Source: Thermoguttaceae bacterium
GTDB taxonomy: Bacteria > Planctomycetota > Planctomycetia > Pirellulales > Thermoguttaceae
Reading direction: 5' to 3'
DNA: 35,905 nucleotides
Assembly (NCBI GenBank): GCA_017435375.1
Contig: JAFSFF010000393.1
Location: 1-35,905 of the forward strand
Shown here: piece after piece, positions 1 to 35,905 of the stretch
Layout of the letters: the number at the start of each line of letters is the position of its first letter
Numbering within the stretch: the stretch's first letter is position 1
Position numbers and translations under genes: made by a program
Notes under the pieces: generated by a model
Seen by the model: the letters and a program-made list of their open reading frames with translations, nothing else
Database searches by the model: none
Told to the model about the DNA's origin: nothing

Positions 1-126
1 CCGCCCGAGGTCTCGATGCGCATTATCGCCGAAATCTTCGAGTACACGTCGAAGAATATGCCCAAGTTCAACTCGATTTCGATTTCGGGTTACCATATGC
101 AGGAGTACCGTTGCGTTCGCGGATAG
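1..126 (+). pseudogene. Internal fragment of B12-dependent methylmalonyl-CoA mutase (catalytic subunit). It enters from the left edge and homology stops at about nt 105.
   Basis: Frame 1 reads [35 protein letters not shown], which matches the conserved ...[19 protein letters not shown]... block of methylmalonyl-CoA mutases. After nt 105 the expected AGA... is replaced by YRCVRG and a TAG stop (124-126). Confidence 0.7.
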
Positions 127-1213
127 AAATAACCAGTTTTCCGCCGCGCAAACCGGCCGAGTCGGCGGCGCCGCCCTCGTCGATAAGTCCCGGAATAAGG
201 CCGTTTTCCGTTTCGGTTACTTGAACGACGCCCGCGTCGCCGCGCACCACTTCGCCCTTTTCGAGCAAAATCGACGCGATGCGGTGAATCGTGTTGACCG
301 GAATCGCGAAACCGACGCCGGAGCTTTCGCCGACGCGGCTCGCGATCGCGGTGTTCATTCCGATCATTCGGCCCTTCGAGTCGAGAAGAACGCCGCCGGA
401 GTTGCCCGGATTGATCGCCGCGTCGATCTGAATGACGCCTTTAATTTGGCGAAATTGTTGCGGACTTTCGATCGTTCGGTTAAGATTCGAAACGATTCCT
501 TGCGTCATCGTTCGTTCGAGACCGAACGGATTGCCGATCGCGAAAACGGTTTGACCGACGAGAAGTTGCGACGAGTCGCCGAATTGAATCGGGAAGAGAC
601 TCGATTGCGGCGCGTCGATTTTTAAGAGCGCGACGTCGGTGTTCGGGTCGACGCCGAGCGGTTTGGCCGGATACGTTTCGCCGTTGAAAAGCGTTACTTC
701 AATCTTGCTCGAACCTTCGACGACGTGAAAGTTCGTCAAAACGACGCCGGACGCGTTGAGAACGATTCCGCTGCCGCAACCCGCGGACATTTGCGGGAAG
801 AAGGAGCGTTGATTTTCCGAAACGGTCGCGACGTTGACGACGCTTTTGTTATTTTGGGCGTAAATTTCAATTTGAGAGCGTTCTAGCGGGGAAAATTCGT
901 TCAAGCGCGCGGCGAGATCGTCGGGCGCGTCGACGGCGCGACGGAGCGGAGACGCGGCGGACGCCGAGTCGGCGAGGGGCGGAATTTGCGTCGAAAGGGG
1001 CGTCGCGACGTTTTTCGCGTCGTCGTAAGCGTCGAACGCGTCCGCAAAATCGGCAAAATCGTTTTGACCGGCGGGAGCGGGGCGACGGAAGTCCGGGTGT
1101 TGAGCGGCGAGACACGGAAAGAGCGTCGTCGACGGCAAAAACGATTGGAACGAGAGCGCGACGCAACCGCCGGCGAGGGCGGCGGCAAGATAGGTAAACG
1201 ACGATTTGCGCAT
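68..1213 (-). CDS. Secreted HtrA/DegP-family (S1C) serine protease whose PDZ domain appears cut short at the C-terminus
   Basis: It has an N-terminal signal-like hydrophobic segment. The catalytic triad contexts are TNFHVV, DVALLK and GNSGG. A PDZ-like start ([29 protein letters not shown]) then runs into unrelated sequence that is antisense to the mutase fragment. Confidence 0.8.
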
Positions 1214-1667
1214 TGAGAGCGTCCTTTGTTGCGATTGGGCAAATTTTAACGGCGCGATCGGGCGACGCCGCGACCGAGCGGAAAGCGGAGAAGCGATTCC
1301 TTCGCGTCTTCAAGGAATTTTACGCAATTTCGGCGCGTTCGTCGAGAAAAAAAAGACGATTTCGAGCGATTTTCGAGAAATTTTTTCACTTTTTTTTCCA
1401 ACGGCGTTTTCTTAAACGGGGACGAGGCGAGCGGTCGAAAGTTTTTTCGGGAAAAATCTTGATTTTTCGAATGTTCCTTTTATAATGAATAAACGAGCGT
1501 AAGCGCGGAGCGGTCGGCGTTTGCGCGACGGACGGTTTGAACCGTCGAGCGGTTAACGCGTCGGAAATTGTCGTCGGTCGCGCAAATTGGCCGAAAAACG
1601 CCGCCGCGCGGAAGATTTCGCAAAAAAAGCGCCGGTTACGAAGAAAAACGTCGGAGGAAAACGATAA

Positions 1668-2933
1668 ATGCACATTATCTTGTTTGAGGACGATAAAGTC
1701 GTCGATCTTTATCCGATCACCGTCGGGCGTCCGGCGTTTTCGATTAGCGTCGGTTCCTTGCGTTTATTGAATTTGGCGCGGCAATTAGGGGGCGAGATCG
1801 AGTTGATCGCGCGTCCGCACCTTCGCGATTTGTTGCGCGAAGACGTTCCGTTCGCTTGGACTCCGGCTCGAGGCGATCGCAAGGGCCCGATTCTGTTGAT
1901 CAACGCGAGAACGGCGCCGCGTTACGCTCTCTTGAACGCTTGGCGAGCGTTGACGACGACGCCTTGCGAACGGGGCGCCGCGATCGTTTCCGGGTCGTCC
2001 ATCGTCGCCGCGACGCTGAATTCGGCGGAGTTTTTGCCGCGTCAAGAGATCGGTTGCGCGCAGTTGCAGGGGATTTTGAAGGACTTGAACCTCCAAACGG
2101 TCGAGATCGGCGAACCGATTTCCCTATTGGAACGCTCGTCCGACGCGGTGCGTTATCATTTGCGTTACATTAACGAAAATTTAGAAAGCCGCGTCGCGAC
2201 CGGCGACTATTGCGAGATCGCCGACGGGCTTTTCGTGCCGCGCGCCGTCGAGGAGCGCCCGGAAATCGGCGAGTATTTCGTCGTCGATTCGAAAAACGGG
2301 CCCGTTATTTTAGATAAAAAGGTTAAAATCGGGCCGTTTGCTTTTATGCGCGGGCCGGTTTACGTCGGGCGAAACAGCCGGATTCTGGAACACGCGGCGA
2401 TTAAGGATTACGTCGCGGTCGGCTCGACGTGCAAGGTCGGCGGCGAGGTCGAGGCGACGACGATCGAGCAATATTCGAACAAGCAGCACCACGGCTTTCT
2501 CGGGCATAGTTATTTGGGAAGCTGGGTAAACTTGGGCGCCGGAACGTGCAACAGCGACCTGAAAAACTCGTACAACGAAGTTTGGCAAGAGACGCCGGCC
2601 GGGAAAACGCCGTCGCGAATGCAGTTTTTAGGGTGCGTCGTTGGCGACTATGCGAAAACGGCGATCAATACGAGTATTTTCACCGGGAAAACGATCGGCG
2701 CGTGCAGTATGGTCTACGGTTTCGTAACGACCGCGGTGCCGAGTTTCGTCAATTACGCGCGTTCGTTCGGGCAAACGACCGAAATTTCGCTCGAATTGAT
2801 GATCGCGACGCAAGAACGAATGTTTTTCCGCCGCGACGTCAAGCAACGACCTTGCGACGTCAAGTTGATTCGCGATATGTACGAGCTGACGCGCTCCGAA
2901 CGCCAGTTGGCGAACGAACCGCTAGCGCTCTAA
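1668..2933 (+). CDS. Putative sugar nucleotidyltransferase/acyltransferase of the alternative GlmU-like family, with a left-handed beta-helix C-terminal half
   Basis: The N-terminus MHIILFEDDKVVDLYPITVGRPAF is typical of this PVC-type family. Hexapeptide-repeat-like segments occur in the C-terminal half (VGSTCKVGGEVE, GSWVNLGAGT, VVGDYAKTAINT). A GGAGG motif lies about 11 nt upstream of the ATG. Confidence 0.65.
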   Translation: MHIILFEDDKVVDLYPITVGRPAFSISVGSLRLLNLARQLGGEIELIARPHLRDLLREDVPFAWTPARGDRKGPILLINARTAPRYALLNAWRALTTTPCERGAAIVSGSSIVAATLNSAEFLPRQEIGCAQLQGILKDLNLQTVEIGEPISLLERSSDAVRYHLRYINENLESRVATGDYCEIADGLFVPRAVEERPEIGEYFVVDSKNGPVILDKKVKIGPFAFMRGPVYVGRNSRILEHAAIKDYVAVGSTCKVGGEVEATTIEQYSNKQHHGFLGHSYLGSWVNLGAGTCNSDLKNSYNEVWQETPAGKTPSRMQFLGCVVGDYAKTAINTSIFTGKTIGACSMVYGFVTTAVPSFVNYARSFGQTTEISLELMIATQERMFFRRDVKQRPCDVKLIRDMYELTRSERQLANEPLAL

Positions 2934-3116
2934 TTTTTGCGCTTGGCGAAAACGCGCCGATTGAGTAGAATGCCGTTGAAACGAGGAAGCCGAAGAAACG
3001 AACGGCTGCTCCGACGTCGGCGCGAAGCGATTTTTACGCGTTTGACGAAGATAACGGGAACGCCGACGCGTCGAAGGGCGCCGAACGCGTTTGTTGAGAG
3101 AAAACGAGGCCTTTAA

Positions 3117-4178
3117 GTGAACTTTAACGATTTGTTGCGGCGGCGGTGCGCTTGGTTGCGAGACGACGGGCCCGATTCCGACGTCGCGATTTCGAGTCGC
3201 GTTCGATTGGCGCGAAATTTGAGCGGTTTTCCTTTTGTCGGTCGCGCGACGACCGACGATTTGCGCAACGTCGTCGCCGCGTGTTCGCAAGTCGTCGAGA
3301 AACGTTTTTCGACCGAAGACACGGAATTTATCGATTTTAGCGATATTACGACCGACGACGCCCGCTTTTTGCAAGAACGGCTTTTGGCGAGTCGCGAATT
3401 TGTCGAGGCCGGCGAGCGACCGCGAGCGCTTCTGCTGGAAAAACGCGAAAATTTTTGCGCGATGGTCAACGAAGAGGATCATTTGCGTCTTCAAGCGACC
3501 GCGAGCGGTTTCGCGTTGCGCGAACTTTGGAAGAAGGTCGACGAACTGGACGACGCGTTCGAGTCGGAACTCGATTACGCCTTCGACGAAAAATTGGGAT
3601 ACTTAACCGCTTGTCCGTCGAACGTTGGAACGGGCGTGCGCGCGAGCGTGATGCTGCATTTGCCGGCGTTGATTGAAACGAACGAGATTGAAAAGGTGCT
3701 TCGCGGGTTGCAGAAAATGAACCTTGCGGTGCGCGGGATTTACGGCGAGTGGTCGCGCGTTCTCGGCGAGTTCTTTCAGATTAGCAATCAAGCGACGTTG
3801 GGCGCGTCCGAAGAAGAGATTGTCGAACAATTAAGCGAAGTGATTCCATCCGTAATTAATTACGAGCGGCAAGCGCGCCAAACGATGCTGGAAAAAGATC
3901 GCGACGGCGCGTTGGATCGTTGTTGTCGAGCGTTCGCGTTGCTGAAGTCGGCGCGCGCGATCACGATGGAAGAGGCGATGGCGCATCTGTCGAGCGTTCG
4001 ACTCGGCGTGCGCTTGCGTTTGATCGATTCGGCGCCGATTTCCGCGCTCGACGAATTGACCGCTTCGATTCAAACGTCGCATTTGCGCCGCTTAACCGGG
4101 ACGAAAGCGGACGCGGAAATCGACGAAGAAGTGTTGCGCGCCGAGTACGTGCGGAAAAAATTGGCCGCGTACGATTGA
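3117..4178 (+). CDS. mcsB: Protein arginine kinase (ATP:guanido phosphotransferase) McsB
   Basis: The phosphagen-kinase catalytic block GYLTACPSNVGTGVRASVMLHLPAL is present, along with NEEDHLRLQ and ISNQATLG motifs. It has a GTG start and is 353 aa, typical for McsB. Confidence 0.85.
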   Translation: MNFNDLLRRRCAWLRDDGPDSDVAISSRVRLARNLSGFPFVGRATTDDLRNVVAACSQVVEKRFSTEDTEFIDFSDITTDDARFLQERLLASREFVEAGERPRALLLEKRENFCAMVNEEDHLRLQATASGFALRELWKKVDELDDAFESELDYAFDEKLGYLTACPSNVGTGVRASVMLHLPALIETNEIEKVLRGLQKMNLAVRGIYGEWSRVLGEFFQISNQATLGASEEEIVEQLSEVIPSVINYERQARQTMLEKDRDGALDRCCRAFALLKSARAITMEEAMAHLSSVRLGVRLRLIDSAPISALDELTASIQTSHLRRLTGTKADAEIDEEVLRAEYVRKKLAAYD

Positions 4179-4204
4179 CAGATCGCGCGTCGTCGACCTA
4201 AAAA

Positions 4205-4246
4205 CGCGCCGCCAAGAAAAGCGTTTTCTCGGCGGCGTTTTTTTTC
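4205..4246. terminator. Bidirectional intrinsic terminator between convergent mcsB and the small Tat-signal gene
   Basis: The stem is CGCCGCC (4207-4213) paired with GGCGGCG (4231-4237). T8 follows on the + strand and an A-run precedes it, which gives a U-tract on the - strand. Confidence 0.7.
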
Positions 4247-4328
4247 AGGTCGCTTGAAATGAAACCGACGCGACGGAGGCGAAAATCCTCGTTAACGCGA
4301 AATTGGGAAAGGCGCGAGGCGAGCGGCG

Positions 4329-4658
4329 TTAAAATTTAAGGAATTTAACGTTAAGGCCGGCTCTTTTCGTTAAAATTTCGAGGCAGCGAGCGAAGTAGTG
4401 GACGCGACGCGCGCCGTCTTTTTTCAACGCGTAACGGTACGCCGCGTTCAAAATATTCGCCGGGATTTCTCCGGCGCGAGTTTTGGCGACGACGTCGTCG
4501 ACGAACGCGCTTTCGGCGTCCGTTTTAACGCGCAATTCTTGCTTGACCAAGGCCGCGTCGAACGCGTCGAACGCTCCCAAGGCGCCGCGGGAGCCTAAAA
4601 GTCCGATTCCGAGCCCCAAAACGCCGACGGTAAAATCGCGACGAGAAATTCTTTTCAT
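4329..4658 (-). CDS. Small (109 aa) hypothetical protein with a twin-arginine (Tat) signal
   Basis: MKRISRRDFTVGVLGLGIGLLGSRGALGA fits the S/T-RRxF-hydrophobic-AxA Tat signal pattern. The composition is protein-like, unlike the overlapping R-rich frames. Confidence 0.6.
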   Translation of the reverse strand: MKRISRRDFTVGVLGLGIGLLGSRGALGAFDAFDAALVKQELRVKTDAESAFVDDVVAKTRAGEIPANILNAAYRYALKKDGARRVHYFARCLEILTKRAGLNVKFLKF

Positions 4659-4885
4659 AACGACGTCCTTGTCTTGAAACGTTTAATTGATTTAGGCGCG
4701 AAAACGGCGTTCGCGACGAAAACGGACGCGTCGCCGAGAGAGCGAGCGTCAAAAAGCGTTCGACGAACGGCCCGTCGACGCAAGTTTTTCGTTTTATCGG
4801 CGTTCTTGTCGGCAATCTTGAGCGAACGCGGCGACGTTCCGCAAAAACGTCGCCGCGCAAGCGAGATTCGAACGGCGTTCCGGCG

Positions 4886-5581
4886 TTAATCGCGATAAGG
4901 CGCCGGGTCGACGAGGCCCGCTTCGGCGAAACCGGCTCGACGCAGGACGCAGGCTTCGCAACGACCGCAAGACAAACCGGCGTCGTCGAGGTCGTAACAG
5001 GTGCGCGTCAACGAATAATCGAGCCCGAGTTCGACGCCGCGGCGAATGATTTCGCTTTTGTCGAGACGTAAAAGAGGCGCTTTGATTTCGATCGCGGTTC
5101 CTTCGACGCCGACTTTGGTCGCAAGTTGGGCGAGTCGCGAGAAAGCGTCCAAATATTCCGGACGGCAATCGGGATAACCGCTATAATCGACGCAGTTGAC
5201 GCCGAGCCAAATTTCGTCGGCGCCTCGCGTTTCGGCGAAGGCGAGAGCGAGCGATAAAAAAATCGTGTTGCGAGCGGGAACGTAGGAGGTCGGAATCGAG
5301 GAGCCGATTTTTTCGAGCGGAACGTCCGTCTCGACGGCGATCGCGTCGTCGGTTAGCGAGCTGCCGCCGAAAAGCGTTAAGTCGATGGGGAAAATCAGGT
5401 GTTCGCGAACGTTGTAAAAGCGAGCGACGGCGCGGGCCGCGTCGAGTTCGCGAGCGTGTCGCTGATTGTAATTTAAGGTAAGGGCGTAAATTTCTCGACC
5501 TTCGGCCGCCGCGATGGCGCAAACCGTCGAGGAATCGAGGCCTCCGGAAAGTAAAACGACCGCTTTTTTAGGGGACGACAT
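4886..5581 (-). CDS. queC: 7-cyano-7-deazaguanine synthase QueC
   Basis: It carries the PP-loop KAVVLLSGGLDSST and a C-terminal zinc motif CGRCEACVLR. I place the start at the internal ATG (MSSPKK...) at 5581. The ORF is open up to 5656, but that extension is R-rich and atypical. Confidence 0.85.
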   Translation of the reverse strand: MSSPKKAVVLLSGGLDSSTVCAIAAAEGREIYALTLNYNQRHARELDAARAVARFYNVREHLIFPIDLTLFGGSSLTDDAIAVETDVPLEKIGSSIPTSYVPARNTIFLSLALAFAETRGADEIWLGVNCVDYSGYPDCRPEYLDAFSRLAQLATKVGVEGTAIEIKAPLLRLDKSEIIRRGVELGLDYSLTRTCYDLDDAGLSCGRCEACVLRRAGFAEAGLVDPAPYRD

Positions 5582-5686
5582 AGGGGAACCTTTAAGAAAA
5601 CGGAATGGGGAGCGCGATCGTTCGAGGAAACGACGAAGCGCGTTAGGCGCCGACAAACGACGGCGCGGGGCGAAAGGAAGGGCGGG

Positions 5687-6061
5687 TCAACGATTCTCTT
5701 CTTCGAGCAGCGTCGCGATTAACTCGTTGACGCTCGGCGTTTTGGAAGCGGTCGTTTCGGCGGCGCTCGACGCGTTTTCTTCGCCGCCGTCTTGAGGCGC
5801 GAAGGTTTCGAGTCGAACCGAAAAGGCGAACGGATTCGGCGCAAAATCGGCGCAAGGTTTGGCGAAAACATTCGACGATTCTCGAACGAGCGAAGCGGAG
5901 GTTGGCGAATCGGCGGGCGACGCCGTCGTTTCGGGCGCGGCATTCGCGGTCGGAATCCGAGTTTTTCGGCGACAGCGCGGACAAAGAATCGTTCGACCGG
6001 CAAAATGCGAGGCGACCGTCAGTTCCGAGCGACAGGAGGCGCAGAGAAACGTTATTCTCAT
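5687..6061 (-). CDS. Hypothetical zinc-ribbon protein (124 aa)
   Basis: The N-terminus MRITFLCASCRSEL...ILCPRCRRKTRIP has a CxxC-x(16)-CxxC pattern. It is followed by a low-complexity tail rich in Ala, Ser, Pro and Thr. This ORF is preferred over the overlapping R-rich ORF 5643-6191. Confidence 0.55.
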   Translation of the reverse strand: MRITFLCASCRSELTVASHFAGRTILCPRCRRKTRIPTANAAPETTASPADSPTSASLVRESSNVFAKPCADFAPNPFAFSVRLETFAPQDGGEENASSAAETTASKTPSVNELIATLLEEENR

Positions 6062-6136
6062 TGTTTCGTTTCGTTAAATCGTTGCAATAACGACGAGCGC
6101 GTTTCAAAACGCCGTCGAAGCGACGGGGAAAAAGCG

Positions 6137-6412
6137 TCAAGGCGGATCGTATCCGCCGCGCGAAAAAGGATGGCAGCGTAGAATACGCCAAATCGTTTTA
6201 AGGACGCCGATAAACACGCCGTATTTTTGAACCGCTAAAAGGCAATATTGGCTGCACGTCGGGGTAAAACGGCAACAAGGGCCGAACATAGGACTAATCG
6301 CCGTTTGATAAAAACGAACGATTTTAACGACGATAAAGGTCGATCCGTGTTCTAAAAACGAACCGACAATGCAAAAACGTCGCGATAATAAATGAAAAGC
6401 GCGTTTAATCAT
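6137..6412 (-). CDS. yidD: Membrane protein insertion efficiency factor YidD
   Basis: It contains the YidD signature YQTAISPMFGPCCRFTPTCSQYCLLAVQKYG...RILRCHPFSRGGYDPP. Its start overlaps the rnpA stop by 8 nt (AATGATTAA). Confidence 0.85.
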   Translation of the reverse strand: MIKRAFHLLSRRFCIVGSFLEHGSTFIVVKIVRFYQTAISPMFGPCCRFTPTCSQYCLLAVQKYGVFIGVLKTIWRILRCHPFSRGGYDPP

Positions 6413-6881
6413 TCGGAAGCGAGGACGGTCGAGGCGAAAGCGGAGGAACGTCGAACGTTTCGGAAGTCGACGCTGGCGCCGCGCCTCGTTTTACCGCTTT
6501 TCGAACGCAACGTCGCGACAATTTTACCAAATCGTCCGCGAGCGTTTCAAACGACGGAACCTTTTCTTGACGCGTCGGAATGACGATAAAATCAAAGCCG
6601 GTCGGAAGTTCGCGGCGACGGAGGCGAAACGCTTCGCGGAGAAGCCGTTTCCAACGATTGCGGATAAAGGCTTTGCCGACTTTTTTCGAAACGGAAAGCC
6701 CTAAACGACTCGGCGCGTCCGGCGTCGTCGGACGACAACAAACGGTCAAACGCTCGTTGTAAACGCGAATGCGCGCCCGATACGTAAATTGAAAATCGGT
6801 CGCGCGTTTGATTTTTCGCGTTTTTTCAAAACGGAAAGGACGCGGCGTTGGCGAAGCGTCGGCGGGCGAGGATTCGGTCAT
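6405..6881 (-). CDS. rnpA: Ribonuclease P protein component RnpA
   Basis: The LGLSVSKKVGKAFIRNRWKRLLREAFR block is the RNR motif of RnpA. I place the start at 6881, which gives an ATGA overlap with the upstream thioredoxin gene stop. An alternative ATG is at 6893. Confidence 0.8.
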   Translation of the reverse strand: MTESSPADASPTPRPFRFEKTRKIKRATDFQFTYRARIRVYNERLTVCCRPTTPDAPSRLGLSVSKKVGKAFIRNRWKRLLREAFRLRRRELPTGFDFIVIPTRQEKVPSFETLADDLVKLSRRCVRKAVKRGAAPASTSETFDVPPLSPRPSSLPND

Positions 6882-7468
6882 TCTTCCGGCCAAAGCTCCT
6901 CTTCAAGCGGTTTTTCGGCGGCGTCGGCGCTTTCCGAGGGGGGCGCCGAGACGGCTTCCGGCGTTTTCGACTCGACGACTTGCGGGGCTTGCGGCGCGGG
7001 CGCGCAGATAGAGTCGACGAGATTCGCCAACGTGTGCGGTTCGTAACCGACGATTTGCTCGTATTCGCGACCGTCGAGGTAGACGCGAACGTCCGGAATC
7101 GATTGAACGCCGAGATCGCGCGCTTTTTTCCCGAGTTCGTCGACGTCGACTTCGGCGAATTTTACCCCTCGACCGGCGAAGTAACCGGCTTGTTTGAGTA
7201 AATCGGGCTCGAAAGCACGACAAGGCGGGCACCACTGCGCGCCGAATTTAACGACGACGACCGGAGCGCTTTTAATAAAATCGTCGTATTCCGTTTCGGT
7301 TTTCAAATGCGCGACTTCGCCGTCGACCGCCGTCGAATAATCGACCGAGTGCGCCGCGGCGGTTTCCGGCGGAATTTCCGACGTTTCGGGAGCGCGACCG
7401 CAGCCGAGCGCGACTCCGAATAGAAGCGTCGAGGCGGTGAAAACGTTAAAAAGCGAACGTTTTGACAT
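6878..7468 (-). CDS. Thioredoxin-fold lipoprotein (TlpA/thioredoxin-like)
   Basis: It has the lipobox-type signal MSKRSLFNVFTASTLLFGVALGCG and the redox motif WCPPC. AGGAGA lies 7 nt upstream of the ATG at 7468, whereas the track start at 7486 has no RBS. Confidence 0.75.
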   Translation of the reverse strand: MSKRSLFNVFTASTLLFGVALGCGRAPETSEIPPETAAAHSVDYSTAVDGEVAHLKTETEYDDFIKSAPVVVVKFGAQWCPPCRAFEPDLLKQAGYFAGRGVKFAEVDVDELGKKARDLGVQSIPDVRVYLDGREYEQIVGYEPHTLANLVDSICAPAPQAPQVVESKTPEAVSAPPSESADAAEKPLEEELWPEE

Positions 7469-7669
7469 TGATCGTCTCCTGCGCAAACCGACGCGAACGC
7501 GTCGCTAAGAATAATGGGTGGCTAACGAACAAACGGCGTTATAAAAACGGTTGTTCGTCAAGAAATACCGTCGTTCGCCGATTTTAACGCGTCCTATAAT
7601 CGGTAAAAGCGTTAAAGTCGGCGACGTAAGAGGCGGGAGCGTCCGAAAACGCTCCCCGCGGGTAAAAAA

Positions 7670-8908
7670 TCAAGCGCCGAATTTGCCCAAACGGTTGGCG
7701 TGCGCCATCGCGAGCGGCATCAGGTGAATCGCTTGGAAGTGGCCGAGACCGCCGAAATTGTTCGCTTCCGTTTCGCCGAATTTTTGGCAGGAGTCGGTGC
7801 GCGCGAGGTCGGAAACGATCATCGTCGGAACCGGATGGAAGGAGTGCGAAGCCATCTTCGCCGGGGTGCTGTGGTCGCCGGTAACGATCAAGCAGTCGTT
7901 CGGGCCGATAAGCGACGCGATTTCCGGCATCACTTTGTCGAGTTCTTCGACCATCTTGCGTTTTTCTTCATAGTTGACGTCTTCGCCGCGGCTGTCGGTG
8001 TACTTGAAGTGGAGGAAGAAGAAGTCGTATTTGTTCCAGTTTTCTTTCAGCACTTCGACTTCTTCTTGGAGCGAGGCCGGGGAACCGACGAGTTCCATTC
8101 CGACGAGGCTCGCGAGACCTTTGTACATCGGGTAAACGGCGATCGCGGCGGCGTCGAGACCGTACAGTTCTTTGTAGGTCGGGAGGCTCGGCTTCTTCGC
8201 GAAACCGCGCATCGTCAGGCAGTTAGCCTTCGGTTGGCCTTTAAGAATTTCGACGGCTTGGTTGAAGAATTCCTTCGCGACTTGCGCGGTCTTTTCGCTT
8301 TCGGCGTCTTTGGCGACCGGGTCGAGCGGTTTCGCGCCGACCTTTTGCGGGTCGGTGTCCGCGACGTTGCCGCCGAGACCTTCGCCGCGGAAAACGACGA
8401 CGAAACGGTGTTCTTTCACCGGCTTGACGAAGACTTCGACGCCCGGGATTTTGACGTTTTCGAGGAGTTTAACGACTTCGACCGATTCTTCCGTCGGAAT
8501 GCGGCCCGCGCGACGGTCGGTGATGAGGCCGTTTTCGTCGATCGTGCAGAAGTTGCAACGGATGCAGACGTCGTTCGGGCCGACCGGGAACGCGATGCCG
8601 GCGGCTTCGAGAACGCCGCGACCGATTTGGAAGACGAGCGGATCGTAACCGAAGAGGCCGAGGTGGCCCGGGCCGCTGCCGGGGGTAATGCCCGGGAGAA
8701 TCGGGAGCGACATGCCGGAAACGCCCTTGGCGGCGAGTTGATCGAGATTCGGCGTCGACGCGGCTTCCAATTCGGTCGGCCCGCCCGGTTGCAGCGGAAG
8801 ACCGCCGATACCGTCCGAAACGACCATAACGATTTTACCGCCTTCATCGGTTTTGAGGGATTGAATCAACTCGTGCAGTTCCATTTCAAACCTTTCGTCT
8901 TCAAACAA
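7670..8908 (-). CDS. apgM: Cofactor-independent (archaeal-type, ApgM) 2,3-bisphosphoglycerate-independent phosphoglycerate mutase
   Basis: Motifs seen are VMVVSDGIGGLP, ...RRAGRI..., and the metalloenzyme motif VTGDHSTP. At about 410 aa the size is typical. An alternative start MELHEL is at 8884. The + strand ORF 7700-8920 is an antisense shadow. Confidence 0.8.
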   Translation of the reverse strand: MFEDERFEMELHELIQSLKTDEGGKIVMVVSDGIGGLPLQPGGPTELEAASTPNLDQLAAKGVSGMSLPILPGITPGSGPGHLGLFGYDPLVFQIGRGVLEAAGIAFPVGPNDVCIRCNFCTIDENGLITDRRAGRIPTEESVEVVKLLENVKIPGVEVFVKPVKEHRFVVVFRGEGLGGNVADTDPQKVGAKPLDPVAKDAESEKTAQVAKEFFNQAVEILKGQPKANCLTMRGFAKKPSLPTYKELYGLDAAAIAVYPMYKGLASLVGMELVGSPASLQEEVEVLKENWNKYDFFFLHFKYTDSRGEDVNYEEKRKMVEELDKVMPEIASLIGPNDCLIVTGDHSTPAKMASHSFHPVPTMIVSDLARTDSCQKFGETEANNFGGLGHFQAIHLMPLAMAHANRLGKFGA

Positions 8909-9196
8909 ACGTCAAATTAAGGGCGAACGACGGCGAGCGCGGCGTTCGACAAGCTGAGAAAAGCGATTTTGCAACGGCGTTTCTCAAAACTATCCGCTCT
9001 TATTTTAACCGATTTTTCCGCCTTCGTCCAGCGGGGGAGAAAATTTTTTTCGAGCGTTCGTTTAGAGATCGCGGCGGTCGGCGGCGAACGCAAAATGGGG
9101 AGACGTCCGAGATGTTACACGTTGTTGTCATATTTTATTAATGCTTAACGAAATGCGACGGACGGGGCGTTTTAGAACGGGGATAAACGCCCCCGC

Positions 9197-9224
9197 TTGC
9201 GAAACGTTGAAAAACGAGTATAAT
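9197..9224 (+). promoter_or_regulatory. Candidate sigma70-type promoter for trpS
   Basis: TTGCGA (9197-9202), a 16-nt spacer, then TATAAT (9219-9224). It sits about 70 nt upstream of the trpS ATG. Confidence 0.4.
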
Positions 9225-9296
9225 ATTAGCGTCGACGTTAAGCGCGCCGTCGCGGAACGTCTTGAAATAGAATTGAGAAGCGAAATTGGAAAAGCG

Positions 9297-10295
9297 ATGA
9301 AAAAAAGACTCTTGACCGGCTTGCAACCGAGCGGCGTGTTGACGATCGGAAATTATTGCGGGGGAATCAAACAGGTCGTTAATTATCAAAACGATTACGA
9401 AACCTTCCTTTTTGTGCCGGATATGCACGCGATCACCGTGCCGCAAGACCCGGAATTGCTTCATCGTCGAATTCGCGAAGTCGTCGGGATGTACCTCGCT
9501 TGCGGCGTTTCTCCGGACGAAAATCATATTTACATTCAGTCGGAAGTGCCGCAACACGCGAACCTCTCTTGGATTCTCGAATGCACCGCTTATATGGGCG
9601 AAATGTCGCGGATGACGCAATTTAAGGCGAAGTCCGAAGAACAGGAGAAGAAAAAGAAGGAAATCGGATGCGGGCTTTTCACCTATCCGATTTTGATGGC
9701 GGCCGATATTTTGCTTTACAACGCGCACGTCGTTCCGACCGGCGCCGACCAAAAGCAGCACGTCGAACTGGCGCGCAATTTGGCGCAACGTTTTAACTCG
9801 AAGTACGGCGAAACGTTCGTCGTTCCGGAACCGCTCATTCCGACCGTCGGGGCGAAAATCCGCGACCTGCAAGCGCCGGAAAAGAAGATGAGCAAGAGTT
9901 GCGAGAATCCGAAAGCGTCGATTTTCTTGACCGATACCGAGAAAGAAGCGCGCAAAAAGATTATGAGCGCCGTTACCGACTCCGGCGAAGGCGTTTATTT
10001 CGACGAAACGAACAAGCCCGGCGTTTCGAATTTGCTGACGATTTATTCCGTTTTCAAAGGATTGACGATTCCGGAAACGGAAAAGCATTTCGAAAGCGCT
10101 CGATACGGCGATTTGAAGAAGGAAGTCGCCGAAGTTGTCTGTGCGTTCTTGGCCGAGTTGCAAGATAAATTTGCCGAGACGATGAAGTCGGGAATTGTCG
10201 ACGAAACGCTCGACCGCGGGCGCGATTACGCTCGCCAAATCGCCGAGGAAACGTACGACAAAGCGCGTCGGCTTGTCGGTTTCGGCCGAGTTTAA
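9297..10295 (+). CDS. trpS: Tryptophan--tRNA ligase
   Basis: It starts MKKRLLTGLQPSGVLTIGNY, with GADQKQH and the class I KMSKS motif. Starting at the internal ATG 9297 gives 332 aa. The 52-codon upstream extension in the track is not TrpS-like. Confidence 0.9.
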   Translation: MKKRLLTGLQPSGVLTIGNYCGGIKQVVNYQNDYETFLFVPDMHAITVPQDPELLHRRIREVVGMYLACGVSPDENHIYIQSEVPQHANLSWILECTAYMGEMSRMTQFKAKSEEQEKKKKEIGCGLFTYPILMAADILLYNAHVVPTGADQKQHVELARNLAQRFNSKYGETFVVPEPLIPTVGAKIRDLQAPEKKMSKSCENPKASIFLTDTEKEARKKIMSAVTDSGEGVYFDETNKPGVSNLLTIYSVFKGLTIPETEKHFESARYGDLKKEVAEVVCAFLAELQDKFAETMKSGIVDETLDRGRDYARQIAEETYDKARRLVGFGRV

Positions 10296-10325
10296 CGGTT
10301 TTGACGAAACGTTAACAAGCGAAAA

Positions 10326-10359
10326 TTTAGGCGCGACGAAGTATTTTGGCGCGCCTAAA
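10326..10359 (+). terminator. Stem-loop downstream of trpS; a possible terminator with a weak U-tract
   Basis: TTTAGGCGCG (10326-10335) pairs with CGCGCCTAAA (10350-10359) in a 10-bp stem. Only a short T-run follows. Confidence 0.4.
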
Positions 10360-10493
10360 GGCGTTTCTTGACGTCGGGACGCGTCGGGAACTTATCGCTT
10401 TGCGGCGCGTCTAATTTTCGATGGCGCGACAACGCGATTTTGGGAAAAAGGAGAATAAGACGAGCGGTCGCGGAACGGCGGCGGCTCGACGCG

Positions 10494-11114
10494 ATGACGA
10501 CGGAACGGAATAAAGTGAACGCGACTGCGGACGAACGGCTCTACTGGAACTTTTTTGACGAACAGCGCCACCCGGTTCTTTCGACGACCGACTTTTTTGA
10601 AGAACGTCGAGCGCGGTTCGAGTACGTGCGCGAACAGTTGGAGTTGAACGCCGTGCGACGCGGAGAAAATCGCGTCGATGTAGAACGGACTCGGCATATT
10701 TTGTTCGGCGAACCGATAACGCGGACGGTGCGAGCGTCCGACGCGGAAGCGGAAACGACGACGACCGTTCGCGGGTGGTCGGGCGGACACGCGAATCCGG
10801 ACGCCGCGAAGTTCGGTAAAACGCAAATTCCTAATTTCTGGACGGGCGAGCGTTTTATGTACGAAGTTTCCGATATTCTCGCCGATTCTAATTCGCGCTG
10901 GTTTTTACAGGAAAACGCTAGCGACGCCGCGAACGAACGTCCGCAACGCTATGTGTGCGTCGAAGAACGGTTCGGGGTGCCGATTCGCGTCGTCGCGGAG
11001 CGCGTCGACGACGAAATGAAATGCGTTACGGCTTTTCCCGATTACGGGCGCTTTCCGTTGGAGGAACGGCGCGGGATCGTTGTTTCGGCGGACGGAAAAG
11101 ATTTCTTGGAATAG
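10494..11114 (+). CDS. Hypothetical protein with a C-terminal bacterial EndoU-like nuclease domain
   Basis: The C-terminal approximately 130 aa read RHILFGE...WSGGHANPDAAKFGKTQIPNFWTGERFMYEVSDILADSNSRWFLQ...RFGVPIRVVAE...KCVTAFP. From memory, this follows the HILxG...GGH...GKTxFPxxW...SDI...GVxIRVV...TxFP pattern of EndoU_bacteria toxin domains. The start is placed at ATG 10494, though the ORF is open from TTG 10368. Confidence 0.55.
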   Translation: MTTERNKVNATADERLYWNFFDEQRHPVLSTTDFFEERRARFEYVREQLELNAVRRGENRVDVERTRHILFGEPITRTVRASDAEAETTTTVRGWSGGHANPDAAKFGKTQIPNFWTGERFMYEVSDILADSNSRWFLQENASDAANERPQRYVCVEERFGVPIRVVAERVDDEMKCVTAFPDYGRFPLEERRGIVVSADGKDFLE

Positions 11115-11230
11115 CGTTAAACGCAATCTTGACTGGAGCGGAGCGAATTGCGATAAAAAACGCTCCATAACGCGTCGAAAGCGGCGCGAAGGAGCGTTTT
11201 GCGTTTTAAAATAGGCCGGTTTTAACAAAT

Positions 11231-11272
11231 AAACGCCGTCGACGCGTTTGTTTGTTAACGTCGACGGCGTTT
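11231..11272. terminator. Bidirectional stem-loop terminator between convergent genes
   Basis: AAACGCCGTCGACG (11231-11244) pairs with CGTCGACGGCGTTT (11259-11272). The 14-bp perfect stem is flanked by A/T runs on both sides. Confidence 0.65.
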
Positions 11273-11279
11273 GAAACGG

Positions 11280-13046
11280 TTAGAAACCGAAATCGTCGAG
11301 TTCGACTTCTTGCACTTCTTCTTTCGGAACCGGTTTCGCCTTCAGTTGAACCGGATTGCCGTCGACGTAAATCGCCAAATACGGGAGCGCCGGGCAGATC
11401 GATTCGCAAGCGCCGCAACCGACGCAAAGATCGACGTTCGTTTCCGGAATCGTTAGGCCGACTTCCGGATCGCCGTACGGAACCATCTTCACCGCTTGCG
11501 TCGGGCAGTGTTCGGAGCAGGCTCCGCAGTTTTCGTTTCTTGCGTAAACGACGCAGTTTTCCTTAATGAAGACGACGCGCCCCATTTGCGTTAGGTGCTT
11601 TTCCTCCATTTTGAGCGGAAGAATCGCGCCCGCCGGGCAAACTTCGCCGCAAATAACGCAGTCGAAGTTGCAGAAATGTTCGAGCGAAAAGACGACGCGC
11701 GGTTGCATTAAGCCGCGAAGGCCGTATTCGAACGTCGCCGGCTTCAAGACTTTTTGCGGACATTTGGCGACGCAAAGGTGGCAGCCGACGCAACGCTTAT
11801 TGAAGCGTTCGAAGGAAACGGCTCCCGGCGGCGCGATCGGGTGTTCGCGCTTGAACGGCGTTTGGCCGTAATCGGCGGGTTTTTCGGTCGCGGGCGTTTC
11901 GGCGGTTTCGGACGACGCGGCGGAATCGGTCGGGGCGGCGGAATCCGCGGTCGATTTTTCGTCGGCGCCGAAGACGGAGCGAGCGAGGGCGACCGTCGTC
12001 GCGGCGACGCCGAGGGCGATGAAGTCGCGTTTGCCGCGGTCGAACGACGCGATTTCTCGGCGAACGCGTTCCGATTCGCGGGGCGAAAGGAGCGCGTCGA
12101 GCGGGCGGGCGTCCGATTGCGCGGCGTTTTGCGGAGCGGCGTCGTTCGGGGCGACTTGGCCCTTGCGGTTCGAGTCGAACGAAAGCGCGCCTTGGCGGCA
12201 AGTCGTCAAGCAGTCGAAGCAAACGACGCAACGCGACGCGTCGACTTGGAGGTATTGAACGTCGATGCAGGAGCTTTTGCAAGCCTTCGCGCAAAGACCG
12301 CAACCGACGCATTTTTCGGCGTTCAGTCGAATTTTGAAGAACGAAAATTTCGAAAGCGCGCCCAAAATCGTTCCGACCGGGCAAACGGAATTGCAGTAAA
12401 GGCGACCGTAACGTCCGGCGAGAACAAGGAGAATCGCGAAGGAAACGAGCCCGATTCCGAACGCCGCCCAACTTTCCGGCGTCGCGGGAACGTAAACGAA
12501 CGCGTAACTTCCTTGAGCGTTGGCGATCGACGCGAGAACGTTGTTGCCGAGAAGGTAAAGCGGTTTCAAAATCGCGACCGCGATTCGGCCGAAGACGCCG
12601 TAAGGCTCCAAGAGCGCGAGGAACGGAAGACCGAGCGGAAGCGTCGCGACGGCGAGGACGAGAAAACCGGCTCGGCATTTAAACGGATTGGGAAGCCAAC
12701 CGTAATCGCGGCGAATCTTGCGCGGTTTTTGCGCGAATGATTTGAAAAAACGTCCGAAAAACGCTAAAACGTCTTGAAAAATTCCCAACGGGCAAACGAC
12801 CGAGCAGTAAACGCGACCGAAAATAAGCGTCAAAAGGACGAGGGTCGCGAAAACGCCGAACGCGCCGGCGGCGATCGACGGAATTAGTTGGATTTTCGCG
12901 AGCCAAATGGCTTGCGACGGAACGAACCCGGCGAAGTCGAGGAAAAATAACGTTAAAACGGTAAAAACGACGGCGGCGACGGCGACGCGCGCCCAACGAA
13001 GGCGGCGGCCCGGCTGCGACGGGCGCGAGGCGGTTTTCTTTTGCAT
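11280..13046 (-). CDS. Membrane-anchored polyferredoxin: a NapH/MauN-like N-terminal membrane domain plus multiple 4Fe-4S ferredoxin domains
   Basis: Several TM helices carry CSVVCPLG and CNSVCPVG motifs. These are followed by CVGCGLCAKAC, CVVCFDCLTTC, CVGCHLCVAKCP, CVICGEVCP, CGACSEHCP and CVGCGACESICP clusters. I place the start at ATG 13046 (MQKKTASRP...), because the 82-codon upstream extension is R/S-rich and not protein-like. Confidence 0.75.
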   Translation of the reverse strand: MQKKTASRPSQPGRRLRWARVAVAAVVFTVLTLFFLDFAGFVPSQAIWLAKIQLIPSIAAGAFGVFATLVLLTLIFGRVYCSVVCPLGIFQDVLAFFGRFFKSFAQKPRKIRRDYGWLPNPFKCRAGFLVLAVATLPLGLPFLALLEPYGVFGRIAVAILKPLYLLGNNVLASIANAQGSYAFVYVPATPESWAAFGIGLVSFAILLVLAGRYGRLYCNSVCPVGTILGALSKFSFFKIRLNAEKCVGCGLCAKACKSSCIDVQYLQVDASRCVVCFDCLTTCRQGALSFDSNRKGQVAPNDAAPQNAAQSDARPLDALLSPRESERVRREIASFDRGKRDFIALGVAATTVALARSVFGADEKSTADSAAPTDSAASSETAETPATEKPADYGQTPFKREHPIAPPGAVSFERFNKRCVGCHLCVAKCPQKVLKPATFEYGLRGLMQPRVVFSLEHFCNFDCVICGEVCPAGAILPLKMEEKHLTQMGRVVFIKENCVVYARNENCGACSEHCPTQAVKMVPYGDPEVGLTIPETNVDLCVGCGACESICPALPYLAIYVDGNPVQLKAKPVPKEEVQEVELDDFGF

Positions 13047-13331
13047 AACGACGACTAAAATGGACGGCGAGAACTTGGATAAAATGGAACAAGAGCGAAA
13101 CGAAGACGAACGCTCCGACCGAAAATGTCGACGGCGCGTCGGAAGGCGGCGATTCCAACGGGAAGAAACGCTCCAAGACGACCGATTAAGGCAAAACGCA
13201 ACTCTAAACGTCGAAAACGATCGCGCGAAATTCGGCGTTTTACGGAAAACGGAATCGTTCGAACGCCGCTCGCGACGACAAGCGAAAAACAAGCGGCGTT
13301 CAAATTAAAGCGTTCAAACGAGTTAAGCGAA

Positions 13332-14273
13332 TTACATCTTAACGCGTTCGACGTTGAGTTTGCTCAAGTCGGCGACGCCGAGTTTCAGCTCTTCCGCCAT
13401 CGCGACGTAACGAACGTTTTCGAGCGGCATCTTTTGGAATTGGTTGAACGTGCGAATCGCGGCGACGTCGACGGCGACCGGGTCGGTCGACATAAAGAGG
13501 CATTTCGGCGTAACGACGTCCGCTTCGTTGCGACCGCGCGGGCCGTTCGCTTTCATCGCGCGGTAAGCGTCGACGACGTTCAGGCAAGCCGGTTTGTCGT
13601 ACGTGCCGATATCGGCGATCGCTTGGTCGAGGCCGAGACGGTGGAACGCTTGGCGATCCCAAACGACGCCCATCAGGTTTTTCATCGCGATCGTCATCTT
13701 CGCGCCGCCGTGATTCTTGAGAATCGGAGCGTTGAACCAAACGTCGCAGTCGAGAATCGCTTCGTGAATCTTCGCCTTTTTGAGGACTTTCGCTTTCGGA
13801 AGGGAAACTTCGCGGTAATAGCGTTCTTCGTTCGCCGGAACGACGACGGCGCCGGCCTTTTTCGCGGCGGCTTCGATACCGCTGTTTTCGTACGAACGGC
13901 GCCAGTTGTCGCAGGTGTTGTCGAAAACGACGATTTCTTTCGCGCCGCAGTCTTTAGCGGCGTTGATCATCGCGACGATCAGTTCCGGGTTCGTGTTCGC
14001 GGCGAGTTCCGGTTTTTTGTCCCAACCGATGTTCGGCTTAATGACGACCTTGGCGCCTTTGTCGACGAAACGGCTCATACCGCCGAGCGCTTCGATCCCT
14101 TTTTCAAACATCGCGCCCGGTTCGCCGCCCATCAAAGCGACGAGGTCGACGTCGGAACCGGCGGCGTTTTTGCCTTGTTGGGCGAGAACGGCGATCGGAG
14201 CGGCGGAACTGAAGGTCGTCGTCATACCGGCGAGCGCGACCGTTTTCAAGAAATCTTTGCGAGTCATTTCCAT
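13332..14273 (-). CDS. Tat-signal DUF362 domain-containing protein
   Basis: MEMTRKDFLKTVALAGMTTTFSSAAPIAVLAQ is a Tat-like signal. The DUF362-type core reads VVIKPNIGWDKKPELAANTNPELIVAMI. GAAAGG lies upstream of the ATG at 14273. Confidence 0.7.
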   Translation of the reverse strand: MEMTRKDFLKTVALAGMTTTFSSAAPIAVLAQQGKNAAGSDVDLVALMGGEPGAMFEKGIEALGGMSRFVDKGAKVVIKPNIGWDKKPELAANTNPELIVAMINAAKDCGAKEIVVFDNTCDNWRRSYENSGIEAAAKKAGAVVVPANEERYYREVSLPKAKVLKKAKIHEAILDCDVWFNAPILKNHGGAKMTIAMKNLMGVVWDRQAFHRLGLDQAIADIGTYDKPACLNVVDAYRAMKANGPRGRNEADVVTPKCLFMSTDPVAVDVAAIRTFNQFQKMPLENVRYVAMAEELKLGVADLSKLNVERVKM

Positions 14274-14351
14274 AAGTAGAACCTTTCGATGTTTGATAAC
14301 CGATGCGAAAAATATGTCGCGAAAACGCAACGGGAGCGCCTCGTTAATTTT

Positions 14352-14379
14352 ATTTTAACCGCGTTCCTCGACTTGTAAA
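14352..14379 (-). promoter_or_regulatory. Candidate promoter for the DUF362 gene
   Basis: On the minus strand: TTTACA (14379-14374), a 16-nt spacer, then TAAAAT (14357-14352). It sits about 75 nt upstream of the start codon. Confidence 0.35.
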
Positions 14380-14656
14380 GTAGGGGGAGAAACGGCCTAG
14401 GGGCGTCGCGTCAATTTTTAGAAAGGATTTCGCCGCCTCGAAGAAAGGGGAAAAATCGAACGGAGAAGAGCGTTATACGGAAAAAGAGCGCGCAAAACCC
14501 CTTGCCCCGCGACGAGAACGCGGTCGTCGGCGCGAGTAAAAAAGCCGAGAACCGCGAACGCCGACGTTGGAAAATCGGCGTCGCGGTCTAACGGTTTTAA
14601 CGGTCGAAACGGTTTTGCGTCGTTTCAACCGAGAAAACGGAGCGTCCGGACGGTTT

Positions 14657-15811
14657 TCAGTTGAGCGCCGCTTTCAGCGCGTCGACTTTATCCGTCTTTT
14701 CCCAAGTGAAATCGTCGTCGTTACGACCGAAGTGGCCGCCGAACGCGGTCTTTTCGTAAATCGGGCGGCGGAGTTGGAGCGTGTCGATAATGCCGCGCGG
14801 GGTGAGCGGGAAGACTTCGCGCACCGCTTCGGCGAGTTTCTTTTCGCAAACTTTGCCGGTTCCGGCCAAGTCGATCAGGACGCTGACCGGCTCCGAAACG
14901 CCGATGGCGTAGGCGAGTTGAACTTCGCACGAGTCGGCCAAACCCGCCGCGACGATGTTTTTCGCGACGTAACGGGCCATATACGCGGCGCTGCGGTCGA
15001 CCTTGGTCGGGTCTTTGCCGGAGAACGCGCCGCCGCCGTGTCGGGCCCAACCGCCGTAGGTGTCGACGATGATTTTGCGCCCGGTCAGACCGCAGTCGCC
15101 GTGCGGGCCGCCGACGACGAATTTGCCGGTCGGATTGACGTAATATTTCGTGTTTTCGTCGAGGAGTTCGGCCGGAATGCACGGAACGATCGTGTTCGGG
15201 ATAATCCATTCGCGAATACCGGCTTGATCGATCGACGGGTCGTGCTGCGTCGAGACGACGACGGCGTCGACGCGAACCGGTTTGTCGCCGTCGTATTCGA
15301 CGGTAACTTGGCTCTTCGAGTCCGGACGGAGCCAATCGACTTCCTTCGCGAAACGTTGGTCGGCCAAGCGGTTCGTAATGCGGTGCGCCAACGCGATCGG
15401 GAGCGGCATCAGCTCCGGCGTTTGGTTGCAGGCGTAACCGAACATCAAGCCTTGGTCGCCGGCGCCGACGTCTTTAGTGTCGGACGAGTCGACGCCCTGC
15501 GCGATGTCCGGGCTTTGACGGTCGAGCGCGATCATTACGGCGCAGGTTTTCGCGTTAATGCCGTATTCGTCGTCCGTGTAGCCGACGCGTTCGATGGCGC
15601 CGCGGACGATTTGTTGGTAGTCGAGCCGCGCTTTCGTCGTAATTTCGCCCGCGACGACGGCCAAACCGGTCGTCGTCATCGTTTCGCAGGCGACGCGGCT
15701 CATAGGGTCTTGCGCCAAGCAGGCGTCGAGAACGCTGTCCGAGACGCGGTCGGCGAGTTTGTCCGGGTGGCCCATGCCGACGGCTTCGCTGGTGAAATAT
15801 CGTTTCGCCAT
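14657..15811 (-). CDS. metK: S-adenosylmethionine synthase
   Basis: It starts [25 protein letters not shown] and contains [28 protein letters not shown] and other universal MetK blocks. AAGGAGA lies 8 nt upstream of the ATG. The + strand ORF 14567-15922 is a shadow. Confidence 0.95.
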
Positions 15812-15990
15812 TATGGTTTTCGTCTCCTTAACGTCGGTTCGTCGCGGGTATCAAAAAGTGGGCGACGAGGGCGGCGCGTTGATAATGGATGGGGGAATGC
15901 GGTTGACGATAGCGTCGTGTAAAAAGCGGGGCGGGCGTCGACGAGGGAACGCTTACGCCCGCCGCGTCGCCGTTTTTTCGCTTACTCTAT

Positions 15991-16019
15991 ATAATACTCT
16001 CGACGCGGCCAAAATTCAA
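15991..16019 (-). promoter_or_regulatory. Candidate sigma70-type promoter for metK
   Basis: On the minus strand: CCCCCCTTGAAT (-35 at 16019-16014), a 17-nt spacer, then TATTAT (15996-15991). This leaves a leader of about 170 nt before the metK ATG. Confidence 0.45.
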
Positions 16020-16361
16020 GGGGGGCGAGGCGATTTTTTTGCGCGTTTCCCTTCTTCTTTTCGTAATTTTTTTCCAACGTCGCGAAGCGTGCGGAAGGTT
16101 GGGGTATTAACGACAAGGACGTTCTTTTTCGTCGGGCGTCGACGGCGGCGAATCGTATTTTTTCGCGTGAAAAACGAAAAAAAAGAGACGCGGGCGCTAG
16201 TAATATCGGGCGTCCGGCGCTATAATTAATCGAAACGATTATAACGTCGACTCGGCGTTTTCCGAGCGGCGACTTCGGCTCGCGCTTCGAATCGACGGCG
16301 TTCGCGGCGCGGCGTCGATTCGTGCGAACGACGTTGGAAAACGGTAGGGAGGATTCGAAAT

Positions 16362-17456
16362 ATGCCCTTATTGATTTTGCGTTGCGTTTTTATTTTGGTA
16401 ACGAGCGGCGTCGGCGTCGCGATCATTCGCGGCGGCGCGACCGGTTCGAGCGCGGCCGGTTTGGCGACATTTTTCTTAATGTTGCTTTCGGCCCTCGGCG
16501 TCGTCGCGCTCGATATGGCGTTTCCGAAAAAGAAAATCGAGTGGATTTCCGCCGTCTATTTCGGTTTGCTCGTCGGTTTGTTAACGACGTACCTGATGGG
16601 GCTCGCGTTGGAGCCGTTTTTCGCGGACGTCGCGGGCGACCCGACCGGTTCGGGAGACGATTTGCGGCGCAACGTTACGTCGGCGCTTCTGATCACTTTC
16701 TGCTATTGCGGCGTCAGTTTCCTTTTGCAAACGCGAAACGATTTCCGGTTCATTATTCCTTACGTCGAGTTTCAACGCAACGTGAAGGGGATTAAGCCGT
16801 TGATTCTCGACACCAGCGTCGTCATCGACGGGCGCATCGCCGACGTGATGGAAACGAAAATCGTCGACAGTCCGCTCCTGATGCCGCGCTTCGCGATCGT
16901 CGAACTGCAACATATCGCCGACAGCGCCGACCGCAGCCGCCGAACGCGCGGACGTCGCGGGCTCGACATTTTGAGTCGACTTCAAAATATGCCCGGCGTC
17001 GACCTGCAAATCGACGACAGCGAGCTGCCGGAATACGCGAATCAGCCGGTCGACTTGAAGCTCGTCGCGCTGGCCAAACACCTCGAAGGCAAGCTCGTTA
17101 CCAACGACTATAACTTGAATAAAGTCGCGAAATTGCAAGGCGTTACGGTCATCAACTTGAACGACTTGGCGAATTCGCTGAAACCGGTCTTCCTTCCGGG
17201 CGAACGGTTCGAAGTCGACGTCGTGAAGACCGGCGAAGAAGTCGGGCAGGGCGTCGCGTATCTCGACGACGGAACGATGGTCGTCGTCGACCAAGGGCGC
17301 AATCACATCGCCGAGCGCGTCGTGGTTACCGTAACGAGCGTCCTGCAAACGAGCGCCGGGCGGATGATCTTCGCGCGGTACGAGTACACGACGAAAAAAC
17401 TCGCCGGAACGACGATTATCTTGGATAATAACGCGAATAAGTCGCAGAAATCCTAG
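16362..17456 (+). CDS. Membrane-anchored PIN/TRAM domain protein (YacL-like)
   Basis: Four N-terminal TM segments are followed by a PIN domain (LILDTSVVIDGRI...LVTNDYNLNKVA) and a C-terminal TRAM-like beta segment (GERFEVDVVKTGEEVGQGVAYLDDGTMVVV). Confidence 0.75.
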   Translation: MPLLILRCVFILVTSGVGVAIIRGGATGSSAAGLATFFLMLLSALGVVALDMAFPKKKIEWISAVYFGLLVGLLTTYLMGLALEPFFADVAGDPTGSGDDLRRNVTSALLITFCYCGVSFLLQTRNDFRFIIPYVEFQRNVKGIKPLILDTSVVIDGRIADVMETKIVDSPLLMPRFAIVELQHIADSADRSRRTRGRRGLDILSRLQNMPGVDLQIDDSELPEYANQPVDLKLVALAKHLEGKLVTNDYNLNKVAKLQGVTVINLNDLANSLKPVFLPGERFEVDVVKTGEEVGQGVAYLDDGTMVVVDQGRNHIAERVVVTVTSVLQTSAGRMIFARYEYTTKKLAGTTIILDNNANKSQKS

Positions 17457-17547
17457 GTTAAAACGGAAATCGACGACGGCGTTTCCGTTCGATTAACGGA
17501 ACGTCGCGTCGTTTTTGTTGAAAACGTTGAAAAAGGAGCGTGTGTCG

Positions 17548-17985
17548 ATGGAAGATTCGGACGCTTTTTTGAAGTTGCTGAAAAAGGAACGACGTTTTAC
17601 GTTGGAGACGTATCGCTTTGTCAACGAAGCGTTGGAGTACGCGCAAGAGTTGGGGATGGGGAAGGCCGCCGCGACCGAAAATCCCAACGGCGCGCCTTTG
17701 CCGGACGACGTCGCAAACCACGTGACGGGTCAAGATTTGAGCCGCGCCGCGAAAGATTGGGCGGTTCTGCAGTACGGTTTTATGGCGAAGACGGTGCTTT
17801 CGAAGTTGGGTTTGCGCAAGACTCGCGATATTGGCGACGCGGTTTATAATATGATCGAAGTCGGCTTGATGTCGAAGACGCCGGAGGATTCGGTCGAAGA
17901 CTTCGACGACGTGTTCGACCTCGGCGCCGAACTCGACCGCGCGTTCGCGTTCCAATACGAGAACAAACGCCGCGGACGGAAATAA
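17548..17985 (+). CDS. Minf_1886-family protein, a conserved hypothetical of Planctomycetes and Verrucomicrobia
   Basis: The RFTLETYRFVNEALEYAQ...HVTGQDLSRAAKDWAVLQYGFMAKTVLSKLGLRKTRDIGDAVYNMIEVGLMSKTPED pattern matches my memory of this family. AAGGAG lies 9 nt upstream of ATG 17548. Confidence 0.55.
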   Translation: MEDSDAFLKLLKKERRFTLETYRFVNEALEYAQELGMGKAAATENPNGAPLPDDVANHVTGQDLSRAAKDWAVLQYGFMAKTVLSKLGLRKTRDIGDAVYNMIEVGLMSKTPEDSVEDFDDVFDLGAELDRAFAFQYENKRRGRK

Positions 17986-18082
17986 CGAAAGACGAACGGG
18001 GCTTGTTTCCGTATTATTAATATAACGTCAAATTAGCGGCGACAAAACGAGAAGTTTTTAAAAAGGCGGAGAGAACGTTGTT

Positions 18083-18871
18083 TTGCAAAACGAATTAAAT
18101 TACTGGACGGCTCTGAGCCTCGAATACGCCAACCAGCGCGCGTATTTGGACGATCTTTTTCGCGTTTATCCGACGATTCCCGAGGGGATGCGCGAAATTG
18201 AGCCCCAAAAATGGGCCGACGTCGAAGAGGCGTTTGTCGCGCGGGACAACGAACGGCTCTTGACGCGAATTTTGTCGTTCGATCTGTCGCCGATTAAAGA
18301 TAGTTATATCGCGTATTTGAAAAGGGACGCTTCCGCCGCGAGCCGTAATCCGCAAACGGTCGCGCGGTTGTGCGGGCGTTTATACGAGTTGGGACTCGAC
18401 GAAATTTATAAACTTTGTTCGCAACCGAAGGAAACGAATCGCCAAATCGGGCCGATGTTTCGGCGTTGGATTGAAAAAGGGGCGCTGGGCGTTCGACCGG
18501 TTCCGTTAGAAGTCTTTACGGCGTCGAACGACGACGCGATTCTCGACGCAAGCGACGCGGCGATGAAAGAGTTCGCGTTCCAAAATTTAGGATACCAACG
18601 TAATAAAGGCCTCGATTTTTTAGGGCGTTTTAACGGCAAATACGTTGTCGGCGAAGCGAAATTTTTAACCGATTTTGGCGGTCATCAAGCGGCGCAACTC
18701 AACGACGCGCTCGATACGTTGCGCGCCGATTGCGAAGCGGTTTCCATCGCGATTTTGGACGGCGTAATCTATATTCCCGGTCGCAATAAAATGCATCTTG
18801 CGCTTTACGAGAATCGCGAACGCAATATACTGAGCGCGTTGGTTTTGCGCGAGTTCCTTTATTCCTTATAA
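18083..18871 (+). CDS. Putative type II restriction endonuclease (PD-(D/E)XK-like), family unassigned
   Basis: A candidate catalytic motif is present: KGLDFLGRFNGKYVVGEAKF, i.e. D-x12-E-x-K. It sits 11 nt upstream of, and co-oriented with, a DNA methyltransferase. It is A/T-rich relative to its neighbours. It has a TTG start with GGAGAG upstream. Confidence 0.5.
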   Translation: MQNELNYWTALSLEYANQRAYLDDLFRVYPTIPEGMREIEPQKWADVEEAFVARDNERLLTRILSFDLSPIKDSYIAYLKRDASAASRNPQTVARLCGRLYELGLDEIYKLCSQPKETNRQIGPMFRRWIEKGALGVRPVPLEVFTASNDDAILDASDAAMKEFAFQNLGYQRNKGLDFLGRFNGKYVVGEAKFLTDFGGHQAAQLNDALDTLRADCEAVSIAILDGVIYIPGRNKMHLALYENRERNILSALVLREFLYSL

Positions 18872-18882
18872 ACGTTGACCGT

Positions 18883-19926
18883 ATGAATAATTTGTTGATT
18901 CGCGCGGATAATCTAACGGGTATGCGTTATTTGTTAGATACGCTGAACTTAAAAAATAAAGTCGATTTAGTTTATATCGACCCGCCTTTCGCCACCGGCG
19001 ACGTTTTTTTAACGTCGAAAGATCGTTCGTCGACGATCAGCCGCGCGAAGGACGGCGAAGTCGCTTATGCGGACGCGTTGCAAGGCGAAGAGTATTTGGA
19101 ATTTTTGCGCGCTCGACTTTTACTTCTGAAGGAGTTATTGTCGGAACGCGGTTCGATTTATTTGCATATCGATTATAAAATCGGGCATTACGTTAAAGTC
19201 GTAATGGACGAAGTTTTCGGCGTGGAAAACTTTCGCAACGATATTTCTCGCGTCAAATGCAATCCGAAAAATTTTGCGCGCGTCGGTTACGGAAACGTTA
19301 AGGACTTGATACTTTTTTATTCGAAGTCGACGAAACCGATTTGGCGCGAACCGAAAACCGCGTACTCCGAAGCCGACGTCGCTCGTTTATTTCCGAAAAA
19401 AGACGAAAACGGGCGAGCGTATACGACCGTGCCGATTCACGCGCCGGGCGAGACGAAAAACGGAAAAACAAGTTTGCCGTTTAAGGGAATGAATCCGCCG
19501 AAAGGGCGACATTGGCGCGCCGACGTCGAAACGTTGGAGGAATGGGACGCGCAAGGTCTTTTGGAGTGGTCGTCGCGGGGCAATCCTCGGAAAAAAATTT
19601 TCGCAGACGAGCAGGAAGGCAAACGAGTTCAGGATATTTGGGAGTTTAAAGATCCGCCTTATCCCATTTATCCGACCGAAAAAAACTTGGATATGTTGAA
19701 GTTAATCGTCGCGACTTCGTCCGACGAAAACAGCGTGGTGCTGGACGCGTTTTGCGGTTCCGGCACGACGTTAAAAGCGGCGCAATTTCACGGACGAACT
19801 TGGATTGGAATTGATTCGTCGGAAAAGGCGATCGAGGTAACGCGAAAAAAGTTAGGCGACGCGCAAAAAGACCTGTTTAGCGAAAGTCGCGGTTACGATT
19901 TTATCGATTTACAAGACGTCGGCTAA
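18883..19926 (+). CDS. Beta-class N6-adenine/N4-cytosine site-specific DNA methyltransferase
   Basis: Motif IV (DLVYIDPPFATG) precedes motif I (VVLDAFCGSGTT), which is the beta-class permutation. A TEK(N/P)-type YPTEKNLDML block is also present, and the organisation resembles PF01555. Confidence 0.85.
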   Translation: MNNLLIRADNLTGMRYLLDTLNLKNKVDLVYIDPPFATGDVFLTSKDRSSTISRAKDGEVAYADALQGEEYLEFLRARLLLLKELLSERGSIYLHIDYKIGHYVKVVMDEVFGVENFRNDISRVKCNPKNFARVGYGNVKDLILFYSKSTKPIWREPKTAYSEADVARLFPKKDENGRAYTTVPIHAPGETKNGKTSLPFKGMNPPKGRHWRADVETLEEWDAQGLLEWSSRGNPRKKIFADEQEGKRVQDIWEFKDPPYPIYPTEKNLDMLKLIVATSSDENSVVLDAFCGSGTTLKAAQFHGRTWIGIDSSEKAIEVTRKKLGDAQKDLFSESRGYDFIDLQDVG

Positions 19927-20037
19927 GCGAAAGCCGGTCGTCGCGGCGTCGCGACGGTTGCGTTAGACGGCGCGATTGGGTTTGAATATTTTTGAAAAGC
20001 GCGGCGTTTGTCGCGAATAGGAAGGAAGCGTAACATT

Positions 20038-21693
20038 ATGATTCACGAACGAGCCGGGCTCCCGACGCAACCGTCCGATTTGATCGACGTCGCGGCGTTG
20101 GAACGCGATTATTTTGAAAAACAACCGAATTTGAGCGTTCCGGAGGAGCGCGTCCGTTTCGGCACCGGCGGGCACCGCGGAAAAGCGTCCGAAGCGTCGT
20201 TTAACGAAGCGCACATCAAAGCGATCGTTCAGGCGATCGTCGATTGGCGGCGAACGCAAGCCCCGAACGGCGAGCCGAGCGTTATGCTCCTCGGCAAGGA
20301 CACGCACGCCCTTTCCGACGCGGCGCAAAAAACCGCGCTCGGCGTCTTGGCCGCGAACGGCGTCGAAACGCGACTCCAAGAGAAAAACGGCGTTACCCCG
20401 ACCCCGGCGATTTCGCGAGCGATTTTGGCCGGCAACCGCGCCAACGGAGCGAACTACTGCGACGGTATTATCATCACTCCGTCGCACAACCCCCCGACCG
20501 ACGGCGGAATCAAGTACAATCCGACGAACGGCGGCGGCGCCGACCTCGACGTTACCAACTGGATCGAAAATCGGGCGAACGCGCTCCTCGAAAACGGGAA
20601 CGTCGACGTCAAATTCGTTTCGTTCGAAGAAGCGCTCGCCGCGCCGACGACGCAAGAAATCGATTACGTCGCCGATTACGTCGCCGACTTGGCGAACGTC
20701 GTCGATATGGAGGCGATTCGCAAAGCCGGGATTCGCATCGGCGTCGACCCGTTGGGGGGCGCCGCGGTCGGGTACTGGAAGCCGATCGCCGAAAAATATG
20801 GGCTCGACATTACCGTCGTGAACGATAAAATCGACCCGACCTTCTCCTTTATGTCGATCGACCGCGACGGTAAAATCCGAATGGACTGCTCGAGCCCGTA
20901 CGCGATGCGCGGCCTCATCGGGTTGAAGGATAAGTTTGACATTGCGTTCGCCAACGACCCGGACTCCGACCGACACGGGATCGTCGCGCCGAGCGTCGGG
21001 TTGATGAACCCGAACCATTACTTGGCGGTCGTCGTCGATTATTTGATCAAAAATCGCCCGACGTGGAGCGAAAATCTCGGTATCGGCAAAACGCTCGTTT
21101 CGAGCGCGATCATCGACTCCGTCGTCGCCGACTTGGGACGTAAGCTGATCGAAGTTCCGGTCGGTTTCAAGTGGTTCGTCCCGGGCCTCTTCAACGGCGA
21201 AATCTGCTTCGGCGGCGAAGAGAGCGCGGGCGCGAGTTTCTTGCGCTTCGACGGAACCGTTTGGACGACCGATAAGGACGGCCTTATTTTGAACTTGCTC
21301 GCCGCCGAAATGTTGGCGAAAACCGGCAAAGACCCGGGCGTTTTGTACGCCGAACTGACCGAAAAGTTCGGGTCGCCTTATTATTCGCGAATCGACGCTC
21401 CGGCGACCCTCGCGACGAAAGCGGCGCTCAAGAAGATGACGCCGGATCAAGTCAAGACGGAAACGCTCGCCGGCGCGAAAATCGTCGCTCGCTTGACCAA
21501 GGCGCCCGGCAACGACGCTGAAATCGGCGGTCTGAAAATTGTCTCGGAAAACGGCTGGTTCGCGGCGCGACCGTCCGGAACGGAAATGGCGTACAAAATT
21601 TACGCCGAATCGTTCGTTAGCGAAGAACACCTCGCGCAGATTATGAAGGAAGCGCAAGAGATCGTCGGCGAGGCGTTGAAAGACGCGCAATGA
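20038..21693 (+). CDS. pgm: Phosphoglucomutase (alpha-D-glucose phosphate-specific)
   Basis: It is collinear with E. coli Pgm: [16 protein letters not shown]..., [41 protein letters not shown] and [19 protein letters not shown] lies upstream of ATG 20038. The minus ORF 19963-21690 is a shadow. Confidence 0.95.
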
Positions 21694-22661
21694 CGATAAA
21701 AGCGAACGGTAATCGCGATTTTAACGAAAGCGGCGACCGGGGCGAACGCAACGATATTGACGTTCGCGCCGAGTTCGCCGCTTTCGGCGTTTCGCGAGGG
21801 ACTCTTTGGGCGACCGAATTCGCCGAATTGTTGGAGAAAACCGAGGCGCGTCTCGTCGGCGTTACCGGACGGCGGCATATTGTTCCGGAGGCTTGGGGCG
21901 CGGTCGAGTCGGCGGCGCGAACGGCGGCGCGGGCGTTGGTCGCGGCGGCGGGGGAAGACGGGCGGCCGATTTACGTCGCGACCGGCTTGGCGATCGGCGC
22001 CGATCAACTCGCGGCGAAGCTAGTTTTGGAGGCGCGGGCGGAGGCGGAGGCTCGGGGCGAAGCGTCGCCGTTGCGATTGGTCGCGCTTTTGCCGATGAGC
22101 GTCGCGGAGTATCGGCGCGACTTTTCGACGAAGCCGGGAACGGGAAAAACTGCGTCGGCGTCGGAACTCGACGATTTTGACCGTTATTTAGCGTCGGCGA
22201 ACTTGGTGGTCGAGATCGAACCGACGTTGGCGAACGTCGAGCGAGCGGAGCGCGGGGAACCGCTCGACCGAACGGCGCAATACGCGGCGCTGGGCGATTT
22301 TTTAGTCGAGCGTTCGCGTCTTCTTTGGGCGTTTTGGAGCGGCGACGCGTCGAACGTGAAGCCCGGCGGAACGACGGACGTCGTGTTGCGCAAGACGCGG
22401 CGACTCGCGAACGTCGACGACGGCGAGAACGTTGGGAACGTTCGCGCTTCTTCGGAAGCGTCGGCGGAGGCGGTTTGTTGCGTCGCGACGCCGGAGGTTT
22501 TGCGCGTCAAAAATCCGGACGGAACGAAGGCGCGGATTCCGGAGTCGACCGAAAACGCCGGAAAGCTCGCCTTCTGGACGTCGCCGATAGACGCGCCGCC
22601 GAAATTTGAGTCGCCGGAAAACGTCGTCGACGATTTAAAACGCTTTTGGAAAAGGAAATAG
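21690..22661 (+). CDS. Hypothetical protein with a SLOG (Smf/DprA-LOG)-like Rossmannoid core
   Basis: [33 protein letters not shown] and LLWAFWSGD...KPGGTTDVV resemble the GxAxGxD and PGGxGT signatures of DprA, YpsA and LOG-type domains. Its start overlaps the pgm stop (ATGA). Confidence 0.45.
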
Positions 22662-22823
22662 CGTTTGTTGGAACGGAGCGTCGAACGGCGAATAAATAAA
22701 GGCGTCGCTAATCGAAACGCCTGAAAACGTCGCGTTGGCGAGACTTGGCGACTTCCGGAACCGCAAAAACGAGCGGCGAATTTTAAATTGGATAAATTAA
22801 CGACTTAAATTTAAGGAACGATA

Positions 22824-24038
22824 ATGTTGCTTTTCAAAGCGGCGTATTGCCGCGCGTTTCAAGCGGCGTTTCGGGCGGCGCTTCCGATTCTTCCTTATCG
22901 CGAACCGGAGATTGTGCCGACGTGCGCCGAGCTTCCTCGCGTCTTTCTTAAAGAGAACGTGAAAAAGGTCTTAATCGTCGCCGATCAAGGGGTTAGGAAC
23001 GCCGGTTTGCTGGCGCCGATCGAGTCGGCGTTGACGAAAAACGCCGTCGGTTACGTTGTGTACGACAAGACGCGTCCGAATCCGACGGTCGACAATGTCG
23101 AGGAAGCGTTAACCGTTTATCGGGAAAACGGTTGCGACGCGTTGATCGCCGTCGGCGGCGGATCGCCGATCGACTGCGCTAAAGCCGTCGGCGCTCGAGT
23201 CGTCTATCCTAACAAGAGCGTTGGCAAGCTTAAGGGACTGCTGCGCGTTTGGCGGCGGTTGCCGCCGTTGATCGCCGTGCCGACGACGGCGGGCACCGGA
23301 AGCGAAACGACCGTCGCCGCGGTGATCGTCGACGCCGAGAAACAACATAAATATACGATTCTAAGTTTTCCGTTGATACCGACTTACGCCGTGCTGGATC
23401 CGGAGCTGACTTTTTCGTTGCCGCCGAATTTGACCGCGACGACCGGAATCGACGCGCTCGTTCACGCCGTCGAGGCGTATGTCGGACGTTCGACGACTAA
23501 AGAAACGCGCCGCTTAGCTTTAGACGCGACGAAACTGATTTTCGAAAACCTAGAAATCGCGTTTAACGACGGTCGAAATCGCGACGCTCGCGAAAAAATG
23601 CTCCGCGCCGCGCATATGGCCGGGTTGGCGTTTTCGAAGTCTTACGTCGGCTACGTTCACGCGGTCGCTCACACGCTCGGAGGACGTTACGGGACGCCGC
23701 ACGGTCTCGCCAACGCGGTAATAACGCCTTACGTTCTCGACGCTTATGGAAAGAGCGTTTATCGAAAGTTGCGCGACCTTGCCGTCGCCGCCGGCGTTGC
23801 GACGCGACAAGACGACGCGAAAACCGCCGCGGAAAAAATGATCGCCGCGATTCGCAATCTGAACGCGAAACTTGGAATTCCGGAAAGGCTCGCCGGGATT
23901 AAAGAAGAAGATATTCCGACGATGGCGCGGCTTGCGGCGAAGGAGGCGAATCCGTTGTATCCTGTTCCTAAGTTGTTTGGCGTAAAGGAATTGGAGCAAT
24001 TTTATTATTGCGTCGCCGATTGGCGCGACAAACGTTAG
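22824..24038 (+). CDS. Iron-containing (group III) alcohol dehydrogenase
   Basis: It contains AVGGGSPIDCAKAV, the PTTAGTGSE nucleotide-binding motif and metal-binding His motifs (VHAVEAY, HAVAHTLG). Confidence 0.85.
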   Translation: MLLFKAAYCRAFQAAFRAALPILPYREPEIVPTCAELPRVFLKENVKKVLIVADQGVRNAGLLAPIESALTKNAVGYVVYDKTRPNPTVDNVEEALTVYRENGCDALIAVGGGSPIDCAKAVGARVVYPNKSVGKLKGLLRVWRRLPPLIAVPTTAGTGSETTVAAVIVDAEKQHKYTILSFPLIPTYAVLDPELTFSLPPNLTATTGIDALVHAVEAYVGRSTTKETRRLALDATKLIFENLEIAFNDGRNRDAREKMLRAAHMAGLAFSKSYVGYVHAVAHTLGGRYGTPHGLANAVITPYVLDAYGKSVYRKLRDLAVAAGVATRQDDAKTAAEKMIAAIRNLNAKLGIPERLAGIKEEDIPTMARLAAKEANPLYPVPKLFGVKELEQFYYCVADWRDKR

Positions 24039-24053
24039 AGAGGACGACGAACG

Positions 24054-25436
24054 ATGACCGCGAAAGAAATCGAAAATTTGCTGGAAAAACAGCGGAAATT
24101 TTATCGAAGCGGCGCGACGATTCCGGTCGCTTTTCGCGTCGAGCGGTTGAAAGAACTGCGCCGCGCGATTCGGAAATACGAGTCCGAAATTGCCGCGGCG
24201 TTGCTAAGCGACCTTGGCAAAAGCTCTTATGAAAGTTATATGTGCGAAGTTGGCCTCGCGCTTTCCGAAATATCGCATATGATTCGAAAAACGAAAAAAT
24301 ATGCGGCGCCGCGTCGCGTTTGGACTCCGCTCGCGCAGTTTCCGTCGCGCAGTTATCGACAAGCGATTCCGCGCGGAAACGTTTTGATTATGAGCCCTTG
24401 GAACTACCCGTTTTTGTTGACTATCGGGCCGTTGATCGACGCGATCGCCGCCGGCAACGTCGCGATTTTAAAGCCGAGCGCCTATTCGCCCGCGACGAGC
24501 GCCGTCGTTGCAAAGCTAATTGCGGCGACGTTTGCGTCGGAATACGTTGCGGTCGTAACGGGGGGACGGGTCGAAAACGCCGCGCTTCTCGACCAAAAAT
24601 TCGATTTCATCTTCTTTACCGGCGGACAAACGGTCGGAAAGGAAGTGTTGCGTCGCGCCGCCGAAAACTTGACGCCGGTCGCGTTGGAACTGGGCGGGAA
24701 GAGTCCGTGCTTCGTCGATTCGACGGCGAATATAAAAGTTGCCGCTAAACGAATTGTGTTTGGCAAATATTTGAATTGCGGGCAAACGTGCGTCGCGCCG
24801 GACTATATCCTTTGCGAACGCTCGATTAAAGACGCTTTTGTCGAGGAAGTCGTCAAAGAAATTAAACGACAGTACGGCGATAAACCGTTGGAAAATAAGG
24901 ATTATGGAAAGATTGTCAACGCGAAACATTTCGAGCGACTTTGCGGTTTGATCGATCGCGACAAGGTCGTTTTCGGCGGCGGTTGCGACGCTCTGTCGTT
25001 GCGCGTCGAGCCGACAGTGTTAGACGGTGTAACGGAAGCGGACGCGGTAATGGGCGAAGAAATTTTCGGCCCGATTATGCCGATTCTGACGTTCGACGAT
25101 TTTGACGCGGCGGTCGACGCCCTTAAAACGAAGGCCAAGCCTCTGGCTCTTTATCTTTTTTCGAACGATAAAAAACGGATAAAACGCGTAACGACGGAAC
25201 TTGCGTACGGCGGCGGTTGCGTGAACGACGTGGTGATTCATTTAGCGACGACGGAGATGGGATTTGGCGGCGTCGGCGAAAGCGGAATGGGGGCGTATCA
25301 CGGCAAGACCGGTTTTGACGCGTTTTCGCACCTTAAATCGATCGTCGACAAGGCGACGTGGCTCGACCTGCCGATGCGTTATCGACCGTACCAAAATCGA
25401 TTTTACGCGGCGGCGCTCCGAATGTTTTTGCGCTAA
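24054..25436 (+). CDS. NAD(P)-dependent aldehyde dehydrogenase (class 3-like)
   Basis: It contains SPWNYPF, ELGGKSP, the catalytic Cys context GQTCVAPDY, and EEIFGPI. At 460 aa it is about the expected length. Confidence 0.85.
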   Translation: MTAKEIENLLEKQRKFYRSGATIPVAFRVERLKELRRAIRKYESEIAAALLSDLGKSSYESYMCEVGLALSEISHMIRKTKKYAAPRRVWTPLAQFPSRSYRQAIPRGNVLIMSPWNYPFLLTIGPLIDAIAAGNVAILKPSAYSPATSAVVAKLIAATFASEYVAVVTGGRVENAALLDQKFDFIFFTGGQTVGKEVLRRAAENLTPVALELGGKSPCFVDSTANIKVAAKRIVFGKYLNCGQTCVAPDYILCERSIKDAFVEEVVKEIKRQYGDKPLENKDYGKIVNAKHFERLCGLIDRDKVVFGGGCDALSLRVEPTVLDGVTEADAVMGEEIFGPIMPILTFDDFDAAVDALKTKAKPLALYLFSNDKKRIKRVTTELAYGGGCVNDVVIHLATTEMGFGGVGESGMGAYHGKTGFDAFSHLKSIVDKATWLDLPMRYRPYQNRFYAAALRMFLR

Positions 25437-25510
25437 GCGTTAAAATAACGGATATTTTTTATCGACTATTCATTTCTAACGTCTTATAAAATTGGATTTA
25501 GGGGGATTTT

Positions 25511-28510
25511 ATGGCGCGTCGGATTTTTGCGTTGCGCGGCGTCGTATTAACGATGGCGACGTTTTTGATATTGTCGACGGGAACCGCGACGAGCGCCGAG
25601 ACGGAAACGTTGCGTTTTCAATCGGTTCGCGATCTTTACGTTTCGTCGGCGTCCGGCGAAGAGGAGGGAAACAACGGTGCGTCGCCGCGATTAAAAGTCA
25701 AAGGCTATCAAGAGTTTAGCTTGCTTGATTTTGACGTCTCGAGTTTGCGCGGACGGCGAATCAAAGAGGCGCGAATCGGCGTCAAACTCTCTTCGGAAGA
25801 ACGTTTACATCAGGTAACCGTCGGTTCGATCGTCGCGCCTTGGAACGAAGGCGACGGAAGAAGTTACGATCCAACGCCGGGCGCCTCTTCATTCCGTTGG
25901 CGCGCGAACCCGAACGTTCCTTGGACGGACGCCGTCGGCTCCGACATATATTCCGATATTACGTCGGTTACGTTCGGCGAAGGCGGTTCGTTTTGGGCGA
26001 GCGCCGAAGCGTCCGAACCGAACGACGGCTGGCAAACGATTCCGGTCGATCCGCGACTTGTCGCCGCTCGCGCCGCCGGAATTTCAACGGGTTTCGTCTT
26101 TTTTGACGACGTCGGAACGGAGTTGATTCGGCGCGGAACCGACGGCGAAGAAGTGGAAATTCGCCTCTTTCCGAACCGTTTCTTTTACTCGCGCGATCAA
26201 AATTCCGCGTCGGCTCCATATTTGGAAGTCGTTGTCGAAAAAGAAGTTAGTGCGAATAAGAGCAAGCGGGAACGCGTCGCCGCGCCCGCGAATCTTGCCG
26301 CGCGAACCGACGGTTTGCCTTGGGGAGAAGTCGAGTTGTCTTGGAACGCGCCGGAAACGACGAGTTGTCGTCTTATCGGCTTTGAAGCGAAAATCGACGG
26401 CGTCGAGGTTCCGCAAACGCTGATACCCGCTCCTAAAATTAACGGTTATGAGACGTCGTCCGATTGCTTTATCGCGCGATTAAGCAATTTAGGTTTGAAG
26501 CCTGGAAAAATGAGAAAATTGGAATTGGTCGCCGTCGACGAACTGGGCGAACGAAGCGTTCCGGCGACGTTGCGATTCGACGTTTCAGACGATAAACCGA
26601 GCAGATGGAACGACTTAGTGAACGTTGGAAAAACGGGCGCGTCCGCAAAGAACGCGACGATAAAAGAGGAACGAACGTCCAACTTAAGCGAGAAAAAAAT
26701 GCGCGGCGAAAACGCGACGCTTCCTCTGTTGGACGGTTCTAAGATCGCCGTATTAAACGAGTTTGATAAAATAACCGAGTCGGGCGAATTGATTCCGAAA
26801 CGCGAGAAAAATTACGCGGCGTCAAACACAATTTGGGAGGCTTGCGAACGTCGAATTAGTTTGGCGGCGGCGCGCGGGGAATTCGTCGGGTTTCAACTTG
26901 CGTTCGATGGCGACGCTCGCAAAGTTCGCGCTGAAATTCGTTGGGATGAGTCGGTAAATAAATATAAGACAAAGGTTAAGGGAAAGATAAAAGAGGCGGC
27001 GAAAGGCGAGAAATCGGCGCCGCGAGCGACTTTTTATCGACTTGCAAGAGTCGAAACGGCGCGGGGTAAAATCGTCGATCCGGCGATTCCGTTAGAAACG
27101 TCGGAAGTAAACGTAAACGCCGGACGCGACGCGATTTACTGCGAACTTTATATTCCGAGCAACGCGGCGGCGGGAGAGCGTCGCGGAACGCTTCGCTTGA
27201 CCTCGAACGGCGAAACGCTCGACTTAAAAATTGAATTGACTGTTTGGAACTTTAATATTCCTAATGAGTTAAGTTTTCTGCCGGAAATGAACTGTTATTC
27301 GCTTCCGGCGAACGAACTCGAGTATTACAAGTTAGCGCAGTTGCACCGAACTTATATCAATCGCGTTCCATATTCGCATCGCGGAACGGTCGGCGACGGG
27401 TTGGCACCGAAGTACGACGCCGAGTCGCGCTCCTTCGATTGGCGGGATTGGGATCGACGATTCGGCGCGTTGTTCGACGGGAGCGCGTTCGCCGATTCGC
27501 CGCGCGGAGCTACGCCGATCGAAGCGTTCTATCTTCCGTTTTTTGAAAACTTTCCGGCGAATATTTTCGAAGAATACGACGAGACCGTTCGACCTGTCGA
27601 CGCGGCTTTTTCGGACGATTACAAAGCGTCGTTGCGCGCCGCTTTGTCCGAAGCCGCCGAGCATTTCGTCAAATCGGGTTGGAACGACTCTCGTTTTCTT
27701 TTCTATTTGAACAATAAAATGGATTACAAGCGCAACGGTTGGTCGCGCGCAAGTTCGCCTTGGTTGCTCGACGAACCGGCGAGTTTTCAAGACTTTACGG
27801 CGTTGCGCTTCTTCGCGTCGCAACTTCGTTTGGCGTTGGAGGACGTTGATAATGCGACAAAAGGTAATAGAACGAAAAAAAAGAAGAACGCTTCTTTAGA
27901 AGCGCGCCCGATTCTTTTCCGCGCCGATATTTCGCGCCCGCAGTGGAGCCGCGATTCGCTTGACGGGTTACTCGACGTCAACGTCGTTGGCGGAGACGTT
28001 TTTCGGCGTTACAACAGTCGCGTTTTGGAGCGGCGCGACCGTTTTGGCGAACTCGTTTACGCGTATGGAACGACCGCGGCGCCGGAGCTAAACGGTTGGC
28101 AACCTGTCGCTTGGGCGCTCGACGCTTGGTCGTTCGGCGCCGACGGAATCGTCCCTTGGCAAACGATTGGGAACGAAGAGTCTTGGAAAAAAGGCGACGA
28201 GCTGTCGTTGTTTTATCCTGCGACAAAAGAGAGCGACGGGAAAGTCGTCGCGTCGATTCGACTCAAAGCGTACCGTCGCGGTCAACAGGACGTCGAATAT
28301 TTGACGGCGCTGTGTAACGCGACCGGGCGCCCCCGTTGGGACGTCGCGCAAGCGTTACGCAAACGTTTAACGTTGGAGGCCCGGTCGACGTTTCGTTACG
28401 CGGAAGACGCCGGGACGCAAGATTACCCCGATTTTTCGTCGGACGAATGGGAGCGCATGCGGCGCGAAATCGGCGCGTTCCTTTCGGAAACCGCTCCGTC
28501 AAAAGAGTAA
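25511..28510 (+). CDS. Large secreted multidomain protein (999 aa) with an N-terminal DNRLRE-like module and a C-terminal DUF4091/GH123-like region
   Basis: It has a signal peptide (MARRIFALRGVVLTMATFLILSTGTATSAE). The N-terminal pattern is DLYVSS...LLDFDVSSLRGRRIKEARIGV...APWNEG. The later block LELTVWNFNIPNELSF is of the type seen in DUF4091 proteins. AGGGGGA lies upstream of the ATG. Domain names are from memory. Confidence 0.6.
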   Translation: MARRIFALRGVVLTMATFLILSTGTATSAETETLRFQSVRDLYVSSASGEEEGNNGASPRLKVKGYQEFSLLDFDVSSLRGRRIKEARIGVKLSSEERLHQVTVGSIVAPWNEGDGRSYDPTPGASSFRWRANPNVPWTDAVGSDIYSDITSVTFGEGGSFWASAEASEPNDGWQTIPVDPRLVAARAAGISTGFVFFDDVGTELIRRGTDGEEVEIRLFPNRFFYSRDQNSASAPYLEVVVEKEVSANKSKRERVAAPANLAARTDGLPWGEVELSWNAPETTSCRLIGFEAKIDGVEVPQTLIPAPKINGYETSSDCFIARLSNLGLKPGKMRKLELVAVDELGERSVPATLRFDVSDDKPSRWNDLVNVGKTGASAKNATIKEERTSNLSEKKMRGENATLPLLDGSKIAVLNEFDKITESGELIPKREKNYAASNTIWEACERRISLAAARGEFVGFQLAFDGDARKVRAEIRWDESVNKYKTKVKGKIKEAAKGEKSAPRATFYRLARVETARGKIVDPAIPLETSEVNVNAGRDAIYCELYIPSNAAAGERRGTLRLTSNGETLDLKIELTVWNFNIPNELSFLPEMNCYSLPANELEYYKLAQLHRTYINRVPYSHRGTVGDGLAPKYDAESRSFDWRDWDRRFGALFDGSAFADSPRGATPIEAFYLPFFENFPANIFEEYDETVRPVDAAFSDDYKASLRAALSEAAEHFVKSGWNDSRFLFYLNNKMDYKRNGWSRASSPWLLDEPASFQDFTALRFFASQLRLALEDVDNATKGNRTKKKKNASLEARPILFRADISRPQWSRDSLDGLLDVNVVGGDVFRRYNSRVLERRDRFGELVYAYGTTAAPELNGWQPVAWALDAWSFGADGIVPWQTIGNEESWKKGDELSLFYPATKESDGKVVASIRLKAYRRGQQDVEYLTALCNATGRPRWDVAQALRKRLTLEARSTFRYAEDAGTQDYPDFSSDEWERMRREIGAFLSETAPSKE

Positions 28511-28576
28511 CGCTAAATTGAAGAGAAGGAAAGACGGCAACGTGTAGATGATCGGTTGTCGTACCGCGAACGGAGG

Positions 28577-28616
28577 ACGGCTCGGCGATTAAAGTCGCCG
28601 AGCCGTTTTATATTTT
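28577..28616 (+). terminator. Intrinsic terminator of the 999-aa gene
   Basis: ACGGCTCGGCGA (28577-28588) pairs with TCGCCGAGCCGT (28595-28606) in a 12-bp stem with a 6-nt loop, followed by TTTTATATTTT. Confidence 0.8.
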
Positions 28617-28682
28617 ATCGTAATTGGCGATAAAAACGAAAACGAGAAAAAAATAACGGCGACCGCGAAATCAACCGTTGGA

Positions 28683-28718
28683 AAAACGCGTCGAAGCGCA
28701 ACCGTTTCGACGCGTTTT
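28683..28718. terminator. Palindromic stem-loop downstream of the 760-aa minus-strand gene
   Basis: AAAACGCGTCGAA (28683-28695) pairs with TTCGACGCGTTTT (28706-28718). The flanking A and T runs give a U-tract in either orientation. Confidence 0.65.
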
Positions 28719-28756
28719 AAACGGTTTCGTTAAACGGGTTGCGTTTGTCGTCGACG

Positions 28757-31039
28757 TTAACGTATTTCTATTGTCGCTTTGCCGGTCGTCGGGAAAGCGA
28801 AGAAGAGCGTTTGCGACACGGCGTCCCAACGCCAATCGTCGAGCGGCGCGCCGTCGACCGCAACGCTTGTCGGCGCCGCGTCTAACTTCAAAAGCGAGAT
28901 AGCGTCGACTCCGGAAGTCGCCGTTGTTTCTAAGGTTATGACGCTCTTTTCGCTTTTTAACGATTCGACGCGACAACTTGACGCAAGTACGGCCGGCGTC
29001 GGCGCGGTTACTTTGTCGAGATCGAGAAGCCAAGCGCGTTCGCCCGGCGCAACTTCAACGCCGTCAAGCGGTTGCAACTTAGGATCGAAGAGATTAACGA
29101 AACGACCGGCGAGTTTCAACGGTTCCTTAGAAATCGATTCGGTCAATGTAGCGGCCAAGACGTAAGGCCCTCGGCGCTTCATAAAGTAGTTGCGCTCGAC
29201 GTATTGCCCGCCGGTCGCCGCAACCGCTTCCGCAACGAGACTTCGGTAGGCGTCGGCGTTTTCTTGCGAACGGTTGTAATAAGCCGGGCGAACGCGGTCG
29301 ACGTAAACCCAACCTTTGCCGAATCGATATTTGCCGCTTTCAGGACGCTTGCCCAAACCAAGCGATTCGAAGAGGTGTTCGCCGGGGCTCGCGTAAGAAA
29401 GAGAGCCCGTGTTCCACCAGTCTTTCGCCGCGTGGTAGGCGTCCGTTTCCGCGCCGACGTAAATTAAGACGCCGCCTCGGTTTACCCAATCGGCGAGAAC
29501 GGCGTGCAGACCCGGGCTCGACGGCTTTTGGTACTCGTAACTCAGCGATAAAACCTTGTATTTATCGAGATAGCCGGGATAACGGAGCGCGTGATCGAGA
29601 ACCGGGACGCCGACCGGGATTCCGCGTTTGATTAATGGCGTCGCAAGACCGAAGAAGTCGCCAAACGTTGCGATTTCGAGCTTTGAAGGACGAGTCGGAT
29701 CGGAAGCGTCGGGCGCGGCGCATTCGCGAACGGTCGGTTCGGCGCGCTGGAACATCGCGGAGTCGGCCAAGAGAACGCCGACGCCTTCGGTCGCGCCGTC
29801 GTAAGCGGCGTCGGCTTGCGCTATATCGCGAAGTTGTTGGAATGTAAGGGTTAACGTCGACGCGTAATCTTTCGGGATCGTTGTCGCGTCCGGAGAGCCG
29901 GCGGGAAAAGAGCCGAGGAAAACGCGACTCGGCCAAGGCGCGACTTCGTAATAATGCGTTTCCGACTGCATCAACGACGCGACTAAAGTGCTGAGATAAT
30001 TTGTTTTATAGTCGTTCCAATCGTAACGCGGATTGTCTTCGACCGGGTCGTTCAGGTAGTAAACGCGCTTGCCGGTTCCGCGAACCATCTCTTGCGTTAC
30101 ATTGTATTCGAGGAAGGCCGACTCGAAAGTGCGCTCCGCTTGAACTCCGTTGTAAATGTTGGAATGACGGGATGTTCCGGTCCAAACTTGCGCGATAATC
30201 CCGTCGATTCCCGGGAGGTCGAGAAGCGCCGATTCCGGGCTGACCATTCGGATTTGCGAGTAACTCAGCAGACTATGCGTCGCAATGTAAACTTTTAAAG
30301 GTCGGTTGTAAGTCCTTAGCGAATATTCTTTTAGCGACGCGCAAACTCGGTCGAGCAGGCGACGGTAAAGGTATTGCATCATCTTTGCCGAGCGGTACTG
30401 GGCGTCGCACGACGAATCGGGACGTTTCCACGACTCGTTGTAATACATTTGCCATTCGCGCTTGAAGGAGTCGCTAAAGCCTGCGAAAGCCCAAAGTTCC
30501 GGTTCTTCGAGGAAGAGCGTTTCAACTCCGGCGTCGACGACTTTTTTCAAGCGCGTTTCAAGGTAATCGCAGAACGCGATGCTCGGCACGAGATACGGCG
30601 TCGCCGGGTCGTGCATAATGCGCTCGCCGTCGGCTCGGACTTGCGCGTCGTCCCAATGCTTTAAGCCGTCGAACTTTCCGTCGAGGTAATCGTTGTAACT
30701 ACCCCAAGCGACGCCGGTCATTACGGCGACTTTCGAACCGCTTTCGGCGCGCCACTTTTCGAGCGTCGCGATCGCTTCGTCGGAAACGCCGTAAACCATA
30801 ACTGCGTCGGTTTTTAAGTCGAAACGAGCGTCGTAGCCGCCCGCTTGTTGGTACGTTGTCCGCTCGAGATTACGATCGGTAATCAGGTTCGGCGCAACGT
30901 TCGACGTTTCAAGGTTTGCGTCGGGAACTTGCGCCAATGCGGACGGAAAGGGCGTCGACGAAAGAACGGCGGTAAGCGAAACGAACGAGAGAGCGCGTTT
31001 CCAACGGCGGCGTTTAGCTTTGAAAGGGGAAAACGGCAT
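28757..31039 (-). CDS. Secreted hypothetical protein (760 aa), possibly a TIM-barrel glycoside-hydrolase-like fold
   Basis: It has a signal peptide (…ALSFVSLTAVLSSTPFPSALAQ). Its composition is protein-like and rich in W, Y and D, as in carbohydrate-active enzymes. No catalytic motif that I can name. Confidence 0.6.
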   Translation of the reverse strand: MPFSPFKAKRRRWKRALSFVSLTAVLSSTPFPSALAQVPDANLETSNVAPNLITDRNLERTTYQQAGGYDARFDLKTDAVMVYGVSDEAIATLEKWRAESGSKVAVMTGVAWGSYNDYLDGKFDGLKHWDDAQVRADGERIMHDPATPYLVPSIAFCDYLETRLKKVVDAGVETLFLEEPELWAFAGFSDSFKREWQMYYNESWKRPDSSCDAQYRSAKMMQYLYRRLLDRVCASLKEYSLRTYNRPLKVYIATHSLLSYSQIRMVSPESALLDLPGIDGIIAQVWTGTSRHSNIYNGVQAERTFESAFLEYNVTQEMVRGTGKRVYYLNDPVEDNPRYDWNDYKTNYLSTLVASLMQSETHYYEVAPWPSRVFLGSFPAGSPDATTIPKDYASTLTLTFQQLRDIAQADAAYDGATEGVGVLLADSAMFQRAEPTVRECAAPDASDPTRPSKLEIATFGDFFGLATPLIKRGIPVGVPVLDHALRYPGYLDKYKVLSLSYEYQKPSSPGLHAVLADWVNRGGVLIYVGAETDAYHAAKDWWNTGSLSYASPGEHLFESLGLGKRPESGKYRFGKGWVYVDRVRPAYYNRSQENADAYRSLVAEAVAATGGQYVERNYFMKRRGPYVLAATLTESISKEPLKLAGRFVNLFDPKLQPLDGVEVAPGERAWLLDLDKVTAPTPAVLASSCRVESLKSEKSVITLETTATSGVDAISLLKLDAAPTSVAVDGAPLDDWRWDAVSQTLFFAFPTTGKATIEIR

Positions 31040-31095
31040 CGGTGAAGCTCCTTAAAGGGTAAAGGGGGAAAGCGCCAAGGAGCGACGTTTGATTG

Positions 31096-31129
31096 TTTGA
31101 AAATCGTTGCGATTGCAATGGTTTTCAAA
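31096..31129. promoter_or_regulatory. Operator-like nested inverted repeat upstream of the 760-aa gene
   Basis: TTTGAAAA (31096-31103) and TTTTCAAA (31122-31129) are 8-nt inverted arms around an inner palindrome ATTGCAAT (31112-31119). The element lies 57-90 nt upstream of the minus-strand start at 31039. Confidence 0.3.
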
Positions 31130-31243
31130 AACGGCGTTCTCGACGATTAAAGGGCGGCGAGAGCGGCGACGAATCGGCGGTTGCCAACGTCTCCGCGTTC
31201 CGCTTTATTAGTTATAATCTAAAAATTTTTCGAAAAAAGCCCC

Positions 31244-31271
31244 TTGACAGTTTTTTTAAGCGTCATATATT
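31244..31271 (+). promoter_or_regulatory. Strong sigma70-type promoter of the aroF-pheA leader
   Basis: A consensus TTGACA (31244-31249), a 16-nt spacer, then TATATT (31266-31271), preceded by CCCC. Confidence 0.6.
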
Positions 31272-31406
31272 ATTAAACGTCGAGCGCAGCTTAGACGGAG
31301 GCGACGAATTTTTTCGACCGTCTTTTTGCGTTTTGACGTCGTTTGTTATTTATAAGTTATTGAGAGCAAACCTATTACAGCGTATACAAAATCGCCGATT
31401 TTTCGA

Positions 31407-31520
31407 ATGGCTTCCTTTACCTATTATTACAACGCGAAATCCTACGGCTTTAACTACGCCTTCCTCTTTACGGGCTTAGTCGAGTCTTGCGTTGCCGCAC
31501 AGGTTGGGAACCGTCGTTAA
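31407..31520 (+). CDS. Candidate Tyr/Phe-rich leader peptide (37 aa) of an aromatic amino acid attenuator
   Basis: The ATG at 31407 opens MASFTYYYNAKSYGFNYAFLFTGLVESCVAAQVGNRR, ending at TAA 31518-31520. F4, Y6, Y7, Y8, Y13, F15, Y17, F19 and F21 are aromatic. It lies between a promoter and a terminator directly upstream of DAHP synthase and chorismate mutase/prephenate dehydratase. No clear SD is present. Confidence 0.6.
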   Translation: MASFTYYYNAKSYGFNYAFLFTGLVESCVAAQVGNRR

Positions 31521-31554
31521 ACGTTGATTTTAGCGATATTCCGAAAATAATAAA

Positions 31555-31589
31555 GGCCCTGCGACAACGCGTTGCAGGGTCTTTTTTTT
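31555..31589 (+). terminator. Intrinsic terminator (attenuator) 30 nt upstream of the aroF start
   Basis: GGCCCTGCGAC (31555-31565) pairs with GTTGCAGGGTC (31571-31581) in 11 bp including 2 G-U pairs. The loop is AACGC and T8 follows (31582-31589). Confidence 0.8.
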
Positions 31590-31619
31590 GAGCCGAACGC
31601 CCCTGGGAAGGATTGAACG

Positions 31620-32630
31620 ATGATTATTTTGCTGAAAAAAGACGCTCGCGAAGACCAAATTGCGAATTTGACCGAACAGCTCAAAGAGATGGGGCTTGAA
31701 TCGCACCTCAGCGTCGGCGACGCGCACACGGTCGTCGGTTTGGTCGGCGATACGAAGAGCGTCGACGTCGATATGTTGAAGGCGCTCGAAATCGTCGAGT
31801 CGGTGCAACGCGTCCAAGAACCGTTCAAGCAAGCGAACCGTCGTTTCCACGAAGAGGATACCGTTGTTGAACTTACGAACGGCGTCAAAATTGGCGGCGG
31901 ACATTTTCAAACGATGGCGGGGCCTTGTTCGATCGAATCGGAAGAGCAGATTATCGAGATCGCGAAGGCGGTTAAGGCGGCCGGCGCGACGATTCTTCGC
32001 GGCGGCGCTTTCAAGCCGCGCACCTCGCCCTACGCTTTCCAAGGGCTTGGCGCCGAAGGGTTGCGGCTTCTCCTTAAAGCTAAAGAAGAAACGGGATTGC
32101 CGATCATTACCGAAGCGATGGACGCGTCGCAGCTTCCGCTCTTCGAAAACGTCGATATTATTCAAATCGGCGCCCGCAATATGCAAAACTTCGAGTTGCT
32201 CAAACAAGTCGGTAAAATGCGGAAACCGGTCTTGCTTAAGCGCGGTATGTCCAGCACGCTCCAAGAGTTGCTGATGAGCGCCGAGTACATTATGGCCGGC
32301 GGAAACGAGGACGTTATCCTTTGCGAACGCGGGATTCGCACCTTCGAAACGTATACTCGCAACACGCTCGACTTGGCCGCGATTCCGGTGTTGCGCCGCT
32401 TGACGCACCTGCCGATCGTCGTCGACCCGAGCCACGCCACCGGGGACGCGAAGCTCGTTCACCCGACTTCGCTCGCCGCGACCGCCGTCGGCGCCGACGG
32501 GCGTATTGTCGAAGTTCACAACAACCCGCCGAAAGCGCTCTGCGACGGCGCGCAATCCCTGACGCCGAACGCCTTTGCGACGATGATGAAAGACGTCGAA
32601 GCGATTCGCCCGTTCGCTTATCGCGGTTGA
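31620..32630 (+). CDS. aroF: 3-deoxy-7-phosphoheptulonate (DAHP) synthase, type I-beta, with an N-terminal ferredoxin-like regulatory domain
   Basis: A core like KDO8PS and DAHPS I-beta is present (GPCSIESEEQ, ILRGGAFKPRTSPY.FQGLG, KRG, VDPSH). An N-terminal extension of about 70 aa (MIILLKKDAREDQIANLTEQLKEMG) resembles the Thermotoga-type enzyme. GGAAGGA lies upstream of the ATG. Confidence 0.9.
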   Translation: MIILLKKDAREDQIANLTEQLKEMGLESHLSVGDAHTVVGLVGDTKSVDVDMLKALEIVESVQRVQEPFKQANRRFHEEDTVVELTNGVKIGGGHFQTMAGPCSIESEEQIIEIAKAVKAAGATILRGGAFKPRTSPYAFQGLGAEGLRLLLKAKEETGLPIITEAMDASQLPLFENVDIIQIGARNMQNFELLKQVGKMRKPVLLKRGMSSTLQELLMSAEYIMAGGNEDVILCERGIRTFETYTRNTLDLAAIPVLRRLTHLPIVVDPSHATGDAKLVHPTSLAATAVGADGRIVEVHNNPPKALCDGAQSLTPNAFATMMKDVEAIRPFAYRG

Positions 32631-32700
32631 GAAGAGCAACGAAAACGCGTCGTTTGAATTGTTTGAAAAACGGAGCGGTTAATTTGAAATCAAATAGCGG

Positions 32701-32736
32701 GCGGCGCGTTTTAGCTTCGACGCGAAAACGCGCCGC
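32701..32736 (+). other. Intercistronic 12-bp stem-loop between aroF and pheA
   Basis: GCGGCGCGTTTT (32701-32712) pairs with AAAACGCGCCGC (32725-32736). No U-tract follows. Confidence 0.5.
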
Positions 32737-32765
32737 AACCGACGTTAATAGAAGGAATTAAGAAA

Positions 32766-33908
32766 ATGACGAACCTCGAGGAACAAAGAAATCGTATCGA
32801 CGCGATCGACGAACAAATTGTAAAACTTTTCCGCGAACGAATGGACGCCGCCGCCGAAGTCGCCCGCTACAAGAAGGAACACGGCGTTAAGGTGTTGTCG
32901 CAAGAGCGGGAACGCGACGTCGTGTATCACGCGGCGGACGCGGTCGGCGAAGAGCTGGAAGAATATGTTAAGTCGTTTTATAACGTTCTTTTGGATTTGA
33001 GCCGCGATTACCAACGGGAAAAAATCGATATTCCGTCGCCGTTTGTCGATTCGGTTCGCAAAGCCCTTGAGGAAACGCCCGGTTTCTTCCCGCATAAAGC
33101 GACCGTCGCTTGCCAAGGCGTCGAAGGCGCGTACTCGCAACAGGCTTGCGATAAGTTGTTCTCGATTCCGAAAATCTTCTATTTCAAGAATTTCGAAGGC
33201 GTCTGCCAAGCGGTCGACTCCGGAATGTGCCGTTACGGGATTCTGCCGATTGAAAATAGCTCCGCCGGTTCCGTCAACGCCGTTTACGACTTGACGCGCA
33301 AATATAACTTCCATATTGTTCGGTGTTTAAAGCTGAAAGTCGAACACAATCTCCTCGCGAAACCGGGCGCTAAATTGAGCGATATTCGCGAAATCGTGTC
33401 GCACGAGCAAGCCCTTCTTCAATGCGGCGAATTCTTGAAAAAACATCCGGAAATCAAAGCGACCGTTTGCGAGAACACCGCCGTCGCGGCGCGTATTGTC
33501 GCCAATTCGGATCGCGCCGATATTGCGGCAATCGCAAGCGCTTCCTGCGCCGAGATTTACGGGCTTGCGTCGTTGAGCGAACGCATCCAAAACAGCGACC
33601 ACAACTACACGCGCTTCATTTGCATTTCGAAGAATCTCGAAATCTATCCGGACGGCGATAAAATCACGTTCACGACGACGCTATCTCACCGCCCGGGCGC
33701 GCTTTACAACTTGATTTCGCGCTTTGCGTCGCTGGGGTTGAACGTCTGCAAAATTGAAAGTCGTCCGATTCTCGGCAAAGACTTCGAGTTCCGTTTCTAC
33801 TTCGACGTCGAGGGGACGCTTCGTTCGGAAGCGACGTTGAAGATGTTGGCGCAACTCGAAAGCGAAGGCGGATTCGAGTTCCTCGGCGCTTATCGCGAAC
33901 AGCTTTAA
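32766..33908 (+). CDS. pheA: Bifunctional chorismate mutase / prephenate dehydratase (P-protein) with a C-terminal ACT domain
   Basis: The AroQ chorismate mutase N-terminus reads LEEQRNRIDAIDEQIVKLFRERM. The prephenate dehydratase region reads VACQGVEGAYSQQA...TRF. An ACT-like tail follows (PGALYNLISRFASLGLNVCKIESRP). Confidence 0.9.
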   Translation: MTNLEEQRNRIDAIDEQIVKLFRERMDAAAEVARYKKEHGVKVLSQERERDVVYHAADAVGEELEEYVKSFYNVLLDLSRDYQREKIDIPSPFVDSVRKALEETPGFFPHKATVACQGVEGAYSQQACDKLFSIPKIFYFKNFEGVCQAVDSGMCRYGILPIENSSAGSVNAVYDLTRKYNFHIVRCLKLKVEHNLLAKPGAKLSDIREIVSHEQALLQCGEFLKKHPEIKATVCENTAVAARIVANSDRADIAAIASASCAEIYGLASLSERIQNSDHNYTRFICISKNLEIYPDGDKITFTTTLSHRPGALYNLISRFASLGLNVCKIESRPILGKDFEFRFYFDVEGTLRSEATLKMLAQLESEGGFEFLGAYREQL

Positions 33909-34013
33909 CGGCTGAAATTACGGCGTTTAGTCGGTTGGACGCCTCGGCGGCGCTCGGCGTTGACTCGACGTCGCCGGAACGAACGCTCGATGTTTTGTCG
34001 CGATGAAACGAAG

Positions 34014-34054
34014 CCCGTTTAAACGTTTGATTGAAAGACGTTTAAGCGGGTTTT
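34014..34054 (+). terminator. Intrinsic terminator after pheA
   Basis: CCCGTTTAAACGT (34014-34026) pairs with ACGTTTAAGCGGG (34038-34050) in 13 bp with one G-U pair, followed by TTTT. Confidence 0.65.
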
Positions 34055-34217
34055 GACGTTCTTGGGCGTCGGCGCGGCGAAACGTTAACGCGATTCGAGA
34101 CTTGGGGCGCGACGGTAGAGGCGGCGGTTTTATTGCGGCGGAGTGGCGCCGATCGGGCCGTCGACGATTTTTTCGCGTTTTTTGCGTAAAATTGCGGCAA
34201 AATCGCTTTCCGCCCCC

Positions 34218-34246
34218 TTGATTTTCACGGCGCGAACGGGTATCCT
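34218..34246 (+). promoter_or_regulatory. Candidate promoter for the GH172/DUF2961 gene
   Basis: CCCCCTTGATT (-35 at 34218-34223), a 17-nt spacer, then TATCCT (34241-34246). It sits about 130 nt upstream of the ATG at 34375. Confidence 0.3.
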
Positions 34247-34374
34247 TAAGAGGACGAACTTTGCCGAAAATCGGATTTTCCCTAAAAGCGAGCGACGCGT
34301 TGAAAAGTCGACGGCGATCTGGGAAAACGAACGGTTTTTTGAAAATTTGAATTCAGTAACGAAAGGACGAGGAT

Positions 34375-35905
34375 ATGACGACGCTTTATTCGCGTTCGAT
34401 TCAAACGGCGGCGCGCGCTTGCGTCTTCGTTTGCGCTCTCTTTATCTTCTTGTTTAACAACGGGTTAATCGTTGGAGCGGAGGACAAGAACGTCGACGCG
34501 AAAACGAACGCCGCCGCCGTTTCGCTTGAGACGCTTCTCGACGAAATGGTCGACCGCGACGCGTTAACCCGTTTTCCGAATTATGTTTGCAAACAGGCGA
34601 GTAGTTACGACCGCGCCGCGAAGAGTCCGGAGGAAAATTGGTTCGCCAACGCCGACACGGCGCAGTTTATCCGCGTCGAAAAGAACGGCGACCGAGAAGA
34701 AGCCGTCTTGATGGAAGCGGAAGGGCCCGGCGCCGTCGTTCGTTGGTGGATCACCGCGCCGCGTTACAAGACGACCGTTCGCGTTTATATCGACGGCGCC
34801 GCGGAACCGGCGGTCGTCGGGAAAATCGACGAAATCGTCGGCGGCGAAACGCTCGTCGGGGCGCCTCTTTCGGCGGAACGAGCCCGCGGACGCAACCTTT
34901 ACCTCCCGATTCCTTACGCGAAGAGCGTCAAAATCACTTGCGACAATATGAAGGAGCAGGGGAACCTTTACTACCAAATCAACTATCGGACGTATCCGAC
35001 CGGAACGACGGTCGAATCGTTCTCGACGCAAGCGCTTGACGCGCAAAAAGATAAGATCGCCGCGACGAGCGATCTGCTCTTGAACCCGGGAAAAACGACC
35101 TTCGGAATGAACGCCGAAACGCGCGGTTTCAAGCGTTATATGAAGTCGGAGGAAATGGAAGGCCTCTTCGGCGCGCACCGCGTTCGCGGGCCGGGCGCCT
35201 TGACCGAAATCGACGTCAAACTGCACGCCGAGGATATTGTTGCCGCGTCGCGAAGCGTTATTTTGGCGATTTCGTTTGACGGCGAGGAAACCGTTTGGGT
35301 TCCGGTCGGCGAATTTTTCGGCTCCGGCGTCGGCGTCAATCCGTATAAGTCTTGGTATACCGAGGTTTGCGAAGACGGAACGATGAAGGCGTTTTGGAAT
35401 ATGCCGTTCAAAAAAGAGGCGCGCGTTTCGTTTGTGAATTGGGGCGACCAAGACGTCGACGTCGAATACGCCGTTTATTATAAGAAACGGCCTTGGACGG
35501 AAGATTCGATGTACTTCCGCGCCGATTGGCGGCAAGAACGCGAAATCGAGACGGTCGCCGGGAACGGAACGCGCGACTGGAATTATTTAACCGTCGACAG
35601 CAAAGGCGTTTATGTTGGCGACGTCTTGTCGATTGTTAACTCGACCTCCGCTTGGTGGGGCGAGGGGGACGAAAAGATTTACGTCGACGGCGAAGAGTTC
35701 CCGTCGCACTTCGGCACCGGGACGGAGGATTATTACGGGTACGCTTGGTGTACGCCGGCGTATTTCGAGGCGCCGTTCCACGCTCAACCGCGCGCCGAAG
35801 GGCCCGCTAACTTCGGGAATACGACCAACTTGCGCTTCCGCTCGCTCGACGCGATTCCGTTTGCGAAAGATTTCCGTTTCGATATGGAAATTTGGCACTG
35901 GGAAG
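34375..35905 (+). CDS. DUF2961 / glycoside hydrolase family 172-like secreted protein. It is partial and runs off the right edge, so it is missing from the ORF track for lack of a stop codon.
   Basis: Frame 1 is open from ATG 34375 to the window end (510 codons). It has a signal or anchor segment (ACVFVCALFIFLF). Family-typical blocks are PGAVVRWWIT, NLYLPIPYAKS, NLYYQINY and WWGEGDEKIYVDGEEFPSHFGTGTEDYYGYAW. The minus ORF 34564-35535 is a shadow. Confidence 0.8.
   Translation, partial: MTTLYSRSIQTAARACVFVCALFIFLFNNGLIVGAEDKNVDAKTNAAAVSLETLLDEMVDRDALTRFPNYVCKQASSYDRAAKSPEENWFANADTAQFIRVEKNGDREEAVLMEAEGPGAVVRWWITAPRYKTTVRVYIDGAAEPAVVGKIDEIVGGETLVGAPLSAERARGRNLYLPIPYAKSVKITCDNMKEQGNLYYQINYRTYPTGTTVESFSTQALDAQKDKIAATSDLLLNPGKTTFGMNAETRGFKRYMKSEEMEGLFGAHRVRGPGALTEIDVKLHAEDIVAASRSVILAISFDGEETVWVPVGEFFGSGVGVNPYKSWYTEVCEDGTMKAFWNMPFKKEARVSFVNWGDQDVDVEYAVYYKKRPWTEDSMYFRADWRQEREIETVAGNGTRDWNYLTVDSKGVYVGDVLSIVNSTSAWWGEGDEKIYVDGEEFPSHFGTGTEDYYGYAWCTPAYFEAPFHAQPRAEGPANFGNTTNLRFRSLDAIPFAKDFRFDMEIWHWE

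Follow-up and report, generated by a model that had tools for sequence, protein, structure and literature searches.

The window (the whole 35,905-nucleotide stretch of Thermoguttaceae DNA that was analyzed) contains an aroF-pheA gene pair preceded by a leader with a promoter, a short open reading frame rich in Phe and Tyr codons, and an intrinsic terminator. The aroF product matched the Pfam families DAHP_synth_1 (5.5e-77) and DAHP_snth_FXD (4e-21). The aroF-pheA pair is also found in the related loci L161 to L164, and in L076 a 380-amino-acid open reading frame occupies the pheA position. The features of the locus, all on the forward strand, are as follows.

31209..31271, forward strand: promoter block, with the -35 element TTGACA at 31244-31249, the -10 element TATATT at 31266-31271, and an A/T-rich upstream element, TTAGTTATAA..AAAAATTTTT.GAAAAAAG
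31278..31406, forward strand: 5' untranslated leader (about 130 nt) ahead of the mini-ORF, without sequence conservation
31407..31520, forward strand: leader mini-ORF of 37 codons, MASFTYYYNAKSYGFNYAFLFTGLVESCVAAQVGNRR, with ATG at 31407 and TAA at 31518-31520
31416..31469, forward strand: putative regulatory codons F4, Y6-Y7-Y8, Y13, F15, Y17, F19, and F21, by direct reading
31429..31437, forward strand: segment 1, ACAACGCGA, directly 3' of the YYY codons, complementary to the 5' half of segment 2
31487..31499, forward strand: segment 2, TTGCGTTGCCGCA, in the 3' part of the mini-ORF, with segment 1 or segment 3 as its partner
31513..31537, forward strand: 9-bp hairpin lying between segments 2 and 3 and containing the stop codon of the mini-ORF, from minimum free energy (MFE) structures
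31552..31589, forward strand: intrinsic terminator (segments 3 and 4) from a terminator scan, with 5' arm 31552-31565, loop 31566-31570, 3' arm 31571-31584, and T8 at 31582-31589
31560..31570, forward strand: segment 3, the antiterminator target, within the terminator 5' arm and loop
31620..32630, forward strand: aroF, encoding a DAHP synthase of type I-beta whose N terminus carries a ferredoxin-like domain (Pfam), the first gene of the putatively regulated operon
32766..33908, forward strand: pheA, encoding a chorismate mutase-prephenate dehydratase fusion (Pfam CM_2 and PDT), the second operon gene

The promoter TTGACA-16-TATATT at 31244-31271 matched 11 of 12 consensus positions in a promoter scan, and the block around it was nearly invariant between the window and four species-level relatives, with divergence on both flanks (alignments A1 and A4). 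The 5' untranslated leader that follows, predicted to form two hairpins in the window, could not be aligned even between relatives with 99% identity in the aroF protein. The promoter scan also returned a weak promoter-like site, TTGATT-16-AATAAT, at 31524-31551, which could start transcripts inside the terminator and so give unregulated expression.

Nine of residues 4 to 21 of the mini-ORF are aromatic (four Phe and five Tyr), and the G+C content of the leader region is 34 to 46%. Codons 6 to 24 were invariant in the window, L001, and L002, the aroF genes of which differ at about 17% of third positions. Among the close relatives the ATG is kept, F4 varies synonymously between TTT and TTC, Y7 is replaced by F in L161, and the stop codon changes from TAA to TGA. 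Homologous mini-ORFs in L162 and L163 have been annotated as genes by gene callers. Most genes of the window are preceded by a Shine-Dalgarno sequence, unlike the mini-ORF, for which none was found in the window or in its five closest relatives.

The stem of the terminator (31552-31584) consists of 14 pairs including an A/U extension, with a G+C core of 11 bp, and the hairpin alone has a predicted energy of -22.3 kcal/mol; the T tract ends 30 nt before the aroF ATG at 31620. The octamer ACAACGCG is found at both 31429-31436 and 31564-31571. It is no more frequent in the window than expected (5 copies versus 4.65), and only the closeness of these two copies to each other is unusual. Segment 2 can take part in either of two helices. 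Its core GCGTTGCCGCA (31489-31499) pairs with 31560-31570 at 10 of 11 positions, with a C95/A64 mismatch (2:3 helix; RNAduplex, -16.0 kcal/mol), and 31487-31494 pairs with 31430-31437 over 8 bp (1:2 helix; RNAduplex, -11.2 kcal/mol), the latter being present in the MFE structure. The 2:3 antiterminator and the terminator are mutually exclusive in the window. The stop-codon hairpin is compatible with both conformations and was retained by RNAalifold in alignment A3 with a few double changes; it may act as a spacer or pause site. The aroF ribosome-binding region lies outside every conserved helix. A preliminary description made from the sequence alone had listed the near-consensus promoter, the 37-codon reading frame with its nine Tyr or Phe residues and no obvious Shine-Dalgarno sequence, the strong terminator close to aroF, the octamer repeated in the aromatic codon run and the terminator 5' arm and loop, and the mutually exclusive pairings (10 of 11 positions and about 8 bp). 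All of these were recovered at the same positions, the reading frame in the ORF list and the pairings both by direct reading and by RNAduplex, and the lack of a Shine-Dalgarno sequence proved to be real in the window and in all five closest relatives.

Relatives at intermediate distances were obtained by protein search and contig look-ups. In four Thermoguttaceae relatives with aroF 96 to 99% identical, the 5' untranslated region is scrambled and the promoter, ATG, aromatic codons, stop codon, and terminator are kept; changes within the terminator of relatives include GU to GC and GC to AU. The preliminary description would have abandoned an attenuator if the mini-ORF or its aromatic codons were not conserved in relatives, and all 12 further leaders from the planctomycete lineage (aroF 65 to 99% identical) have both a Phe/Tyr-rich mini-ORF and a terminator. 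Where aroF is 65 to 94% identical the peptides differ in sequence, always remain rich in Phe and Tyr, and are each followed by a terminator; the distant peptides include MASNFYVAQYFGFSYAYFF.., MRSKFNFTQYFAYYFAFYF.., MIFGFYFTRYYYYAFY.., MPSVQNFTQYYYYFYFYRFW.., MKTSFPYICFFYYCWLF.., and MYAVQFYFYYY... The core of segment 2, GCGTTGCCGCA, is invariant in the window, L001, L002, L161, and L164, and segments 2 and 3 co-vary in L163, L168, L166, and L078 when each sequence is read separately. The strands of the 2:3 helix are GCGTTGCCGCA with TGCGACAACGC in the window, TTGTCGCG with CGCGACAA in L163 (an A-U pair becoming G-C), GCGTAT.GTCGC with GCGAC.ATACGC in L168, and GCGTATTGTCGC with GCGACGATACGC in L166, where the helix reaches 12 bp. 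Reading per sequence replaced column-wise counting of the 1:2 helix in the planctomycete alignment A3 because the register of this helix slips by one codon between lineages.

Folding of the window leader is informative only for the nascent transcript, since the full-length leader at equilibrium always favors the terminator, as is the case for classical attenuators. The predicted conformation followed the position of the ribosome. In a nascent leader ending at 31571 without a ribosome, the 1:2 helix had a probability of 0.94 to 0.97 and the 2:3 helix one of 0.01 to 0.05; masking a ribosome footprint on Y6 to Y17 gave 0.92 to 0.98 for 2:3 and 0 for 1:2, and a ribosome placed at the stop codon restored 1:2 (0.88 to 0.93). 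The leader is more structured than its shuffles (z = -3.1 to -4.1). For the window alone the extended 1:2 duplex was about 3 standard deviations better than shuffles and the 2:3 duplex only about 1.4. A crude measure that counted any pairing of the terminator 5' arm was noisy and dependent on the cut site, and helix-specific probabilities and long-range pairing were used in its place. By the long-range pairing measure, only about 5 of 11 planctomycete leaders had a clean equilibrium off state, and in L161, L164, and L162 the antiterminator was predicted even without a ribosome, these off-state predictions reflecting equilibrium folding rather than co-transcriptional kinetics.

The same architecture precedes this clade of aroF in 119 of 154 loci, almost all of them in Clostridia, a locus being counted when its upstream short ORF contains at least five aromatic residues within an 8-residue stretch. 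Clostridial carriers include Oscillospiraceae, Lachnospiraceae, Faecalibacterium, Ruminococcus, Christensenellaceae, and others. Angelakisella massiliensis (L050) and Ruminococcus sp. zg-924 (L074) are isolates with a member of the family, and isolates of Faecalibacterium and Parasporobacterium paucivorans (P0021) are candidate carriers. A scan of metagenomes with aroF returned no relatives above 71% identity and therefore contributed only Clostridial leaders. Phe/Tyr-rich mini-ORFs were found upstream of aroF in 59 of 79 forward sequences, compared with 1 of 79 reverse complements and 3 of 395 shuffles, and a terminator hairpin was present in 115 of the 122 leaders with such an ORF (median, -19.6 kcal/mol). 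Family members do not share the nucleotides of the aromatic run; what they keep is the frame and the Phe/Tyr content, with interchange of F and Y and variable length. A Shine-Dalgarno motif precedes 62 of 81 Clostridial mini-ORFs, compared with 9.6% of other ATGs. Family-wide, both duplexes were better than those of shuffles (2:3, P = 3e-19; 1:2, P = 2e-13), and in 81% of 84 nonredundant leaders the native segment 2 paired better than that of another locus (P = 5e-11). Covariation was counted per column in A2, an alignment of 30 Clostridial leaders. The terminator helix (3:4) was paired in 91.5% of cells, with 66 double changes versus 18.6 expected, and the 1:2 helix in 73.7%, with 23 double-change cells versus 10.0 expected, values that none of 500 shuffles reached in either case; the 2:3 helix was paired in 85.2% of cells, which 9 of 500 shuffles reached. 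Slid registers were paired in only 23 to 54% of cells. Folding, conservation, and co-variation support the 1:2, 2:3, and 3:4 logic that had been proposed for the window, with the qualification that some relatives lack a clean predicted off state.

These results point, in this gut planctomycete, to a classical ribosome-mediated attenuator of aroF-pheA that responds to the charging of tRNA-Phe and tRNA-Tyr, a reading that we hold with a probability of roughly 0.8 on the basis of sequence comparison and modeled structures. In the proposed mechanism, transcription would start near 31278 from the conserved sigma-70-type promoter, and the 37-codon leader would be translated. With Phe and Tyr plentiful, the ribosome would reach the stop codon, leaving segment 2 covered or paired with segment 1, and with segment 2 unavailable the 3:4 terminator at 31552-31589 would form and RNA polymerase would stop 30 nt before aroF. 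If Phe-tRNA or Tyr-tRNA were scarce, the ribosome would stall at one of the nine Phe/Tyr codons, where it would cover segment 1 or stand between segments 1 and 2; the free segment 2 could then pair with 31560-31570 in the terminator 5' arm and loop, so that no terminator would form and aroF-pheA would be transcribed. Translation of the mini-ORF, stalling of the ribosome, and read-through in response to Phe and Tyr are what we infer from these features. The match between signal and pathway, with a DAHP synthase and a chorismate mutase/prephenate dehydratase placed under Phe and Tyr codons, supports this reading.

Other explanations of the leader account for parts of the evidence. A conserved leader RNA and terminator could be switched in trans by an RNA-binding protein, an uncharged tRNA, or a small ligand, with the Phe/Tyr codons a by-product of a U/A-rich motif. 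This would fit the missing Shine-Dalgarno sequence of the window, the usual control of aromatic amino acid genes in Firmicutes by T-boxes or proteins (PMC1262725), and the nucleotide invariance of codons 6 to 24 in the closest relatives, which extends to third positions and so suggests a constraint at the RNA level. It is improbable, however, given that no T-box or other Rfam family matched even at E <= 10 and that the family keeps the frame, the Phe/Tyr content, the stop codon, and, in 62 of 81 Clostridial loci, an in-frame ATG with a Shine-Dalgarno sequence; conservation of frame and Phe/Tyr content without conservation of the nucleotides is the signature of translation and not of an aptamer or protein-binding site. 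The stretch from promoter to terminator also forms a complete transcription unit, homologous ORFs are called as genes in L162 and L163, some leader peptides are known to act in trans (peTrpL, PMC7298713), and the weak promoter-like site at 31524-31551 could supply an internal start. The unit might therefore be a stand-alone small gene, encoding an aromatic-rich hydrophobic micropeptide or a trans-acting small RNA, with aroF expressed by constitutive read-through or from the weak internal promoter and no amino acid sensed. We regard this as very unlikely, since the peptides vary in sequence and length (14 to 45 amino acids) beyond their Phe/Tyr content, in both phyla the unit always directly precedes aroF, the T tract is only 30 nt away from the aroF ATG, and such a gene would not need co-varying alternative helices that overlap its terminator.

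There is similarly little to recommend regulation of aroF by the mini-ORF through Rho-dependent termination, mRNA stability, or aroF translation instead of the intrinsic terminator. The long 130-nt 5' untranslated region and the stop-codon hairpin are given no role in the attenuator model, which would fit such a reading, but the strong canonical terminator with its T8 is kept in all relatives, the partner that co-varies with the 3' end of the ORF is exactly the terminator 5' arm, and the aroF ribosome-binding region takes part in no conserved helix. The idea that the ORF arose by chance in A/T-rich intergenic DNA, beside an ordinary terminator-like hairpin, is effectively refuted. TTT, TAT, TTC, and TAC are A/T-rich codons in a region of low G+C content, and the octamer is no more frequent than expected; against this stand the contrast of forward sequences with reverse complements and shuffles and the position of the upstream gene, which is divergent, so that the hairpin terminates no upstream gene. 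The evidence that decides against chance is comparative, namely the contrast with these controls and the conservation of the block from ORF to terminator beside a scrambled 5' untranslated region.

The attenuator had been proposed as a new occurrence in a PVC-type genome. It is not an invention of that group, as shown by about 120 Clostridial loci, and no report of leader-peptide attenuation in Planctomycetes was found in the literature. The planctomycete aroF genes nest among Clostridial ones, which, together with the Clostridial architecture, makes a transferred cassette the most likely form of novelty, and the element probably entered Planctomycetes from Clostridia together with aroF. The Clostridial examples suggest that the gene crossed phyla along with the ribosome-dependent switch that precedes it; switches of this kind need only the RNA polymerase and ribosomes of the host and therefore travel well. 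The broader proposition is that the window leader belongs, as its planctomycete branch, to a large and so far undescribed family of attenuators responding to both Phe and Tyr, that this family controls the type I-beta DAHP synthase gene in gut Clostridia, and that a complete cassette of gene and switch entered Planctomycetes on two or more occasions; it appears to us somewhat better than an even proposition. If the family is functional, ribosome-coupled attenuation of amino acid biosynthesis would be routine in two phyla in which it has been considered absent or exceptional. To our knowledge, coupling of transcription and translation has not been demonstrated in Planctomycetes, the cell organization of which is debated. 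A functional family would provide indirect evidence for co-transcriptional translation there, because a conserved attenuator needs ribosomes close behind RNA polymerase. The family also offers a rule that can be used directly in annotating many gut genomes, and it could serve as a natural design for a Phe/Tyr biosensor.

Rfam scans at gathering and permissive thresholds, run on the window, its leader, and 23 related loci, ruled out known leader families, T-boxes, and small RNA genes. No match at the gathering score was found in the window and 20 related loci, including to the Phe, Leu, Trp, His, and Thr leader families; the only subthreshold match was that of the terminator to Leu_leader (18 bits versus 50). 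The T-box model RF00230 had no match at E <= 10 in 31000-31700 or at E <= 1 in nine related loci, and a scan for tRNA and tmRNA found none. A T-box-like string, GGTTGGGAACCG, at 31502-31513 was rejected as conserved only in the nearest clade. Leader-peptide attenuation of amino acid operons is textbook knowledge in Proteobacteria and is known in Actinobacteria. The literature search on aroF leaders of Clostridia and Planctomycetes, which did not extend to the survey of Lopatovskaya et al. 2010 (Mol Biol 44:128), said to cover attenuators across phyla, found only the cases from Corynebacterium glutamicum and Acholeplasma. In Firmicutes, leader-peptide attenuation is regarded as rare and T-boxes dominate (PMC2965389, PMC1262725).

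The four-segment logic is shared with the Escherichia coli pheA attenuator (pheL; Rfam Phe_leader) and with the pheST, trp, his, and leu attenuators of Proteobacteria, and the pheA type also resembles the window leader in its short ORF, enriched in codons for the cognate amino acid, and in its control of the Phe branch-point enzyme. The window leader differs from it in lacking sequence or covariance-model similarity, in using Phe and Tyr codons interchangeably, in having aroF as the first gene rather than pheA alone, in its greater length (37 codons, the aromatic ones distributed over 18 of them, after a 130-nt 5' untranslated region), in its missing Shine-Dalgarno sequence, and in belonging to another phylum. 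A mixed leader peptide (Phe-Tyr-Phe) upstream of a DAHP synthase gene, as in the window, is known from the C. glutamicum aroF attenuator (PMC4046766), although the host is an actinobacterium, the regulatory residues number only three, and the likeness is one of description alone. The candidate uORFC-13-1 of Acholeplasma has a uORF with Phe codons followed by an intrinsic terminator and lies exclusively upstream of aroF (Brewer et al. 2021, PMC8632094). It is a computational prediction from Acholeplasma and environmental sequences only, with 24 representatives and a U-run that encodes at least one Phe (PMC8632094), whereas the present family, set apart from it by description only, mixes Tyr and Phe, is far larger, and belongs to Clostridia and Planctomycetes. 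The T-box riboswitches of Firmicutes likewise make a choice between terminator and antiterminator in the 5' leader according to tRNA charging, but Stem I, the specifier loop, and the T-box sequence are all missing from the window leader, and in the proposed mechanism charging would be sensed through a translated ORF instead of by direct binding of tRNA.

The aroF-pheA leader comes from the genome of a gut-associated member of the Thermoguttaceae (Planctomycetota, PVC group) and lies within a 580-nt gap between aroF and a divergent gene. The preliminary description had read it as an attenuator, and that reading is supported by the conservation of the leader, by joint changes in its segments 2 and 3, and by a predicted structural switch, with an off state that is clean at equilibrium in only about 5 of 11 planctomycete leaders. 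On the basis of sequence comparison and folding models, the leader is probably (roughly 80%) a Phe/Tyr-sensing ribosome-mediated transcription attenuator of aroF-pheA. The promoter, mini-ORF, and terminator that had been claimed were all recovered in the following arrangement:

28757-31039, minus strand: divergent upstream gene (start at 31039) encoding a 760-aa protein
31244-31271: promoter TTGACA-16-TATATT, an 11/12 match to consensus
31407-31520: mini-ORF encoding MASFTYYYNAKSYGFNYAFLFTGLVESCVAAQVGNRR, with nine Phe/Tyr among residues 4 to 21
31552-31584: terminator stem (-22.3 kcal/mol), with T8 at 31582-31589, 30 nt 5' of the aroF ATG
31620-32630: aroF, DAHP synthase with an N-terminal ferredoxin-like domain
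32766-33908: pheA, chorismate mutase/prephenate dehydratase, the next gene after aroF

The proposed pairings were likewise present. The octamer ACAACGCG occurs at 31429-31436 and 31564-31571, and segment 2 can pair either with segment 3 in the 5' arm and loop of the terminator (31489-31499 with 31560-31570, 10/11 positions; antiterminator, 2:3) or with segment 1 (31487-31494 with 31430-31437, 8 bp; anti-antiterminator, 1:2). The window sequence alone is suggestive but not conclusive, because the octamer is not enriched (5 copies versus 4.65 expected) and the 2:3 duplex lies only about 1.4 standard deviations above shuffled sequence, with the extended 1:2 duplex at about 3. Overall, the leader shows more structure than its shuffles (z = -3.1 to -4.1). 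The mini-ORF had been noted to lack an obvious Shine-Dalgarno sequence, and none was found in either the window or the five relatives closest to it, unlike most genes of the window, which do have the motif; in planctomycete leaders farther removed, the motif is weak at best.

Several other features surround these elements. The 760-aa product has no Pfam match at E <= 0.001, and its gene keeps its position in the relatives L161 and L164 (767 to 769 aa, likewise without a Pfam match). The divergent promoter region between this gene and aroF holds a 15-nt inverted repeat (31096-31129; TTTGAAAATCGTTGC / GCAATGGTTTTCAAA) that is partly kept in relatives (TTTGATT...TTTCAAA) and has a weak, chance-level Rfam match to a plastid 3'UTR hairpin. 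At 31524-31551, the sequence TTGATT-16-AATAAT (9/12) resembles a weak promoter; if active, it could start RNA inside the terminator 5' arm, giving a terminator-less aroF transcript and basal expression. The 135-nt aroF-pheA intergenic region contains an 18-nt inverted repeat with zero spacer (32701-32736; GCGGCGCGTTTTAGCTTC / GACGCGAAAACGCGCCGC, 89% complementary) that is not followed by a T-tract, and a third copy of its arm, AAAACGCGTCG, occurs at 32642-32652. This repeat may serve mRNA processing or stability, bind a protein, or form a second switch by alternative pairing before pheA.

At equilibrium the full-length leader always folds into the terminator, as expected for attenuators, and what is informative is the fold of the nascent transcript ending at 31571, before the terminator 3' arm. 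Without a ribosome, P(1:2) was 0.94 to 0.97 and P(2:3) 0.01 to 0.05 for any 5' boundary; with a ribosome (30-nt footprint, centered) on Y6-Y8, Y13, or Y17, P(2:3) was 0.92 to 0.98, and with a ribosome at the stop codon P(1:2) was back to 0.88 to 0.93. A switch between 1:2 and 2:3 is thus predicted as had been proposed; the folding models gave mixed results for a footprint on F21. A ribosome stalled on YYY would cover segment 1, which directly follows these codons, and one on the later aromatic codons, which fall in the loop separating segments 1 and 2, would presumably also block 1:2 sterically. Across eleven planctomycete leaders, stalled states always gave long-range pairing of the antiterminator type (median 0.60 to 0.87). 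In L161, L164, and the more distant L162, the antiterminator is predicted at equilibrium even without a ribosome; the classical answer to an unclean off state would be kinetic trapping of 1:2, formed about 70 nt earlier.

Proteins 99% identical to the AroF of the window are encoded in two Thermoguttaceae-labeled GTDB MAGs, which share the upstream region too. The window was aligned with the close relatives L001 and L002 and later with L161 and L164 (AroF 96 to 97% identical). The promoter block (31209-31271, about 65 nt) is nearly invariant, whereas the 130-nt 5'UTR (31278-31406) is unalignable, with indels, among genomes with 96 to 99% identical AroF proteins; these genomes differ at about 17% of aroF third positions, and the 5'UTR evidently changes much faster than synonymous sites. 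Conservation restarts exactly at the mini-ORF ATG and runs through the terminator. Changes in the mini-ORF include F4 TTT to TTC, Y7 to F in L161, and stop TAA to TGA, most remaining substitutions being at third positions, and terminator substitutions preserve or strengthen pairing (GU to GC). Judged from these alignments, the pattern is as expected of a regulatory ORF that is translated and coupled to RNA structure. A near-invariant A/T-rich block (31209-31243; TTAGTTATAA.CAAAAAATTTTTTGAAAAAAG, holding the palindrome AAAAATTTTT) abuts the -35 hexamer in the window and four relatives and might act as an UP element or bind a transcription factor, adding a second layer of control.

More distant planctomycete leaders were collected by protein search, contig look-ups, and a genome scan (AroF 65 to 94% identical). 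Their peptides drift in sequence and length, with F/Y interchange, and every one retains the aromatic run with a terminator downstream. The Tyr/Phe ORF, terminator, and covariation sought in leaders of orthologues are therefore present in planctomycete relatives, with segment 2 and the terminator 5' arm changing together.

Planctomycete leaders: AroF identity to the window, leader peptide, and segments 2 and 3
Window: segment 2 GCGTTGCCGCA, segment 3 TGCGACAACGC
L162: 94%; MASNFYVAQYFGFSYAYFFTGAVGSRVAA
L163: 82%; MRSKFNFTQYFAYYFAFYFKGVAGPRIVALVEPVVSTTV; segment 2 TTGTCGCG, segment 3 CGCGACAA (A-U pair to G-C)
L168: 76%; MIFGFYFTRYYYYAFYRLGCDTKRLRIVA; segment 2 GCGTAT-T-GTCGC, segment 3 GCGAC-ATACGC
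L166 (Planctomycetia MAG): 75%; MPSVQNFTQYYYYFYFYRFWRGMKMVAYCRFC; segment 2 GCGTATTGTCGC, segment 3 GCGACGATACGC (12 contiguous pairs)
L165 / L167: 75%; MYL.VS.YSVPFYYYYSF...KL
L078 (Planctomycetaceae MAG): 74%; MKTSFPYICFFYYCWLFCGYASVACIVAKESIARI; segment 2 TTGTCGCA, segment 3 TGCGACAA
L076 (Planctomycetia MAG): 65%; MYAVQFYFYYYSRKDCQNFTA

RNAalifold on ten planctomycete leaders recovered the terminator, with GC/AU exchanges, plus a hairpin around the stop codon. The leader ORFs of L162 (1298-1387, 29 aa) and L163 (1210-1329, 39 aa) had already been called automatically as unnamed genes, without Pfam matches; public protein sets list such leaders as hypothetical microproteins with no name.

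The nearest nonplanctomycete AroF homologues (61 to 73% identical) are almost all from gut or rumen Clostridia. Upstream short ORFs with at least 5 Phe/Tyr/Trp per 8-residue window were found at 119/154 aroF loci, and in a control on 79 loci (300-nt window, ATG-only ORFs) this score was reached by 59/79 forward strands versus 1/79 reverse complements and 3/395 shuffles. The typical Clostridial peptide is M..LFAAEYFYFSFxFFxGKAxxxxAxK. A Shine-Dalgarno-type motif (GGAG/GAGG/AGGA, 4 to 18 nt upstream of an in-frame ATG) precedes 62/81 Clostridial mini-ORFs versus 9.6% of other ATGs, and a terminator hairpin (median, -19.6 kcal/mol) is present in 115/122 aromatic-rich leaders. Compared with shuffled controls, both switch duplexes are stronger (2:3, Wilcoxon P = 3e-19; 1:2, P = 2e-13), and in 81% of 84 nonredundant leaders the terminator arm pairs better with its own segment 2 region than with those of other loci (P = 5e-11). 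When 30 Clostridial leaders are aligned (A2), all three helices occupy consistent columns, formed by segment 1 (TTTGCAGC, Phe-Ala-Ala codons directly 5' of the aromatic run), segment 2 (TTTYGCTGCAAA), and segment 3 (GCAGTGAAA); slid registers are only 23 to 54% paired.

Helices in alignment A2: cells paired, double-change cells (observed vs shuffled), and shuffles reaching the observed covariation score
1:2: 73.7%; 23 vs 10.0; 0/500
2:3: 85.2%; 11 vs 7.4; 9/500
3:4: 91.5%; 66 vs 18.6; 0/500

About 120 Clostridial loci (L003-L160) have a Phe/Tyr-rich leader ORF 5' of a homologous aroF, in a family with the consensus peptide M..LFAAEYFYFSF..F.GKA....A.K, in which a Shine-Dalgarno site and a terminator accompany three covarying alternative helices (e.g., L005:2768-2946, L082:1318-1472, L050, and L074); it includes the cultured Angelakisella massiliensis and Ruminococcus sp. 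zg-924.

A neighbor-joining tree placed the AroF proteins of the window, L001, L002, and L078 in one clade nested among Clostridia, with that of L076 apart, beside Oscillospiraceae (74.5% identical to L008). The topology suggests two or more transfers, or a single old one followed by exchange; aroF would have moved between phyla along with its leader, perhaps repeatedly. Because of the nesting and the far greater Clostridial diversity, the direction would be from Clostridia to Planctomycetes.

Searches of Rfam 15 with the window and 23 related loci, at gathering and permissive thresholds, matched no family and gave only subthreshold terminator matches; membership in Phe_leader, other curated leader families, or the T-box was therefore rejected. 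The Clostridial family has no entry in Rfam 15, and the literature search, whose coverage did not extend to the survey of Lopatovskaya et al. (2010), found no account of it and no attenuator in Planctomycetes. The interest of the element lies in its phylum, in the large unannotated leader family that it reveals in gut Clostridia, and in the apparent joint transfer of aroF and its ribosome-dependent switch. Leader-peptide systems were essentially unknown beyond Proteobacteria and Actinobacteria until the His leader of bacilli (Naville and Gautheret, PMC2965389), and aminoacyl-tRNA synthetase genes of Firmicutes use T-boxes, not classical attenuation (Seliverstov et al., PMC1262725). The window element is a known kind of system, not a new mechanism, and its predicted function is like that of the enterobacterial pheA, pheST, and trp attenuators. 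The closest published cases are the aroF leader peptide of C. glutamicum, which contains Phe-Tyr-Phe (PMC4046766), and the uORFC-13-1 motif, a computationally predicted Phe upstream ORF with a terminator that is found in Acholeplasma solely 5' of aroF (24 representatives; PMC8632094).
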